Positions 1 through 64,000 of a stretch of DNA of 64,000 bases are shown here, piece after piece (position 1 is the first letter of the stretch; each line of letters opens with the position of its first letter). A program made the position numbers and the translations under genes. This DNA is from an uncultured Candidatus Actinomarina sp. GTDB taxonomy: Bacteria; Actinomycetota; Acidimicrobiia; Actinomarinales; Actinomarinaceae. Where the stretch lies: contig CACNFT010000003.1 in the NCBI GenBank assembly GCA_902619825.1, positions 78,461-142,460 on the forward strand, read 5' to 3'. A model generated the notes under the pieces. That model had not been told where the DNA came from and did no database searches. It saw nothing but the letters and a program-made list of their open reading frames with translations.

Positions 1-274
1 AATTTCCAAACAAGATAGAAATGTTTAAGGTATCAAAATTAGACAAACCTCCAGTTAAAGCTTGTATAAGTAGAGTAAAAATATAAAGAAAGTAATAATA
101 AAAATTTCCTTGTTCTAGAGCAGTTGATTCTATCTCACCAGTGTAAAACAAAAAATAGTTAAAATATTTATCAAAGTCTGGCGAATAAACAATATCATAA
201 TTCAAATAAGTAATAATAAATGAAATATAAAAACTTAGAAAATAAGAAAACTTTATAACATATTTTTTGATCAT
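1..274 (-). CDS. Partial polytopic membrane protein (GT-C/EpsG/Wzy-like), runs off the left edge
   Basis: Not in the ORF track. ATG at 274 overlaps the upstream TGA (ATGA) and the frame is open to position 1: MIKKYVIKFSYFLSFYISFIITYLNYDIVYSPDFDKYFNYF..., a TM helix followed by an SPDF..Y motif typical of GT-C/EpsG N-termini. Confidence 0.6.
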   Translation of the reverse strand, partial: MIKKYVIKFSYFLSFYISFIITYLNYDIVYSPDFDKYFNYFLFYTGEIESTALEQGNFYYYFLYIFTLLIQALTGGLSNFDTLNISILFGN

Positions 275-1020
275 AGATTTTTAATTTGCTCCTTTATGAC
301 AAAAATTAGTTTTTTTCTGTTCTTGAAAAGGTTCAAAAATAAGTAAATTTTTGATAATGTAAATTTACTTTTTAAATGATAAATAAAAATCAATGGAGGG
401 TATAAATCTTTTTTATTTATATATACTGCATCACCTGTTGGTTTATTGCTTACCCAACTTGTTTTTATTCTCAAGAATCCTTCATTGTTTAAATATTTAT
501 CTAAATCATAAATTAATACGCCATTTTCGTAAATTTCTTTTCTTGAGATTTCTGTAATTACAAATTTAAAGTTTTTCAATTTATCTTCAAATCCTTTAAT
601 CACTTCAAGCTCATATCCTTGAACATCAATTAAAAGAAAGTTTGCATATATATCAGGCACATCTGTATATTTTTTTATCTTTATAGATTCAACAGTTTCA
701 AAATTAATTTCTGGAAAATATTTTTTGTGACCGGTTGGTTTGAGAACAGAAGAAGATGAACCAAAGTTAGATTGTGTTACATTAATGTTTATTTCTTGAT
801 TTTTATTTCCTAGTCCAAAATTATACAATTTAACATTTTGTAAGTTACCATATTTATCTTTAAGAATCTCAAATGCACTATCAAGTGGTTCAAACAAATA
901 AATATTTGAGTTTGTTATTTCAAAATACATCGGTACCTCTTGTCCTACATTTGCTCCAACATGAATCAAACCATTAATATGCTTCTTATTTTTAAATAAA
1001 AATTTTCTTATTAAAGACAT
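271..1020 (-). CDS. FkbM-family methyltransferase
   Basis: IHVGANVG, FEP and IDVQGYELEVIKG motifs. Confidence 0.85.
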   Translation of the reverse strand: MSLIRKFLFKNKKHINGLIHVGANVGQEVPMYFEITNSNIYLFEPLDSAFEILKDKYGNLQNVKLYNFGLGNKNQEININVTQSNFGSSSSVLKPTGHKKYFPEINFETVESIKIKKYTDVPDIYANFLLIDVQGYELEVIKGFEDKLKNFKFVITEISRKEIYENGVLIYDLDKYLNNEGFLRIKTSWVSNKPTGDAVYINKKDLYPPLIFIYHLKSKFTLSKIYLFLNLFKNRKKLIFVIKEQIKNL

Positions 1021-1022
1021 GT

Positions 1023-2042
1023 TTATTTGTCTCTATTTTTTACTGGAAAATGTAACTTTAGAAAGGATTTAAATCTCTGAGGATCTACGAAATAATCTGA
1101 ACCATAATAATTGTTATTTTCTACTTTTGCTAAAAAATAATAATAATTCAAATCTAAAGCAGATGATAACGAATAAAAACAATTATTTTTATAATCTCCA
1201 GAACCTCGTATTTCGATAACATCTTTATTTTTATCAAGAAAAAGCATATTTGTTAGTCCAGCACCGTGAACACCCCCGAGGACTTTTGCAGAATTTACTA
1301 GTTGAATCTGCTCAATTAATTTTAGATTTTCAAATTCAATTATTTTGAAATCATAATCATCCAAGATATCAAATACTTCTTCAGTGTTCGATATCTTTCT
1401 TTTATCTGCAGATTGTCTTGATATCCAAATCCTATCAATATAGTTTTTATTATTTTCTTCAAGATAAAGATTTTTTAATCTTTTGGAAATATTATTTATT
1501 AAATTACTGTCAAAATTACCTGAAACAGCAGCATGAGTGGTTATATCCAAATTTTCAACAAGATATGTTTTATTATCATCCAAAAAAATATAATTTAAAT
1601 TAAGACCGTCGAGAATTTCAGTTACATACTCTTTATTTTCATAATTTTTAGAAAGTAAAATAAGCTCAGGATATTTTTTTTCAATTAAAAATTCAACCCT
1701 TTGAAGAGCATCCCCAAACCAGTGAAAATAATTGTGACTTTTTTCATTAGCAATCCAAGATGCATTTTTAATTATTTCAATTTTTGAATGGTTATTTTTA
1801 AGAAAAAGATTTTTAACTATTGTTTTTAATTTTCTTTTAAATTTATATTCATTCATATTCCAGTATTTACTTCCAAATAAAAATTTATCTCCTTTAAAAA
1901 ATTGAAATTTGTTAATATAAATATTTTTTTTATTAATTAACTTTATTTTTTGGAATGTTCTTTCAAATTCATGTTCAAACATAAACAAATCCTCATTGTT
2001 TAGGTTTTCAGGTAATTTTCTCTTTATTTTGTATTTACTCAT
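1023..2042 (-). CDS. Glycosyltransferase family 61 (DUF563) protein
   Basis: NYFHW, IWISR..A..RKI.N and GVHGAGLTNMLF motifs. Confidence 0.8.
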   Translation of the reverse strand: MSKYKIKRKLPENLNNEDLFMFEHEFERTFQKIKLINKKNIYINKFQFFKGDKFLFGSKYWNMNEYKFKRKLKTIVKNLFLKNNHSKIEIIKNASWIANEKSHNYFHWFGDALQRVEFLIEKKYPELILLSKNYENKEYVTEILDGLNLNYIFLDDNKTYLVENLDITTHAAVSGNFDSNLINNISKRLKNLYLEENNKNYIDRIWISRQSADKRKISNTEEVFDILDDYDFKIIEFENLKLIEQIQLVNSAKVLGGVHGAGLTNMLFLDKNKDVIEIRGSGDYKNNCFYSLSSALDLNYYYFLAKVENNNYYGSDYFVDPQRFKSFLKLHFPVKNRDK

Positions 2043-2053
2043 AAAATCAAAAT

Positions 2054-2791
2054 TTAGATCTTTCCTGAAGCTTTAAAAGTAATCTTTGATAAAAATTTGC
2101 TCATTGATATAATTCTAAGAAAAATTTTAAGTCCATCATAAAATCTAATTTTTTTACCCTCAGAGTACAATCTTCCCTCATAAGAGATTGGTATCTCAAT
2201 AATCTCATTTCCTGTTTTTAAAAACTTTGAGAGCAACTCAATTTCAATAGTAAAAGAGTTTGACTCAATACTTATTTCGTTTAAAAATTTTGTTGGCATC
2301 ATCATGTAACAAGTTGATATATCTGAAACTTGGTAATTATTTAAAAAAGAAAATAATTTAGCTAAAAATACATTTACATATACTAAGTAGCTATATTTCT
2401 TTATTCTTTTATTATCACCAATTACCCTAGAGCCTAGTATTAATGATTTTTGATTTTTGACCATTATCTTGTACATTTTTACAATATCTTTTGGAAAATA
2501 TTCCAAGTCAGCATCATGAATTATTGTGTAATCAGATTTTAAAATAGAGTTTACTTCTCTAATGCAACTACCCTTTCCTTGGTTTACCTGTTTTGAAACC
2601 AGTGTGATATTCTGATATTTATTGCTTAAATTTTGAGCAATATTTTTGCTATCATCTAATGAATTATCGTTTACTAAAAAGATTTCATAATTTATTGATG
2701 AGCTTTCTAATTCATTAACTAATCTGTTTACAGATTCTTCAAGGAAAACTTCTTCGTTATAAAATGGAACAATTACGCTAAGTAGTTTCAT
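2054..2791 (-). CDS. GT2 glycosyltransferase, DPM1-like (polyprenol-phosphate sugar synthase type)
   Basis: LSVIVPFYNEE, VNDNS.D, NQGKG, HDADLEY, GSR and EGKKI...DG motifs. Confidence 0.85.
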   Translation of the reverse strand: MKLLSVIVPFYNEEVFLEESVNRLVNELESSSINYEIFLVNDNSLDDSKNIAQNLSNKYQNITLVSKQVNQGKGSCIREVNSILKSDYTIIHDADLEYFPKDIVKMYKIMVKNQKSLILGSRVIGDNKRIKKYSYLVYVNVFLAKLFSFLNNYQVSDISTCYMMMPTKFLNEISIESNSFTIEIELLSKFLKTGNEIIEIPISYEGRLYSEGKKIRFYDGLKIFLRIISMSKFLSKITFKASGKI

Positions 2792-2872
2792 ATTGTTATA
2801 TTAATGATTTAATAATGAATCTTAATAAAAATTAATCTATTTAAAACTTCGTGTATTACCATAAAATATTGA

Positions 2873-4501
2873 ATGAAAAATTTACAAGAAACTATTTCAA
2901 ATATTTTGTATGTTTCAAAACTAACGAAAACAAATAGAAAAAAAATAATAATTGTTGCATCTGTAATTTTATCAAATATATCTGCTCTTATGGACATACT
3001 CCTAATACTTGCATTCACGGGATTAATAACATCAAGTGATAATTATGAGGGATTTACTAAAACAATCATAGATCTTTTTATTGAATATCCTTTTCTACTA
3101 CCGGTAATTGTTTTAGTAAGATTTGGCTGTATTTATTCTCAAACAATAATTGAAAAAGCCTTAATACTTAACGTTCAACAAAATCTAAAAGTACACGTAC
3201 TCGATGAGGTTTTCGATAAAAGAAACTATTCGGTCGCTGATGCATATTTTTATATAAATGACATAACTGGACATATTTCTTTTTTTTACACTGCTCTTAT
3301 TGGATTAATGAACAGTCTGATTCAAACTTTTGGTTTTTTGGCATATTTAATTATTTCTGATGCAAGAACAATTATCACATTTGGGGTAGGGGCTTTAATA
3401 CTTTTTTATCCAAGTAGATTTTTTGTTAATAAATCAAGAGAGTATATGGATAAAGCATACAAAATCCAAAAGAAAAGTAATTATGAGATTCAAAAAATTG
3501 TTGACAATATGTTTCTTATAAAGCTATTGAAAAAAGACAGGGAAGAAATTGCAAATTTTGAGAATGTTATAGCCAAACTAAATAATGCTCTTTTAAATAA
3601 TCATAGATTTGGATCTATAAATTCATTTTTACCAAGCTTTGTAACAATGTTTGTTTTTTCAGTTTTAATTGGATTTTTTAACTTTGCAAGAATACTTACA
3701 TTAGATTTTATAGGTGTAACTTTAAGATTATTTCAATCTCTTGGTTTAATTACAAGTAGTATAAACAGACTTGTAAATTCACAAGTTCATATCAAATATT
3801 TTTATCTTATGGATAAAAATAAAAATAAACTTAACAAGGAAAATTATATTACGAACAATAGCTCTTTAGATGAAATAGTTGTCAGTATAAGAGATTTAAG
3901 TTTCTCATATTTCAATAGTGAAGAAAAAATTTTTGAGAATCTAAATGCATCATTTTACAAAAATAAACACACTTTAATCACTGGGCCTAATGGTTCTGGT
4001 AAAAGTACGTTACTTGGCTTGATGTCTGGTGTGCTCTATTCTCAGAAAGGAAATGTAAGTGTAAACTCTGGAAAAATTGGATATATTGGGGCGTCGCCAT
4101 TAATTTTTTCAAACTCATTGAGGTTCAATTTACAATATGGAAACGAAAAAGAATTAGATGATACTACTCTTCTTGACGAGCTAAAGCAGTTTAATTTTTT
4201 TCAAGATCCAAAAAAGTATGATTTAGATATGAAAATTGATAATAAAAGTCTTTCCTCGGGTCAAATGCAAAAATTATCATTTATAAGAGCATTATTATCG
4301 GAATCAAATATCTTACTTCTTGATGAATCAACAGCAAATCTTGATGATGATACAAAAGACAAGATATTTGAAATACTAGACACTAAAAAAATAACAATAA
4401 TAAATTCTACACATGATCCAAAAAGATTCAATAATGCTGATTATCATTACAAAATTTCTTTTGATAATGACAAAAGGTTTCTTATAGAGGAAAAATACTA
4501 A
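2873..4501 (+). CDS. ABC exporter, fused TMD+NBD (MsbA/PglK-like; candidate glycan flippase)
   Basis: N-terminal TM helices, Walker A GPNGSGKS, signature LSSGQ, Walker B LLLDE, H-loop STHD. Confidence 0.8.
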   Translation: MKNLQETISNILYVSKLTKTNRKKIIIVASVILSNISALMDILLILAFTGLITSSDNYEGFTKTIIDLFIEYPFLLPVIVLVRFGCIYSQTIIEKALILNVQQNLKVHVLDEVFDKRNYSVADAYFYINDITGHISFFYTALIGLMNSLIQTFGFLAYLIISDARTIITFGVGALILFYPSRFFVNKSREYMDKAYKIQKKSNYEIQKIVDNMFLIKLLKKDREEIANFENVIAKLNNALLNNHRFGSINSFLPSFVTMFVFSVLIGFFNFARILTLDFIGVTLRLFQSLGLITSSINRLVNSQVHIKYFYLMDKNKNKLNKENYITNNSSLDEIVVSIRDLSFSYFNSEEKIFENLNASFYKNKHTLITGPNGSGKSTLLGLMSGVLYSQKGNVSVNSGKIGYIGASPLIFSNSLRFNLQYGNEKELDDTTLLDELKQFNFFQDPKKYDLDMKIDNKSLSSGQMQKLSFIRALLSESNILLLDESTANLDDDTKDKIFEILDTKKITIINSTHDPKRFNNADYHYKISFDNDKRFLIEEKY

Positions 4502-5523
4502 TAATTTATTTTCCTTAGAATTTTTCTAAAAAGTGTTTTTAGTTTTTTAATTCTTCTTTCTTTTTTTAATTTTAAATGATACTTTGATTTTGAATTTTCA
4601 AATTGTTTTTCAGACTCAGTTACTAAAATACTATCAATATCTGAGACAATCGTTTTAGACTTTATTTTTTGAATCCACCATTTAATATCAAAATACTCCA
4701 AATTAATGTCTGCTAATTGACTTTTATATTCATCAAGTTTTTCAATAGTTATCTTGTTGAGGTTATTTACAAAAATTATTGGAAAGATATTAAATGATTC
4801 TAATGCATAATTTTTATTTACTACAGGTATAGATCCAGCGTAAAGTGATTCCCATATCCGATGGGTATCAATGCCATTGCCTTCAGGAGAAATAATATAT
4901 TGATACTTTTTTATATTTGAAAGGTACTCTCTCAAAGATAACTTTTCTTTTTCAATAACCGCCCACGATTTGTTTTTAAGATTATTCTTTATTTTTTTTC
5001 TTCTTAGATAATTAGTATTATCTTCAAAATTTATATAGACCTTATTTTGAATTTTTAGATTTTCATTATTCTCTAGAAAATGATCATAATTTAAATTTTT
5101 TGGATGATTGTTTGCAAGGCCTAAAGGAATTGGAATCAATTTATCATGTCTATAGCCAATATTTGGTGAGTACCAGGCTGAGACACAGTCAGGTTTTGTA
5201 CTAAATAATTTTTTTGTAATTTTTTCGTCGCTTTGGCCGGTTATAATTTTAATATTTTTGAATTCAGTAACATTTTTTAACATTTCAAATAAAGATTCAA
5301 TCATATATAAATTTGAAAAGATTAAATCATTTTCTCTTAATTTAAAACTCTTTATCTTATAAAAACAAAATTCATTATCTTCATATATTACAAAAACATT
5401 ATCACTGTTAACTTCACAGTCTTTTTTCAATATTATTTCCGAATAAACTATATCGGAATATCTTGCAAAGTTACTACTGCTAAGAATTTCACTATTTTTA
5501 AAAAGATTTCTAGTTAGTACCAT
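4498..5523 (-). CDS. Exostosin/GT47-like glycosyltransferase domain protein
   Basis: IPIPLGL and YIISPEGNGIDTHRIWESLYAGSIPVV. Start moved from 5628 to ATG 5523 to avoid a head-to-head overlap with the gene at 5557. Confidence 0.65.
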   Translation of the reverse strand: MVLTRNLFKNSEILSSSNFARYSDIVYSEIILKKDCEVNSDNVFVIYEDNEFCFYKIKSFKLRENDLIFSNLYMIESLFEMLKNVTEFKNIKIITGQSDEKITKKLFSTKPDCVSAWYSPNIGYRHDKLIPIPLGLANNHPKNLNYDHFLENNENLKIQNKVYINFEDNTNYLRRKKIKNNLKNKSWAVIEKEKLSLREYLSNIKKYQYIISPEGNGIDTHRIWESLYAGSIPVVNKNYALESFNIFPIIFVNNLNKITIEKLDEYKSQLADINLEYFDIKWWIQKIKSKTIVSDIDSILVTESEKQFENSKSKYHLKLKKERRIKKLKTLFRKILRKINY

Positions 5524-5556
5524 ATAGTTACAGTTTAAAATAGAATTAAAGGTTTT

Positions 5557-6543
5557 ATGATAAATATTTTTTACAAACTTGATTACATAAAAACGCAAAA
5601 GGTACTTATTACAAAAAGCTTTAAGCATTCAATTTTTTACAATATTTATCTTGATTATTTAAATTTATTTAATCTCCCTATTAATGTAAATTTAATTTCT
5701 TCGGGGCCTCATAAAAGAATGAATAATCTTGTAAAAACATTTAAGGGAAATAAAGAATACGCATTTAATAAAATTAAATTTAAAAATAACTATATTGTTC
5801 AGTTTGACGAATTTGGTGAAAATATTTTAAATAAAATTATTTCAAAAAATTCAGAATCAAAAATTCTTGTTGGTCCTTTATATAATAAAGAATACGATAA
5901 GAAGTTAGTTGATTACATAAATAAATACCCAAATGTAAAAAAAGTAGTTGCTTCAAAAATAGCATTTAAAAATGCTGTTTATGAGATGGGGCACAATATT
6001 GATCCAAAACGAGTTGTTACTTTCCCATCGGGAATTATTGACGAGGACACATTAAATAGGCATTTGAAATATAAAAATAGAAAAAATAAATGTCTTATAT
6101 ATTTCAAGAAAAGACCAATTGGTGATTTAGAGAAAGTAACAAATTTTTTAAATGATAAAAATATTGACTACGAAGTATTTCATTATGGGCAATATGCAAA
6201 TAAGGACTTAATTCGATCTGCTCTTAATTCAAAGTTTGGAATCTTTATGAGTAGGCCAGAAACTCAAGGTTTTGCAGCTCAAGAATTGTTATCTTGTAAT
6301 ATCCCATTGATTGTTTGGGACCAAAAAACAAATTACTATGAAGACCTAATTTTGAGTGGTACAACAATGTCTTATTGGAGTAACGACTGTGGTTTAATAG
6401 TTGATACTTTTGAAGAATTAAAATTTCAGTTCGATGTTTTTATTGAGAATTTACATAAATTTCAACCTATTAATCTAATTAAAGAACATTTAACATATGA
6501 AAAATTCAAAAAGAATTTAAAATATGAATTTGAACATTTTTAA
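5557..6543 (+). CDS. GT-B fold (GT4-like) glycosyltransferase
   Basis: CLIYFKKR and SRPETQGFAAQELLSCNIPLIVWD (E-x7-E-like motif). Confidence 0.65.
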   Translation: MINIFYKLDYIKTQKVLITKSFKHSIFYNIYLDYLNLFNLPINVNLISSGPHKRMNNLVKTFKGNKEYAFNKIKFKNNYIVQFDEFGENILNKIISKNSESKILVGPLYNKEYDKKLVDYINKYPNVKKVVASKIAFKNAVYEMGHNIDPKRVVTFPSGIIDEDTLNRHLKYKNRKNKCLIYFKKRPIGDLEKVTNFLNDKNIDYEVFHYGQYANKDLIRSALNSKFGIFMSRPETQGFAAQELLSCNIPLIVWDQKTNYYEDLILSGTTMSYWSNDCGLIVDTFEELKFQFDVFIENLHKFQPINLIKEHLTYEKFKKNLKYEFEHF

Positions 6544-6574
6544 AAATTAGTGATATTGAAAGATAGGTTTCAGA

Positions 6575-7690
6575 ATTAAAATATCTTATTTTTTTCAGGG
6601 TGGTCGCCTTAAAAGAATTGAGGAGAACAAGCCTTATGCAAAAGAAATGTTTTACGGCTTTCACCATTTCTTAAATAAATACAATAATGTATCTATTAAC
6701 GAGTTCGATTTAAACCAATCAAGAATAAGAAGGCTGTTTTTTATTTACATTGAAAAAAATATGAGGTCATTACTAAAACTTCCGCTTTATTGGAGTTTTA
6801 TAGTTACTAAAAAACATTTAACTGAATTAAAAGAATCTGATTATGCCATTTTTAGTTCTAATAGAATTGGTTGCTCAGTTCTTCCAATGGTGATTTACCT
6901 AAAATTAAAAAAGCAGAAAATAACTACTCTGTCGTTTGTTCTTGGATTATTTTCTAGAAAGCCTAAATTTAAAATTTTTATACCAATTCAGTCTTGGTAT
7001 ATTAAATCATTTTTCAAATATATTGATAAATTTATTTTCTTGAGCCAAGGTGAATACGAATATGCATTAAAACATTTTCCAAAGTATAAAAATAAATACT
7101 TTCTCTTACCTTTTGCAGTTGATTTGGAAATTTGGAGCAACAAAGAAAATTTTCAAAGAGAAAAAAACATCTTATTTGTTGGCAATGATGGTTTTCGTGA
7201 TTATGAACTTGCAGAAGAATTGTCAAAGCTACTAGAAGATTTCAATTTTGTTTATGTTAGTGAAAATATCAACGAATCAAACTTAAACAATAAAAATTCC
7301 GACATAAAAAATGGTAGTTGGGGTGAACCATATCTCACTGATATTGATTTAAGAGGTGAATACCAAAAAGCATTTTTAACAATAATTCCACTTAAGAATT
7401 CACTTCAGCCCTCAGGTCAGAGTGTAACACTCCAGTCAATTGCATGTGGAACTCCAGTATTAATTACAAAAACGGAAGGGTTTTGGGATAAAGAAAACTT
7501 TATCGACAACGAAAATATTCATTTTTTAAAAACAAATAATCCACTTTTATGGAAAGATAAAATCTTAAATATTTTTAATATGAGTGATCAAGATTATGAG
7601 AATATTTCAAAAAATGGAAGAAATTTAATTGTTAATAATTATTCATTAGATGAATTTAGTCAACAAATTGAAGAAATTTTGCTTTCATGA
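6575..7690 (+). CDS. GT4-family glycosyltransferase (start possibly ATT 6575; first ATG 6647)
   Basis: ILFVGND..RDY and QPSGQSVTLQSIACGTPVLIT; frame is open upstream of the ATG as IKISYFFQGGR. Confidence 0.7.
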   Translation: MKISYFFQGGRLKRIEENKPYAKEMFYGFHHFLNKYNNVSINEFDLNQSRIRRLFFIYIEKNMRSLLKLPLYWSFIVTKKHLTELKESDYAIFSSNRIGCSVLPMVIYLKLKKQKITTLSFVLGLFSRKPKFKIFIPIQSWYIKSFFKYIDKFIFLSQGEYEYALKHFPKYKNKYFLLPFAVDLEIWSNKENFQREKNILFVGNDGFRDYELAEELSKLLEDFNFVYVSENINESNLNNKNSDIKNGSWGEPYLTDIDLRGEYQKAFLTIIPLKNSLQPSGQSVTLQSIACGTPVLITKTEGFWDKENFIDNENIHFLKTNNPLLWKDKILNIFNMSDQDYENISKNGRNLIVNNYSLDEFSQQIEEILLS

Positions 7691-8526
7691 AATTATCAAT
7701 ATTTACTACTTACACAGATCCTGAAAAAAGAAATGATCCTTGGAAAGAAGCACTTAATTGTTTTAATGATATAGCGGATGAAGTAATAGTAACTGGATCA
7801 GATTGGCCTGAAGAGTTTACATGGTCTCAGATTGGTAAATATTTTCAACAAGGACTCAATGAAAGCACAGGTGACTGGAATATTCGTATGGATATTGATT
7901 ACTTTTTTCATGAGAAAGATGTGAATAAATTATATGATTATCTCAGAAAATACAATGACTTTCCAGTATTGTGTTTTCCTCAATATCAATTCTTTACACT
8001 AAATAGATATCAACTTAAGACAAGACTATGCGTAGCTATAAATAAAAAATTTAAAAATAGAATCAAACTTGATGGAGGCGGAGACTTATGTTTAGCAACT
8101 TTTGATGGAAAACTCATCACACCAAAACAAATCCCCAATCTTCCTATTCCAATATATCAATATGATTCAACATTCAGAACAATGGAAATTATAAAAAATG
8201 ATCGTGCAAGATTTGCAAGAGCATGGAATAGAGAATTTGGAAGTTTTGGATCGAGAGGAAGTGAAAATCCAGATGATTGTTATGATGCTTGGTTTAGTGA
8301 TATACAAAAAAAATATCCCAAACACGTTCATAAGATAGATTTAAATGATCATCCAAAATATATAATGGAAAAATTAAACTCTTTGGATGAAAATCAGTTT
8401 GGTTATAGTGCTTTTGGATTAAAAAATGATTGGAGTTCAAATCTTAAAAATCGTATGCAGGGAATTAAAGCAAAATATTTAGATACTAAATTAAACAATA
8501 AATCTAAAAATTATATATCTAGTTAA
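7687..8526 (+). CDS. GT-A fold (GT2-like) glycosyltransferase
   Basis: MKLSIFT start, ADEVIV, STGDW..RMDIDY DxD motif; ATGA-coupled to the upstream gene. Confidence 0.6.
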   Translation: MKLSIFTTYTDPEKRNDPWKEALNCFNDIADEVIVTGSDWPEEFTWSQIGKYFQQGLNESTGDWNIRMDIDYFFHEKDVNKLYDYLRKYNDFPVLCFPQYQFFTLNRYQLKTRLCVAINKKFKNRIKLDGGGDLCLATFDGKLITPKQIPNLPIPIYQYDSTFRTMEIIKNDRARFARAWNREFGSFGSRGSENPDDCYDAWFSDIQKKYPKHVHKIDLNDHPKYIMEKLNSLDENQFGYSAFGLKNDWSSNLKNRMQGIKAKYLDTKLNNKSKNYISS

Positions 8527-9386
8527 AAGCTTTTATTCTTAAAAAGACCAATGTATCTTGTTTTAGAGCCATCTACCATTTCAAAATTATTTTCAAATAA
8601 AAAATTTGTAACTTTTCCAATCGTTAATTCAGAATTTTGCCCTCTCTCAGGACCATAATCAACAGAAATATATTCTATTTTTGAAAGTGTTTTTTTTGAA
8701 CCTTCTAAGATTTCAAATTCAAATCCCTCAGCTTCTAATTTTAACAGCTTTATTTTTTCAAAATTTAAAGAGTCTATCGTTGTACATTCAACTTTATCCT
8801 CTTTAAGACCATCCTCAAATTTAATTAATGAACTATTTGCCCCATGAGTATCAATGTAAATAGTTTTTTCCAAATTATCGTTTGATAGCGCTTGGTTATA
8901 GGTTTTTGAATTTGTATTCTGTAAATTTTTATTTAAACACAAAAACACTTTATTATCTGGTTCAAATGCAATATATTGAATTTTTAAATTTTTATAATAA
9001 AATGAAAAAAATAATTCCCCAACATTTGCTCCACAATCAACAACCAAATCATCTTTTTTAAAATCAATTTTATCTAGACAATAAGATATAAACAAAAAGT
9101 CAAAATTTCCTTTAGGATCTAAAATTACTCTATCAATCCTCTTATTTGGATAATAAATAGTGAAAATATCATCTATTTTTTTTCTATACAATCCATCATC
9201 AAACTCTATATTTGCGTTGGTGAACATTAAATTTATCAACCTAGTATATGTTTTACCATTTGCATGCTTGTTAATTAATCCAACAATCAACCCTTTTATA
9301 AAAAGAATAATTTTTTTTAATTTAGGTATTTTGTTTCTGTCAATTCTGTTGAACATAAAATCAGGTAAATCAATGATGTTTGCCAT
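8523..9386 (-). CDS. FkbM-family methyltransferase
   Basis: VVDCGANVG, AFEP and KLLKLEAEGFEFEILEG motifs. Confidence 0.85.
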   Translation of the reverse strand: MANIIDLPDFMFNRIDRNKIPKLKKIILFIKGLIVGLINKHANGKTYTRLINLMFTNANIEFDDGLYRKKIDDIFTIYYPNKRIDRVILDPKGNFDFLFISYCLDKIDFKKDDLVVDCGANVGELFFSFYYKNLKIQYIAFEPDNKVFLCLNKNLQNTNSKTYNQALSNDNLEKTIYIDTHGANSSLIKFEDGLKEDKVECTTIDSLNFEKIKLLKLEAEGFEFEILEGSKKTLSKIEYISVDYGPERGQNSELTIGKVTNFLFENNFEMVDGSKTRYIGLFKNKSF

Positions 9387-9463
9387 GATTTTAATTTAAC
9401 ACATTTGGATTGACTAAAATTAAATTATTTTATAAGTATCTCAATATAGTTATCATATGAATT

Positions 9464-10588
9464 GTGAATATATTAATAGTATTTACTTTTGGATACTCTT
9501 TAAAGATTTGGAAGAACTCAAATATTCTTGAAAGAGAGCTTTCAATATATAAAGACATCAACGAAAAATTTGGAACAAAATTTACTTTTTTGACTTTTGG
9601 TGATTCCTCAGATGTTGAGTTAATTACTGAAAAAGAAAATTTTTCAGTAATTCCAATTTATGACTATTTAAAAAAACCAAAAACCAAGCTTCTCTCTTTT
9701 TTACAATCATTTATTGTGCCTTTTAAACTTAAGAATCAATTTAAGGATGTATCTTTGATAAAGCAACATCAAATTTTAGGAGTTTGGATATCAATTATTT
9801 TGAAAATATTACTCAAAAAACCATTAATTGTAAGAACAGGCTACGACATGCATGCATTCGCAAAACAAGAAAATAAAAAAAAGCATATCCAGTTATTGTA
9901 TTTTTTGCTAAATCAAATCGGCTTATTTTTCGCAGAAATTTTTACAGTCTCAAATACAAATGATTTACAAAACAAAAAAGAAAAGTACTTAGCGAATTCA
10001 AATATTGAGTTAAGAACAAATTGGATTTTTAAAAGTAGATATAACGATTTTGAAGAAAGACATGAAGATGCTGTAGTTTGTGTTGGAAGGTTAGAGTATC
10101 AAAAAAACTATTTTGAGTTGTTTGAAAATTTTAAAGATCTTGATATTGAAATACATATTTATGGTGTTGGATCTCTTGAACATGAGATAAATGAGTATAT
10201 TAAAAAAAATAATAAAAATATCAAATTAATGGGGACAATTAATAATAAAAACTTAAATAATGAACTTAGAAAATACCGATTTTTTGTAACATCATCTTTG
10301 TTTGAAGGTAATCCAAAATCAGTCATGGAAGCTATGGCCGCAGGATGTGTAGTTTTTGCGTCTAACATTTCGAATCATCAAGATCTTATTACTCATAATA
10401 AAAATGGATTCTTATTTGAACTTGGGTCAGATAATTTAAATCAATTATTTAAAAAACATTTTAGATCACCGGATTATTTGTCAGAAATATCTAGAAATGC
10501 ATATGAAATTGCAAATGAAAAGTTTGAATTAAATATTTTAAGTCAAATAGAATATGAAGATTATTTATCTGTTATCAAACCAGCTTAA
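9464..10588 (+). CDS. GT4-family glycosyltransferase
   Basis: VGRLEYQKN, SLFEGNPKSVMEAMAAG and NGFLF motifs. Confidence 0.85.
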   Translation: MNILIVFTFGYSLKIWKNSNILERELSIYKDINEKFGTKFTFLTFGDSSDVELITEKENFSVIPIYDYLKKPKTKLLSFLQSFIVPFKLKNQFKDVSLIKQHQILGVWISIILKILLKKPLIVRTGYDMHAFAKQENKKKHIQLLYFLLNQIGLFFAEIFTVSNTNDLQNKKEKYLANSNIELRTNWIFKSRYNDFEERHEDAVVCVGRLEYQKNYFELFENFKDLDIEIHIYGVGSLEHEINEYIKKNNKNIKLMGTINNKNLNNELRKYRFFVTSSLFEGNPKSVMEAMAAGCVVFASNISNHQDLITHNKNGFLFELGSDNLNQLFKKHFRSPDYLSEISRNAYEIANEKFELNILSQIEYEDYLSVIKPA

Positions 10589-12373
10589 ATAAATAGCTAG
10601 AAAATATAATTTCCAAAGCCTTTGTGCATTTATTCTTGACTTAAACCTAAACAAATTTTGTATTCTTGAAAAATTTATGTCAAGATTTATTCCTCTAATA
10701 ACATCTTTTACATCATTTGAATTTTCATAAATCCATTTTTCTAGATTGAATACAAAACCCATTTTGTCCCTTGTCAAAAAATCTTGGTCAAAATCATACG
10801 ATAAATACTTTTTGAGGATTGATTTATTATATATAGGTGAATTGTCATCAATTTTTGAACCTAAAACAAATTCAATTAATTTATGATCAACAAAAGGCGA
10901 TCTAACTTCTAAAGAATTTGCCATTGATGTAGTATCTACCTTTAACATCATCATCTCACTAAGAAAGAACTTATATTCTGTAATCATTATTGATTTAAAT
11001 TTGTCTGTATGCTTAGAGAAAAAAGATTTTTCAAATGTATGGTTTGAATTTAAATTCAGAATATCCAAAAAATTTTTATCACTAAAAAAAGAAGCGTACG
11101 CATTTATTTTTTCAGAATTATATTTTTTGAAATTATTTCCTGTACCAAGAAATTTTGGATACACTTTCTCAAGACTATTTGAAATATATTTTTTTGGTTT
11201 GTATCTTGACATATATTTTGATCTTTTGTAACCAAAAAGTAGTTCATCTCCTCCATCACCGGATATTGCGACTTTGTAATTTTGCGAAATTTCTTTTGAA
11301 ATTAAATAGGATGGTAAAGTTGAAGGATCAGAATAGGGCTCATCAAATGATTCTATTGACTCTTTTAATTTTCTGTCTAGATTTTTAAATTCAATAATAG
11401 AGTTTGTTTGGTTTGTTCCATATTTTTCTGAAACTTTTAAAAACCATTCGGATTCATCGTATTTTGGATCTGAGTAACCTACCGAGAACGTTGATAAATT
11501 TTTTTGAGTGTGGGATAAGTTTTTTATTATTGAAGACGAATCTATTCCTCCGGATGATAAAGTAGCAATTGGTACATCTGCTTCCAGTCTTTTTGAAACA
11601 GCATTAGAAAATTTATCAAAAAAAATATCTTCTTTAAAGACTTCATTTTCAATATAATTTTCTATTTCCCAATATTTATATTTTCTTTCAAGTTTAATTT
11701 CGTTTGATATATCAAACTGAATAATTTCTGCAGGTTGAACCTTATAAATATCCTTAAAAATTGTATTTGGTGAAGGGACAACACCATAATCAAGATAATC
11801 TACTAATGAGTTTTCATTTATATTGATTTGATTTTCTGACAAAGCTAATGGCCTAAGTCCTGATGAGAAGGAAAGATTATAAGAATTAAACTTATAAAAA
11901 AGTGGTTTTTGACCTACTCTGTCTCTTATTAAATAAACTTTATTTTTGGTTGAATCTAAAAAAGTAATTGCAAATTGTCCTTCAATCTTGTTTATAAAAT
12001 CTAGACCATAAATTGATAACCCATTTAACAGTGTCTCAGTATCGCTATGGCTTGATTTAAATTTTATTCCATTAGACTCCATCTCTTTCCTTAATTGTCG
12101 ATGGTTGTATATCTCTCCATTAAATAAAATTAAATTTTTGTATTCATCTGAAACCATTGGCTGTGAAGCTTGATTGCTTAAATCAATAATCGAAAGTCTA
12201 TTGAAAAAAGCCAATATGTTTTTATTATTCTTGCTGTCGGGAAAAATTTTATCAATTTTCTGAAATATGTGTTTTGTTTCATCTGGTCCCCTACATGAAA
12301 TAACTTCATTGGATTCTTTATAAATTTCAAAATTATCGATTTTATCAGATATTTTTCCAATAAATCCACACAT
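10565..12373 (-). CDS. asnB: Asparagine synthase (glutamine-hydrolysing)-family amidotransferase, likely glycan-modifying
   Basis: N-terminal MCG, RLSIIDL, FNGEIYN, SGGIDSS, SGDGGDELL.GY and SLEVRSPF; located in the glycan cluster. Confidence 0.85.
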   Translation of the reverse strand: MCGFIGKISDKIDNFEIYKESNEVISCRGPDETKHIFQKIDKIFPDSKNNKNILAFFNRLSIIDLSNQASQPMVSDEYKNLILFNGEIYNHRQLRKEMESNGIKFKSSHSDTETLLNGLSIYGLDFINKIEGQFAITFLDSTKNKVYLIRDRVGQKPLFYKFNSYNLSFSSGLRPLALSENQININENSLVDYLDYGVVPSPNTIFKDIYKVQPAEIIQFDISNEIKLERKYKYWEIENYIENEVFKEDIFFDKFSNAVSKRLEADVPIATLSSGGIDSSSIIKNLSHTQKNLSTFSVGYSDPKYDESEWFLKVSEKYGTNQTNSIIEFKNLDRKLKESIESFDEPYSDPSTLPSYLISKEISQNYKVAISGDGGDELLFGYKRSKYMSRYKPKKYISNSLEKVYPKFLGTGNNFKKYNSEKINAYASFFSDKNFLDILNLNSNHTFEKSFFSKHTDKFKSIMITEYKFFLSEMMMLKVDTTSMANSLEVRSPFVDHKLIEFVLGSKIDDNSPIYNKSILKKYLSYDFDQDFLTRDKMGFVFNLEKWIYENSNDVKDVIRGINLDINFSRIQNLFRFKSRINAQRLWKLYFLAIYLSWFDNR

Positions 12374-12376
12374 CTT

Positions 12377-13351
12377 TTAAATATTCCTATTTTTATTAAA
12401 GATTAGTGTTTTAAAAAAAATTGAAGTAAAAGAAAGTGGATATTTTAATTCAGATAATTTTCCATCAATAAAAGCATGTTTAAAAGTTTTTAATGAATTT
12501 ACCTTCCATTTATGAATAAGGTGATACTTTTGTTTATATAGTTTTCTATAAATATCTTGATAGATTTCTGCTGTTTTAGACAATATTCCAACAGGGGTCC
12601 AAGGTTTATGACTTCCTGCAAAATGTACAAAAACATTTTCTTTACAAATATTTTCTAAATCAAATTTTCTCTCTTCGTCACAGTTGTAAAAAAGATTTAC
12701 AACATAATTGTATGATTTTGGTAGTTTTAAATATTTACCATCAAAGAAAGAATTTAAAATATCTTGGTCCCAAAATTGGATATCTTCAGATAAATCGTCA
12801 ATTAAATTTACTAATTTTTGATTTATTCCTTTTTCTAACCAATTTTTAAAATTTATTAACATTACTCCAGCGTTGAAATATTCATTATTTGACATATTTA
12901 ATTTTTGAAATAATTTTTCACTATCTGATTTTCTTAGAATTTCAGGATAAGCAGCAATATCAAAATCCTTGTTCTCCATTTCATTTATTAGTTGGTAAAC
13001 GTATTTTATTGGATTATTTGTACAAAAAACATCTGGATCAAGATAGAGTAAAAAGTCAATTTCCTTAGGTAGATATTCATTTATAAACAAGCGATAATAC
13101 GTAGCCTCAGAAACATGCGCTTTATTAAGTTTTGGAAAGTTTTCAATATTTTTAAAAAATTTAAAAACTGAAATCGTATCTATGTTTCGATGATACTTAA
13201 TTTTTTCAGGTAAAAAATTAGAATTACTCTCACTTTTATGGATGATATAAATTGAGAGTTTTTCGTCTATATTCTCTAGAAGTGATAATAATGAAACACT
13301 TAGCTGATTATTATAGTTTTCATCTAAACAATATAAAATATTTATCATCAC
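12377..13351 (-). CDS. GT8-family glycosyltransferase
   Basis: TYYRL, LYLDPD, YFNAGVMLIN, DQDILN and HFAG..KPW motifs. Confidence 0.88.
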   Translation of the reverse strand: MMINILYCLDENYNNQLSVSLLSLLENIDEKLSIYIIHKSESNSNFLPEKIKYHRNIDTISVFKFFKNIENFPKLNKAHVSEATYYRLFINEYLPKEIDFLLYLDPDVFCTNNPIKYVYQLINEMENKDFDIAAYPEILRKSDSEKLFQKLNMSNNEYFNAGVMLINFKNWLEKGINQKLVNLIDDLSEDIQFWDQDILNSFFDGKYLKLPKSYNYVVNLFYNCDEERKFDLENICKENVFVHFAGSHKPWTPVGILSKTAEIYQDIYRKLYKQKYHLIHKWKVNSLKTFKHAFIDGKLSELKYPLSFTSIFFKTLIFNKNRNI

Positions 13352-13404
13352 ATTAATGTTAATAAGTTACTTAATAAACTTTTGTTTATTAACATCTATA
13401 CATA

Positions 13405-13719
13405 ATGGAAAATGAAATTGTTATTAAGATTTGTGGTAGCTATCCAATTGATTTCGTAAAAGTAGATATAGAAAATAATCCAAATTTTGTTTTTCAAAAT
13501 GATCAAGGATTTGAAACAATAAACGTATTTGATTCTGACGGAAACACTGCATCAGTTAATTCTTTTTTAGAGTGTGAGCATTATGTTTCTGGTGGGTGGG
13601 ACGTTATTCCAATTGAAAGAGCTGAAACTTTTTATTTTGATTTATTTTCAATATTTGCAGTTTTATCAGTAATTGTTGGTTTTATTTTTTCAAAAAAAAT
13701 AAAGATTATTAATGGTTAA
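13405..13719 (+). CDS. Hypothetical protein with C-terminal TM anchor
   Basis: 104-aa ORF with hydrophobic C-terminus; overlaps the next gene by 8 nt. Confidence 0.6.
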   Translation: MENEIVIKICGSYPIDFVKVDIENNPNFVFQNDQGFETINVFDSDGNTASVNSFLECEHYVSGGWDVIPIERAETFYFDLFSIFAVLSVIVGFIFSKKIKIING

Positions 13720-15655
13720 ATTAAAAAATAGATATTTGATTGCTATCAAAGTAGTTTTTCTATTGTTCATAATAATAATACCCTGGTCGATTTCAGATTA
13801 TGGAGATAATGTTAGACCTGAGAAAATAACTTCCGATCTTAGATTTTATGAAAGAAACACATGTAGTATTTCGATTAACGAATTTCTTATTTCAAATCCT
13901 AATGTGATTTATCAAGATCACTATAAAATAAGGTTCAATAACTATTCTTCAATTAAATGCTTTGGACAAATTACTGGTGTTGACCAAATCAATCACGACT
14001 TTTACATATCTGTAGGTTCTAATGTTTTGGTAGGTTTATTTTTACAGACTTCATTTTGGCTTTTGCTAATATCATTTATTAAGAAAGATGAAAATAAATT
14101 ATCTTTAAAAATAAAAGATTTTGTGCCAATATTTGTGATTCCCTTATTTTTAATTTTTGGATTATATTCAGAAATTAGGTTTTACTCAAAAAACCTTTAC
14201 CTGATTGATCTTACTAAATTTGATCATTATTTAAATCTTTATACATACTTCCTGTTTGTAACATTCTTTTCTTATCTGATTTTCCAGAATCGAAAAGAAA
14301 ATCTGATTTATTCTGTTCCCTACCTATTTTTATTCATGATGTTGTTTAACGGTTTTAATTTATACCTTCCAGTTATTTTCTTTGCAACCTACGGTCTGAA
14401 AGAAATATTGTCTGGAAAATTATCAAAAATATTTTTAACTATTTTATCCTTATATTCACTTTTTTGGTTATATCAAGCAGCAGGTAACAATTATTATTTA
14501 AAACCAGATAAAGTCAGAGGACTTTCAAGTACTATTTACACTTTTCCTGGAACATTTTATTGGACAGTAATTACTTTTACACTTGTTGTTGGAATTTTCT
14601 ATTATTTTTCTTCAAAAAAAGAAAAATTTGATTATAGTTTTCTGATTAAGCCTTTCTTGTTGTCTGGAATAGCAGTATTGATTGTTGGATATTTGAGCTC
14701 AGGCAATCCACTAATAAGATTTATGACATATTATTATTCCGGACTAACAAAGTATCCAACAGATAATCAAAATTTATTTTTGTTAAACGAGTGGGGAGAA
14801 AAAGTTGCATGGAGAGGTATGTTTCCAAGTGCTGAATCAATTGGAGAATTTTATGGACTAATATTGCTTTTGTTAATTTTAAAAATGTTTAGTCATAAAC
14901 AAATCAGCTATCTAGAAGCTATTTTTTCCTTATTTTGTATTTTGGGTTTGTATGCATCAAATAATAAGACAGCCTTTTTGTTATTAGCGTTTTGCATTTT
15001 ATACAAATATACTCAACAACTTAAGCCCAATAGAGTCATAAAAATAACATTATCTGGACTATTTCTGTTTCTTCTTATATTTTTCATTAGGCTGGATAAT
15101 TTGTTACTGGATTTTAATTTTACGTCAAATAATATGGTCGGTTTGGGTTACGCATCAGGTTATGAAAATTTTAGATCTTCTTCAATTAATTACTTAAGTA
15201 ACTTATCTAGTAATAATGTTATAAAGTTATTAATTATGATTGTTGGGCAAGTTGGATTCCTTATTAACAGATCAGAGTTATGGGGCCTTTTCCTTGCAAG
15301 GTATAATCCTAGTTTTAGTGAATTCATGTTGGGAACAGGTCCTTACAATCTTGCGAAGCACTATGGAGAGGTTGATATTGTCAACACCAGAAGTTTTCTA
15401 CTACCTCATTCAAGTTTTTTAAATCTAATTTTATTTTTTGGTTTTATATTTTTCATTTTTTTCATAGTTTTTGTTTTTAGAAAATTGATTAAATTGAAAA
15501 AAATAAACTTTGATTTGTATTTAATTAATATTTATATTTTTATTAATTTAATAAAGAGTGATTCCATTTTGTATATATCAACATTAACGACATACCTAGC
15601 CATTTTTACTATTTGTGTAGCAATAATACAAAAAAAATATTCAAAAGTAATATAG
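13712..15655 (+). CDS. Large polytopic membrane protein, O-antigen ligase/Wzy-like C-terminal part
   Basis: Many TM segments; R...W, LG.G and PHSSFL near the C-terminus as in the Wzy_C/WaaL fold. Confidence 0.55.
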   Translation: MVKLKNRYLIAIKVVFLLFIIIIPWSISDYGDNVRPEKITSDLRFYERNTCSISINEFLISNPNVIYQDHYKIRFNNYSSIKCFGQITGVDQINHDFYISVGSNVLVGLFLQTSFWLLLISFIKKDENKLSLKIKDFVPIFVIPLFLIFGLYSEIRFYSKNLYLIDLTKFDHYLNLYTYFLFVTFFSYLIFQNRKENLIYSVPYLFLFMMLFNGFNLYLPVIFFATYGLKEILSGKLSKIFLTILSLYSLFWLYQAAGNNYYLKPDKVRGLSSTIYTFPGTFYWTVITFTLVVGIFYYFSSKKEKFDYSFLIKPFLLSGIAVLIVGYLSSGNPLIRFMTYYYSGLTKYPTDNQNLFLLNEWGEKVAWRGMFPSAESIGEFYGLILLLLILKMFSHKQISYLEAIFSLFCILGLYASNNKTAFLLLAFCILYKYTQQLKPNRVIKITLSGLFLFLLIFFIRLDNLLLDFNFTSNNMVGLGYASGYENFRSSSINYLSNLSSNNVIKLLIMIVGQVGFLINRSELWGLFLARYNPSFSEFMLGTGPYNLAKHYGEVDIVNTRSFLLPHSSFLNLILFFGFIFFIFFIVFVFRKLIKLKKINFDLYLINIYIFINLIKSDSILYISTLTTYLAIFTICVAIIQKKYSKVI

Positions 15656-15671
15656 GTGTAGTTATTAAATT

Positions 15672-16586
15672 ATGAAAATTTTAGTTTTTGGAAGCAATGG
15701 GCTCGTTGGCAACTCTCTAAAAAGAAATCTTTCTCAAAATGATAAATATGAATGTATATTTTCAACTAGAGCAGATACAGATTTGTTTTCATTTAAAAAG
15801 ACCAAAGAAACAATAAAAAATTTCATGCCAGATTTAATTATCAATGCAGCAGCCAAAGTAGGTGGAATTTATGCAAATGACACTCAAGGTACTCAATTTT
15901 TACTAGATAATTTAAAAATTAACATCAATATCTTAGAGTCATTAATTGAATATAAGACTATAAAATTAATAAATCTTGGTAGCAGCTGTATTTACCCTTT
16001 AAACGCAGAAAATCCAATCAGTGAAAAGAGTTTTATGAATGGTACTTTAGAGCCAACTAATTCTCCTTATGCTATGGCAAAGCTAACTGGAATTGAACTT
16101 GGTAAAACTTTGAATAAGGATTTTGGTCATAAAATTATTAATTTAATGCCAACTAATCTTTATGGACCGAATGATAATTTTGATGGTTTAAATAGTCATG
16201 TAATTCCTGGTCTGATTTTTAGAATGAACAAGGCAAAAGAAAATGGAGATGATGAATTTTCGATCTGGGGTACTGGTAAACCATTAAGAGAATTTCTTTA
16301 TGTAGATGATCTATCAGAAGCAATAATATTTATACATGAAAATGACATAGAGGAAGACTTAATAAATGTAGGTAGTGGAATTGAGATTTCTATAAGTAGC
16401 TTGGCTAATCAAATAAAAAATGTAATTGGATTTGATGGAAAACTTAATTTTGACTCAAATATGCCAGATGGGAATCCAAGAAAACTATTAGATAGTTCTT
16501 TAATTAATAATTTGGGTTGGAAAGCAAAAACAACTCTTGAAGATGGTTTAAATTTAACTTATAACTGGTTTAAAAAAAATATTTAA
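15672..16586 (+). CDS. fcl: GDP-L-fucose synthase
   Basis: AAAKVGGI.AN, LGSSCIYP, LEPTN.PYA.AK, MPTNLYGP.DNF and WGTGKPLREFL. Confidence 0.93.
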   Translation: MKILVFGSNGLVGNSLKRNLSQNDKYECIFSTRADTDLFSFKKTKETIKNFMPDLIINAAAKVGGIYANDTQGTQFLLDNLKININILESLIEYKTIKLINLGSSCIYPLNAENPISEKSFMNGTLEPTNSPYAMAKLTGIELGKTLNKDFGHKIINLMPTNLYGPNDNFDGLNSHVIPGLIFRMNKAKENGDDEFSIWGTGKPLREFLYVDDLSEAIIFIHENDIEEDLINVGSGIEISISSLANQIKNVIGFDGKLNFDSNMPDGNPRKLLDSSLINNLGWKAKTTLEDGLNLTYNWFKKNI

Positions 16587-17608
16587 TCTTCCCAAGTTTT
16601 CGAGATAAGATTCTTTTCAAGTAAAACTTTTTCTTGTTCTGCTAATTTTAAATCTGACTCTACCATCATTACCGCTAAATCTTCAAAAGATACTTTTGGT
16701 TTCCAATCTAGCAAATTTTTAGCTTTATTAGGATTTCCTAGTAAATGATTAACTTCATTAGGTCTAATATATTTTTCATCAATCTTTACATAATCTTCCC
16801 ATTTAAGACCAACGTGATTAAATGAAATATCCAAAAATTCCTTTACACTGTGTGCTTCACCTGTTGCAATTACCCAATCATCTGCTTCTTTATATTGCAT
16901 CATTAACCACATGGCTTCAACATAGTCACCAGCAAAACCCCAGTCCCTTACAGCATCTAAATTTCCAAGAGAAATATTGTTTTGTATACCATGAACAATC
17001 CTTCCAATTCCTCTTGTAATTTTTCTTGTTACAAAAGTTTCTCCTCTTTCTGGTGATTCATGGTTAAACAAGATTCCGTTTACACAAAAAAGATTATAAG
17101 ACTCCCTATATATTTTTGTCATATGGTGTGCAAATACTTTCCCAGCAGCATATGGACTCTTTGGGTCAAATATAGAGTTTTCATCAAGGTAATCTGTGCT
17201 TACTCCTCCATACATTTCTGAAGATGAGGCTTGGTAATATTTTATTTCTTTCCCAAGATTTTTTACACTCTCAAGAAGAGAAACCGGTCCATTAGTACTT
17301 GTACTTACGGAAAAATGTGGATTTTTAAATGAAACAGCAACATGTGATTGAGCAGCAAGATTGTAAACCTCATCGGGTTGAATATTTTGTAGTAGTGAGT
17401 TAAGAGATGATGGGTCTAATAGATCCGAGTAGTAAAGATTAAGAATTTTTTTCTCTGAATATTGTGATATGAGTTCATCAATACGTTTTGTGTTAAAGGT
17501 TGATGACCTTCTAATTGTTCCATGAACTTCGTATCCTTTATCAATTAAAAACTTTGATAGATAATAACCGTCTTGACCTGTTACACCAGTTATAAAAGCT
17601 TTTTTCAT
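16583..17608 (-). CDS. gmd: GDP-mannose 4,6-dehydratase
   Basis: ITGVTGQDG, YNLAAQSHV.VSF, YQASSSE, SPYAAGK, FNHESPERGETFVTRKI and RDWG. Confidence 0.95.
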   Translation of the reverse strand: MKKAFITGVTGQDGYYLSKFLIDKGYEVHGTIRRSSTFNTKRIDELISQYSEKKILNLYYSDLLDPSSLNSLLQNIQPDEVYNLAAQSHVAVSFKNPHFSVSTSTNGPVSLLESVKNLGKEIKYYQASSSEMYGGVSTDYLDENSIFDPKSPYAAGKVFAHHMTKIYRESYNLFCVNGILFNHESPERGETFVTRKITRGIGRIVHGIQNNISLGNLDAVRDWGFAGDYVEAMWLMMQYKEADDWVIATGEAHSVKEFLDISFNHVGLKWEDYVKIDEKYIRPNEVNHLLGNPNKAKNLLDWKPKVSFEDLAVMMVESDLKLAEQEKVLLEKNLISKTWED

Positions 17609-17641
17609 ATTGTTAAAATTCTACACATATGTATTTGATAA

Positions 17642-18994
17642 TTACGATTTTTTTAAATACTGATTGCCTACGAAAAAATAAAATAATAGTGGGAAGTGGG
17701 CATTTTCCATCGAACTATCAAAAAAAGATACAAACATTACTGATGTAGAAAATATAATCATTTCAAAAAGTTGGTTATTTTTTTTAGCAGATTGAAATAG
17801 GGAGTAGTAAAAAGTAAAAAATACTAATAACTGTAAAAAACCTCCTCTCAAGAAAATAGTCAAGAAGTAATTATGTACATGTTCATTGAGTCCATCCAGC
17901 CCTCTCCTATCATTTCCATCCGCAACACCGATAGTATTTACTAAATTGTTTTCAATAAAAACATTGAATTTAGATTTATATCCTATCCCGTAAAACAATT
18001 TATTCTCTTGATAATTATCCTCTATTGCATCTTGCCAAAGTTGTAACCTCCAATTTAAGTTTCCATCTCCTGAGAACAGTCTTTTTTCTGATATGTAAAA
18101 CAGTGGATAGTCATCTTTATATTTTGAAAATTTATACTCACCTAAAGTTTTAAATGCATCAGGTATTTGTTCGATTGTTTCCTCGGAAAACTCAACTACT
18201 ACGTACCTTTGTGACAGAAAAGTTGAAACAATCAATAAGATTGATACAAATAAGAAAACTATTATTCTTCGAAAGTTAAACCTTAGTATTTCTTTTCTGT
18301 AAAGAAAAAGCTCATAAATTACAAAAATTAAAATTGAAATCAAAGCTGCTCTGCTTTTATATAAAAATAGTGGGAGAAATATGGATAAATTGACTAAAAA
18401 TAATTCAAAACCATATTGATTATGTTTATAAAATCTATTTAAAAAATAAATTAGAATAGCAAAGTTTATAACAATGTCAGAACCTTTATGGGGTTCATAT
18501 TTATCAGAATACGAATAAAAGAATTCAACTATATTTTCTGGAAAGTCATATATTGCGACAAGATATATTATTAATAAAGAAATTTGTAATAAGATTGAGT
18601 ATGGCCTTCTGAGGGTTTTGAGCTTTGGTAAAGTTAGACCTAGAAACAAAAAACCTATACTCCAAATATAAGAGCTTGCCTTATAAGTGTAAACATTAAA
18701 TAAATTGCTTCCTGTAAAAACTACCGTCATCCCAAAAGTTAATAAAACCAATACTGAAGTTAGAAAAATACTTTTGTATTTTTCCTCATAGATAGGTTTA
18801 AATATTATTAATGTAATTAAAAAAATTAGGGCTGAGAACGCCATAACTAATTCACCAAGTCTAAACATCCAAATTTGGATTCCCAAAAATGATCTAGTAA
18901 AGATAATTGATAAAAATAAAAATGTTATAACTAAAGTATTTAAATAATTGTTTTTAACATAATATTTTTCAATATAATTTTTTAGTGTATTCAT
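17642..18994 (-). CDS. O-antigen ligase (WaaL/Wzy_C)-family membrane protein
   Basis: Polytopic; SRAA, WRLQLW, GIGY and HNYFL...RGG motifs. Confidence 0.7.
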   Translation of the reverse strand: MNTLKNYIEKYYVKNNYLNTLVITFLFLSIIFTRSFLGIQIWMFRLGELVMAFSALIFLITLIIFKPIYEEKYKSIFLTSVLVLLTFGMTVVFTGSNLFNVYTYKASSYIWSIGFLFLGLTLPKLKTLRRPYSILLQISLLIIYLVAIYDFPENIVEFFYSYSDKYEPHKGSDIVINFAILIYFLNRFYKHNQYGFELFLVNLSIFLPLFLYKSRAALISILIFVIYELFLYRKEILRFNFRRIIVFLFVSILLIVSTFLSQRYVVVEFSEETIEQIPDAFKTLGEYKFSKYKDDYPLFYISEKRLFSGDGNLNWRLQLWQDAIEDNYQENKLFYGIGYKSKFNVFIENNLVNTIGVADGNDRRGLDGLNEHVHNYFLTIFLRGGFLQLLVFFTFYYSLFQSAKKNNQLFEMIIFSTSVMFVSFFDSSMENAHFPLLFYFFVGNQYLKKS

Positions 18995-18996
18995 TA

Positions 18997-20100
18997 TTAA
19001 GGTTTTATTAATCTGTATTCATTTTCAATCTTTTCATTATTTCTGAGGACCATAATAAGGGCCCAAATACATAACAATGTTCCATGTAGGTCGGATTGAT
19101 TTTCTCCATTTGTTATCTGTACGCCGTAATAATGTGTCTGAGATTTATCTTTATAGTAGGAAAATCCACCATCCGAAGAGTTATATAAAATATTTAATTC
19201 TTTAACTATCTCATTCATTAGTTGGTTGACTTGCTTTTTTCTATAACTTGTTTGTTGTGAACATTTGTACAAAACATATATAAAATCAACAACATCACAG
19301 CCTTCCATTATTGGTTTGTTGTTAAGACAAAAATCTATTAATTTATCTGGATAATGTATTTCTTGATCAAGCCAGTCGAGTCCCGATATAACTTTCATTG
19401 CACCATTAATTATTTCTCTTTCATGTTTAGGTTTTTGCATAAAATAAGAGCCCGTTTCTTTGTCTATAATTTTTTCTAAAAATAAAGATAATTCTTCCGA
19501 ATAATCTTTATTTTGCGTTTTTGAAAAAACGCATATTGAAGAAAATTGAGCCCCTGCATTCCAAGGTTTTGACCAATCAAGTTTATTTAAATATTCAGTA
19601 ATTGAATTTTCATTAAGTTCTAATTCAAAATTTTTTTCATTTTTATATCCAATTTGATATAAGGTAGAAATCGCTTGCTTTGTATCTGCATTGATAGCAT
19701 TTTGTAATTTTGTCTTTTTTGAATCATATTTAACATTTGTTAAAAGTGAAAGAATCGATTTGACTGTATATTTAAAGTCTTCTTTAAAAGGTAGATTTTT
19801 GTAATACTTTAAAAGTGCCTCATCTATAAATGAATTTTTCGGAAAATTTTTATTTTCTTTTTGATATGTATTTAAGTATTTGGCCCATTTATCAATTCTA
19901 TTTTCATAGTCAATCTCCAATTTTTTAGTCATATAAAGTATTTTTAATGCATAGGTACTAAATCCTAAATTGAGTTGGCCACCAGAATTTGTTAGTCCGC
20001 TTACCGATGGAAAAAATTCAAAATTATTTTCTTTTTTTAATGTATTTAAAAATAAGTAAGAACATTCAATTTTTTCTGTATATTCCGCATGACTTTTCAT
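18997..20100 (-). CDS. Hypothetical protein, possible alpha/alpha-barrel (prenyltransferase/squalene oxidase repeat-like)
   Basis: Helical sequence with D.ETG and SDGGFSY QW-like repeats; ATGA-coupled to the upstream glycosyltransferase. Confidence 0.5.
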   Translation of the reverse strand: MKSHAEYTEKIECSYLFLNTLKKENNFEFFPSVSGLTNSGGQLNLGFSTYALKILYMTKKLEIDYENRIDKWAKYLNTYQKENKNFPKNSFIDEALLKYYKNLPFKEDFKYTVKSILSLLTNVKYDSKKTKLQNAINADTKQAISTLYQIGYKNEKNFELELNENSITEYLNKLDWSKPWNAGAQFSSICVFSKTQNKDYSEELSLFLEKIIDKETGSYFMQKPKHEREIINGAMKVISGLDWLDQEIHYPDKLIDFCLNNKPIMEGCDVVDFIYVLYKCSQQTSYRKKQVNQLMNEIVKELNILYNSSDGGFSYYKDKSQTHYYGVQITNGENQSDLHGTLLCIWALIMVLRNNEKIENEYRLIKP

Positions 20101-21200
20101 CGTTTGAACACTCTATTTACAATGGTAGCTAATTGATTTCTCAAATTAAACGAGAAAATATTTCTAATCAATTTAAGAAATTTATTTCTAATCAAAAATA
20201 GACTTTTGAGATATTTATTTACAACAATATTTAATGAAGAATTTGATTTTTTATTGATTGTCTCTTCAAACAAGTCTAAAAATTCGTTACACATCTTTTC
20301 TGAATTAAATGGATATCCTTTTAGTTTTTCTAAATATATGTCATAATCATCAAATATTACTTCTAATTGTGGAACAAAATTATCATTGAATGCCAAACCA
20401 TAACCGTTGCAATACTCGGGAATACCACCGCTATCTTTGTACAGGATAGGAAGACCACACTGAGCAGCTTCTATATGGTGATTTCCAGATGGTTCGTTAA
20501 TTGAGCCAGTAACATACACATTATGTTTTTTTAGTTCATTTGCTAATTCGATTCCAGCAAGAGGCTCTACAATTTTGGTATTTCTAAAACTGTACTCACT
20601 AGAAATATTACCAATGTATGTAAATTCAATTTTATCTTTCCAGTATTCATTATTTAATAAGTTATCGATATCTGAATAAATATCAAAACCCTTATTTTTA
20701 TGTGAGCTCCAATGATGGGTTACTAACTTTAGCTTATTTTTTTTATCCCAAGTTTGTAGATTTTGGTTATTAAAAATTTTATTATTAGCACCTGCAAGTA
20801 TTACAGAAGTTTTTCCTTCAGGCATACCAATATTGAGATAAATATTTCTAAGCCATGAACTTACAAATATTACTTTATCTGCAACTTCACTTGCGTTTAA
20901 ATAGAATTTGTTAATATTTTCTGTATTTTTACGCTCATCACATTCATTTACTCTTTGCACAACAGCAACATTAGGATTTACATATTTTTTATACTGTTTT
21001 ATATCCTCGTGATTAAAAGTTGATGAAGACTCACCACGACTTCTAGGGTCAGTTAAAAGAATTAAGTCAATATCTGGTTCACTTAAATCATAAATAACTT
21101 TGTGTCCTCTTTCATTCAAAAAGTTCGTTAAATTTATTGCAAATAAATTTCCACCGCCCCAAGGTCCTCTTACAATTTTGGAGCCAATACTAACTTTCAT
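20097..21200 (-). CDS. GT4-like glycosyltransferase
   Basis: GPWGGG, KGFD and SINEPSGNHHIEAAQCGLP motifs. Confidence 0.75.
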   Translation of the reverse strand: MKVSIGSKIVRGPWGGGNLFAINLTNFLNERGHKVIYDLSEPDIDLILLTDPRSRGESSSTFNHEDIKQYKKYVNPNVAVVQRVNECDERKNTENINKFYLNASEVADKVIFVSSWLRNIYLNIGMPEGKTSVILAGANNKIFNNQNLQTWDKKNKLKLVTHHWSSHKNKGFDIYSDIDNLLNNEYWKDKIEFTYIGNISSEYSFRNTKIVEPLAGIELANELKKHNVYVTGSINEPSGNHHIEAAQCGLPILYKDSGGIPEYCNGYGLAFNDNFVPQLEVIFDDYDIYLEKLKGYPFNSEKMCNEFLDLFEETINKKSNSSLNIVVNKYLKSLFLIRNKFLKLIRNIFSFNLRNQLATIVNRVFKR

Positions 21201-22104
21201 AGCAATTAGACAGCATAGTTCTAAATTTTTCCATTCCTTTAGGTATTATAAAATCTTGACTCTTTAAATAAGCAAAATCTTCGTCTGGTTCAGCCCTTTC
21301 TATATGTTGAATATCGTAAATAGAAACTTTATTTAATATTTCTGAAGCCACACCAACATCAGTTGAAATAATTGGAGTCTTAGTTACAGCAGCTTCTAAA
21401 ATTGCTTGTGGCCCTCCTTCTATTCTTGATGAAACAATGTACAAATCCAATACATTGTATAGTTTATTTAAAGTTTTTAAATTGACCATTTCAAAATATT
21501 TGTATTCTATTCCTCTTTTGTTCAGTTCATTAATCACATAATTTCTATTTTTACCTCCTAAAATTATTTTCACATTTTTATTTTTTGGTATAAGCTTTTC
21601 TACAGCTTCAATAAATATATCGGGACCTTTTACAAGTTTTGGACTTTTAAGATCGGATGATTCAGTATCTCTTTGAAAACTTCCAATTAAGAAATCATTT
21701 TCATTTAAGCCAAAGTTTTTTCTCAGCTTTTTAACGTCGTTAATATGAAAAAATGTTTTTTGATTAATCCAAAAAGGTATTGAAGTTATTTTTTTATCTG
21801 TGAGTTGGATTAGTTGTTTTTTAGTATTTTCAGAAATAACATGATACTCTGCAACATACTTGTCTAATTCTTTAAAATTATCAAAGTCAAAATTATCAAA
21901 ATCAAAATGATAATATGAACAAATTACTTTCTTTTTTGATAATTGTTCTTCTGATATGGTTCTCCAAACCCAAGGAGACAGAATCCACAGAAGGTCTGAT
22001 TTTTTTGCTGATTTTGTTGAGATATCAGAATTGTTTTTGTACCACTCTTTTCGGATTCTATCAATTATCCAAGACTCATTTACATTATTGAGAAAAACTT
22101 TCAT
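21190..22104 (-). CDS. GT4-family glycosyltransferase
   Basis: KGPD and SSRIEGGPQAILEAA..KTPIISTDVG motifs. Confidence 0.8.
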   Translation of the reverse strand: MKVFLNNVNESWIIDRIRKEWYKNNSDISTKSAKKSDLLWILSPWVWRTISEEQLSKKKVICSYYHFDFDNFDFDNFKELDKYVAEYHVISENTKKQLIQLTDKKITSIPFWINQKTFFHINDVKKLRKNFGLNENDFLIGSFQRDTESSDLKSPKLVKGPDIFIEAVEKLIPKNKNVKIILGGKNRNYVINELNKRGIEYKYFEMVNLKTLNKLYNVLDLYIVSSRIEGGPQAILEAAVTKTPIISTDVGVASEILNKVSIYDIQHIERAEPDEDFAYLKSQDFIIPKGMEKFRTMLSNCYES

Positions 22105-22140
22105 TAATTTATTTAATAATAACTAACCTTATAGATATAA

Positions 22141-23118
22141 ATGCAAAATATTTTGATAACTGGAATCACTGGCCAAGATGGTATTTTTTTAGTCGATAGA
22201 TTAATGAAATCGTATAGTGATATAAATATTCTTGGTGTTTCAAGAAACAGAGATCAAGAAAATTTTTCCAAAAAGCTTTCAACGTTAAATAAATATAATT
22301 TAAAGAATCTGAACTTAAAAAATATTAACCTATTAGATCTAAAAGAAGTAGAAGAAAATATATTGAAGTTTAAACCTGATAAAATTTTCAATTTAAGTGG
22401 ACCTAGTTCAGTGTATGAATCAATACTCTATCCTGAAAAAACAATGAATGAAATCTGTAAAATTTTTGAAAATATTACTCAAACTCTTATTAGTAATGAT
22501 TTATTTGTTCCTTTTTTTCAAGCTTCTTCCTCCGAGATGTTTGGACAAAATGCTAATGAATGTTTGAATGAAACTATTCAATTTAATCCCAACTCACCAT
22601 ACGCAAAAGCAAAACTGATAAATCATGACAAAGTAATTGATTACTCAACAAAGTACAATTGGAATATTTACTCAGGAATTATGTTTAATCATGAGTCTGA
22701 ATTTAGAAATCATAAATACCTGTTTATGAAAGTAATAAATTCAGCTAATTTGATAAAAAATAAAAAAGTAAAAAAACTTACTATTGGTAGTCTCGATTAT
22801 AAAAGAGACTGGTCTTTTGCTGCAGATGTTGTAGAAGGAATAATCAAAATAATGGAAAAGGGGAAGAATAGTTGTTATGTAATTGGATCCGGTGTTTCCT
22901 ATTCTATTGAAAATTTAGTTGAAACGGTATTTGAATACTATGGTCTTGATTGGAAAAAATATGTGGATGTAGATGAAAAATTGTTACGCCAGGGAGATCC
23001 AAAAGAAGTTTGCTCAGATCCAAAAATTCTTAAGGATGAGTTTGGTTGGAAGTGTAATTACAGCTTTTATGATTTGATTGATAGATGTATTAAGAAAAAT
23101 TATTATAAATCGGAGTAA
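22141..23118 (+). CDS. Second GDP-mannose 4,6-dehydratase-like SDR enzyme
   Basis: ITGITGQDG, FQASSSEMFG, SPYAKAK, FNHES and RDWS; divergent from the canonical gmd. Confidence 0.75.
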   Translation: MQNILITGITGQDGIFLVDRLMKSYSDINILGVSRNRDQENFSKKLSTLNKYNLKNLNLKNINLLDLKEVEENILKFKPDKIFNLSGPSSVYESILYPEKTMNEICKIFENITQTLISNDLFVPFFQASSSEMFGQNANECLNETIQFNPNSPYAKAKLINHDKVIDYSTKYNWNIYSGIMFNHESEFRNHKYLFMKVINSANLIKNKKVKKLTIGSLDYKRDWSFAADVVEGIIKIMEKGKNSCYVIGSGVSYSIENLVETVFEYYGLDWKKYVDVDEKLLRQGDPKEVCSDPKILKDEFGWKCNYSFYDLIDRCIKKNYYKSE

Positions 23119-23779
23119 TACCTTTTTTTGCACAAGCAAAATAATATTCTTGCTCACTTTGAAATTTTGAAGATATATTATCTTTCATATTCAAATAATA
23201 TAAAGGTTCTCTAAGACTTTTTACTTTGAAACCTTTCTTTATGATTTCTAAAAATAGCTTGTAGTCTTGTGCGAAATAGAAGTTTTCGTCATAATTTCCA
23301 CATTCATTAAACACTGATTTCTTAATTAACAGAGTTCCGTGAATAAAAGGGTTTTTAAGTTTCAATATTATACTGTTAGGAATATAAAAACTATAGCCTG
23401 GGATTATCCTTCTCGTATCAATTTCTTTTGCCCTAGTAGTGCAAACGTCGAAATTTTCATTTATTAAATATTTTATTTGTTCTTTAAATCTATTTTTGTC
23501 CGAATAATCGTCGCAATCCTGTCGAGCAAAAAATTCGCCGCTTGCTTTAGTTGCCAGAATATTTAAAGATTTTGTAAGACCTAAATTTTCATTATTTTTA
23601 AAAACTTTTATTCGAGAGTCAGCGTTTTTATAATGATCAAGTATGTCAATTGTTCCATCATTAGAGCCATCATCCATTATTAAAAACTCAAAATCATCAT
23701 AGGTTTGAACGAGAATACTTTTTAGTGATCTTTCTAATGTTTCTTCACCATTCAAAACTGACATTAAAACTGAGATCAT
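23090..23779 (-). CDS. GT2-family glycosyltransferase
   Basis: ISVLM, DDGS.DGT, N.GL..SLN, ARQDCDD and QDY motifs. Confidence 0.88.
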   Translation of the reverse strand: MISVLMSVLNGEETLERSLKSILVQTYDDFEFLIMDDGSNDGTIDILDHYKNADSRIKVFKNNENLGLTKSLNILATKASGEFFARQDCDDYSDKNRFKEQIKYLINENFDVCTTRAKEIDTRRIIPGYSFYIPNSIILKLKNPFIHGTLLIKKSVFNECGNYDENFYFAQDYKLFLEIIKKGFKVKSLREPLYYLNMKDNISSKFQSEQEYYFACAKKGITPIYNNFS

Positions 23780-24930
23780 TATTTTATCAAATCGTTAAAT
23801 TTTTTAAGTATTAGATCTATCTCAAAATTTTTTTTAAAGTAAGCTAATATTTTTTTTCTTTCACTTTCAACAAATTTATCGTCAAACAACAAATACATTT
23901 TTGTTATTAAGTCATCATAATTATATTGTGCAAAACTTAACTTATAATCATCAGGAAAATATTCCTTCATTCCACCAAAATATGGATAGATTGTAGGTAT
24001 TCCCATTGATAAAGCTTCGCTTAGTAATCTTGGCTGCCCCTCATACATTCTGGTAGCTGTTACGACTGCTCTTGCTTTACTAATTATTTTTAAAGTCTCC
24101 GAGTTATTTAATTCATCTAAAAATGTAACATTTTTTAGTTCAAAGCTCTCAAGCATTTTGGAATTTAAGCTCTTTTTTGCTCCTATGATGACTAATTCAA
24201 ATTCTTTATTTTCAAACTTGTCCCAACTTTCGAACAAATCATATATTCCCTTTTCTGGAGTTAACTGACCAGCATAAACTAGTGTTTTACTGTCCTTTAT
24301 ATTGTTTAGCCTTATATTTTCATCAATTTTTATTGGATTATGCAAAACCTCAACATTATTTATTCCCAATTTATTTAGATAATCTTTGTGGAATTTGTTG
24401 AGTACAACAATTGTGTTTTTAGTTGATAACAAAAATTTAAAATACCTTTTACCATACAAAAGAATAAATACTGACTTTAAATAAGAGTTGGTAAAATACT
24501 TATTTAAAAATTGATACTTTTTTTTCTTAAAACCACATCGCGGACAAAAATCAAAATTTTCAATATGACTACTTGCCAAAAAACTCTTAGTGCAATCATA
24601 TCTAAAGTTATGAATTTTTAAAATAGTTTGAATTTTGTTTTTTTCTAAAATTTCAAAAATTCCCAAGCTAGCTTTAAACCAGGTGTTGTGGACATATGCT
24701 ACTTCTGGTTGAAATTCTTTAATAACTTTTTTAAGTTGTTTGTTTGATCTATAATTCTTCCCATTAAAAAAAGATATAAAGTCAAAAATATTTAAGATTT
24801 TCGTATTTTGAAATTCTACGTATTTAACTTCATAATTGTTTTTTAATAAACTAACTTCTTCTTTAATATTGGCGTCTTCTCCACCAAAATTTGTATATTT
24901 TGTGTGTATTACAATTACTTTTTTTTTCAA
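23779..24930 (-). CDS. GT4-family glycosyltransferase
   Basis: GGED, YAGQLTPEKG and YEGQPRLLSEALSMG motifs. Confidence 0.8.
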   Translation of the reverse strand: MKKKVIVIHTKYTNFGGEDANIKEEVSLLKNNYEVKYVEFQNTKILNIFDFISFFNGKNYRSNKQLKKVIKEFQPEVAYVHNTWFKASLGIFEILEKNKIQTILKIHNFRYDCTKSFLASSHIENFDFCPRCGFKKKKYQFLNKYFTNSYLKSVFILLYGKRYFKFLLSTKNTIVVLNKFHKDYLNKLGINNVEVLHNPIKIDENIRLNNIKDSKTLVYAGQLTPEKGIYDLFESWDKFENKEFELVIIGAKKSLNSKMLESFELKNVTFLDELNNSETLKIISKARAVVTATRMYEGQPRLLSEALSMGIPTIYPYFGGMKEYFPDDYKLSFAQYNYDDLITKMYLLFDDKFVESERKKILAYFKKNFEIDLILKKFNDLIK

Positions 24931-24937
24931 ATTAATC

Positions 24938-25816
24938 CTATTTTATAAATAATTTTTGCTTAAAGTCATTCTTAATTGTTTTCATAAAATAGACTATTTT
25001 TTCTTTAAACGTTAGAGTGTGGAATCTTACATGTTCAGCTGGAGCTGGAATAACCCAATCACTCAAGATATCTAAGTTTTCAAAGTTGGAATTAAATAAA
25101 ATATGTTCAGAAACATGCTCTGGATTGCTTTTGTCAGTCATATACTCGATTTGTAAAAGTTTGTTGTTAATCAGTTTATACATTCCTGCTCCACCAAATG
25201 CACTTATTACATTAAAGTTTTTAGATTTTATTTTTTTTTCTGTCAGCTGTTTTCTAAATATTAAAAAATAATTCAAAAAGAAACTTCCAAAAAATATTAC
25301 TTTTTTTATTTTATGAATAAGTAGTGATGAATTTAGATTGTGCCATCCCTTTGCTCTTAATGCAAAAATATCATAATAATTTGGTGAACTAATTGGAAAA
25401 ATCGCATCATATGTATTTTGATTTACAAAGGAAGTTAAAATTTTATGAAAGGATTCAATGTCTGTTAATTCAAAAAGATTTACGTCTAAATCAATTGGAA
25501 TATAAATTAAGTTGTCATAATTTTTTAACTTTAATTCATCAAGACATAAATTTCTTGAAAGAGTTATCCTTTCAATTCTCGAATTATAATTTTTTTCTAA
25601 ATCATCTAAATCCCTGTAAACAATAAATTCATTATCTTTTTCATATTTAGATATTATTTCTTTCGTGCCATCTGATGAGTCTGAATCAACAATAAAAAGA
25701 CTAATGTTTACATCTTTATAATTATTCCTCATTGAGAAAATTTGTTTTATGTTTTCCTCAATTGTATTTATACAATTTTTTGACAAACCACAAAAAGCTA
25801 CATTTAAATTGGTCAT
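24938..25816 (-). CDS. GT-A fold glycosyltransferase (CAP59/GT69-like features)
   Basis: DSDSSDGT, RI.RI..SRN, IDLD, YYDIFALR, SAFGG.G.Y and EH motifs. Confidence 0.6.
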   Translation of the reverse strand: MTNLNVAFCGLSKNCINTIEENIKQIFSMRNNYKDVNISLFIVDSDSSDGTKEIISKYEKDNEFIVYRDLDDLEKNYNSRIERITLSRNLCLDELKLKNYDNLIYIPIDLDVNLFELTDIESFHKILTSFVNQNTYDAIFPISSPNYYDIFALRAKGWHNLNSSLLIHKIKKVIFFGSFFLNYFLIFRKQLTEKKIKSKNFNVISAFGGAGMYKLINNKLLQIEYMTDKSNPEHVSEHILFNSNFENLDILSDWVIPAPAEHVRFHTLTFKEKIVYFMKTIKNDFKQKLFIK

Positions 25817-25895
25817 AACGTATCTCTTTGTAATTTTATTAATAGATAATTGTTAATGTTGGTGAAAAATTATTAAAAAAATAGTTAAATAAGAT

Positions 25896-27605
25896 TTATG
25901 GAATTGTTATCTCTATCAAATCACCTTGGCCAGTGGTCACAAGAGTCTTGTTAGGATCTTCTGGATGAACAATTAGGGCTGTAATGTATGAATCAAACTC
26001 CAAAGGTAAGGGAAATTGAAAAAGCTCATCATTTTTAAAGTCATATACAAACAATTCTTTGCTAAGATAGTCAGCAAAAATATAGTGTTCATAATATTTA
26101 CCATTTGAATCACTGACCACATCTCCACCAATTAATGCTGCCCTGTATACTTCGCTTCCATTATGGCTATAAAATACTTGTGGTTTAGATGAATTTAATG
26201 TTGCATACTCATCAAGGTTAACGGGTGTTTCATTATCCCAAAAATATAATGGAAAGTAAGTAAATGATGTATTTTTTAGATCACCTTCATAAATAGGCCA
26301 ACCAAAAAAACTTGGTCCTGATGATTGATCTAAATCTACAACATTTACCTCTTCTGTAGTATTGAATCCTATGTCAGGAACGAAAAGAAAGTTTTTATAG
26401 ATAGAAGTTTTCCAGGGATTTCTCAATCCAAAAGCAACAATATTGTTAAGTGGAGCTGTTTTATTTGTATCACTTATCAATGGTATTTCACCATTTGTAA
26501 ATGCTTTTTCAAGTAAAATTACTTTTCCTTTATAGGAAGTTGTATCATTTGAGTTAAATCCATTTCCCATATCGCCTATTGACAAAAGAAAGTCTTGAAA
26601 ATAGTCTGACCAAATTATATTTCCAGAATAATGACAGCAGTCGTTGCTTGGAATGTTTAGAATTACTTCTGGTTCAAACTCGTCAGTAATTTTTGGATAT
26701 TTTTCAACAACTAAGCTGTTATCAAGACCGCTATATGTTGTAAGAAAAAAATTTTCGTTGGGTTCGAATGCTATTCCAAATAATCCGCTTTCAAAATAAT
26801 TTTCAGGATCGTAAAATACTTTTTCTTTTAAATCAAGAAATAGTTCTTTTTGATTTGTATCTAGATCAAGAGTGTAGATTTCACCCTCACTTTTTAAAAT
26901 GTATAGTTTGCCATCGTTAAAAAGTAAATTCGAAGTCCTTTCGCTAAAGTTTTGTAAAACACTAAAGCTTGAACCCTTTCTACATTCAACAAAATTTGGG
27001 CTTCCTAACCAAGAAGCACAATCATTTTCATCTTCATATAAAACACCAACTGGTAGGGAGGACTCTATTATATCGGTTTCTTCCTCGTTTACTACAACCT
27101 CAACTTCAGCACTGTCTCCATTGCCAAAAAATAAAATACTTAAGCTTAAAGGTATCAAAAACAAAAATGCGTATCTTCCTATTGTTGAACTGGAGTCTCT
27201 TTTAAGTAAGAACATAATTCCAGTAAATAAAAGCGGATACAATAAAATACTAAAAATTAGTATGGCTCTTGATAAGTTATATGCTCTAAATAAATATAAA
27301 AATCCAAATAGCACTGTTGTATTTATAAAAAATAATTTTACAAAATTATTAATAATACTCTTGAATTCATTGCTGTTAAATGATTTTTCTACACTGATAA
27401 AAATTATAATTGAAGAGAATATTGCGACCGTAATTGAAATTATGTTATAAGTAATACTGAAACTGTATGGAAAACCAATTCTTTCAAAATCAGATAATAT
27501 GTTATTAAAATTTTGTCTTGTTGCTTCAAAATTGCTTCGAGCGAAATAATCGGTTAAAAATTTGTAAAATGAAAAATTTGTTATAAAAAGTGTAATTAAT
27601 TTCAT
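25896..27605 (-). CDS. PQQ-dependent glucose/sorbosone dehydrogenase-type beta-propeller with an N-terminal multi-TM module
   Basis: ESGLFGIAF.P, H..G, SIGDMG, GK, A.GLRNPW, D.G....EEVN and FGWP..EG motifs. Confidence 0.75.
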   Translation of the reverse strand: MKLITLFITNFSFYKFLTDYFARSNFEATRQNFNNILSDFERIGFPYSFSITYNIISITVAIFSSIIIFISVEKSFNSNEFKSIINNFVKLFFINTTVLFGFLYLFRAYNLSRAILIFSILLYPLLFTGIMFLLKRDSSSTIGRYAFLFLIPLSLSILFFGNGDSAEVEVVVNEEETDIIESSLPVGVLYEDENDCASWLGSPNFVECRKGSSFSVLQNFSERTSNLLFNDGKLYILKSEGEIYTLDLDTNQKELFLDLKEKVFYDPENYFESGLFGIAFEPNENFFLTTYSGLDNSLVVEKYPKITDEFEPEVILNIPSNDCCHYSGNIIWSDYFQDFLLSIGDMGNGFNSNDTTSYKGKVILLEKAFTNGEIPLISDTNKTAPLNNIVAFGLRNPWKTSIYKNFLFVPDIGFNTTEEVNVVDLDQSSGPSFFGWPIYEGDLKNTSFTYFPLYFWDNETPVNLDEYATLNSSKPQVFYSHNGSEVYRAALIGGDVVSDSNGKYYEHYIFADYLSKELFVYDFKNDELFQFPLPLEFDSYITALIVHPEDPNKTLVTTGQGDLIEITIP

Positions 27606-27662
27606 ATTTAATTATGATTTAAAATTGTTTTTATGTAAAAACTACAACACAAATTTTTTTAA

Positions 27663-28496
27663 TTACAATTCTAAAATTTTTTCCTCGATAGTCTTAAATG
27701 ATTCTTCAGTATTGTCTTTTTCTTGAAATGAAATGCTGTCTCGTCTTTTTCGATGAAAATGATAATGTTGTCTTCTTGTTTCTATATAATTGTTGTTTTT
27801 AAGCCATAAATACGAAATTAAAAACTGATCAGCAGCAAAAAGTAATCTTTCAGAAAAAGAGAGGCCTTCTTTCATAGTTGATAAAAAATTGGGTTTATAG
27901 ACAATAAAATTTCCGATATTTATAAGCCATCTAGAATTTTTTTGTTTCGTAATCTTTACTTCATTTAAAATTGACTTTTTAATAAGATCCTTATCAAATC
28001 TAAAATTTTTATCTTGAAATATAACTCTATACTTTGTTCCATTATGGACTTTGCTTAAGGGAATGCTGAGATAAGGTTTTTGATAAAATTGATAAATTTT
28101 TGATGGTAAATATAAACTATCTTCATTGAATAATTTTAAAAGATCATATTTGATAAACTTGTCTAAATTTCTCATTGGGATATTATCAGAATCAATTTGG
28201 TAAACTATTTCCTTTGAGCAATTTTCTATAGCAATATATTTATTTACAAAAGGACCACGTCTTTCCAAATTATTAACAAATTTTATTTTTTTATCTGGAT
28301 ATTTTTTTTGGAATTTTTCAACTGTTTTCAGATATATTTCTTTTTCTTGAACGTTTGAGGCATCATCACTTATCACAACCTCAGTTACAATCTCATTTTT
28401 TAAGGAGCTTGATAAAAGTTGTTCTAGGTATTTAGAAGAATTATAAGTTGGTATTGCGATACTTATATTTTGGCTTTCGAAAGTTTTTTTATTCAT
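27663..28496 (-). CDS. GT2-family glycosyltransferase
   Basis: ISIAIPTYN, VISDDAS and QIDSDN motifs. Confidence 0.75.
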   Translation of the reverse strand: MNKKTFESQNISIAIPTYNSSKYLEQLLSSSLKNEIVTEVVISDDASNVQEKEIYLKTVEKFQKKYPDKKIKFVNNLERRGPFVNKYIAIENCSKEIVYQIDSDNIPMRNLDKFIKYDLLKLFNEDSLYLPSKIYQFYQKPYLSIPLSKVHNGTKYRVIFQDKNFRFDKDLIKKSILNEVKITKQKNSRWLINIGNFIVYKPNFLSTMKEGLSFSERLLFAADQFLISYLWLKNNNYIETRRQHYHFHRKRRDSISFQEKDNTEESFKTIEEKILEL

Positions 28497-28661
28497 AGAT
28501 TAATTTATTTATCTTTTAAGTGTAATTATTATTTCATTCTTGTTAAACTTTTAAAAAAATTCATACTCAAGATTTTTAGTGCTTTGCAAATTTAAAGATT
28601 TCTTTATACCATTCAAATAAATATTGTTGATTCAAATTTTAAGATAGGAAGAAAATCAATA

Positions 28662-29507
28662 ATGGAAAAAGCAATAGTTTATTTAAAGGGGGGCTTTGGA
28701 AACCAACTCTTTCAATTATCGTTCGCTAACTATTTGCGTAGTAATGGTGTGAATGTAAAAATAAACTTAGAATTTTTTAGAAACTTGGGAGATAATACTC
28801 CACGAGAATTAATACTGCCTCTATCTTTTTTTGATTTTAAATCACAAAATTATTTTTCAAAAAAAATATTTGATGTAAACATTTTTTTGGCTAATAGTTC
28901 ATTAATTAATAAGCTTCAACTTGACTCAATATTTGAGAACTTTAGATTTACTAAAGATGATGAAGGTTTAAGCAAAATTTCTTCAAAAACTGGATATTTT
29001 GATGGGTATTGGAAATCAATGAAATATATAGATTTTAGTAGTGAATTTATTTTTGATTCAATAAGTAAAAATGAAAATATAAATAAAGGGCTCAATGGGA
29101 GTTCTGAATTAGCCATGGTTCATGTCCGTAGAGGAGATTTTATAGACAATGGATGGGACTTGGATATTAATTATTATGAGAAAAGCTTAAATGGATTAGA
29201 TAAGAAAATAAAATTTGATATTTTTACAGATGACCCAAAGTGGGTCAAAAGTAAAAAAATATTTAAAAATGCAGAGAATATATATTCTAAGAATAACCAA
29301 CTTGATAATGAAAAAATAGATACAATATTGACATTTTCCGAAATGCTAAAATATAAACATTTTATTGTAGGAAACAGTTCTTTTGCTTTTTGGGCAGCAT
29401 ATTTAAAAAGTGACATAAATTCTTATGTTACTGTTCCAGACCCATGGTTTAAAAATCATAATCATCCGGTTTTACGAAAAACAAACTGGCATACAATTAA
29501 AAATTAA
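28662..29507 (+). CDS. Alpha-1,2-fucosyltransferase (GT11)
   Basis: GGFGNQLFQ, GYW, HVRRGDF, FTDD and NSSF.FWAAYL; gmd/fcl nearby. Confidence 0.88.
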   Translation: MEKAIVYLKGGFGNQLFQLSFANYLRSNGVNVKINLEFFRNLGDNTPRELILPLSFFDFKSQNYFSKKIFDVNIFLANSSLINKLQLDSIFENFRFTKDDEGLSKISSKTGYFDGYWKSMKYIDFSSEFIFDSISKNENINKGLNGSSELAMVHVRRGDFIDNGWDLDINYYEKSLNGLDKKIKFDIFTDDPKWVKSKKIFKNAENIYSKNNQLDNEKIDTILTFSEMLKYKHFIVGNSSFAFWAAYLKSDINSYVTVPDPWFKNHNHPVLRKTNWHTIKN

Positions 29508-30097
29508 TCAATAGCTTTCCATAAATGAATTGATGCAATCGTTTTATAAGGAGACCATTTGTTTGCATAGCTATCATATTTATCCCAACTACTATTTTTT
29601 TTAATCATGCCATATTTGTTCATAGCAAGTCTCAAACCGGCGTCTCTAGATGAAAAAATATCTAATTCTCCAATACAGAAAATTTCAAACATGTTGACTG
29701 ACCATGGACCAATACCAAAAACATTTAGTAAATTACTTCTAAGGTCGTTACCATCTAATGTTGTTAAATCACTAAAACTTTTACTGATAAAAAGTTCTGA
29801 AAGTTCCTTTATTGTTTTTGCTTTGTTTGTACTTAAACCTAACGTTTTAATTTCACCGATACTGAGATTATCAAAATGTTTTTCATTTAAGTAAACGGTA
29901 TTAAAACTTTCTTTAATTTGTTTAAAAATAGAATCTGCAGCTTTTGTAGATATAAATTGAGAAACCACTATTCCAACGAGAGAGTCAAATTGATTTTTTT
30001 TATTTGTCTTAAAAGGAATATGCCCATTTATATCAATTATTCTTTTTAATTTTTTATCCTTTTGTCTTAGATATTCTTCTTTTTTTGAAAATTTCAA
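29504..30097 (-). CDS. alkA: DNA-3-methyladenine glycosylase II family (HhH-GPD)
   Basis: IVVSQ.IS.KAA, GLS..K, GIGPWS..M, D.GLR and W.PY...AS..LW motifs. Confidence 0.8.
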   Translation of the reverse strand: MKFSKKEEYLRQKDKKLKRIIDINGHIPFKTNKKNQFDSLVGIVVSQFISTKAADSIFKQIKESFNTVYLNEKHFDNLSIGEIKTLGLSTNKAKTIKELSELFISKSFSDLTTLDGNDLRSNLLNVFGIGPWSVNMFEIFCIGELDIFSSRDAGLRLAMNKYGMIKKNSSWDKYDSYANKWSPYKTIASIHLWKAID

Positions 30098-30110
30098 TTA
30101 AAAATAAAAT

Positions 30111-30335
30111 CTATAGTATTTTTAAAAATTGTAAGATGCGAAAAATTATGTAAAGTATAATCCAAAATACGAAAATCGCTGCAACAACCATTAAAGGATC
30201 AGTGTCTTTAGGAATATACGTGATAACAGTAACTCCTACAAACAAACCAAAAGTAATAAATTGGATAAACATAGATTTTTTCCCTTTTCCAAATTTTTTA
30301 CTGATAAATTCAGTTATAAAATTAAAAATGTGCAT
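30111..30335 (-). CDS. Small two-TM hypothetical protein
   Basis: 74-aa ORF with two hydrophobic segments, co-oriented with its neighbours. Confidence 0.5.
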   Translation of the reverse strand: MHIFNFITEFISKKFGKGKKSMFIQFITFGLFVGVTVITYIPKDTDPLMVVAAIFVFWIILYIIFRILQFLKIL

Positions 30336-30350
30336 TGTTTTTTAAATTCT

Positions 30351-30461
30351 TTATTTCTTAGGTCTAATTTTTAACATTATTTTTTCTTTCATAATAATTT
30401 CTTTATCAATAAATTGATTCTGCATTTCGACAAACCATGTATTTCCAACTTTATTTATCAT
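30351..30461 (-). CDS. Putative 36-aa small ORF (MINKVGNTWFVEMQNQFIDKEIIMKEKIMLKIRPKK)
   Basis: Read by hand; fills an otherwise empty gap between co-oriented genes. Confidence 0.3.
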   Translation of the reverse strand: MINKVGNTWFVEMQNQFIDKEIIMKEKIMLKIRPKK

Positions 30462-30475
30462 TAGTTAGGACCAAC

Positions 30476-31123
30476 TCAACATTTGAAATTTATAATAAGG
30501 ATATTTTTTTCTACACTCCAACTTAGATTATTTTTCTTTATCCAATATATTAATTCACGATGATCAGGATAATTTACTTTATTTGATTTTGGATAATTCT
30601 TATTAAATATTCTGAAATCATCAATTAAAATATTCACTCTTTTAAATTTGTAAAGATATTTCTCTATTATTTCTAATTCAAATAAAATCGGTGAGTGATG
30701 TTTGCCTTCAAAAGTATCCGCACCTGAGTAGTGACCATCAAGCCAAAAAGAAATTTTATCAATGTTAATTTTAGAAATGACTTTTTCAAGATTTTCCTCT
30801 GAAGTTCCATGAATTAAAGTTATATTTTTTTCTTTAGAAAGTATTTCTTTGGCGGCATTGAAGTATTTTTTACTTGGCTCAATTGTGTAAACATGTTGAG
30901 CTATGTTTGAAAGATATTTGGAAGTTTCCCCTAAATATGTTCCAGTTTCTACCCAAGCCCCATTACTAAAATTATATGTTCGAAAAAGTTTTTCTTTAAA
31001 AACTCTTGAAGCAGATTTATTGTATCTTGAAAGCTTATCAAATGAATAAAGTCTCGAAATAAATAATATATAGATTTTTGAATTCAATAAATGCTGCATA
31101 AAATTTATTATTTTTTGTTTCAT
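30476..31123 (-). CDS. Class I SAM-dependent methyltransferase-like protein
   Basis: WVETGTYLG, YTIE, G.SE, FWLDGH and ILIDD.R motifs. Confidence 0.65.
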   Translation of the reverse strand: MKQKIINFMQHLLNSKIYILFISRLYSFDKLSRYNKSASRVFKEKLFRTYNFSNGAWVETGTYLGETSKYLSNIAQHVYTIEPSKKYFNAAKEILSKEKNITLIHGTSEENLEKVISKINIDKISFWLDGHYSGADTFEGKHHSPILFELEIIEKYLYKFKRVNILIDDFRIFNKNYPKSNKVNYPDHRELIYWIKKNNLSWSVEKNILIINFKC

Positions 31124-31133
31124 ATTTAATTCT

Positions 31134-32036
31134 TTAGTTCAGCTCAACAAATGATATATAGTTATAATTAAACATTCTATCTGGTGACTCCTTTTCAAAT
31201 TTTTCAAACTCTGTTGAGAATTTAGAATCTTTTATTTCTGCAAACAATGGTTCAAGTGCTCGATATTTGCCATCCCATCCACTTACTCCCCATTTTTGAT
31301 TTTTGTATAAATATATTGGCTGGATTTCATAATAATTTTTAACAATTTTTCTAAATAAAACTTTGTCGACTAAATTTGGTTTTCTTAATTTATTTTGCAC
31401 ATGGTGATAATGGGTTAGAAAATAAGGCCACGTTGTATTTGCTGTTGTTAACCTGTTTTGTAAGTTTTTTGGTAAGAATTTAAATTTTTCAAACTTATTT
31501 TTATATTTATAACCTGGCACCATATCGGTAATAGGTTGTCCGTAGTCTGAAAGAATTTTTCTTATCGAGTAAGAATCACCATGTCCAGGAGGGTAATTAT
31601 CTTCAAATATAGCATATCTAATACCCCAAGCATTCAAAAACTTGAGTCTATGCATAACATTTGTATGGTCATCAAAAAATACTATCGTTTTGTTGGTATC
31701 TAAATCCTCAAAAGAAATATCTTCTATATCGCCCTCTACATAGTTTGTATTTGAATTTTTGGAAATATATAATCTATTGCTTAAATCTAGATCTACAGAA
31801 ATCAAATCAATATCTGGAATCGAATTTTCAATCAACCAGGTACTGTGGCCTTGCGCTATTCCAGATTCAATAACATGCGAAATATTCAATTTCTTAAGTA
31901 AAGCATAGACTGCAAAAGAGTGATTTATACCCATACCCATTTTGTTATTTTTAATTGGCCTTAAGTTATATACCTCAATAAATTCCGGTAAATACTTTAA
32001 CAATTCTTTATTAGAAAAAAATTTATTAAGTTCCAT
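31134..32036 (-). CDS. Methyltransferase-like hypothetical protein (true start probably ATG 32036)
   Basis: VIESG...G.STW, FFDDH and FEDNY motifs; the ORF-track N-terminus (32037-32090) mostly translates the tRNA remnant. Confidence 0.6.
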   Translation of the reverse strand: MELNKFFSNKELLKYLPEFIEVYNLRPIKNNKMGMGINHSFAVYALLKKLNISHVIESGIAQGHSTWLIENSIPDIDLISVDLDLSNRLYISKNSNTNYVEGDIEDISFEDLDTNKTIVFFDDHTNVMHRLKFLNAWGIRYAIFEDNYPPGHGDSYSIRKILSDYGQPITDMVPGYKYKNKFEKFKFLPKNLQNRLTTANTTWPYFLTHYHHVQNKLRKPNLVDKVLFRKIVKNYYEIQPIYLYKNQKWGVSGWDGKYRALEPLFAEIKDSKFSTEFEKFEKESPDRMFNYNYISFVELN

Positions 32037-32083
32037 TGTGGCCAGAAGCAGAATCGAACTGCCGACCCCTTGTTTTTCAGACA
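32036..32083 (-). repeat. 48-bp duplicate of the 3' part of tRNA-Phe (att site)
   Basis: Matches 32701-32748 at 47 of 48 positions (32047 a vs 32712 g). Confidence 0.95.
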
Positions 32084-32199
32084 GAGGCAAACCATTTGTC
32101 CTTTCATCATTTTAACTTATTCGTTGTGAATTATCGCTCATTTGTGAGAGGCTCTAAAACGCAATGAGCAGTAAATAACAGAGACTTCTTTTGTGAGTA

Positions 32200-32221
32200 T
32201 GTGACAGTTTTGTGACAGTTT
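32200..32221 (+). repeat. Tandem TGTGACAGTTT x2 (putative integrase arm-type sites)
   Basis: Perfect 11-bp tandem repeat; the same motif recurs at 32657-32679. Confidence 0.7.
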
Positions 32222-32605
32222 TTATTCTTTTTCAACTAACTTGTTAACCAGAATAAACAATGATCCACCTATAAGAGTCCATAGTATATCATTCCAATCA
32301 AAAACACCTCTTCCAGGTGTGTATTTTGCAATGAATTCGTTACCTATTAGGCCAACCATAGAAATCACTACTGACCACTTCAATCTATTTTTGTAAACTG
32401 ATGAATTAGATTTAAATACCTCTGGAATGCTTACATAAAAAAAACTTGGTATGCCGATGCCTGGAAAGAAGTTAGGAGCTACTCCAAGAAAATAAATTAC
32501 AAGATCGTTTCCACCAACATAACTGGGTCTAATGTAGCTTTGAACCAAGCCAAATAAAAAAAATGAGATTCCAAATATTGTGTAGTACAGAAAGTGTTTC
32601 TTCAT
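32222..32605 (-). CDS. Small membrane protein, VanZ-like C-terminus (cassette cargo)
   Basis: Four hydrophobic segments; NE.....PGRGVFDWNDI.....G motif. Confidence 0.65.
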   Translation of the reverse strand: MKKHFLYYTIFGISFFLFGLVQSYIRPSYVGGNDLVIYFLGVAPNFFPGIGIPSFFYVSIPEVFKSNSSVYKNRLKWSVVISMVGLIGNEFIAKYTPGRGVFDWNDILWTLIGGSLFILVNKLVEKE

Positions 32606-32656
32606 ATATTGAATATATTACTTTATTGGCTATTACAAGTGTCTGTCGAGAAGTTT

Positions 32657-32679
32657 TGTGACAGTTTTTGTGACAAAAG
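32657..32679 (+). repeat. TGTGACAGTTT-T-TGTGACAAAAG (putative integrase arm-type sites)
   Basis: Second pair of the motif, ending about 21 bp from the att core at 32701. Confidence 0.7.
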
Positions 32680-32703
32680 TCTTTAATTTGTTTAAAAACC
32701 TTG

Positions 32704-32776
32704 TGGCCAGAGGCAGAATCGAACTGCCGACCCCTTGTTTTTCAGACAAGTGCTCTACCGACTGAGCTATCTGGCC
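32704..32776 (-). tRNA. tRNA-Phe (GAA)
   Basis: GGCCAGATAGCTCAGTCGGTAGAGCACTTGTCTGAAAAACAAGGGGTCGGCAGTTCGATTCTGCCTCTGGCCA folds as a cloverleaf; CCA not encoded. Confidence 0.96.
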
Positions 32777-32781
32777 TAATG

Positions 32782-32856
32782 CGGGGACGACGGGATTCGA
32801 ACCCGCGACCTCCTGCGTGACAGGCAGGCGTAAACTCCAGACTTTACCACGCCCCC
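32782..32856 (-). tRNA. tRNA-Asp (GTC)
   Basis: Acceptor stem GGGGGCG/CGTCCCC, anticodon arm CCTGC-CTGTCAC-GCAGG, T-loop TTCGAAT. Confidence 0.95.
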
Positions 32857-32928
32857 GTGATAGATAAATAAATTATAATCTAAAAAAAATTTCTTCGTAA
32901 TAGATTTTTTTTCAATACAATATAACTG

Positions 32929-34362
32929 ATGAAAATAAATAATCTTATTAAATATTTTTTTCGGTTCATATTGCTTCAAACAATTTTGACATCTTTGACA
33001 ATTCTATATTTTGATAATTATTTAATTTCTAGCCAAGAATTTAAACAAAATATTTACGAAAATTTAGTAGAAGATACTGAAAGATTCTTTCCTTTTATTC
33101 CCTATGAATTGATAACAGTTGATAGTTTTTTTACAATTATGATTTTCTTTTTTCTAATAATTCTTTATTCGACAAAGTTTTATACCTATGTAAATGAATT
33201 GTCATTTTCAATAAACAAAAATTTGCTTGATGAGTATTTTCAAATTTATCTTCTCTGGACAAGCTACTTATTTGCTTGTTTTTATGTGTTTAGATTTGAG
33301 AATGTCTCTAGGGGTTATTTATTTCTTTTTTCTGTAATTGTTCCTTTGATTCTGCTCATATTTAGAAATCCAGAATTTTTATCCTCAATACTTGGTAGAT
33401 CAGTAACGAATGAAAATTATCTAACTATAAATCTTGACAAGAATTCAAATTTCAGAAATTTGCGGATTATTACATTTAGAAAAGATTTAGGAAATTTTGA
33501 TTTGGATATAAATAATTCAAATAAAATTATCGAGAAAATTGATGAATTAAATAAAACTGAAAAAGTCAACTTAATAGTCATTAATTTAAACACGACAAGA
33601 AAAATGAATAAACAATTAGAAGAGTATCTAATAGAAACAAATAAAAAAGTGCTTTTAATTTCTACAAATAAACCTGACTTTGATGCAAGCTTTATATATA
33701 GACAAGAAATTTTGGATCAAACTTTTTTTACTTATTTCAATAATGATATTCAATACGGAGCAAAGTACATAATTAAAAGATTCATGGATATAGTTTTAAG
33801 TATTTTTGGCATTATTATATTTTTTCCGATAATACTTTTAGTTGCTTTTTACATAGTGTTCTTAGATGGATTTCCATTTTATATAAAACAAAACAGGGTT
33901 GGTTTGCACGGTCACATTTTTAGTATGTACAAGTTTAGAACAATGAGAATGAATTCACACGAATTACGTGATTCTTTAGATGAACTTAATCAGTCTGATG
34001 GTCCGCTATTTAAAATACAAAATGATCCTAGAATTATTGATCGACTGGAATTTGTAAGAAAATATAGTCTTGATGAATTATTACAATTTTTTAATGTATT
34101 GAAAGGTGAAATGTCAATTGTTGGTCCAAGACCTTTATTTGACGATGATACTCAGCTTTTTAATACAAAATATATGAGAAGACTTAATGTATTACCAGGA
34201 ATAACAGGTTTGTTACAAATCAATGATCGAAATACTTCAGAATTCGAGACGTGGTATAAATACGATATTGAATATATCGAAAATTGGAGTCTCTACTTGG
34301 ATATGAAAATTATTTTAAAAACTCCTTTTGCAATTTTTTCAAAAAAAATAAGAGGTCTGTAA
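32929..34362 (+). CDS. Priming polyprenyl-phosphate sugar-1-phosphate transferase (WcaJ/CpsE-like)
   Basis: N-terminal TM block; KRFMDI, YKFRTM, DPRI, SLDEL.QF.NVLKGEMSIVGPRP and PGITGL.Q motifs. Confidence 0.9.
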   Translation: MKINNLIKYFFRFILLQTILTSLTILYFDNYLISSQEFKQNIYENLVEDTERFFPFIPYELITVDSFFTIMIFFFLIILYSTKFYTYVNELSFSINKNLLDEYFQIYLLWTSYLFACFYVFRFENVSRGYLFLFSVIVPLILLIFRNPEFLSSILGRSVTNENYLTINLDKNSNFRNLRIITFRKDLGNFDLDINNSNKIIEKIDELNKTEKVNLIVINLNTTRKMNKQLEEYLIETNKKVLLISTNKPDFDASFIYRQEILDQTFFTYFNNDIQYGAKYIIKRFMDIVLSIFGIIIFFPIILLVAFYIVFLDGFPFYIKQNRVGLHGHIFSMYKFRTMRMNSHELRDSLDELNQSDGPLFKIQNDPRIIDRLEFVRKYSLDELLQFFNVLKGEMSIVGPRPLFDDDTQLFNTKYMRRLNVLPGITGLLQINDRNTSEFETWYKYDIEYIENWSLYLDMKIILKTPFAIFSKKIRGL

Positions 34363-34367
34363 TAAAG

Positions 34368-34440
34368 TGGGTCGGGTGGGAATCGAACCCACGACCTTGA
34401 GCTTAAAAGGCTCCTGCTCTACCAATTGAGCTACCGACCC
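34368..34440 (-). tRNA. tRNA-Lys (TTT)
   Basis: GGGTCGGTAGCTCAATTGGTAGAGCAGGAGCCTTTTAAGCTCAAGGTCGTGGGTTCGATTCCCACCCGACCCA folds as a cloverleaf. Confidence 0.95.
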
Positions 34441-34479
34441 TGATTAAATATATTACTGTAAATAAAAAGTAATCTTTAG

Positions 34480-34665
34480 TTATTCTTCTTCTTGACTTAT
34501 CTTTTTTTTATAAGATTCAATTAATTCAATAATTTCATCAGTATCAACTGAATTTTTTTCTAAAGATTGTATTTTTTTTGTTAAAGAATCTAATACACTT
34601 TTTAAATTTTTGGAAAGTTGCTTAAATTCTTTATTTAAATCATCAAAGTCGTTATTTTTATCCAT
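34480..34665 (-). CDS. Small coiled-coil hypothetical protein
   Basis: 61-aa heptad-rich ORF co-oriented with its neighbours. Confidence 0.55.
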   Translation of the reverse strand: MDKNNDFDDLNKEFKQLSKNLKSVLDSLTKKIQSLEKNSVDTDEIIELIESYKKKISQEEE

Positions 34666-34675
34666 AGTTCTACAA

Positions 34676-35518
34676 TTATATTTTAGATTTATCAGAAAAT
34701 TTTAAATCTGGATATTTAGATAACCTCTGCCTTGCCCATCTGGCTGGAGGAATTAATCGAAAAAAAGGTGGCAAGAGTGGTCTTGTGCTTTTGAGCAAAA
34801 AAAGATTAAATCTCAATACCAGAGATTTAAATTTTGTAGTTTCTACACCATAAATTTTCTTAAATTCATCTGGTAAAGTATTAAATGCTGTAAAAGAGAT
34901 AAATGGCCAAATTGGTTTTATGTGTTTTGGGACTGGTCCCCCAGAAATAATATCTTGAACATCTTTTGCAACATCTGTTAATAGTAAATAATCATTGTCT
35001 TTGCTTTTATTTATAACCCAGTTTTTTAATTCTTCATGAGTTTTAGGCATCTTCTCAACATCTACTAAAACTAATTTTGCAGACAACATATTTTCAATAT
35101 GGTATTTATCCTTTTCTTCGTCAGAAAGTTTCTTTACTGTTTTTTCGTAGAAATAAATTGATGAAAGCTGTAAACATGCGTGTACCCAAAGAAGTTGTTC
35201 ATGATCAAGTGCATCGTAGTATCCACCAGTAACCTCGTCGTCTCCATTAATAACTTCATGAAGTTTATTTATTCTAGTTGCACTATCGTTAGCTTCTTCA
35301 ATAGTTCCAAAAGTTACTGAATTTTGTAATGATAAGGTTCGTATTAATCTTTTCCATGGATCACGTTGGTAAAATGAAGTTTGTCTTGCACCTGCTGCAA
35401 TTAAAGGATGGGCAGCATGCATAAGTAAAGCCCTTGCACCACCAAAAAGAACTGTAATCTCTTTATTGACTTTCCACATCATAGAGTCTGGGCCAAAATA
35501 TCCAGGATCAGCATTCAT
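34676..35518 (-). CDS. Oxygenase MpaB family protein (DUF2236)
   Basis: GYFGPDS..W, GG.RALL...AHP, RL.RT, H..I.G and LLWVHA motifs. Confidence 0.82.
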   Translation of the reverse strand: MNADPGYFGPDSMMWKVNKEITVLFGGARALLMHAAHPLIAAGARQTSFYQRDPWKRLIRTLSLQNSVTFGTIEEANDSATRINKLHEVINGDDEVTGGYYDALDHEQLLWVHACLQLSSIYFYEKTVKKLSDEEKDKYHIENMLSAKLVLVDVEKMPKTHEELKNWVINKSKDNDYLLLTDVAKDVQDIISGGPVPKHIKPIWPFISFTAFNTLPDEFKKIYGVETTKFKSLVLRFNLFLLKSTRPLLPPFFRLIPPARWARQRLSKYPDLKFSDKSKI

Positions 35519-35595
35519 ACATAACTTTCTTACTTTTATAGTTCATAAAAAATTAATTTTATAACTACTTAGAAAATATATACTTATCGTGAGTA

Positions 35596-36699
35596 ATGAA
35601 ATCAGAATTAAATTATGTGACTTATCAGACATTTCCAGCGAAAACTGCAAATAGTCTTCAAACTATTACAAATATAAAATATTTAATTAGAAACGGTATA
35701 AAAGTCAATCTATATTTTCCAATGAGAGAAAAAGAAAGCTCAGATAGTCTTTCTGAGATACAAAATTTTTACCAAATCAATGAATCTTTTGAAGTGTTTG
35801 GGTTAAAGCATAAACTTCCACACGGTAAGATCAAAATCTTTAAGAAATATGCTTTTCAATTTAGCCACTATATATGGTCAAGAAAAACAATTAAAAAATA
35901 TTTTCACAATAAAACTGAAAATTATATTTTTACCAGATCTGATTGGATAGCCTACTTTGCTGCAAAGAAAGGAAATAAAGTAATTTTTGAATGCCATCAA
36001 AGGTCTAGGACAAGGGACTTCGTAATTAGCCGAATAGGTAATCTACAAAATGTTACAATCGTATTTTTAAATGAAAACTTGAGAGATTCCTATCCTTCTA
36101 TCAACAATTCATTAGTTTTGCACAATGGAGTTGATCATGAATTATTTGATACACAAAATTTAGAAAAAAGAAAATCTATAGTCTTTGTTGGGAGTTTAAG
36201 TAGGTTTAACACATCACGAGGTCTTCCTGATTTTATAAAAACGTACAATGAGGAAAAATTATATAAAAGTTATAATCTGGAGATAGTTGGTGGCAACCAA
36301 GAAGAAATTAAAGAATTAAAAATTTTAATAAATGATTTAAAAATTACAAACTACGTAACACTGCATGGCTATCTTCAGAGAAAAAGTGCAATAGGTATCA
36401 TCTCAAAATGTTCTATAGGTTTATTAATTAATAGCGATGAGAACCAACACTCGACAAAATATACCTCACCTTTAAAGTATTTTGAATACTTATATGGGGG
36501 TCTTTTTGTGATAGCTTCTGACTATCCCTCTCATAGAAGTTTACCTTTCAATAAAATGATTTCTTTTTTTAATCTAAAGGATAAAAATAGTCTTTCAAAT
36601 GCACTTCAGAACCTTCCAAACACTAATTTAGAAAAAAATTATTTGAAAGAAATTACTGTTGATAAAAGGGTAAAAAAAATTATAGAGTTATTTGACTAG
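35596..36699 (+). CDS. GT4-like glycosyltransferase
   Basis: P...ANS.Q, HNGVD, FVGSL and TSPLKYFEYL motifs. Confidence 0.78.
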   Translation: MKSELNYVTYQTFPAKTANSLQTITNIKYLIRNGIKVNLYFPMREKESSDSLSEIQNFYQINESFEVFGLKHKLPHGKIKIFKKYAFQFSHYIWSRKTIKKYFHNKTENYIFTRSDWIAYFAAKKGNKVIFECHQRSRTRDFVISRIGNLQNVTIVFLNENLRDSYPSINNSLVLHNGVDHELFDTQNLEKRKSIVFVGSLSRFNTSRGLPDFIKTYNEEKLYKSYNLEIVGGNQEEIKELKILINDLKITNYVTLHGYLQRKSAIGIISKCSIGLLINSDENQHSTKYTSPLKYFEYLYGGLFVIASDYPSHRSLPFNKMISFFNLKDKNSLSNALQNLPNTNLEKNYLKEITVDKRVKKIIELFD

Positions 36700-36773
36700 C
36701 ACGCCTGGAGGGACTCGAACCCCCAACCCTCTGATCCGAAGTCAGATGCTCTATCCAGTTAAGCTACAGGCGC
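36700..36773 (-). tRNA. tRNA-Arg (TCG)
   Basis: GCGCCTGTAGCTTAACTGGATAGAGCATCTGACTTCGGATCAGAGGGTTGGGGGTTCGAGTCCCTCCAGGCGTG; anticodon arm TCTGA-CTTCGGA-TCAGA. Confidence 0.95.
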
Positions 36774-36831
36774 GTAAATAGTTTTAAAAAATATATTTAA
36801 AGATATTTTTATTTATATAATAGTTTCAATA

Positions 36832-37566
36832 ATGGATAGTGTTCGTATATTAAAAACTGAAATGTCAGTCACTAACATTGATGATGTTGCCGAAGATTTG
36901 ATTTTCAAGAATAAAATTTCAGTTGCTATATGTAATGCGAATACATTAGTCAGATGTTATAAAGATAAAGAACTCAACAACACAATCAATTCTTTTGATA
37001 TTAGATGTCCAGATGGATTTCCAGTAGCAAAAGCCTCAAAAATTATTTATAAAAATAATCAAATGAGAGTGGATGGATATAAATTATTTTTAGAAACAAT
37101 TGAAAGAGGCTTAAGTAATAATGTTTCTCATTATTTTTTTGGAAATTCTGAAGAAATAGTTTTAAAAATGATTGAAAGTATTAAAACAAAATATGCTGAT
37201 GTAAATATCAAAGGCTTTACCTGCCCGCCTAATTTAGGCTATGAAGAACTTTCTGACGAAAAGTATATAGATGATATAAATGCGAAAAATCCTGACATAC
37301 TCTGGGTTTCACTTGGTTTTCCAAAACAAGAAAAATTTATCAATTTAATAAAAAAAAATAATTCGATAGATACAAATATGGTTGGAGTTGGTGCGGTTTT
37401 TGAATGGGTAGCGGGAACAAAAATCAAAGCTCCAGAATGGTTAGCAAATATTGGTTTAGAGTGGTTAATTAGATTAATTCAGGAGCCAAAAAGATTGTTT
37501 AGACGTTATTTGGTTGATAATTTTCTATTTATAATTTATTTTATAAAACAATATATAAGAAATTAG
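36832..37566 (+). CDS. WecB/TagA/CpsF-family glycosyltransferase (GT26)
   Basis: PDG.PV, R.DG, V.LG.PKQE, VGVGA.F and GLEWL.RL..EP.RL.RRY motifs. Confidence 0.9.
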   Translation: MDSVRILKTEMSVTNIDDVAEDLIFKNKISVAICNANTLVRCYKDKELNNTINSFDIRCPDGFPVAKASKIIYKNNQMRVDGYKLFLETIERGLSNNVSHYFFGNSEEIVLKMIESIKTKYADVNIKGFTCPPNLGYEELSDEKYIDDINAKNPDILWVSLGFPKQEKFINLIKKNNSIDTNMVGVGAVFEWVAGTKIKAPEWLANIGLEWLIRLIQEPKRLFRRYLVDNFLFIIYFIKQYIRN

Positions 37567-39210
37567 ATGTACCAACTTAGAAAATTAGAAAATAATTTAG
37601 AATCTGTATTGAAGGAGTTCAATGTCACTGAAACAATTGATATTAAATTAACAAAAAATGAATCTTTCGATCTACAAATTAATAATCTTGTAAAGCATAA
37701 AGATAATCCAAATTTGAGTAAAATTATTGATAATTTTCAAAGAGAACTCGACAATGAACCATTTATTAAAAAATATGAAATAGGTGAAAAAAACTTTATA
37801 AACATTGAAATTAACTTAAACGAGTTTTTAAAAACTGTTGAGAATGTGCGTAACTTTATAAAAGTAACAAACCCGAAAAAGATTATTTTTGATTATGGTG
37901 GTCCAAATATTGGTAAACCGTTACATGTAGGCCATTTGAGATCATTAAATATTGGACGAAGTTTATATAATGTAAATAAATTAGCTGGTAATACAGTGCT
38001 AAGTGATATTCATATGGGTGACTGGGGTATGCCTATTGCTCAAATAATCCAATATGGAGTTGAAAATAAAATTAATTTTAAAAAAATAACAATTCAAGAA
38101 TTGGAAGAAATTTATCCAATTGCCTCAGATTTGTACTCAAAAAATAATGACTTTACTCAGCTAGCTCAAAATATAAATAAAAATTTAAACAACAATCAAA
38201 AAGATTTAATAACTAAATGGAAAAGCATAAAGGACACCTCCCTTAAATCCCTTGAATCAACTTTACATCAACTTAACCACAAATTTGATTTATGGAGAGG
38301 TGAAAGCGATGTTAATGATTTAATTCCGGATATGATAGAGGATTTAAAAAGTAAAAATAAAATTTCATTAGATGATGGAGCATATGTATCAGATTTAAAA
38401 ACGGATCCAAAAATTTTAATAACAAAATCTGATGGTAGCTATCTTTATCTGACAACTGATTTAGCTACGGTTCTTGATAGATTAGATAATTTTGAGTTTG
38501 ATAAAACCCTTTATATTGTCGATAAAAGACAAAAATTGCACTTTGAACAATTATTTTCGTCTTTAGAGTACTTTGATTTCCCTACAAAAGAATATGAGCA
38601 TGTATCATTCGGTACGGTCAATGATGCTGATGGAAACCCTTTCAAGACTAGAGAAGGTGGAACAAAAAAATTGACTGATCTTTATGATGAAACTTATCAA
38701 TATATAAAGACAATAAATAATGAGTTGGATGAGATTTCTCTAGGACTGCTAAGTAACACTGTACTTGCATATAGTGACCTAATTACAAATAGAAATACGG
38801 ATTATAAGTTTGATCTGGAAAAATTTACAAATGTAAATGGTAAAACAGGTGTTTATATTCAATATGCAAATGTAAGAGCACAGAAGTTAATCAATGATTC
38901 TTCACTAGAAGTTTCAGACTTTTCGATTTTGTCGGAGGAGTTAGACAATAATGATAAAAGTTTGCTTAGATCATTAATAAAATTTGAATTTTATTTTGAA
39001 CAAACAATTAAAAATAATGAGCCACACCACTTGGCAGATTATCTATACGAAATATCTCAAAAATTTAATGGTATGTATCAAGGAATAAATATTCTTGAAA
39101 ATGAAAATACTGTATTAAAAGAAAATAAGTTAAAAATTACAGATTTATTTCTTCAATACTCAAATTTGTTAATGGAATGCCTAGGTATCTTACCAGTCGA
39201 AAAGATGTAA
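37567..39210 (+). CDS. argS: Arginine--tRNA ligase
   Basis: PNIGKPLHVGHLRS, HMGDWG, KSDG.YLY.TTDLA, FKTREG and Y.QYA.VR motifs. Confidence 0.95.
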   Translation: MYQLRKLENNLESVLKEFNVTETIDIKLTKNESFDLQINNLVKHKDNPNLSKIIDNFQRELDNEPFIKKYEIGEKNFINIEINLNEFLKTVENVRNFIKVTNPKKIIFDYGGPNIGKPLHVGHLRSLNIGRSLYNVNKLAGNTVLSDIHMGDWGMPIAQIIQYGVENKINFKKITIQELEEIYPIASDLYSKNNDFTQLAQNINKNLNNNQKDLITKWKSIKDTSLKSLESTLHQLNHKFDLWRGESDVNDLIPDMIEDLKSKNKISLDDGAYVSDLKTDPKILITKSDGSYLYLTTDLATVLDRLDNFEFDKTLYIVDKRQKLHFEQLFSSLEYFDFPTKEYEHVSFGTVNDADGNPFKTREGGTKKLTDLYDETYQYIKTINNELDEISLGLLSNTVLAYSDLITNRNTDYKFDLEKFTNVNGKTGVYIQYANVRAQKLINDSSLEVSDFSILSEELDNNDKSLLRSLIKFEFYFEQTIKNNEPHHLADYLYEISQKFNGMYQGINILENENTVLKENKLKITDLFLQYSNLLMECLGILPVEKM

Positions 39211-39213
39211 AAA

Positions 39214-39756
39214 TTACAGAAATAATTGAGAAGACATCACCCAAACAAAAAGAGTAAAACCATATGAGAATTTCTCAGAAAAATTAATCCTTCTTGTTAG
39301 GTTATGTACGACAAACAATATCAGTGGTACGGTAATAAAACCAGAAAAAGAAACAGCTTTTCCAAGGTCAATAATATCGCTTATAATCTGATTTGAAGGA
39401 CTTAAGAAAAATTGAAAGATTACTAGAAAAGATAGTGAAGTAAAAATTACTAAAATTACATTAGTTAATAAATCCTTAAATGAAATATTGTAAATCTTAA
39501 AAGTATTTAAAAACTCTACTGGAATAAATAGAATAAAAATCGCAACACAAAATAGAATTAAAAACCAAAATAGGCCTTGTGCATTCCATGTAATAATATT
39601 TTTTTCAACAAGACCAGTGGATTCAAGAAGCAAATAAAATGAATAGCCAAGAACTAAAGAACCCAAGGAAAATAAATAGAGGCCAAATATACTGTAGAAA
39701 TATTTTTTCTCAAATGAAAATTTTATTATAGGATTATTTAAATTTTCATAATTCAT
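39214..39756 (-). CDS. Hypothetical integral membrane protein
   Basis: 180 aa with about 5 hydrophobic segments. Confidence 0.6.
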   Translation of the reverse strand: MNYENLNNPIIKFSFEKKYFYSIFGLYLFSLGSLVLGYSFYLLLESTGLVEKNIITWNAQGLFWFLILFCVAIFILFIPVEFLNTFKIYNISFKDLLTNVILVIFTSLSFLVIFQFFLSPSNQIISDIIDLGKAVSFSGFITVPLILFVVHNLTRRINFSEKFSYGFTLFVWVMSSQLFL

Positions 39757-39800
39757 ACTGTCATATATTAATAAAATTTATATTAAAATTAACCTTAATT

Positions 39801-40004
39801 ATGGAATTAATTGATACACCGAACCCCAATGCAAAAAAAATAATGACTGATTTAGATGAAAGTCTTCTTTTGAATGATTTGAATAACATTAACGGTATAT
39901 CATCTGTATTTTTTGGTCCTGGCTTCATTACAATATCTAAGTTGGAAGATGCAAAGTGGGAGATAATAACTCAAGAAATTAATAACTTATTTGATAAACT
40001 GTAG
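39801..40004 (+). CDS. NifU N-terminal (Nfu_N) domain protein
   Basis: TPNPNA.K, I.G..SVFFG..FIT..K and W..I motifs. Confidence 0.8.
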   Translation: MELIDTPNPNAKKIMTDLDESLLLNDLNNINGISSVFFGPGFITISKLEDAKWEIITQEINNLFDKL

Positions 40005-40006
40005 AC

Positions 40007-40615
40007 ATGGAAACATTTAATGAAGATCCAAAACCAGGTAGACTCGTTCTTCCATTGGTGTTGATAGGTATGATTGCAACAACTTATACTTTTATTAATC
40101 GAGTCTCCACAAACAACAACTTAGAAATTGAACCTGTTGTTGAAGATGTTGTTGAAGCTGTAGAAGATGAGCCAGAAGAAGAGACAACTACTACAACTAC
40201 TACTACATTGCCTGACGAGGTAATTACATATTTAGAGGAAATTTCATCCGAAAAAATACAATCTATTGATCTTGCAACAAAAGTTCTTGAGGCAAACGAT
40301 AGGTGGGATAATGAGGAAGTTTCGTATCAAGAAGCAAAAGATGAATTTGCAAATTTTATTGAGGATGCAGAACAGTTTGTATCTACAGTCACTGAACCAG
40401 GACCGCCCACAACATTTGCTGGATTAGTTAAAAGCCACGAGGAACTAAAAGCTTTGGTAGAACTTATTTATATTGACTCCCAAGAACTTTTAGAGGGTTT
40501 AACTTCGTCTGACACTGGAGAGCGTAGAGCTGCAGCATTAGATTCTTTCAACAGTAATATAAACCAATTTCAAGAAAAAATTGAGGAAATAGTAGCTACT
40601 AATACCTCAGGCTAA
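40007..40615 (+). CDS. Membrane-anchored hypothetical protein with poly-Thr linker
   Basis: N-terminal TM helix, EETTTTTTTTLP linker, helical acidic C-terminus. Confidence 0.65.
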   Translation: METFNEDPKPGRLVLPLVLIGMIATTYTFINRVSTNNNLEIEPVVEDVVEAVEDEPEEETTTTTTTTLPDEVITYLEEISSEKIQSIDLATKVLEANDRWDNEEVSYQEAKDEFANFIEDAEQFVSTVTEPGPPTTFAGLVKSHEELKALVELIYIDSQELLEGLTSSDTGERRAAALDSFNSNINQFQEKIEEIVATNTSG

Positions 40616-41644
40616 TTAGCTCGATGCTGCAGAACAGACAGTATCAATCATTACTGTTGCAATGACATAAGGATCTGCGTTTGCGTTTGGTCTTCTATCC
40701 TCTAAATAACCCTTTTTATCTACTTCAACTTGCCATGGAATCCTAATGGAAGCTCCTCTGTCACTTACACCATAAGAAAAAGTATCAAATCTTTGAGTCT
40801 CATGGTCTCCAGTGAGACGATCCTCTATACCTGCACCATAGTTTTGAACATGAAATTCAGCATTTTTACCCAAAGCCTCACATCCTGCAACTATTGCATC
40901 GTATCCACCGTCTTCACGCATTTGTTTTGTAGAGAAGTTTGTATGCATACCTGCACCATTCCAATCTCCTTTTACAGGCTTAGGAGTAAGAGTTGCAGAA
41001 ATGTTATAGTCTTCAGCAATCCTATACAAAAGCCATCTTGCAATCCATATTTGATCACCAATGTCAGGTGCACCTACTGGACCAATTTGGAATTCCCATT
41101 GTCCTGGCATAACTTCTGCATTTGTTCCAGATATATTTAACCCAGCTTCCATACAAGCAGTTGCATGATCTTCAGAAATTGAACGACCATAAACTTCATC
41201 TGCTCCAACACCACAGTAATAACCGCCTTGGGGAGCTGGATAACCTGAAGGAGGGAATCCTAAAGGTTGTCCATATTTTAAGGAATCATATGATTGTTCA
41301 TAAAATGTGTATTCTTGTTCTAAGCCAAACATAGGTTCAAACTCAGAAAAGTTTTCGGCTGAAGCAACACACGCTGCTCTTGTGTTTGAAGCATGTGGTG
41401 TCATGTCAACATTTAATACCTCACACATTACTAGTATGTTGTCTCCACCTCTTATGGGGTCTGGAAATTGTGATACAGGTTTCAAAACACAGTCAGATTG
41501 ATCTCCAGTTGCTTGTTCGGTACTTGAACCATCAAATCCCCAAATTGGAGGTTCGGTCCCTTGGTCCATAATTTTGGTTTTACTTCTTAACTTTGCAGTC
41601 GGTGTTTTACCGTCTATCCATATGTATTCTGCTTTAATTTTCAT
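40616..41644 (-). CDS. glnII: Glutamine synthetase type II
   Basis: AEYIWIDG, LRSKT, WGFDGSST.QA, NAEVMPGQWEFQIG, GDWNGAG.HTNFST, RLTG.HET and EDRRP; 342 aa. Confidence 0.93.
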   Translation of the reverse strand: MKIKAEYIWIDGKTPTAKLRSKTKIMDQGTEPPIWGFDGSSTEQATGDQSDCVLKPVSQFPDPIRGGDNILVMCEVLNVDMTPHASNTRAACVASAENFSEFEPMFGLEQEYTFYEQSYDSLKYGQPLGFPPSGYPAPQGGYYCGVGADEVYGRSISEDHATACMEAGLNISGTNAEVMPGQWEFQIGPVGAPDIGDQIWIARWLLYRIAEDYNISATLTPKPVKGDWNGAGMHTNFSTKQMREDGGYDAIVAGCEALGKNAEFHVQNYGAGIEDRLTGDHETQRFDTFSYGVSDRGASIRIPWQVEVDKKGYLEDRRPNANADPYVIATVMIDTVCSAASS

Positions 41645-41738
41645 TGTTTTTAATACCTCTTTTAATATTCTCGTTAATAATGTAGTATTTATTTAAAATA
41701 TTGGTTACTTGGAAATATTAAATATTTGTTTCAAGATT

Positions 41739-42368
41739 ATGGTAAAAGCGTATATAAATGTAGAGAAAGAGCATGAAAAGGTAATATCGTGCCTAGATTC
41801 TTATGATTTGAATTCGGTTGATTTGACTAAAATAGCCACTCAAAATGAGGTTCACTTAGTGTGTACGTCTTTTTCTATGTATGGAAAAACCAAAAAAAAC
41901 CTATCTGACATTGAAACAGCTTCAAAACCTATCCCTGAACTAATAATTGCTAATGAAGATGAATTTAAACAGAGTATCGATTTAATTAAAAATCCAAAAA
42001 TTGAGGTAATATCAGATGATTGTAAGGAAGAGGAAGTAATTGCAAGATTTCAATCTTTAATTGGAGATAGTTCATCAGAAAAAATTGAGTTTGACGATCT
42101 TGTAATTAATTTGAAAACTTACGAAGCTAAAGTCGACGATCAATTATTAGATTTAACCTTTATGGAATATGAATTGTTAAAGTTCTTCGTTGAGAATCAA
42201 GAAAATGTCTGGTCAAGAGAAGAGTTATTAGAAAAAGTATGGGGATATGATTATTTTGGAGGGGCTAGAACAGTAGACGTTCATGTTAGAAGACTTAGGT
42301 CAAAGTTAGGTGAAAAAAGATCTGATTGGATAAAAACAGTACATTCAGTTGGATATAAATTTAACTAA
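41739..42368 (+). CDS. glnR: OmpR-type winged-helix regulator, GlnR-like with degenerate receiver
   Basis: LDLTFMEYELLKF...SREELL.KVWGYDYFGGARTVDVHVRRLRSKLG resembles actinobacterial GlnR; divergent from glnII. ATG 41739 preferred to TTG 41709. Confidence 0.65.
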   Translation: MVKAYINVEKEHEKVISCLDSYDLNSVDLTKIATQNEVHLVCTSFSMYGKTKKNLSDIETASKPIPELIIANEDEFKQSIDLIKNPKIEVISDDCKEEEVIARFQSLIGDSSSEKIEFDDLVINLKTYEAKVDDQLLDLTFMEYELLKFFVENQENVWSREELLEKVWGYDYFGGARTVDVHVRRLRSKLGEKRSDWIKTVHSVGYKFN

Positions 42369-42708
42369 AACTGTCTCCACATCCACAAGTTCTCGTTGCA
42401 TTTGGGTTGTCGATTGAAAATCCAGTCTCCATTAACCCTTCTTTATAATCTAAAGTTGATCCCTTGATGTGCTCAAGACTTTGTGAATCTATACCAATAT
42501 CCACCCCTTCATATGACTCGAAAACATCATTTTGGAGTTTTTCTGTATCGAAGAACATTTCATAGGATAATCCAGAGCAGCCACCTGGCTTAACTCCCAT
42601 TCTTAGAAAGCTATCTTCATTAGATTCTTCAGCTTTGAGTTCAACTAGCTTTTTTACAGCACTATCTGTTGCTAGAACTGAGCGTGATGATTTGATTTGT
42701 ATATCCAT
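42361..42708 (-). CDS. HesB/IscA/ErpA-family Fe-S cluster assembly accessory protein
   Basis: GGCSGLSY and NPNA..TCGCG.SF motifs. Confidence 0.92.
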   Translation of the reverse strand: MDIQIKSSRSVLATDSAVKKLVELKAEESNEDSFLRMGVKPGGCSGLSYEMFFDTEKLQNDVFESYEGVDIGIDSQSLEHIKGSTLDYKEGLMETGFSIDNPNATRTCGCGDSFS

Positions 42709-42815
42709 AGTTTAATTATACCGTATATCAAATTATTCAAAAAATTTATTATTACATGAAATTTTTTCACTTTAAGATATAAACATGAGTTTTAAACCTA
42801 TAAAAGCAGCAATAT

Positions 42816-44111
42816 ATGGATAAAATATCTGTAAATAAGCTGGTCGAGGAAGTTGAATCTAATCTTCCTAGGGAAATAATAGTTTCAATAGCTCAAAGTT
42901 GTCTTAATGAAAAAAAGGACAGTCAGACAACTATTAAGAAATTTGAAAACGAAGTATATAAATATACATTAAAAGTTCAAAAAAAAGTTATCAACTGTAC
43001 TGGGACATTGTTACATACGAACCTTGGAAGAGCACAAACTGATATTAACTTTAATGGAGAAAGCACGAATGTGGAATACGATATTTTGAATAACAGAAGA
43101 GGTGTGAGAAATGAATTTTTAAATGAATCTATGAACTTGCTTCTAGGTTCTGAAGATGTTTGCTTTGTCAACAATAATGCATCATCGCTTTATATAACAC
43201 TAAAGACATTAAAAAATATTTATGGTAAAAAATCACTAATAATTTCCAGAGGAGAAATAATTGAAATCGGTGGATCTTACAGACTTCCGGAAATAATTCA
43301 AGAAACAGGCTTAAAAATGGTCGAGGTCGGAACAACAAATAAAACAAGAATAACTGACTACAAGAAAGCTCTAAAAGATAATAAAGATTCTTTAATTTTA
43401 AAAGTTCATAGGTCAAATTTTTCAATTGATGGTTTTGTAGAGGAAGTCAATTTGAAGGATTTAAAATCTTTGACCGAAAAAGAAAATAGTATTTTAATTC
43501 ATGATCTTGGAAGTGGGCTAGTTGCAAGTAGAAAATTTCTAGAAAAAGAAAATATTGATATTTTTGATGACGAGCCAACAGTGCAGGAATCATTGATACA
43601 AGGTGCAGATTTAGTCATGTTTTCAGGCGATAAACTATTTGGATCTTTACAGTCTGGAGTAATAGCTGGAGATAAAAAAATTATTCAATCAATAAAGGAG
43701 TCTCCTTTATTCAGAACATACCGTTGTTCCCCGTTAACTCTTTTTGAACTTCAAGAAACTACAAATCGATATGTATCCAAAAAAGAAATAGAAATACCAT
43801 TATGGAAAATGATTGCAATGAAATATGAGGATTTAGAAAATAGAATCAAAAGTGTATCTGAAAATCTTGAAATAAAACATGAAGTTGTAAATGATAATTC
43901 TGTAATGGGTGGTGGAACTTTACCAAATAAGTCTATATCTACACCAGTAATACAAATAAGTGAACTAGAAAATCCAGACCTGATGAGAAAACTAATGGGC
44001 AATGAGGTCCCAATAATTCCTAGAATTAATAAAAACAATATAATAATTGATCTAAGAAGCAGTTCAGAAAAAAACGACATATACATCAAAGATTTTTTTA
44101 CTAAGTTATGA
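42816..44111 (+). CDS. selA: L-seryl-tRNA(Sec) selenium transferase
   Basis: VINCTG..LHTNLGRA, VNNNA, SRGE..EIGGS.R.P, EVGTTNKT, KVH.SNF, DLGSG and PLP lysine FSGDKL. Confidence 0.92.
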   Translation: MDKISVNKLVEEVESNLPREIIVSIAQSCLNEKKDSQTTIKKFENEVYKYTLKVQKKVINCTGTLLHTNLGRAQTDINFNGESTNVEYDILNNRRGVRNEFLNESMNLLLGSEDVCFVNNNASSLYITLKTLKNIYGKKSLIISRGEIIEIGGSYRLPEIIQETGLKMVEVGTTNKTRITDYKKALKDNKDSLILKVHRSNFSIDGFVEEVNLKDLKSLTEKENSILIHDLGSGLVASRKFLEKENIDIFDDEPTVQESLIQGADLVMFSGDKLFGSLQSGVIAGDKKIIQSIKESPLFRTYRCSPLTLFELQETTNRYVSKKEIEIPLWKMIAMKYEDLENRIKSVSENLEIKHEVVNDNSVMGGGTLPNKSISTPVIQISELENPDLMRKLMGNEVPIIPRINKNNIIIDLRSSSEKNDIYIKDFFTKL

Positions 44112-45787
44112 CAGTCATTGCTACCGCTGGACATGTAGATCATGGAAAATCAACATTTGTAAATTTTTTAACACAACAAGAAACTGATAGGTTGCCCGAA
44201 GAAAAAAAAAGGGGCCTCACTATAAATTTAGGTTATACCTATTTTACAATTGAAGACAAGACATATTCAATAGTTGATGTTCCTGGTCATAAAGATTTTT
44301 ATAAAAACACAATATCTGGATTTGCTAATGCAGATGTAATTCTATTTATAATAGATTCAATTCAAAACTGGTCTGAGCAGTCTGAACAGCATTTTCAATC
44401 ATTAACTTCACTTAACAAAAAGAATTTTATATTTGTATTTACGAAAATTGATCTACTTGAAGGTGAGGTGAAAAAAGAATTCTTAAATGAAAAACTAAAT
44501 AATCATCAAGATATTAATTACCTCATTTTGGAGTTCAACAAAGAGACCTCAAACAGGAAAGTGTTTTGCGCGTCGATTCATAATTATATTAAAACCTGTA
44601 AATTTGAGGAAAAAACACCACGACTATGGATCGATAGAAGCTTCACAATTGATGGAACTGGAAAAGTTATTACCGGTACAGCAACTAAAGGACTTGATTA
44701 TGAAAATATTATTTACAATTTACATAATGAAAAGCTTCAAATAAAAGAAGTTCAAAGCAAAAATCAGAAGAATGATAAAAATGATCTAACAAAAAGGGTG
44801 GCATTGTCTTTAAAAAAAACAAACAAAAATATTCCCAGAAGAGGCGACCTACTTTCAAATGAAGAAATTACTTTTTCAAGCAATTTATTCATCAAATTAA
44901 ATAATAAAGATGTGGATAGATCGATTTTAAAAGGAACGTTAAGAATTTTTTTTGGAACAAATAATGCACATATATCGAAGATAAAATTTATAAATTCTGA
45001 AAAAGAGACTTTCGCTATTTTAAGTCTAACCAAAGCGGTACCGATTCCAATTTTTGAGAACCTACTAATTGAAAATGTAGATAGAAATAAATATATCGGT
45101 GGAAAGTTCCTCCTATTTCCTGATAAAAACCAATTTTTAAAGTTGAACAATAAAATTAAGAACAAAGTCAAAATAAATAATTTATTAGATATTTTTGACT
45201 TTTTAGATATAAAATTCTTCGAAAATAATAAAGAATTCAAACAAATAGAAAATTTATTTGTCAATGAATCGGTTCTTGAGAAAATTTTTGAAGACTTACA
45301 AAATAATATAGATTCAATAAATAAAACTGGTGTAAAAGATTTCTTTCAAAATAACTATCAAATATCGCCAGATATATTGGAACAACTAATTAAAGGTAAA
45401 GAGAATATAACAATATCAAATAATCAAATAATTAAAAAAATACATAACTCTGAAGCTCTAGAAAATCAATATATAAAAATTAAAGAACTACTTGGTAAAG
45501 CATTGGATGTAAATATTATCAACACAAAAGATTTTGATAGGAATAATTTAAGAGATCTTTTTTTATCAGAAAAAATTTACAGGGTTGATTCTAAAATCAT
45601 TATCTCTGATGTACATTTGAAACAATTAGTTAAAATTATCGAATTAATGCCTGATGAATTCTCTGTAAAAGAATTTAAAGATAAAACTAGTCTTTCTAGA
45701 AAGTATGCAATTCCTTATCTGGAGTTGCTTGACAAGATTGGCGTAACCCAAAAAATTGATAAGGTAGGATCAAGAAAAAAACTTTAG
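44108..45787 (+). CDS. selB: Selenocysteine-specific elongation factor
   Basis: TAGHVDHGKS, DRLPEEK.RG.TI.LG, DVPGH, IDR.F...G.G.V.TGT and C-terminal winged-helix SRKYAIP.LE.LD; coupled to selA. Confidence 0.9.
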   Translation: MTVIATAGHVDHGKSTFVNFLTQQETDRLPEEKKRGLTINLGYTYFTIEDKTYSIVDVPGHKDFYKNTISGFANADVILFIIDSIQNWSEQSEQHFQSLTSLNKKNFIFVFTKIDLLEGEVKKEFLNEKLNNHQDINYLILEFNKETSNRKVFCASIHNYIKTCKFEEKTPRLWIDRSFTIDGTGKVITGTATKGLDYENIIYNLHNEKLQIKEVQSKNQKNDKNDLTKRVALSLKKTNKNIPRRGDLLSNEEITFSSNLFIKLNNKDVDRSILKGTLRIFFGTNNAHISKIKFINSEKETFAILSLTKAVPIPIFENLLIENVDRNKYIGGKFLLFPDKNQFLKLNNKIKNKVKINNLLDIFDFLDIKFFENNKEFKQIENLFVNESVLEKIFEDLQNNIDSINKTGVKDFFQNNYQISPDILEQLIKGKENITISNNQIIKKIHNSEALENQYIKIKELLGKALDVNIINTKDFDRNNLRDLFLSEKIYRVDSKIIISDVHLKQLVKIIELMPDEFSVKEFKDKTSLSRKYAIPYLELLDKIGVTQKIDKVGSRKKL

Positions 45788-46038
45788 GAAAATATTAAGT
45801 TTCGTTTTCTTTCGACTTCGTTTAATCCTCCCCAGATTCCAAAAGGTTCTTCAATCTCTTTAGCTTCTTCTAAGCAATTGACTTTAACAGGGCAGCCATT
45901 ACAAACAGCTTTTGCTTTTGCCTCTCTTTTTTCTCTATCTTCTTTTTTTTCAAAAGTGGCAGGAGGAAAGAATAAATTTGAACTATGTTGCCTACAGAGA
46001 GCATTGTATTGCCAGGTTGAAATTTTTATTTCTAACAT
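45784..46038 (-). CDS. whiB: WhiB-family Fe-S transcriptional regulator (WhiB3/WhiD-like)
   Basis: W...ALC, FF, AKAVC..CPV...C and EP.GIWGGL.E.ER; four Cys. Confidence 0.9.
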   Translation of the reverse strand: MLEIKISTWQYNALCRQHSSNLFFPPATFEKKEDREKREAKAKAVCNGCPVKVNCLEEAKEIEEPFGIWGGLNEVERKRNLIFS

Positions 46039-46102
46039 ATAGGAACGTTATTTCAAAAAAAATAAATGGCAAAAGGTTTTTTTCGCGAAGTTTTATGGTT
46101 AT

Positions 46103-47221
46103 TTAGATGTAAAGATTTCCATCTTTTTCCAAGAAGATATAATCTTGTTTTTCCTTATAAGACTTATCTAGTTCTAAATTAACCCTAAGCTTTGTATCTT
46201 TATATCGAACAAGGCCTATGTCAGATTCTAGAATTTCTATTAATTCACACTCTTTATCAACCAAAGAAGTTCCGCCACTTGTATCAGTGGTAAGCCTTGA
46301 TCTTATAACAGTCGGTATTGCTACAAAATAAAATAATGCGAGAGCAACTGAGACTAAAAATAAAAGTAGGAAATTTACACTAATTTGATAATTTCTAAAC
46401 ATCACAAATGAAGAAATAAAAAGAACTAGGAATGCTACTACTCCAAGAATTGAAAAATAACCTCTTGATAAGATTTTTATATACATTAAAAATGAAATAC
46501 CAAATATAAGAATTCCATAATAATTTATTCCAAACTCTTGAAATGGCAAAGTAGAAGATATTACAAGTAGTGACCCTACAACTGCCATCAAACCTGGTCC
46601 TATAGCAAATAGTTCAAGACCAATTAATGCAAAGCCTAGAACAAAAAACATGTATGTGAATATTGGATTTGAAATAGCAATATAGAAGCGCTCAAACAAT
46701 GAGGGTTTAAAAAATTCGATTGATTGATCGGATACAACAAAATCTATATTCTCAATAAATGATCCAAGTGTTCCAACAATTAAATAATTATCGTATATTC
46801 CTTCGTTTGAAGAAACAAAAATTTTTCTTTCTTCAAGATTACAAATATTAATCGTACAATATTTTTTTTCTACTGATTCATCAAAACTTACATTTTTAAT
46901 TTCTAGTCCTGGAGAAAAGCCAATGTAATCAAAATTGTCGAGTTGTTTAAAATCTACAGATATTTTATATGGACCAAACCAAACTCCTATTGGAAAATCA
47001 TATCCTGATAATAAGCTATTTAATTCTGCAATACTCTCAGCACTTCCTTCTTTAGAGCTATATTGAAGAATTAATAAATCATTTTCTGTGTATTCATACT
47101 CCTCAATGTGGTCTTCAAGCGCGTTTATATGGGCATTGGAAAAAATGCCTTCTATTTCGAAAATATTTAATTGCGCAGTTCCAACCGCTGCAAAAATTAA
47201 GGTAGAAATTAAATATGTCAT
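46103..47221 (-). CDS. NfeD-like membrane protein
   Basis: Degenerate N-terminal domain, NP...Y.....G.....EL...G.G TM block and short C-terminal OB-like tail. Confidence 0.6.
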   Translation of the reverse strand: MTYLISTLIFAAVGTAQLNIFEIEGIFSNAHINALEDHIEEYEYTENDLLILQYSSKEGSAESIAELNSLLSGYDFPIGVWFGPYKISVDFKQLDNFDYIGFSPGLEIKNVSFDESVEKKYCTINICNLEERKIFVSSNEGIYDNYLIVGTLGSFIENIDFVVSDQSIEFFKPSLFERFYIAISNPIFTYMFFVLGFALIGLELFAIGPGLMAVVGSLLVISSTLPFQEFGINYYGILIFGISFLMYIKILSRGYFSILGVVAFLVLFISSFVMFRNYQISVNFLLLFLVSVALALFYFVAIPTVIRSRLTTDTSGGTSLVDKECELIEILESDIGLVRYKDTKLRVNLELDKSYKEKQDYIFLEKDGNLYI

Positions 47222-47259
47222 TATTATTTAAAATTACAGAATAGTATGCTTTTAAAACT

Positions 47260-47589
47260 GTGAAAATTTTAATTTATAGTGACAATCAATGGGTAATAGA
47301 ATCTATTGAAAAATATATTGATTTTGATTATGAATTACTCGAAAATATTGAATTAGAAAGTTTAAATCAACGCATAGACTATATATTTGTCGACATGCAA
47401 GTTAAAAATAATGGTGGACCATCAATAATTAAAGAATTGAAAAGGCACAAAATTACTATGAACACACCCATAGCATTAATAGCAGACAGGGAAGCCGACG
47501 AATTTCAAGCAAAAAGAGTAGGTGCTGATTTTTTTGCAGTAAAACCAGTATCAAAAACTAAATTAAATAAATTCTTTAATTTAACTTAA
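47260..47589 (+). CDS. Stand-alone response-regulator receiver domain
   Basis: IFVDMQ....GG, TPI..I and GAD.F..KP motifs. Confidence 0.7.
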   Translation: MKILIYSDNQWVIESIEKYIDFDYELLENIELESLNQRIDYIFVDMQVKNNGGPSIIKELKRHKITMNTPIALIADREADEFQAKRVGADFFAVKPVSKTKLNKFFNLT

Positions 47590-47614
47590 AATCCTCTAGA
47601 ATCATATATACAAA

Positions 47615-48871
47615 TTGAGTACTAACTTAGACATCGTCCTTTACCTCCTCATATTTATATGTTTAATATTTTCTGCTATGTTGTCTGGTTCAGAGACCGC
47701 AATAACAACCCTCCCAAGAGAAAAAATTCATCAACTAGATGATTCAAAGAAAAATAAAAGAATTAAAAATGCAAAAGATGATATTGAAAAAACAATTGGT
47801 GGCATTCTTGTAGCGAATAACTTTGTAAACATTCTTATGGCATCTCTTGCAACCATTATATTTGTAAGACAGTTTGGAGAAAGAACTGGTGGAGTAATTG
47901 CAACATTATTTATTACATTTCTTGTTTTAATTTTTGGTGAAGTAACGCCTAAAACTATTGCTACAAGAAAACCTGTTGAGTTCATGTCAAAAACTTCTTT
48001 ATTGATAACTTATTTATCAAGAATATTTGCCCCATTTACAAATCTTATAACAAATTCAATAAATAAATACGGGACTGGTCGGACTGGTGACATGGATGGT
48101 GATAATGAAATTACAGAAGCAGACATTCAAGCATTGACGGCCTTAGGAGAACAAGAAGGTCAAATTCTTCCAGCAGAGCGAGAGATTATCGACTCTCTAC
48201 TGGAGTTTTCAGATAGACCTATCAAAGAAATTATGACTCCTAGGGTTGATGTATTATTTTTATCTGTTCCTCTTACGATAAGTGACGTTACAAAAATTGT
48301 CGATGAAAAAAGAATTTCAAGATTACCTATATCAAAATCAGAGTCACTAGATGACACCTATGGCGTCGTTTACGTTAAAGATTTATTAAATTTAAAACAA
48401 GACTCAGAGAGTGTTGAGATAGAGAATTTAATAAAAGATGTAATTTATTTACCTGAGTATACAACTTCTCTTTCGGCTTTAAACATACTTAGAGAGAATA
48501 AAGCAAGTTTTGCGTGTGTAATTGATGAAAATGGTGGCATCGAAGGAGTAATAACAATAAAGGATGTTTTATCAGAATTTGTAGGAGATTTACCTGATGA
48601 ACATGATCAGAGATTTAGTGGAATAAAAAGACTTGGACCCGGTCAATGGACAATTGAAGGCAAAACAGATATAGATGATTTTGAAGAATTTTTTGGATTA
48701 GAGCCAAACGAAAAAGATGTTGCTACTGTTGGAGGTTTGTTTTTAAGTCATTCGGAACAATTACCGTCTAATGGAGAAAAAATAACTATTGATGGACTTG
48801 AGATAACTGTTGCAGAAATAGACAACAGAAGAATTGAGTCAGTCATAGTTAAAAAAATAGCTAAAAAATAA
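47615..48871 (+). CDS. Hemolysin/CNNM-family protein (DUF21-CBS-CorC)
   Basis: SGSETA, GN-like NN.VNI, FGEVTPK, IMTPR, SRLP, DE.GG..G..T..D and TVGG motifs. Confidence 0.9.
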   Translation: MSTNLDIVLYLLIFICLIFSAMLSGSETAITTLPREKIHQLDDSKKNKRIKNAKDDIEKTIGGILVANNFVNILMASLATIIFVRQFGERTGGVIATLFITFLVLIFGEVTPKTIATRKPVEFMSKTSLLITYLSRIFAPFTNLITNSINKYGTGRTGDMDGDNEITEADIQALTALGEQEGQILPAEREIIDSLLEFSDRPIKEIMTPRVDVLFLSVPLTISDVTKIVDEKRISRLPISKSESLDDTYGVVYVKDLLNLKQDSESVEIENLIKDVIYLPEYTTSLSALNILRENKASFACVIDENGGIEGVITIKDVLSEFVGDLPDEHDQRFSGIKRLGPGQWTIEGKTDIDDFEEFFGLEPNEKDVATVGGLFLSHSEQLPSNGEKITIDGLEITVAEIDNRRIESVIVKKIAKK

Positions 48872-48899
48872 GTTAATAAAAATATAGTAGAATTAATTT

Positions 48900-49169
48900 A
48901 TGGGTATTGTTTGGCGTGTAGTCTCTTTTATCTCTGTATGGCTACTTTACGGTTTAATTGCATCATTGTTTGTCAAAAATGTGAATAGAAGGGATTATAG
49001 ATTATTAATTCTTTCAGGATTACTTGGTGGTTTAATTGGTGGTGCATTAGGTAACGCTATGGATGTTCCCCAAAATATTTGGTGGTTGAGAGAATTTATG
49101 AAACTAGGTGTAACTATTCTATCTATGTACACTATTCAAAATATATTCAAGTGGAATTTAGCTAGATAA
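48900..49169 (+). CDS. Small hypothetical membrane protein
   Basis: 89 aa with three TM-like segments and a GxxxG-rich stretch. Confidence 0.6.
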   Translation: MGIVWRVVSFISVWLLYGLIASLFVKNVNRRDYRLLILSGLLGGLIGGALGNAMDVPQNIWWLREFMKLGVTILSMYTIQNIFKWNLAR

Positions 49170-49170
49170 T

Positions 49171-49449
49171 TTATATTTTTGGAACTCTTGGAGCTTTTAA
49201 AAGTCCACCATTCTCATCAATTAAACCACATCTTTTAGATATAAGTTTTGTATTAAATGCAAATAGGTTCTTGCGCCATGTCGCTATATATCCGTAACCT
49301 TTTACCTCCTCAAGTTTCTCAAGTCCAGATTCTAGATCTTTGACATCTAATACAAATACAACTGGAAGATCTTCATACGTTGCATCCCAACTTGTATCCA
49401 AACTAATTTTTTCTGATTTCGAAAGTAACTCTTTAAATTTATCAGTCAT
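49171..49449 (-). CDS. Hypothetical protein coupled to ptsH
   Basis: 92-aa ORF overlapping the end of ptsH by 8 nt. Confidence 0.6.
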   Translation of the reverse strand: MTDKFKELLSKSEKISLDTSWDATYEDLPVVFVLDVKDLESGLEKLEEVKGYGYIATWRKNLFAFNTKLISKRCGLIDENGGLLKAPRVPKI

Positions 49450-49702
49450 TTTTACTTACTAATAATTCAAACTTTTTCATAAATTCATTCTCATTTTCAC
49501 CATCTAATGTGAGTTCAAATTTTGTTCCCTGTTTAACAGCAAGCTTTAATATTCCAATCATACTTTTACCATCAGCCTCTTTTTCTCCATATTTGAGAGT
49601 AACTTTACCATTAAATTCTTGAGCTAGCTTTACAAATTCTGCAGCAGGACGAGCATGTAAACCTACACCAGCATTGACAATTAGTTCACTACTTGTAGAC
49701 AC
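49442..49702 (-). CDS. ptsH: Phosphocarrier protein HPr
   Basis: GLHARPAA (His15) and ADGKSM (Ser46) motifs. Confidence 0.93.
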   Translation of the reverse strand: MSTSSELIVNAGVGLHARPAAEFVKLAQEFNGKVTLKYGEKEADGKSMIGILKLAVKQGTKFELTLDGENENEFMKKFELLVSKND

Positions 49703-50776
49703 TTAAGTTAACCTTTCTAAATATTTATTAATGTTTCTATCATCTAACCCCCAGAAATTTTGTAGAAAATTAGGAAGTCCATTTTTGAAATTATAATGAA
49801 AATCGTTGAATCCATCAATATAGGAATAATCAATTTTTTGAAGCAGATCAATAATTCGTTTAAAAGATTCAACAGGTTGATCATTTTGAATTAGAATATC
49901 CAATGGTTTTGCAAATCTTTCATTTTCTGCAAATTTTATATTTGGATTTCGTGCAATTCTTAATAGTTCATCATTTATTGTATCTGATGAAAATCTATCA
50001 TTAATATTTAAAGAAAATTCTTCAATGTCATCATATTTTTTCGCAAATAAAGAAAATGCATTCATCAATTCTGAAGATGCTTTAATTGCAAATTCTTTAC
50101 CTTCATCACTTTTGTAAATTTCGTGTATGTATTTATATCCTTTTGATATTCCAAAATATGCTAATTGAAGATGTAGACCATTTAATAACCATAACTTTTT
50201 AATAAATTCTTCTTCATAATGTCCATACTTAACAATATCGGATATCACTAATGGTTTGGTTTTAGACTCATCAAGAATAATTGAACCATAATTTTCAACA
50301 ATTACGTCTAATGAATCTTTCTTTTGGGGTGGAATAATTTTGTCAACAACTGCATCTATTACAGTTAAGTATGGATTTGAAGCTTCACTATTTTTTTGAA
50401 CTGTTGATGAAGCTCTATACATATTCTCGAATGCAATAAAAGTTACTTCGTTTTTAAATTGTACTTTATTAATTACATCAAAAACATCTTGAACAAATTT
50501 TGGTCCAACTGATGACGATATTAAGGTTACTTCATTCAAAATATCGGATATTGCAGAAAAATTGTTTAAACTCACCGCACTTACATTCTGAACATTTATT
50601 GAGTTATCTTTTGTATTTCCAAGTTTAAAAACCTGATATTCTTTAGAAGTATTAAGTTTGTCAATTAATCTCTCATCAACGTCAACAAATATAACTTCAT
50701 AATTATTGTCTTGTAAAACTGGACCTATAAATCCTCTACCAATATTTCCAGCACCAAAATGTATTGCTTTTTTCAT
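49703..50776 (-). CDS. mtlD: Mannitol-1-phosphate 5-dehydrogenase
   Basis: HFGAGNIGRGFIG, EN, VD.I.P, KL..LN..H and R.AR.P..K....ER motifs. Confidence 0.85.
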   Translation of the reverse strand: MKKAIHFGAGNIGRGFIGPVLQDNNYEVIFVDVDERLIDKLNTSKEYQVFKLGNTKDNSINVQNVSAVSLNNFSAISDILNEVTLISSSVGPKFVQDVFDVINKVQFKNEVTFIAFENMYRASSTVQKNSEASNPYLTVIDAVVDKIIPPQKKDSLDVIVENYGSIILDESKTKPLVISDIVKYGHYEEEFIKKLWLLNGLHLQLAYFGISKGYKYIHEIYKSDEGKEFAIKASSELMNAFSLFAKKYDDIEEFSLNINDRFSSDTINDELLRIARNPNIKFAENERFAKPLDILIQNDQPVESFKRIIDLLQKIDYSYIDGFNDFHYNFKNGLPNFLQNFWGLDDRNINKYLERLT

Positions 50777-50781
50777 ACTGA

Positions 50782-51210
50782 CTAAATTTTAAATTTTTCG
50801 TATATTAATTCAATATCTTCTATGTTCCATAGTTGTTTTGCATCATCTGGATCTTCAATTAATTCAGCTAAAATTGCAAGAACATCTAAATGTTCATCAT
50901 TTTTTGCGGCTATTCCAACAATTATATATGCAGTTTCACCATTCCACTCAACACCTTGTGGACATTGTATATAAGATATGCCAGTTTTTTTTATAAATTG
51001 TTTTCCACTTTCCATACCATGAGGTATAGCAACACCATTACCTATGTAAGTCGCAAATCCCTCTTTTTCAAGTTTTTCTAACATAGAATCAATATATTCT
51101 TTGGTTACATACTCACCTTCAACTAGTAATTTACCTGCAAGAATAGTTGCTTCCTCTTTACTATTTAGATTTGTTGATGTAGATATAGATGATTTTTTTA
51201 ATATATCCAC
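50782..51210 (-). CDS. mtlF: PTS mannitol-type EIIA
   Basis: TYIGNGVAIPHG, GVEW and GIAA...EHL motifs. Confidence 0.85.
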   Translation of the reverse strand: MDILKKSSISTSTNLNSKEEATILAGKLLVEGEYVTKEYIDSMLEKLEKEGFATYIGNGVAIPHGMESGKQFIKKTGISYIQCPQGVEWNGETAYIIVGIAAKNDEHLDVLAILAELIEDPDDAKQLWNIEDIELIYEKFKI

Positions 51211-51213
51211 AAC

Positions 51214-51537
51214 TTAAGAACTCTTAATTTCATTTCCTTCTGATAAATCTGTAATTAGCTTTGAAATTGCTGGATCGTTCATAAACATATTGAATGAGAT
51301 CACTACTGAATTTACTGCAACTTCTCTTGCTCTCCCTGCTAATCCTGCATGAGCTACTACAACGTCAGCATCTTGAGGTATCAAATTCACTGGAGAATGG
51401 TCAATTGAAACATCTAAACCAGCCTTTTTTGCCTTTTTTATTAAACTATTTTTCACCATTACGCTTGAACCCATACCTGCTTCACAGGCAAGGATTATTT
51501 TTTTTACTTCGCTTGCATTTATCGAACTTTTGCTCAT
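51214..51537 (-). CDS. PTS mannitol-type EIIB (stand-alone)
   Basis: ACEAGMGSS phospho-Cys loop; start placed at ATG 51537 behind SD AAGGAG. Confidence 0.85.
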   Translation of the reverse strand: MSKSSINASEVKKIILACEAGMGSSVMVKNSLIKKAKKAGLDVSIDHSPVNLIPQDADVVVAHAGLAGRAREVAVNSVVISFNMFMNDPAISKLITDLSEGNEIKSS

Positions 51538-51546
51538 TTTACTCCT

Positions 51547-51578
51547 TAAAAATTTGGGGAGGTAAAACCTCCCCAAAT
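51547..51578 (-). terminator. 12-bp hairpin plus U-tract between EIIC and EIIB
   Basis: ATTTGGGGAGGT-aaa-ACCTCCCCAAAT (51552-51578), followed on the minus strand by TTTT and then the EIIB SD. Confidence 0.65.
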
Positions 51579-51601
51579 CTAATTCTTAATTAGTAAGAAA
51601 T

Positions 51602-52666
51602 CTAGACACCAGGAACATTGTCCACAGTGATTGTGTCTTCTACACCAGCGTCTGTTTCTTTAACTGGTCTTGCTCTAAGTACTATAACACCTACTACTGC
51701 AGATACTATTGCACCGATTGCAATTCCTCCTAGTACACCAACTGCTCCACCTCTAGGTATTAATGGCAGATAAGCCAAAATACTTCCTGGAGACGCTGCT
51801 GCTACTAGTCCAGCATCAGTTATTTGGAACCAAAGAGCTTGTGACATTCCACCAGCCCACATGGCAAGTATCATAATTGGATGTCCCAATATATATGGGA
51901 AATACACTTCATGAATACCTCCAAAGAAATGAATTATTATTGTTCCTGGAGCGGATTGTTTCCACATTCCTGATCCAGCAACCCAATATGCTATCAACAT
52001 ACCAAGGCCTGGGCCTGGGCTTGATTCAAGCATAAACCATACTGATTGTCCTGTTTCGGCTGCTTCAGCAACTCCTAACGGACCAAACAAACCGTGGTTG
52101 ATTGCATTATTAAGGAACAATACTTTAGCAACTTCGATTGGCAAGTCTACCAATGGAAGTAACCCAGCATCAACGATACCCTCGGAAATACCACCAAGAA
52201 CATCTAAGACACCTTGCATTATTGGTCCAATTATTTGTTTTGCAACAATTGCAAGAACTGTTGCAAGGATACCTAATGAAAAGTTATCAATTAACATTTC
52301 AAAACCCTCCGGTGAGGCGGGTTGAAGAACTGCATCAACTTTCTTAGCTGTCCAAGCACTAAGTGGTCCAAAGACCATAGCACCAAAGAATTGTGGGTCA
52401 GATGCACCAACTGCAATTGCAGTTGTAACTACAGCACCAATCACACCACCTCTATGACCATGAACCATTTTTCCACCTGTATACCCAATTAATATTGGAA
52501 GTAGATAAACGATCATTGGTCCTACCATTTCAGATAGGTTCTCATTTGGAGCCCATCCTGTATCGATAAATAGAGCTGTTATTAAACCCCAAGCAATGAA
52601 AGCGCCAATGTTAGGAATAACCATTCCTGCAGCAGCACCACCAAAGCGTTGTATGGATTCTCTCAT
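51602..52666 (-). CDS. mtlA: PTS mannitol-specific EIIC
   Basis: QRFG....GMV.PNIGAFIAWG.ITALFI..GW, GFEML.DNFS.GI, KVLFLNNAINHG, PGPGLG and GGIHE.YFPY; start placed at ATG 52666 behind AAGGGGG. Confidence 0.92.
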   Translation of the reverse strand: MRESIQRFGGAAAGMVIPNIGAFIAWGLITALFIDTGWAPNENLSEMVGPMIVYLLPILIGYTGGKMVHGHRGGVIGAVVTTAIAVGASDPQFFGAMVFGPLSAWTAKKVDAVLQPASPEGFEMLIDNFSLGILATVLAIVAKQIIGPIMQGVLDVLGGISEGIVDAGLLPLVDLPIEVAKVLFLNNAINHGLFGPLGVAEAAETGQSVWFMLESSPGPGLGMLIAYWVAGSGMWKQSAPGTIIIHFFGGIHEVYFPYILGHPIMILAMWAGGMSQALWFQITDAGLVAAASPGSILAYLPLIPRGGAVGVLGGIAIGAIVSAVVGVIVLRARPVKETDAGVEDTITVDNVPGV

Positions 52667-52685
52667 ATTTTTCCAATCCCCCTTT

Positions 52686-52715
52686 AGATTGATCAATCTG
52701 TCACATTTTGTAACA
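52686..52715. promoter_or_regulatory. Palindromic putative operator(s) upstream of mtlA
   Basis: Perfect 14-bp palindrome AGATTGATCAATCT (52686-52699) abutting TGTCACA-ttt-TGTAACA (52699-52715). Confidence 0.35.
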
Positions 52716-52879
52716 AACATGTAATACTTGTAATATCACATAAGTTAATTATAAAAAATAAAACACTGCGTTTCATTCGTCTTTAAAAAATTTTTACTTA
52801 TTACTTGTAACTTCGTAATAACCTGACAGTCATATAATCCTAATTTTTGCTTATAATGCAATAAAATAGGAGGTATTTT

Positions 52880-53473
52880 ATGGATGTAGAATCAACAATG
52901 TTACCGTTAGGAACAAAAATGCCAAATTTTAATTTACTTGGTATTGATGGGGATATGTATACCAATGAAATGTTTGATGATAAAAGAGGTTCTCTCATCA
53001 TGTTTATATGCAATCATTGTCCTTTTGTTAAACATGTCAATGATGAAATAGTAAATTTAACTAATGAAATAATACAAGATGGAATCGGTGTCATAGGAAT
53101 AAATTCAAATGACAGCTCTCAAGAAAAATATGCTGAAGATAGCATTGATAAAATGCGAGAATACGCAGATATCTTAGGATATAGTTTTCCGTATGTAGTT
53201 GATGAAGATCAATCCGTCGCAAAGAAATTTACAGCGCAATGTACCCCAGACTTTTTTCTCTTTGATGAAAATAAAAATCTTATATATAGAGGACAATTGG
53301 ATGGATCTAGGCCTGGTAATGACGTGCCGACTAATGGTGAAAGTCTGAGAAGTGCTATTCAAGCGTTAGTAAATAATGATGAGCCAATCTCTGAACAACT
53401 ACCAAGCATGGGATGTAATATAAAATGGAAAATAGGAGAAGAGCCTGATTACTTTTTAAATGTAAAAGGTTAA
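52880..53473 (+). CDS. Thioredoxin-fold AhpC/TSA-family protein
   Basis: FICNHCPFV, INSND, A.CTPDFF, YRG..D and GC.IKW; SD AGGAGG. Confidence 0.88.
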   Translation: MDVESTMLPLGTKMPNFNLLGIDGDMYTNEMFDDKRGSLIMFICNHCPFVKHVNDEIVNLTNEIIQDGIGVIGINSNDSSQEKYAEDSIDKMREYADILGYSFPYVVDEDQSVAKKFTAQCTPDFFLFDENKNLIYRGQLDGSRPGNDVPTNGESLRSAIQALVNNDEPISEQLPSMGCNIKWKIGEEPDYFLNVKG

Positions 53474-53994
53474 TTTAAATCTTGTATTTGGACAAAAAGT
53501 CTTCTTGAACGTCCGCAATCTAATTCTACGAAAAAAAGACGTTGCCATCTTCCTAAAATAATTTCTGAGTCAACTATGGGTAAAGATACTGAAGTAGACC
53601 CAATGATAGAACCTCTAACATGGGATCGTCCATTTACATTTTCGTCTTCTTGCATGTTTTCAGTTCTTAAATCCCAATCATCATGCTCATAATATGAATC
53701 TGTTGGAACAAGTTCTTCAAGTTTTCTCTTGAAGTCGTTTATGTACCCTGTTTCAGATTCGTTAATAATTATTGCAGTGGTGGTATGTGGAGTTGATATA
53801 ATTACTGAACCATGTGCAACATTTGAAGATGAAACCAAGTTTTGAATTTTTTCGGTAAAATCACAGAATTGATTTGTATCCTCAGTATCAAAATGCAATG
53901 CATAGGTAGCTGATTTATTTGAAGATGATTGATGCAATTCTACTAAATCAGTTTTGACAATATCTGCACCGATTCTTTGATTAGGTTTTTTCAT
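53470..53994 (-). CDS. yjbQ: YjbQ/UPF0047-family protein
   Basis: PHTT.A..INE, Y.HD, N..SH and LG.WQ..FF.ELD..R.R motifs. Confidence 0.85.
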   Translation of the reverse strand: MKKPNQRIGADIVKTDLVELHQSSSNKSATYALHFDTEDTNQFCDFTEKIQNLVSSSNVAHGSVIISTPHTTTAIIINESETGYINDFKRKLEELVPTDSYYEHDDWDLRTENMQEDENVNGRSHVRGSIIGSTSVSLPIVDSEIILGRWQRLFFVELDCGRSRRLFVQIQDLN

Positions 53995-54044
53995 AATAAG
54001 CTCAAAATTTATAATAACAATTTGATATTTTATTCAATATTTAT

Positions 54045-55253
54045 TCAACTATTTTGTGATAACCAATACTTATAAAGTTGATTATCAATTATGTCAATGT
54101 TCTTGATCTCGATTGGATCACCTTTTTTAACATCGGAATTCAAAATATTATTTTCGGATAATCCTAATGGTGCAAGATTTTTTGAATTTTCAACTCTCAT
54201 TGCTTTGCCATAAATATTTTCTCCACCAATTGAACCAAGATTTGTACCTGCTTTGAGATCTTTTTTTGAATGTGCAACCACTTCAACATTCCATTTTTTT
54301 GCACTTAATTGTGTTTCTTTATCAACCATTAATTTCATAATCGTTCTTGGAATCTCCAAACTAGTTAAGTGATATGGTCTGTAAAGAGTCCAGTATGGGC
54401 CTTTTCCCATTTTTAAGTATTCCATTTCGTAATTTACATAGTCATCTTCTGAATAGACTATTGCAAAGACTCCAGGCGCTACTCCAAAGGCAAAATCAAC
54501 AATATTTGTTTTTTCAAGAATACCCCCAGATGATTTAGGTATAAATATTGAATTTAACTCATCATATGTAGAGTTAGGTCCGTGCATACCATCAGTATCA
54601 ATGTTGAAATCAAGATAATTTGCTAATGCCGCCATTTCAATCATCGTTTTACTGCCATCAACAAAGCTTGTTAGCATATAAGGATTCATGTTCTTTTTTA
54701 AAGCTTCTTTTTCAAGATCTTTAGGGGTTTTAAACACATCAAAAGGATTATTTTTTCCTTTACCAATTGCAATTACATCAAGAGAAATTTCCTTTGCAAA
54801 ATTGAATAATTCAACTGCTGCAACTGGTTCATCTCCATCTCCAACGGTGACAATAGTATTATTTTTCTCTGCCTCTTTATTTAAAGCTAGACCTATCGTT
54901 GCTTCTGTCTCAACATTCAATAGAATCAAATTAATGTTTCTATTTAAAACCTTGAATGCAACGTCAGCCCCTGAAGAGGGTGTTCCTGTTGCCTCTATGA
55001 CTACATCTAAATCCTTATCATCAAGTGAATCAAGATGGGATGAAATTGTAATGTCTTTATCTGTATCGTATTTGCTTCGTGCCATATCTAGTTTGTCCTG
55101 GTTTTTATCAACGATTAAAACAAGATCTGTATCTTCCATTTTGTTGATTTGAGTAACAATACCCTGACCCATTTGTCCGGCTCCAACTAAAGCAACTTTT
55201 GTTTTCTTACCTCTTTCTTTAACGACGTTTGAATACCTATTTAATAAACTCAT
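54045..55253 (-). CDS. NAD(P)-dependent oxidoreductase with C-terminal SAF domain (homoserine-dehydrogenase-like, COG4091 type)
   Basis: VGAGQMG.G, EATG, NVE, GDEP, GKGKN, SFVDGSKTM.EM..LAN, RPYHL..LE and SAF tail KKDLKAG..L..IGG. Confidence 0.82.
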   Translation of the reverse strand: MSLLNRYSNVVKERGKKTKVALVGAGQMGQGIVTQINKMEDTDLVLIVDKNQDKLDMARSKYDTDKDITISSHLDSLDDKDLDVVIEATGTPSSGADVAFKVLNRNINLILLNVETEATIGLALNKEAEKNNTIVTVGDGDEPVAAVELFNFAKEISLDVIAIGKGKNNPFDVFKTPKDLEKEALKKNMNPYMLTSFVDGSKTMIEMAALANYLDFNIDTDGMHGPNSTYDELNSIFIPKSSGGILEKTNIVDFAFGVAPGVFAIVYSEDDYVNYEMEYLKMGKGPYWTLYRPYHLTSLEIPRTIMKLMVDKETQLSAKKWNVEVVAHSKKDLKAGTNLGSIGGENIYGKAMRVENSKNLAPLGLSENNILNSDVKKGDPIEIKNIDIIDNQLYKYWLSQNS

Positions 55254-55930
55254 TTATTACCATACTCTTCTAGTTTTAATTTTATAGTTTCTAGGTCTTC
55301 TTTATATGTTATTTTAAGATTGAGTTCGGAACCTAAAATAACTTTTGATTCAATATTCAATTTTTTTGAAACTTGTTCCGTTGTGTCATGAGAGATCATT
55401 TGTTCTTCATCTTGATCAATATAGGCATTTTGTAAAATTTTATATTCAAATATTTGGGGAGTTTGAATTTCTACAAGATTATCAGTTAAAAGCTCCTGTG
55501 ATAATTTACTATAAAGGCTTGTCTCTACGTATGGAGAACAAGAACCATGTGTTTTTGCTTCTGTAATAAGTTCCTTTAATAAGCCTTCAGGGAGAAAAGA
55601 TCTTGCACAATCATGAATTGCAACTAAATCGTTACTGTCTATGTTCATTAATTTTAAAGTATTAAGACCAAAAATCTCACTTTCATGTCTTGTTTTGCCA
55701 CCTAAAATCAATTCAAATTTTTTATCAATTAAATATGAATTTAAAATTTCTCTAATTTTTTCAATATTGGTTTCATTACAAACAATAACTAATGAGTGAA
55801 TATCGTCACAATTTAAAAAAGTTTCGAGTGGATATCTGATAAGCTCTTTATCTTTGAATGTAGCAAATAGTTTATCTGATTCAAATCTCTCACTCAAACC
55901 AGCTGCAAGCAGTATTCCAAAAACTTTCAA
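55250..55930 (-). CDS. IspD/TarI-family cytidylyltransferase (short beta-arm)
   Basis: LLAAG.S.RF...K, GG.TR.ES...G, IHDCAR, QTPQ.F and N.KIT...DL motifs. Confidence 0.82.
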   Translation of the reverse strand: MKVFGILLAAGLSERFESDKLFATFKDKELIRYPLETFLNCDDIHSLVIVCNETNIEKIREILNSYLIDKKFELILGGKTRHESEIFGLNTLKLMNIDSNDLVAIHDCARSFLPEGLLKELITEAKTHGSCSPYVETSLYSKLSQELLTDNLVEIQTPQIFEYKILQNAYIDQDEEQMISHDTTEQVSKKLNIESKVILGSELNLKITYKEDLETIKLKLEEYGNK

Positions 55931-55937
55931 TATATTT

Positions 55938-57551
55938 TTATGATATGAGTTTTCTTAAACTTTGAGAATCTGAAGAAGAAAGAATTTCTTGTTTCTTTAT
56001 ATGTGATAAATTCTCCTTTGCATGAATTAGTGAATTGATTATATTTGGTCCTTGAGATGGAGCAATGCTGAAAACTCTAAGTCCCAGTAAGTATAAAATA
56101 ATTGATGCCTCTTGATCCGAAGCCATGTCTCCACATACAGAGACTTCTATATCATTCATTAACCCAGTATCAATTACATTAGTAATTAATCTTAGAACAG
56201 ATACGTCAAGGGGATCTTGATATTTGTTTAATGACGAAAGACCCCTGTCAGCTGCATAAGTATATTGAATCAAGTCATTAGTTCCAATTGAAAAGAAATC
56301 AACATGTTGAATGTACTGATCAGCATTTAATGCAACAGAAGGTGTTTCAACCATTATCCCTAAAGGAGGAGGGGTAACATTTAATTTATTTGATTCATCT
56401 ATAACTATTTTCTTTGCATCTAAAAAATCATCAAGAATAGAAACCATTGGAAACATTATTTTTACTTTTTCTTTCAAGTCTGAACTAAGAATTGAAATTA
56501 TTTGTTCTCTGAAAAGATCTTCTTCGTCTAGAGAATATCTTATTCCTCTTATCCCAAGAAATGGATTTTCTTCTTTGGGTAAATTCAAATATGGAACTTG
56601 TTTGTCACCACCTATATCTAAGGTTCTAAAAACAATAGTGTTAGAAAATTTTGTATTTAATTCATTATTTATTTCTATTTGTTCTTTTAACGTAGGTTTT
56701 GAGGATCTGTCAATATAGACAAATTCAGATCTAAATAGACCAACTGATTTAATACGATCATCATCAAAAGCATCTATTTCTTCACTGCTCCCTATATTCG
56801 CTCTTAATTCAATATCTAAGTATTTAATTGATTCATGATTATAAGATTCTTTTAATTTATCTATTTTATTCATTCCTTCTTGAACTTTTTTTAGAACGTC
56901 AGCTGTTGGATCAAAGAATATATCTCCAGTGTCCCCATCTAATACAACACTTTTATCGAAGTTCGTATCGATTTTTTTGATATCAAAATTTATCACACAA
57001 GGTATTCCTAAATTTTTAGCAACGATTACCGCATGGGATGTAGGTCCAGCATTAGATACAACAAAACCTTTTACTTTTGTTAGATCTATGGATGAAGTAT
57101 CATTTGGTGTTAATTCTTTTGCAAAAATTATTACGTCCTCAGTAAAATTTTTATCAATAACAATATCCTGCATTGTAAAAATAATTTCTTTACCAATAGA
57201 AATTATGTCTTCGGCTCTTTGTTTAAAATAATCATCTTCAATACTGAGCATTTGATCTGAAGTGTCTTTAAAAGCTTGAAAAATCTCTTGGAGATTTTGG
57301 CCGTCATCAACCATTTCAATTATCTCTGGATCATTAACAATAAGACGATATGCATCTAAAACTTCAGATTCATCTTGTCTGTTTTCTTTTTCTAATTCAC
57401 TAATAAGTTGTTTGTATCTCTTATCTAATTTTTTTTGGCTTTCTTTAAAACTCAGCTTTTTAGGTATTGAAAAATCAATTTCATTGTTAATAACGTAAAA
57501 TTTACCAAGACCAATACCGGGAGAAACTCCTGATCCTTTGTAAGTGTCCAT
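55938..57551 (-). CDS. ptsI: PEP-protein phosphotransferase (PTS Enzyme I)
   Basis: GPTSHA.I.A phospho-His, GLFRSEF, RTLDIGGDK, EENPFLG.RG.R, SIGTNDL.QY and VCG motifs. Confidence 0.93.
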   Translation of the reverse strand: MDTYKGSGVSPGIGLGKFYVINNEIDFSIPKKLSFKESQKKLDKRYKQLISELEKENRQDESEVLDAYRLIVNDPEIIEMVDDGQNLQEIFQAFKDTSDQMLSIEDDYFKQRAEDIISIGKEIIFTMQDIVIDKNFTEDVIIFAKELTPNDTSSIDLTKVKGFVVSNAGPTSHAVIVAKNLGIPCVINFDIKKIDTNFDKSVVLDGDTGDIFFDPTADVLKKVQEGMNKIDKLKESYNHESIKYLDIELRANIGSSEEIDAFDDDRIKSVGLFRSEFVYIDRSSKPTLKEQIEINNELNTKFSNTIVFRTLDIGGDKQVPYLNLPKEENPFLGIRGIRYSLDEEDLFREQIISILSSDLKEKVKIMFPMVSILDDFLDAKKIVIDESNKLNVTPPPLGIMVETPSVALNADQYIQHVDFFSIGTNDLIQYTYAADRGLSSLNKYQDPLDVSVLRLITNVIDTGLMNDIEVSVCGDMASDQEASIILYLLGLRVFSIAPSQGPNIINSLIHAKENLSHIKKQEILSSSDSQSLRKLIS

Positions 57552-57621
57552 AGAGTAAAGTTAGTGAAATATTTTTATATTGCAATACTTCTTAGTTGTT
57601 AAAGATTGTATCTTTGTATTA

Positions 57622-57987
57622 ATGGAAATATTAGAAATTATTATTGATAGAGAACTGTTTTCATCTAAAGATATTGAAGAGCTTGGAATAGTTGAAAATC
57701 AATACTTAAAGCTTGTTAACTATAAAAATAGTAGTGACTTAAAAGTTGATAATGAAGTTCTTAGAAATTTTGACTGTGTCGTAACTGCAAATGAATTAGG
57801 CAGTGCAATTAAAAAAATTTCAGATGGAAAAATTGTTGAACATCTGAATAGAGAAAACTATAAAAAACTTACCTATCCGTTGTTTCTAAAAAGTGAGACT
57901 TTTTTACAGTTCTTGAAGGAAAATAATTCAGAATGGAATCTAATTAAATTCTTAGAAAATCATACTTTCATGATTAATCAGATTTAA
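57622..57987 (+). CDS. Small IspD-like fragment protein (beta-arm region)
   Basis: SAIKKISDGKIVEHLNRENYKKLTYPLF resembles the IspD arm pattern DT.K.......V..T..R..L....TPQ.F; ATG 57622 preferred to TTG 57580. Confidence 0.5.
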   Translation: MEILEIIIDRELFSSKDIEELGIVENQYLKLVNYKNSSDLKVDNEVLRNFDCVVTANELGSAIKKISDGKIVEHLNRENYKKLTYPLFLKSETFLQFLKENNSEWNLIKFLENHTFMINQI

Positions 57988-58816
57988 TCCTTGAATCATA
58001 AATCACTTGGGATATTCCAACAAAAATAATAAGAACAAAGCCTATTAACTGGCTTAGAGATATTATTTCATCTAATAAAATAATTCCTAAAATAACTCCA
58101 GAAGTTGGCTCTAAATAAGTAATGGTACTTACGGATAAAGGTTTAATAATTTTTACTACATACCAATATGTTGTTAAACCTATAGCTGTTAAAAAAATTC
58201 CAAGAAAAAGACTTATGCCTATATTCTCTATCATCCATCCAAAGCCTTGAGTAGTAAAATAAAGCATCACGAATCCTGCAGAAATCAATTGTGCAAATGC
58301 AATATTTAAACCGCCAAATTCAGATGTATAATATTCACCAATTGTTATTAAAAAAGATAAACTTATTGCACTTAAAATCCCAAAAATTAATCCACTTATC
58401 GAATTGATAGATCTAACCTCTAGCAAAATTATCAAGCCACTAAATCCAATTAAAATAATTAAAATTTGAATTATTGTTAATTTCTTTCCACGAATTCTTT
58501 CAATAATTAGAACAAAAATAGGATAAGAAAAAACTAAACCTATTCCAACGGCTACGCTATTTCTATCTATAGATTCAAACATTGTTGCCCAGTGGATCGC
58601 TAACAAAGGTCCTAAAATTAATCCTGGCTTAATTAAAGCTTTAAAATTTACTTTTTTGTTGATAAAGAATAATGAAAGAAAAATAGAACCGATAAATGTT
58701 CTTATTCCCACGAGACTTAATGGACTTATATCAGTGGTTTTGATAATTATGGGTATGGTTCCCCATGAAATAGCTAAAACTGTTATTGCAGCGTAAGCTC
58801 CAAAAGTTTTATTCAC
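57974..58816 (-). CDS. DMT/EamA-family transporter
   Basis: About 10 TM segments in two EamA repeats; WG, R.F.G, YPIF and YLEP motifs. Confidence 0.85.
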   Translation of the reverse strand: MNKTFGAYAAITVLAISWGTIPIIIKTTDISPLSLVGIRTFIGSIFLSLFFINKKVNFKALIKPGLILGPLLAIHWATMFESIDRNSVAVGIGLVFSYPIFVLIIERIRGKKLTIIQILIILIGFSGLIILLEVRSINSISGLIFGILSAISLSFLITIGEYYTSEFGGLNIAFAQLISAGFVMLYFTTQGFGWMIENIGISLFLGIFLTAIGLTTYWYVVKIIKPLSVSTITYLEPTSGVILGIILLDEIISLSQLIGFVLIIFVGISQVIYDSRIKSD

Positions 58817-60174
58817 TAATCTTGTTGTCTTGAATAATTAGAAAACTGTGTATATTCCTTGCTAAAGTAAAGATCTACTTTTCCTGTTGATCCAGATCTA
58901 TGCTTTACAATATTAACTTCGGCAACACCTGGGGTTTCTGTAGCTGGATTGTAATAATCATCTCTATAAAGCATCATCACAATATCAGCATCTTGTTCAA
59001 TAGCTCCTGATTCTCGAAGATCACCTAATCGTGGTCTTTTATCTTCTCTTGCTTCCGCTGCACGATTTAACTGTGATAGAGCAATGATTGGAACTTTTAA
59101 CTCACGGGCTAGATTCTTTAAGTTTCTACTTATTTCCGCAATTTCTTGCTGTCTATTGTCTCCAGACATGCCCTGCATTAATTGAAGATAATCTACAACA
59201 ATAAGATCAAGACCTTTTGAGGATTTAAGCCTTCTAGATTTTGCTCTAATATCTGTGACTGTGATTACAGAAGCATCATCGAAATATAGAGGCATATTGT
59301 TTACTTTTGATGCTGCTTCAACAACACGAGACCACTTTTCAGGACCAAGTTGACCTTTTCTTGCATCTCCTGAAGTAACCTTTGCTTCAGAAAATAATAC
59401 TCTTTGAACTAATTCTTCTTTTGTCATTTCAAGTGAAAAGAAAGCTGTGACTTTGTCTTCTTTTGAAACATTTGTCGCAATATTTAATGCAAGCGATGAT
59501 TTACCCATACTAGGTCTTGCAGCGATTACAACAAGATTTCCTTCTTGAAGCCCAGCAAGTACTGAGTCAAGATCTGCAAAATTTGTTGCTAAACCTGAAA
59601 GACCAGTACCCCTATTTTCAATTTCTTCAATTCTCTCAATTGCATCATTTAATACATCTGATACCCCAATAAGTCCCTCTCCAATAGCATCATCTGAGGC
59701 AGTAAATATTGACTGCTCAGCTTCATCCATAACATTCGATATATCTTTATCAAGGGCATAAGCTAAAAGCTCGATCCTTCCACTAGCTTTGAGTAGTTTT
59801 CTTCTGTTTGAATGTTCGAGAACAATTTCAATATATCTCTCAAAGTTTGCTGAACTAGGTACATTTTCTATCAATCTTGCGATAGATGAGGTTTTTAAAC
59901 TTGTAGTATTTTTATTATCTTTAAAGACAGTCTCTGAAACAGTAACGCTATCAATTGGTTTTCCTGAATCAAACAAGTCTTTCATAGCCTCAAAAATTGT
60001 TTGATTTGTAGGACTATAAAAATCTAATGATTTAACTGATTCCATCAATCTATTTGCAGCATCTCGAGATAAAAGTGCACTTCCCAATAATGCTTCTTCA
60101 GCCTCAATACTATTTGGAGGTGCTTTTTGAAGGCCGTCTAAATCTCTATTTGATACTGCTTCCGGTCCAGCCAT
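58816..60174 (-). CDS. dnaB: Replicative DNA helicase
   Basis: PP.S.EAE..LLG, AARPSMGKS, FSLEM, VDYLQLM, LSQLNR and DLRESGAIEQDAD; no intein. Confidence 0.96.
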   Translation of the reverse strand: MAGPEAVSNRDLDGLQKAPPNSIEAEEALLGSALLSRDAANRLMESVKSLDFYSPTNQTIFEAMKDLFDSGKPIDSVTVSETVFKDNKNTTSLKTSSIARLIENVPSSANFERYIEIVLEHSNRRKLLKASGRIELLAYALDKDISNVMDEAEQSIFTASDDAIGEGLIGVSDVLNDAIERIEEIENRGTGLSGLATNFADLDSVLAGLQEGNLVVIAARPSMGKSSLALNIATNVSKEDKVTAFFSLEMTKEELVQRVLFSEAKVTSGDARKGQLGPEKWSRVVEAASKVNNMPLYFDDASVITVTDIRAKSRRLKSSKGLDLIVVDYLQLMQGMSGDNRQQEIAEISRNLKNLARELKVPIIALSQLNRAAEAREDKRPRLGDLRESGAIEQDADIVMMLYRDDYYNPATETPGVAEVNIVKHRSGSTGKVDLYFSKEYTQFSNYSRQQD

Positions 60175-60176
60175 AT

Positions 60177-60623
60177 TTATGTCTCCGGAACAATTTCTAG
60201 AGTTACTTCAAATGAAACATCTCCACTTAAATTGATAGCAATGTTGTGTAAACCTATTTCTTTAATTGAGTTTTCAGCTATTTGATCTTCTTCAATTTTA
60301 TACCCCGAAAATTTTTCGATTGCTTCGATTATTGAATCATTTGAAATTGCAGCATAAAGTGTGCCTTCGTCAGTTGAATTTGCGGCAATTACAATTTTTG
60401 CATCGGCGAGTCCTTCTTTGATAGAATTTGCTAACTCAATGTTTTCTTCAATAGAGGCTTGTCTCTTTTCTTGCATTCTTTCCGCAAGTAAAATATTTTT
60501 TGGAGTAGCTTTTATACCTAAGTTCTTAGGAAGTAGATAATTTCTTGCATAACCTTTAGCAACCTCGACAACGTCTCCTTTTTTACCAAGTTTCTTAATA
60601 TCTTGATTTAAAATTACTTTCAT
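60177..60623 (-). CDS. rplI: 50S ribosomal protein L9
   Basis: MKVIL..D...LGKKGDVVEV..GYARNYLLP. Confidence 0.96.
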   Translation of the reverse strand: MKVILNQDIKKLGKKGDVVEVAKGYARNYLLPKNLGIKATPKNILLAERMQEKRQASIEENIELANSIKEGLADAKIVIAANSTDEGTLYAAISNDSIIEAIEKFSGYKIEEDQIAENSIKEIGLHNIAINLSGDVSFEVTLEIVPET

Positions 60624-60904
60624 CTTCTGTTGTAGGATTGCTTATAAGAACTTGTCGTTACATAAGGCAAAAGAGCTAACTCTCTTCCAATTTTTACAAG
60701 TCTGGCAATTTTTGCTTGTTCTTGTTTAGTTATCCCTGTAATTAAGCTGGATCTGATTTTTCCTCTATCAGATAAAAATTTTTCTAAAAGTTTTACATCT
60801 TTATATGTTGCATTTTCTATCTGCTCTTTTGTAATTCTCCTTTGTTTTGGAGCTTCATATTTTGATAACTTTGGCTTGCTTGATCTGTTGTTTGATTTAC
60901 CCAT
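60620..60904 (-). CDS. rpsR: 30S ribosomal protein S18 (Cys-free form)
   Basis: YKDV.LL..F.SDRGKI....ITG....Q..IA...K..R..ALLPY; canonical position in the operon. Confidence 0.93.
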   Translation of the reverse strand: MGKSNNRSSKPKLSKYEAPKQRRITKEQIENATYKDVKLLEKFLSDRGKIRSSLITGITKQEQAKIARLVKIGRELALLPYVTTSSYKQSYNRR

Positions 60905-60912
60905 GATATACC

Positions 60913-61338
60913 TTAAAACGGAGCTTCATTCTCTTCGAAATCATCTCTTGCTTTAGGTGCTTCCGATACGCTCCCTCCACCTGATGTTCTCTCAACATTT
61001 GCTCTTGCCCATCTCAAACTAGGCGCAATTTCATCGATGGCTATATCGACTACTGATCTGTTCTGTCCGTCTTGTGTCTCCCAAGATCTATAATTTAATC
61101 TTCCAACAACGATTACTCTCATTCCTTTTTGTAATGTTGAAGATGCATTTTCTGCCATATCGTTCCAAACTGTTCCCTGGAAGAACATTGGCTCACCTTC
61201 GTCCCAAGATCCGTCATTATTTCTTTTTCTTTTGTTTTGTGCAATTCTTATCTCAGCTAATGTTGCACCAGAGTCTGTGACTCTTACTTCTGGATCAGCT
61301 GTTAAATTTCCAATTATTGTTACTGTGTTATCTACCAT
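60913..61338 (-). CDS. ssb: Single-stranded DNA-binding protein
   Basis: IGNLTADPE, W...AEN....L.KG.RV.V.GRL..R.W and acidic tail ending APF. Confidence 0.96.
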   Translation of the reverse strand: MVDNTVTIIGNLTADPEVRVTDSGATLAEIRIAQNKRKRNNDGSWDEGEPMFFQGTVWNDMAENASSTLQKGMRVIVVGRLNYRSWETQDGQNRSVVDIAIDEIAPSLRWARANVERTSGGGSVSEAPKARDDFEENEAPF

Positions 61339-61348
61339 TTCTCTACCT

Positions 61349-61636
61349 CTAGCTTTCCATCTTTAACACTTTGTGTCTAATAACATCATCAGATATTTTT
61401 AGCACTCTATCTAACTCTCCAGGAATATTTCCAGGACCTTCAAATGAAGTAATTGTATAAATACCTTCATTGAAAGTATCAATTTGATAAGCAAGTTTTC
61501 TTTTTTGCCAAACTCCTTGATCTGATACGTTACCACCATTAGTGGTAATTAAATCAGTTATAGTTTTGTGTAGTTCTTCAACAACGCTGTCTTCAGCGGT
61601 CGGTCTCACAATTGAGACTAAATCATATTTACTCAT
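61349..61636 (-). CDS. rpsF: 30S ribosomal protein S6
   Basis: Y.....RP, W.KRKLAY.I....EG.Y and EL.R.LKI...V.R motifs. Confidence 0.95.
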   Translation of the reverse strand: MSKYDLVSIVRPTAEDSVVEELHKTITDLITTNGGNVSDQGVWQKRKLAYQIDTFNEGIYTITSFEGPGNIPGELDRVLKISDDVIRHKVLKMES

Positions 61637-61682
61637 ATATCTCCTATGGACACTTGTACGTGGCTTCTTACGAAGCAGGTAC
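61637..61682 (-). promoter_or_regulatory. Putative rpsF (S6:S18) autoregulatory leader RNA
   Basis: GC-rich leader ACCUGCUUC-GUAA-GAAGCCACGUACAAGUGUCCAUAGGAG with a GNRA hairpin and a GUCCAUAGGAG end directly before rpsF. Confidence 0.55.
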
Positions 61683-61707
61683 TTATTAATTTAATACTAG
61701 ATATGGG

Positions 61708-62571
61708 TTATGACAGAATTTTTTTAACTTCTTTTTTCCACTCTTCAAGGTTTTCTAGTAAAGAATCACCCGAATCATAGGAGTGATCATCAGTAGGAAA
61801 CTCTTTATTTTCAATGTCTTTTTTGAAATTTTTCATCGTATCAACAACCCTGTCATATTGGTTGTCATACCTTTTCACAAATTTTGCATCTATATACTCT
61901 TTAGATTTCATACCAAGAAGATCATGATAAACAAGTACTTGTCCGTCTACATGTACCCCAGCTCCAATTCCAATTGTAGGAATAGAAACTTGTTCGGTTA
62001 TAGTTTGAGCAACTATCTTTGGAACTCCCTCTAAAACAAAAGAAAAGCATCCCAAAGAATCTAGGAGGATTGCGTCTTCTAATAATTCTTTTGCAAGTTC
62101 TAAAGTTTTTCCTTGAATTTTATAACCACCCATTACATTTTTAGATTGTGGAGTTAATCCAAGATGACCCATTACAGGAATTTCAGCATTAATTAATGCT
62201 TTAATCATATTTTCTCTTTTTTTCCCACCCTCAATTTTTACGGCATCTGCCTTTCCCTCTTGGATGAATCTTGCTGCGTTCTTAATTGTCTCTTCTTCAG
62301 AAACGTGATAACTCATATAAGGCATATCTGCTACAACAAGGGAGTTTGGATTTGCTCTGGTAACAGCTTTAACATGATGGAGCATTTCATCAACGGTAAC
62401 TGAGAGAGTGTCATCATAGCCTAAAACTACCTGGGCAAGTGAGTCTCCTACGAGAATAATATCTATTTCTGCATCAGATATTGCTTTTGAAGAAGGATAA
62501 TCATAAGCAGTCATCATGGATATGACACGACTATTCTTTAACCCAATTATTTTTGGTACTGTTATTTTCAT
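61708..62571 (-). CDS. panB: 3-methyl-2-oxobutanoate hydroxymethyltransferase
   Basis: TAYD, LVGDSL, DMP.MSY, VKIEGG, MGHLGLTPQ, IGIGAG and DGQVLV..D.LG motifs. Confidence 0.96.
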   Translation of the reverse strand: MKITVPKIIGLKNSRVISMMTAYDYPSSKAISDAEIDIILVGDSLAQVVLGYDDTLSVTVDEMLHHVKAVTRANPNSLVVADMPYMSYHVSEEETIKNAARFIQEGKADAVKIEGGKKRENMIKALINAEIPVMGHLGLTPQSKNVMGGYKIQGKTLELAKELLEDAILLDSLGCFSFVLEGVPKIVAQTITEQVSIPTIGIGAGVHVDGQVLVYHDLLGMKSKEYIDAKFVKRYDNQYDRVVDTMKNFKKDIENKEFPTDDHSYDSGDSLLENLEEWKKEVKKILS

Positions 62572-62574
62572 AGT

Positions 62575-62598
62575 TCTCTCCGCCTTTTGGTCGAAGGA
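62575..62598 (-). promoter_or_regulatory. pan-RNA-motif-like hairpin with two bulged adenosines covering the panB SD
   Basis: UCCUUCG-A-CC-AAAA-GG-CGGAG-A-GA folds with one bulged A on each strand, 3 nt before the AUG. Confidence 0.55.
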
Positions 62599-62722
62599 TT
62601 AATTTAATAATATACAATTATTGTTTATATACAAGGCAGTTTTCAATTAACAAAAAATTCACAATTTTATCAACATACTTAGTGCCATATTTTTAGTATG
62701 AGTAAAAGAAAGGAAAGTTAGT

Positions 62723-63037
62723 ATGAGTGTCACAAATTTTGCTATATACACTGTGGCAGTAGGAAGAATCGCTGAAGCAGAGGCTTGGATGGCCGAAATG
62801 GGTTCTTTATTTAACGAAATCACAGGTAAAAAAGTAAAAATACTTAAAGAGGGCTGGGGAGATGCATACAAAATGATTTTCATCACAGAGTATGAAAACA
62901 TTGGTGAAACTGAAGTTGTTGGAGAAAAAGTATTTTCTGATAAAAGAGTTGCTGATGGTCTGGAAAAAGGAATGAAAGAAACTCAGTTATTTACAAATGT
63001 AGAAAATAAATTTTATACAACAATTATGGAAAGTTAA
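62723..63037 (+). CDS. Hypothetical protein, dimeric alpha/beta-barrel (NIPSNAP-like)
   Basis: 104 aa, beta-alpha-beta-beta-alpha-beta-like pattern; SD GAAAGGA. Confidence 0.55.
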   Translation: MSVTNFAIYTVAVGRIAEAEAWMAEMGSLFNEITGKKVKILKEGWGDAYKMIFITEYENIGETEVVGEKVFSDKRVADGLEKGMKETQLFTNVENKFYTTIMES

Positions 63038-63054
63038 AAAAAAGAAAGGAAAAA

Positions 63055-63690
63055 ATGTATTTTAGAATAACAATTCCCGCTTTACAGGACGGAAAAAAAG
63101 ACGAAGCTATTACTTTTGTAAAAGACAAAGTAATGCCTGAATTTGATGGTACGCCCGGATTAATTTCAATGACGGCCGCAATAACTGGTGAGACATCTGG
63201 AATAAATATGTCGGCTTATGAAAGCAAAGAAGCTAGTGATGCAGTTGCCGAAAAAGTTCAAGCAACTTTAGCTGAAGCTGCTTCTTTCATGGCGGCACCA
63301 CCAGTAATTTATGAAGGTGAAGCTGTTTTTGGAAAAGTTTATCAAAACATTAACAAAGAAGAGAAAAAGCCAGGTTACATGAGACTCGTAATTGGTGTTG
63401 CCAAAGATACAGATGCTGTCTTAAATTTCTTAAAAGAAAAAGTGGAACCTATTTATGAAGATTCAGACGGACTTCAAATAACCGGTGCATTATTTGATGG
63501 TAATAGTGCGATCAGTTGGAATATATGGGATACACAAGAAGCTATGGACAGTGCTGTAGAAAAGTTACAAGGGGCACTTGATAGTGAGTCAGAAAGTGAT
63601 TTATTTGATGGTAGTACAGTTGCCTACATGGGCCCTGTATACGCTGGTAAATTATTTGTTGATTTCAAAGAAGGTGAAACACCAAATTAA
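63055..63690 (+). CDS. Hypothetical protein with two tandem ABM-like alpha/beta-barrel domains
   Basis: Internal duplication: MYFR...F.KDKV.P.....PGL / YMR...FLKEKV.P.....DGL and YES.EA.DA...K.Q / WDT.EA.DS...K.Q. Confidence 0.65.
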   Translation: MYFRITIPALQDGKKDEAITFVKDKVMPEFDGTPGLISMTAAITGETSGINMSAYESKEASDAVAEKVQATLAEAASFMAAPPVIYEGEAVFGKVYQNINKEEKKPGYMRLVIGVAKDTDAVLNFLKEKVEPIYEDSDGLQITGALFDGNSAISWNIWDTQEAMDSAVEKLQGALDSESESDLFDGSTVAYMGPVYAGKLFVDFKEGETPN

Positions 63691-63713
63691 TATTGTTTAA
63701 TAAGTGTTTAATT

Positions 63714-63742
63714 AAAAAGAGCCCAGCATGGGCTCTTTTTTT
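63714..63742 (+). terminator. Intrinsic (bidirectional-type) terminator
   Basis: AAAAAGAGCCC-agcat-GGGCTCTTTTTTT. Confidence 0.88.
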
Positions 63743-63784
63743 GTAAAATTAAGTAAGTAAATATTTAATGTATAGGAGGAAATT

Positions 63785-64000
63785 TTGTTAACAGCAAAAG
63801 AATCTCAACTTGGAACTCTAATGGCAAGAATTGCTGCATTAGGAACTATTGTTATCTTTGCAGTCCAGGCATTGCTTATTGGGCCTGATCAAGTTGGTTA
63901 CAGCGAACAATATGGTGCAATTGTTGATATAGTTTCATTTATTCAAAGTTTTGGAATTTTATTTACAATATCATTAACTCAAAAATTATTTGGAGATAAT
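63785..64000 (+). CDS. Partial membrane protein, runs off the right edge
   Basis: SD AGGAGG, then TTG 63785; open frame MLTAKESQLGTLMARIAALGTIVIFAVQALLIGP... to the window end. Confidence 0.6.
   Translation, partial: MLTAKESQLGTLMARIAALGTIVIFAVQALLIGPDQVGYSEQYGAIVDIVSFIQSFGILFTISLTQKLFGDN

What the first reader, a model, noticed from the sequence alone, without database searches (positions are those of the whole stretch)
32036..32748. 665-bp integrase-less single-gene cassette integrated in tRNA-Phe
Seen: 32036-32083 duplicates 32701-32748 (47/48 identical). The repeat runs from the anticodon arm to 3 nt past the discriminator of tRNA-Phe. The 665-bp unit holds only a 127-aa VanZ-like membrane gene, a candidate -10 box (TATATT, 6 nt before the ATG) and paired 11-bp repeats on each side. 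Known: tyrosine integrases that target tRNA anticodon loops leave exactly this 3'-half duplication. Inference: this is a minimal, non-autonomous mobile cassette (att core, arms, promoter, one cargo gene) moved in trans by an integrase encoded elsewhere or by a phage/satellite. That would be an integron-like way for a streamlined genome to sample single genes at the edge of its glycan island.
Basis: partly seen in the sequence, partly recalled or inferred. Interest (0 to 1): 0.85.

Follow-up and report, generated by a model that had tools for sequence, protein, structure and literature searches.

The report
Integrase-less gene cassette at tRNA-Phe
A 665-base, one-gene insert bounded by two copies of the end of the tRNA-Phe gene is a stripped-down relative of small integrase-carrying mobile elements of the marine bacterium Candidatus Actinomarina, and near-identical copies in distantly related species show it has moved recently although it has no integrase of its own.

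Summary
In detail: 32036-32083 repeats 32701-32748 (47/48), the 3' part of tRNA-Phe from the anticodon stem to 3 nt past the discriminator. Between the copies lie one 127-aa membrane-protein ORF and paired 11-mers. The genome is a Candidatus Actinomarina single-cell genome.

That small cassettes with tRNA-fragment repeats insert at tRNAs of its glycan island was published in 2020 (PMC7771536).

New here:
- Twenty of 64 same-genus genomes carry 1-3 tandem units at tRNA-Phe with varied cargo; 25 have a single core.
- Twenty-one of 29 units carry a conserved ~115-nt arm module beside the distal core. The best-kept units, this one included, have matching tandem repeats in both arms.
- This core-to-core unit is 98.6-99.7% identical in three other species, whose neighbouring genes are 66-77% identical.
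- Integrase remnants sit in related units. Full-length integrases with the same module and core occur only in metagenome contigs, two of which are circular permutations of a 6,020-bp element also encoding excisionase-like and helicase-like proteins. None is in the 65 genomes of the order.

Best reading: a non-autonomous, CIME-like mini-element mobilised by relatives' integrase. Mobilisation itself is not shown. This is a new variant of a known kind.

The parts
32036..32083 (-). tRNA-distal copy of the att core (3' part of tRNA-Phe, 47/48 identical to the proximal copy). Its first base is also the A of the ATG of the left-flank gene.
32084..32199 (-). Conserved arm module (Y arm), about 115 nt. 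It occurs once in the genome. The same module lies between the integrase stop and the core in integrase-bearing relatives.
   Evidence: nhmmer hit G000 C3:110544-110661 = window 32084-32201, E 5.9e-27; alignment A1
32200..32221 (.). Tandem pair of the 11-mer TGTGACAGTTT, a presumed arm-type integrase binding site in the distal arm. It abuts the stop codon of the cargo gene.
32222..32605 (-). Cargo gene, 127 aa, with four hydrophobic segments. It is a distant VanZ-like membrane protein, below Pfam's cut-off.
32606..32656 (-). 51-nt AT-rich stretch upstream of the cargo ATG. No Shine-Dalgarno is evident and the promoter is unverified.
32657..32679 (.). Arm repeats of the tRNA-proximal arm (X arm): TGTGACAGTTT plus the degenerate copy TGTGACAAAAG. 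The word is the same as in the distal arm.
32680..32700 (.). Short spacer of the proximal arm, between the repeats and the tRNA 3' end.
32701..32748 (-). tRNA-proximal copy of the att core, part of the functional tRNA-Phe.
32703..32776 (-). tRNA-Phe(GAA), the attachment site (attB). Published as single-copy in this order.
   Evidence: PMC7771536 passage
32781..32856 (-). tRNA-Asp(GTC), the conserved right-hand neighbour.
31134..32036 (-). Left-flank gene of the hypervariable glycan island, with no Pfam match. Its ATG abuts the distal core. No homologue was found at the locus in the 40 other loci compared.

Best explanation
The 665-bp unit is a complete but non-autonomous integrative cassette.

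Anatomy. It belongs to a family of tRNA-Phe-targeting tyrosine-integrase elements of Candidatus Actinomarina. It keeps everything that acts in cis:
- two copies of the 44-48-bp core, with crossover in or next to the anticodon loop;
- a ~115-nt conserved distal arm module;
- matching tandem 11-mers in both arms, presumed binding sites for the AP2-like N-terminal domain of the integrase.

Together these make an attP equivalent of about 235 bp wrapped round one 384-bp gene. It has lost what acts in trans: integrase, excisionase and helicase.

Origin and movement. It probably arose by deletion from a ~6-kb integrase-bearing element. It entered tRNA-Phe by site-specific recombination, which rebuilt the tRNA and pushed the old 3' half outward. 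It has passed between species recently. The integrase and excisionase would be supplied by autonomous relatives that visit as episomes or satellites. They could act in trans on the cassette's own ends. Alternatively they could act in cis: the helper integrates next to the cassette, the composite excises through the outer sites, and after transfer the helper leaves while the cassette stays.

Shown: the anatomy, its homology with integrase-bearing elements, variable occupancy and tandem arrays, near-identity across species, a circular or tandem form of the helper, and absence of such an integrase from the host genomes searched.

Inferred: arm-site function, crossover position, excision and integration of the cassette, and the route between cells.
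For: 1. Repeat and tRNA.

2. Occupancy. Of 64 same-genus genomes, 54 hold the core. Twenty have 2-4 copies on one contig, spaced 261-4077 bp. Nine have copies on separate contigs or far apart. Twenty-five have one (looser rescan).

3. Arm module. It lies beside the distal core in 21 of 29 inter-core segments in full, 2 in part and 6 not at all. It occurs once in G000.

4. Arm repeats. Of 27 cassettes of at least 400 bp, 10 have an exact tandem 7-mer in the proximal arm. In 6 of those 10 the word recurs in the cassette's own distal arm, against 19 of 252 mismatched pairings. Those 6 comprise 3 independent types: this 665-bp unit, a 992-bp GNAT unit and an 857-bp unit.

5. Recent transfer. The core-to-core unit is 99.3% (G037), 99.0% (G007) and 98.6% (G014) identical, while adjacent genes are 66-77% identical. 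The protein is 99-100% identical in 4 of 63 other same-genus genomes. The left flanks are unrelated. In G007 and G014 a different cassette lies between it and the tRNA.

6. Integrase decay series: a 145-aa C-terminal fragment next to the arm in G003 and an 85-aa remnant next to a TGTCACA-type arm in L145.

7. Full-length integrases. They are 380-405 aa and up to 97% identical to the G003 fragment. In 11 metagenome loci with a full or partial integrase gene, the core lies 165-281 nt past the integrase stop, behind the same module.

8. Helper form. L125 and L126, from two metagenomes, are permutations of one 6,020-bp unit with 98.7-99.3% identical terminal redundancy. Arm repeats match across the core, as in an attP.

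9. Helper genes: integrase with a sub-threshold AP2-like N-terminal match; a 91-aa excisionase-family HTH in the 9.2-kb L132 element (35.8 bits against a cut-off of 28.8), with a 73-aa PHROG excisionase-like ORF in the 6-kb element; AAA_25 helicase/primase-like; repressor-like.

10. No full-length integrase of this type in 65 genomes of the order. G000 has only Xer-like recombinases.

11. Independent replicate. A second mini cassette at tRNA-Val of G000 has the same layout. Its interior is 97-99% identical in 5 other species.
Against: - No circle junction, excised site or transfer event of the 665-bp unit was observed. The metagenome contigs break at both cores.
- No full-length integrase with TGTGACA-type arm repeats was found.
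- Seventeen of 27 cassettes lack an exact tandem repeat in the proximal arm. Several have the cargo ATG 3-6 nt after the core. The two-arm layout is therefore not universal, and many units may be inert.
- N-terminal domain type and arm-repeat type do not map one to one, because the elements are mosaics.
- In G014 the distal core and the first 30 nt of the module of this same cassette are deleted, so that copy is fossilised.
- A 665-bp circle has no means of replication or packaging.
- The single-cell genomes are 60-94% complete, so a missed integrase cannot be excluded for any one genome.
- A direct repeat of 48 bp would also result from RecA-dependent single crossover of a circle carrying the core.
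Confidence: 0.65

Rival explanations
1. Inert scar. The unit is only what deletion left of an integrase-bearing element. It no longer moves by site-specific recombination. Its spread reflects vertical descent plus ordinary homologous replacement of island segments.
For: Integrase fragments of 85-145 aa in related units show ongoing decay. Cargo-less 208-bp units and units with lost cores exist. No resident integrase was found. The published model for such islands includes homologous replacement (PMC7771536 passages).
Against: Identity of 98.6-99.7% stops at the cores, while neighbours are 66-77% identical. The left flanks are unrelated in all four other carriers. The same unit sits in different array positions. 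Both arms with matching repeats are intact. The ORF is intact in 5 of 5 carriers. The same pattern repeats at tRNA-Val.
Confidence: 0.2
2. Integrase-independent movement. Cassette DNA taken up from the environment or from vesicles recombines through RecA, using the 44-48-bp cores, the tRNA genes or the repeated arm words as short homologies. This could be a single crossover of a circle, or a double crossover between two cores in a recipient that already has an array.
For: The cores are identical over 44-48 bp in nearly all genomes. Elements are visibly mosaic, with breakpoints inside the integrase gene and at arm repeats. G023 carries the same cargo behind a different arm module.
Against: The identity segment ends at the anticodon loop, as for tyrosine-integrase sites. 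A conserved arm module accompanies 21 of 29 units, which homologous recombination alone would not require. Cognate integrases with the same core exist.
Confidence: 0.1
3. Host Xer recombinases move the cassette, in the manner of IMEX elements, because they are the only tyrosine recombinases in the genome.
For: G000 and nearly all relatives have just two Xer-like genes.
Against: The site is a tRNA anticodon-loop core with long arms and arm-type repeats. This is the layout of phage-type integrases, and such integrases are found next to the same core. Nothing at the site was seen to resemble a dif site. That last point is recalled knowledge and no dif search was run.
Confidence: 0.03

Closest known systems
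Small gene cassettes at the tRNAs of flexible genomic island 1 of 'Candidatus Actinomarinales' (Lopez-Perez et al. 2020, mSystems, PMC7771536; passages seen, supplementary figures not seen)
   Same: Same organism group, same glycan island, same tRNAs (Phe is named). [quoted passage not shown]
   Different: The words integrase and recombinase do not occur in the main text (counts). No arm module, arm repeats, integrase family, circular helper or near-identical cross-species copies are described in the passages I saw. Its Fig. S4 may show this very locus, but supplements were closed.
CIMEs, cis-mobilizable elements (definition in ICEberg 2.0, PMC6323972, passages seen)
   Same: [quoted passage not shown] CIMEs are mobilised after tandem accretion with an autonomous element. 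Tandem arrays are seen here.
   Different: CIMEs were defined for ICEs of Firmicutes and are mobilised by conjugation. Here the unit is a single gene of 665 bp. The helper is a ~6-kb element with no conjugation gene recognised in the ORFs scanned, and no experiment exists.
Tycheposons of Prochlorococcus (Hackl et al., bioRxiv 10.1101/2020.12.28.424599; passages seen)
   Same: Streamlined marine host without classical mobile elements. Tyrosine-recombinase elements with excisionase and primase/helicase integrate at tRNAs at island borders. Tandem elements are separated by partial tRNAs, and degenerate remnants accumulate. A PICI-like subtype exists, and the tRNA-Val relative here has a TerS-like gene.
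   Different: Different phylum. Whether the integrase belongs to the tycheposon clade was not tested. The passages describe degenerate fragments as lacking clear boundaries, whereas this unit has sharp boundaries and both arms.
Integron gene cassettes
   Same: Single, mostly promoter-poor genes, each tied to a recombination site, stacked in arrays at one chromosomal site.
   Different: No IntI. The integron-integrase models score far below their cut-offs on the Xer-like genes. No attC hairpin site and no attI with a resident integrase. The site is a tRNA core with lambda-type arms.
Lambda-type attP with arm-type sites, and actinomycete integrative elements such as pSAM2 or pSE211 (recalled, no call)
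   Same: A core in the 3' half of a tRNA starting at the anticodon loop, an attP of roughly 240 bp with repeated arm sites on both sides, an integrase gene beside attP, and Int + Xis + replication protein in a small element of an actinobacterium.
   Different: Nearest integrases in the phage and plasmid collections are at most about 30% identical. No transfer gene was recognised in the ORFs scanned. The comparison with pSAM2 and pSE211 is from memory only.

Membership tests
att-flanked insert of a tyrosine-integrase element (lambda-type site) | Direct repeat of the tRNA 3' part bounding the insert, with the functional tRNA restored | tested here: met
att-flanked insert of a tyrosine-integrase element (lambda-type site) | Identity segment begins at the anticodon loop, with imperfect inverted core sites around a 7-nt overlap | tested here: inconclusive
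   In 17 aligned units identity starts at TCTGAAAA. GCCCTTAT / CTGAAAA / ACAAGGGG can be read as an inverted pair. The crossover point was not mapped.
att-flanked insert of a tyrosine-integrase element (lambda-type site) | Repeated arm-type sites in both arms | tested here: met
   TGTGACAGTTT x2 in the distal arm, x1 plus a degenerate copy in the proximal arm. Binding was not tested.
att-flanked insert of a tyrosine-integrase element (lambda-type site) | Integrase gene inside the element | tested here: not met
   None in the unit. Present in relatives. The unit is therefore a non-autonomous derivative.
CIME (cis-mobilizable element) | Integration and transfer genes lost | tested here: met
CIME (cis-mobilizable element) | Intact attL and attR | tested here: met
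   By sequence only: both cores, the module and both repeat pairs are present.
CIME (cis-mobilizable element) | Mobilised with an autonomous element after tandem accretion | not testable with these tools
   Tandem arrays exist. No composite circle was seen.
Integron cassette | IntI integrase with attI, and attC site on the cassette | tested here: not met
   Only Xer-like recombinases. TIGR02249 scores 112 and 101 bits against a cut-off of 265. The module shows no supported hairpin.
Tycheposon | Integrase of the tycheposon tyrosine-recombinase clade | not tested
   No reference sequences were at hand.
Tycheposon | tRNA-targeting element with excisionase and replication hallmark genes | tested here: met
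   Met for the helper elements L125 and L132, not for the cassette.
VanZ family (PF04892) | Score at or above Pfam's gathering cut-off (30.1 bits) | tested here: not met
   15.1 bits for P0001. Three of the 4 Bacteroidota homologues scanned score 18.9-23.3 bits and the fourth has no match. Atlas clusters are auto-named 'putative VanZ family' at 0.96-0.97. Four hydrophobic segments. Best described as a distant relative at most.

The most novel reading that the evidence does not exclude
In Candidatus Actinomarina the tRNA-Phe and tRNA-Val sites work as an integron-like capture platform without a resident integrase. The arm module plus core is a portable recombination site attached to single genes. 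Any inter-core segment can be picked up. The cassettes are ferried between species by transient ~6-kb satellite- or plasmid-like episomes that supply integrase and excisionase, drop the cassette and leave. This would be a main route of gene flow into the glycan island of a genome that otherwise lacks mobile elements.
Probability: 0.4. Interest if true: 0.7.

Novelty: new variant of a known kind. Interest (0 to 1): 0.55.

Why it matters
Streamlined ocean bacteria have almost no classical mobile elements, yet their surface-glycan islands differ from cell to cell. How the genes get in is only partly understood.

This locus gives a small, fully specified system:
- a 44-48-bp core in tRNA-Phe;
- a ~115-nt arm module;
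- 11-nt arm repeats;
- a one-gene cassette of 665 bp;
- a candidate helper of 6 kb with integrase, excisionase-like and helicase-like genes.

All parts are short enough to synthesise and test in a plasmid assay. If the cassettes are mobilised by visiting helpers, single genes can spread across species without the recipient ever keeping an integrase. That would explain why such genomes look free of mobile elements. If they are not mobilised, the locus is still a clean record of how integrative elements decay into island content.

Tried and rejected
- Viral collection. An exact 35-nt core search found 0 stretches. The integrase P0004 found no relative there. No phage source was identified.
- RNA reading of the arm module. 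RNAalifold on 17 units gave 15 pairs, 0 with compensatory change, at -9.05 kcal/mol. Only the tRNA T-arm and a short pseudo-stem were predicted. I dropped the RNA idea.
- Pseudo-tRNA. ARAGORN calls an 80-82-nt 'tRNA-Phe' with the anticodon at position 40 at the module-core junction in 10 of 17 metagenome loci (my notebook entry says 11, which is a miscount). The acceptor and D stems are poor. I read it as a by-product of the perfect 3' half.
- Promoter. The scan gave 3 promoter-like sites against 3.4 expected.
- Reads. Only Logan contigs were available. In 4 runs of 4 studies, contigs cover the cassette interior with 0 differences (records 3, 12, 19, 28) but break at both cores. Neither a circle junction nor an empty site could be judged. 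The listed joints have sides of 23-28 letters, below the tool's own trust limit. The cassette contigs have 3.4-7.5 times the word depth of the flank contigs in all 4 runs, but the tool warns that depth must not rank genes. I count this as no more than a hint.
- One-to-one match of integrase N-terminal type with arm-repeat type: not established.
- 'Empty' sites. Of 19 single-core tRNA-Phe loci fetched (of the 25 single-hit genomes, 6 were not fetched), 4 still have a tandem 7-mer right after the tRNA, against 31 of 950 control windows. Several others share arm-like leader sequences by eye. 'Single core' therefore does not mean never occupied.
- Script error. A first regex scan reported only best matches. 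It was replaced by a Hamming scan.
- Rows dropped. Loci L146-L150 (24-32% identity to P0004) were left out of the integrase analysis. L120 was dropped from the Pfam scan because of an in-frame stop.
- Literature. Searches for prior description of the integrase or arm anatomy found none beyond PMC7771536. Supplements were not readable, so its Fig. S4 and tables may hold more.
Full report
OBSERVATION. The repeat is real. Positions 32036-32083 and 32701-32748 agree at 47 of 48 positions, 665 nt apart. tRNA-Phe(GAA) lies at 32703-32776 on the minus strand, followed by tRNA-Asp. The repeat therefore covers the tRNA from the last bases of the 5' strand of the anticodon stem to 3 nt past the discriminator. 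Between the copies there is one ORF of 127 aa (32222-32605, minus strand). The 11-mer TGTGACAGTTT stands twice in tandem at 32200-32221. It stands once at 32657-32667, followed by a degenerate copy.

ORGANISM AND WHAT IS IN PRINT. The window is G000:C3:78461-142460 of a 1.08-Mb, 13-contig genome with 24-37% G+C across the window (mostly 25-31%). Records holding the same protein are titled Candidatus Actinomarina / OCS155 single-cell genomes. Lopez-Perez et al. 2020 (PMC7771536) studied this order; I saw passages only and supplements were closed. They state that the glycotype island fGI1 uses its tRNAs as targets for small gene cassettes. [quoted passage not shown] The words integrase and recombinase do not occur in the main text. 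The phenomenon as such is therefore known. The mechanism and the anatomy are not described in what I could read.

SURVEY OF THE SITE. A 35-nt core pattern (up to 3 mismatches) was sought in 64 same-genus genomes, one per species.
- 54 hold it.
- 20 have 2-4 copies on one contig, 261-4077 bp apart.
- 9 have copies on separate contigs or far apart.
- 25 have one copy.

I fetched 40 loci and rescanned them with a 44-nt core at up to 12 mismatches. With the window added, that makes 41 loci. Twenty-one have at least two cores, giving 29 inter-core segments. Nineteen tRNA-Phe loci have a single core. One lone core in G010 lies far from the tRNA.

Cargo differs widely:
- this VanZ-like protein;
- a DUF2231 membrane protein;
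- a GNAT acetyltransferase;
- three FkbM methyltransferases;
- a DsrE + MFS pair;
- Thr-rich lipoproteins;
- large membrane proteins.

The right side (tRNA-Phe, tRNA-Asp, sugar transferase) is conserved. The left side is not: the window's left gene has no match in any of the 40 loci.

ANATOMY. Read in the sense of the tRNA, a well-kept unit has this order:
- core;
- short proximal arm with a tandem repeat pair;
- cargo;
- the same repeat pair;
- a ~115-nt conserved module;
- core.

An HMM of the module finds it once in G000, at window 32084-32201. It also finds it next to the distal core in 21 of 29 segments in full, 2 in part and 6 not at all.

The repeat words differ between units but can match within a unit. 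Of 27 units of at least 400 bp, 10 have an exact tandem 7-mer in the proximal arm. In 6 of these the word recurs in the unit's own distal arm, against 19 of 252 mismatched pairings. The 6 are three independent types (665, 992 and 857 bp). Two more (1619 and 2889 bp) match approximately by eye.

Seventeen of 27 units have no such repeat in the proximal arm. In several the cargo ATG follows the core by 3-6 nt. The window's left-flank gene does the same behind the distal core. The layout is therefore best kept in a minority, and the window's unit is one of the cleanest. In the window, the repeat pairs lie about 59-87 nt and 121-142 nt from the anticodon loop on either side. The reconstituted attP would be about 235 bp (read).

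RECENT MOVEMENT. The protein is 99-100% identical in 4 of 63 other same-genus genomes. Identity of the unit and of its neighbours:

| Genome | Unit identity | Stretch compared | Neighbouring genes |
|---|---|---|---|
| G037 | 99.3% | 32037-32857 | 76.7% |
| G007 | 99.0% | 32036-32746, exactly core to core | 65.8-74.6% |
| G014 | 98.6% | 32114-32754 | 66.8-74.6% |

G023 has the same cargo and proximal arm behind a different module (91% overall). In G007 and G014 another cassette (797 and 992 bp) lies between this unit and the tRNA. In G014 the distal core and 30 nt of the module are deleted. Four metagenomes of four studies hold the cassette interior without a difference, but their contigs break at the cores.

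THE INTEGRASE. G000 has two PF00589 loci, both Xer-like. In the genus, 61 of 64 genomes have such hits, almost all of them the same two genes. The exceptions include a 145-aa C-terminal integrase fragment (HxxR ... H ... Y present) directly beside the arm of a G003 unit.

Using that fragment, 36 longer proteins were found. The 33 closest are 372-408 aa (mostly 380-405) and 50-97% identical to it. Many carry an AP2-like N-terminal hit. With one of them (P0004), 28 metagenome loci were fetched, and I analysed 23. Fourteen contain the core. In 11 of these, which carry a full or partial integrase gene, the core lies 165-281 nt past the integrase stop, behind the same module. Most of the other 9 end before that point, and 4 of them end inside the module.

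L125 and L126, from two metagenomes, are circular permutations of one 6,020-bp unit. Each has 98.7-99.3% identical terminal redundancy. Across the core, the arm repeats match, as expected for an attP. The molecule is therefore circular or tandem. L123 and L127 are permuted likewise.

Genes of the helper:
- integrase;
- an overlapping 245-260-aa protein of no known family;
- an AAA_25 helicase/primase-like protein;
- an excisionase-like HTH: 73 aa in the 6-kb element (PHROG match), 91 aa in the 9.2-kb L132 element (TIGR01764, 35.8 bits against a cut-off of 28.8);
- a repressor-like HTH.

A relative at tRNA-Val in G054 has a TerS-like gene, a satellite trait. L145 shows an 85-aa integrase remnant next to a TGTCACA-type arm like the window's. 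No genome of the 65 held for the order has a full-length integrase of this type. The nearest integrases in the phage and plasmid collections are at most about 30% identical. Within the family, the N-terminal 70 residues diverge most: 43-88% identity between different types, against 52-100% for the catalytic part. The elements are mosaics.

MECHANISM.
- Shown: the unit has the cis parts of this element family and none of its genes. Occupancy varies. The unit has crossed species boundaries recently. The helper exists as a circle or tandem outside the sequenced genomes.
- Inferred: the integrase binds the 11-mers with its N-terminal domain and cuts around the anticodon loop. Integrase and excisionase from a visiting helper either act on the cassette's own ends or carry it along after tandem integration and composite excision. 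Afterwards the helper is lost and the cassette stays.

Deletion between the directly repeated arm sites would explain two observations: the cargo-less 208-bp unit of G039, and the arm-only remnant of G012. I put 0.65 on this reading, 0.2 on an inert scar, 0.1 on RecA-only movement and 0.03 on Xer.

CARGO. P0001 has four hydrophobic segments. It has a sub-threshold VanZ match. Three of the 4 Bacteroidota homologues scanned also match VanZ below the cut-off; five such homologues, at 41-45% identity, were found. Atlas neighbours are auto-named VanZ family. A small VanZ-like membrane protein is a fair label. Its function is not known.

SECOND CASE. G000 holds one more partial tRNA copy, at tRNA-Val(tac), C3:64551-65443. 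It has the same layout: a proximal arm with AAAAGACACC twice, a 173-aa ORF, the same pair again, a ~110-nt module of its own kind, and the core. Its interior is 97-99% identical in 5 other species and 92% in 2 more. Its module recurs in many genomes. The behaviour is therefore not peculiar to tRNA-Phe.

COMPARISON AND NOVELTY. By definition the unit fits a CIME, which has lost its integration and transfer genes and kept attL and attR (PMC6323972). It differs in being a single-gene miniature, in a streamlined actinobacterium, with a small satellite- or plasmid-like helper. The helper resembles tycheposons in lifestyle (preprint passages). Clade membership was not tested. The unit is not an integron cassette. 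The island-level phenomenon is published. I therefore rate it a new variant of a known kind, of moderate interest.

LIMITS.
- There is no direct evidence of excision.
- Genomes are incomplete.
- Metagenome contigs are of unknown host, although they carry the Actinomarina tRNA-Phe core with one difference from the tRNA sequence, at the anticodon-stem position.
- Supplements of the key paper were not seen.

Noticed in passing
G000:C3:64551-65443 (about 14 kb before the window; locus L154:1552-2444): Second integrase-less one-gene cassette, at tRNA-Val(tac). It holds a 173-aa ORF, AAAAGACACC twice in both arms, and its own ~110-nt arm module. The interior is 97-99% identical in 5 other species.
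   Followed up: partly
L050 (G039), 208-bp inter-core segment; L065 (G012), first 150 nt after tRNA-Phe: Cargo-less units consisting only of proximal arm, one repeat pair and module. In G012 the distal core is missing as well. They look like deletions between the repeated arm sites.
   Followed up: partly
L058:7677 (G010:C5, about 511.7 kb) versus L078 (G010:C5, about 882.7 kb): A lone tRNA-Phe core copy with no tRNA beside it lies 371 kb from the real tRNA-Phe, on the other strand. This may be an inversion or translocation through the cores.
   Followed up: no
L109:6000-10900 (G054:C3): Integrative element at tRNA-Val with a 366-aa integrase, an overlapping 262-aa partner, a DUF3631 protein and a TerS-like protein. 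This is a PICI-like satellite layout.
   Followed up: partly
L110:6800-11900 (G056:C1): About 5 kb between two full tRNA-Ile(GAT) genes, holding a 336-aa integrase next to tRNA-Leu, a vWA-like protein and what looks by eye like a methyltransferase/restriction pair (not scanned against any family library).
   Followed up: no
L123-L142, module-core junctions: ARAGORN calls an 80-82-nt pseudo tRNA-Phe with the anticodon at position 40 in 10 of 17 loci. The stems are poor, so it is probably not a gene.
   Followed up: yes
L123, L125, L127, L128 integrase genes: Mosaic integrases. L127 and L128 share one N-terminal domain but carry the catalytic half and distal arm of L123 and L125 respectively. 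Recombination seems to occur inside the integrase gene.
   Followed up: partly
window 32130-32158, minus strand: A -35/-10-like pair (TTTAGA, 17 nt, GATAAT) inside the conserved module points at the gene whose ATG abuts the distal core. It might restore expression of the displaced host gene. It is not above chance in this AT-rich DNA.
   Followed up: no
L007:1158-2040 (G000:C4): One of the two Xer-like genes of the genome is split into ORFs of 109 and 164 aa. This is either a frameshift or a sequencing error of the single-cell assembly.
   Followed up: no
L118-L122: The nearest relatives of the cargo protein outside Actinomarina are in Bacteroidota metagenome-assembled genomes (41-45% identity). 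This hints at a foreign origin of the cargo.
   Followed up: no
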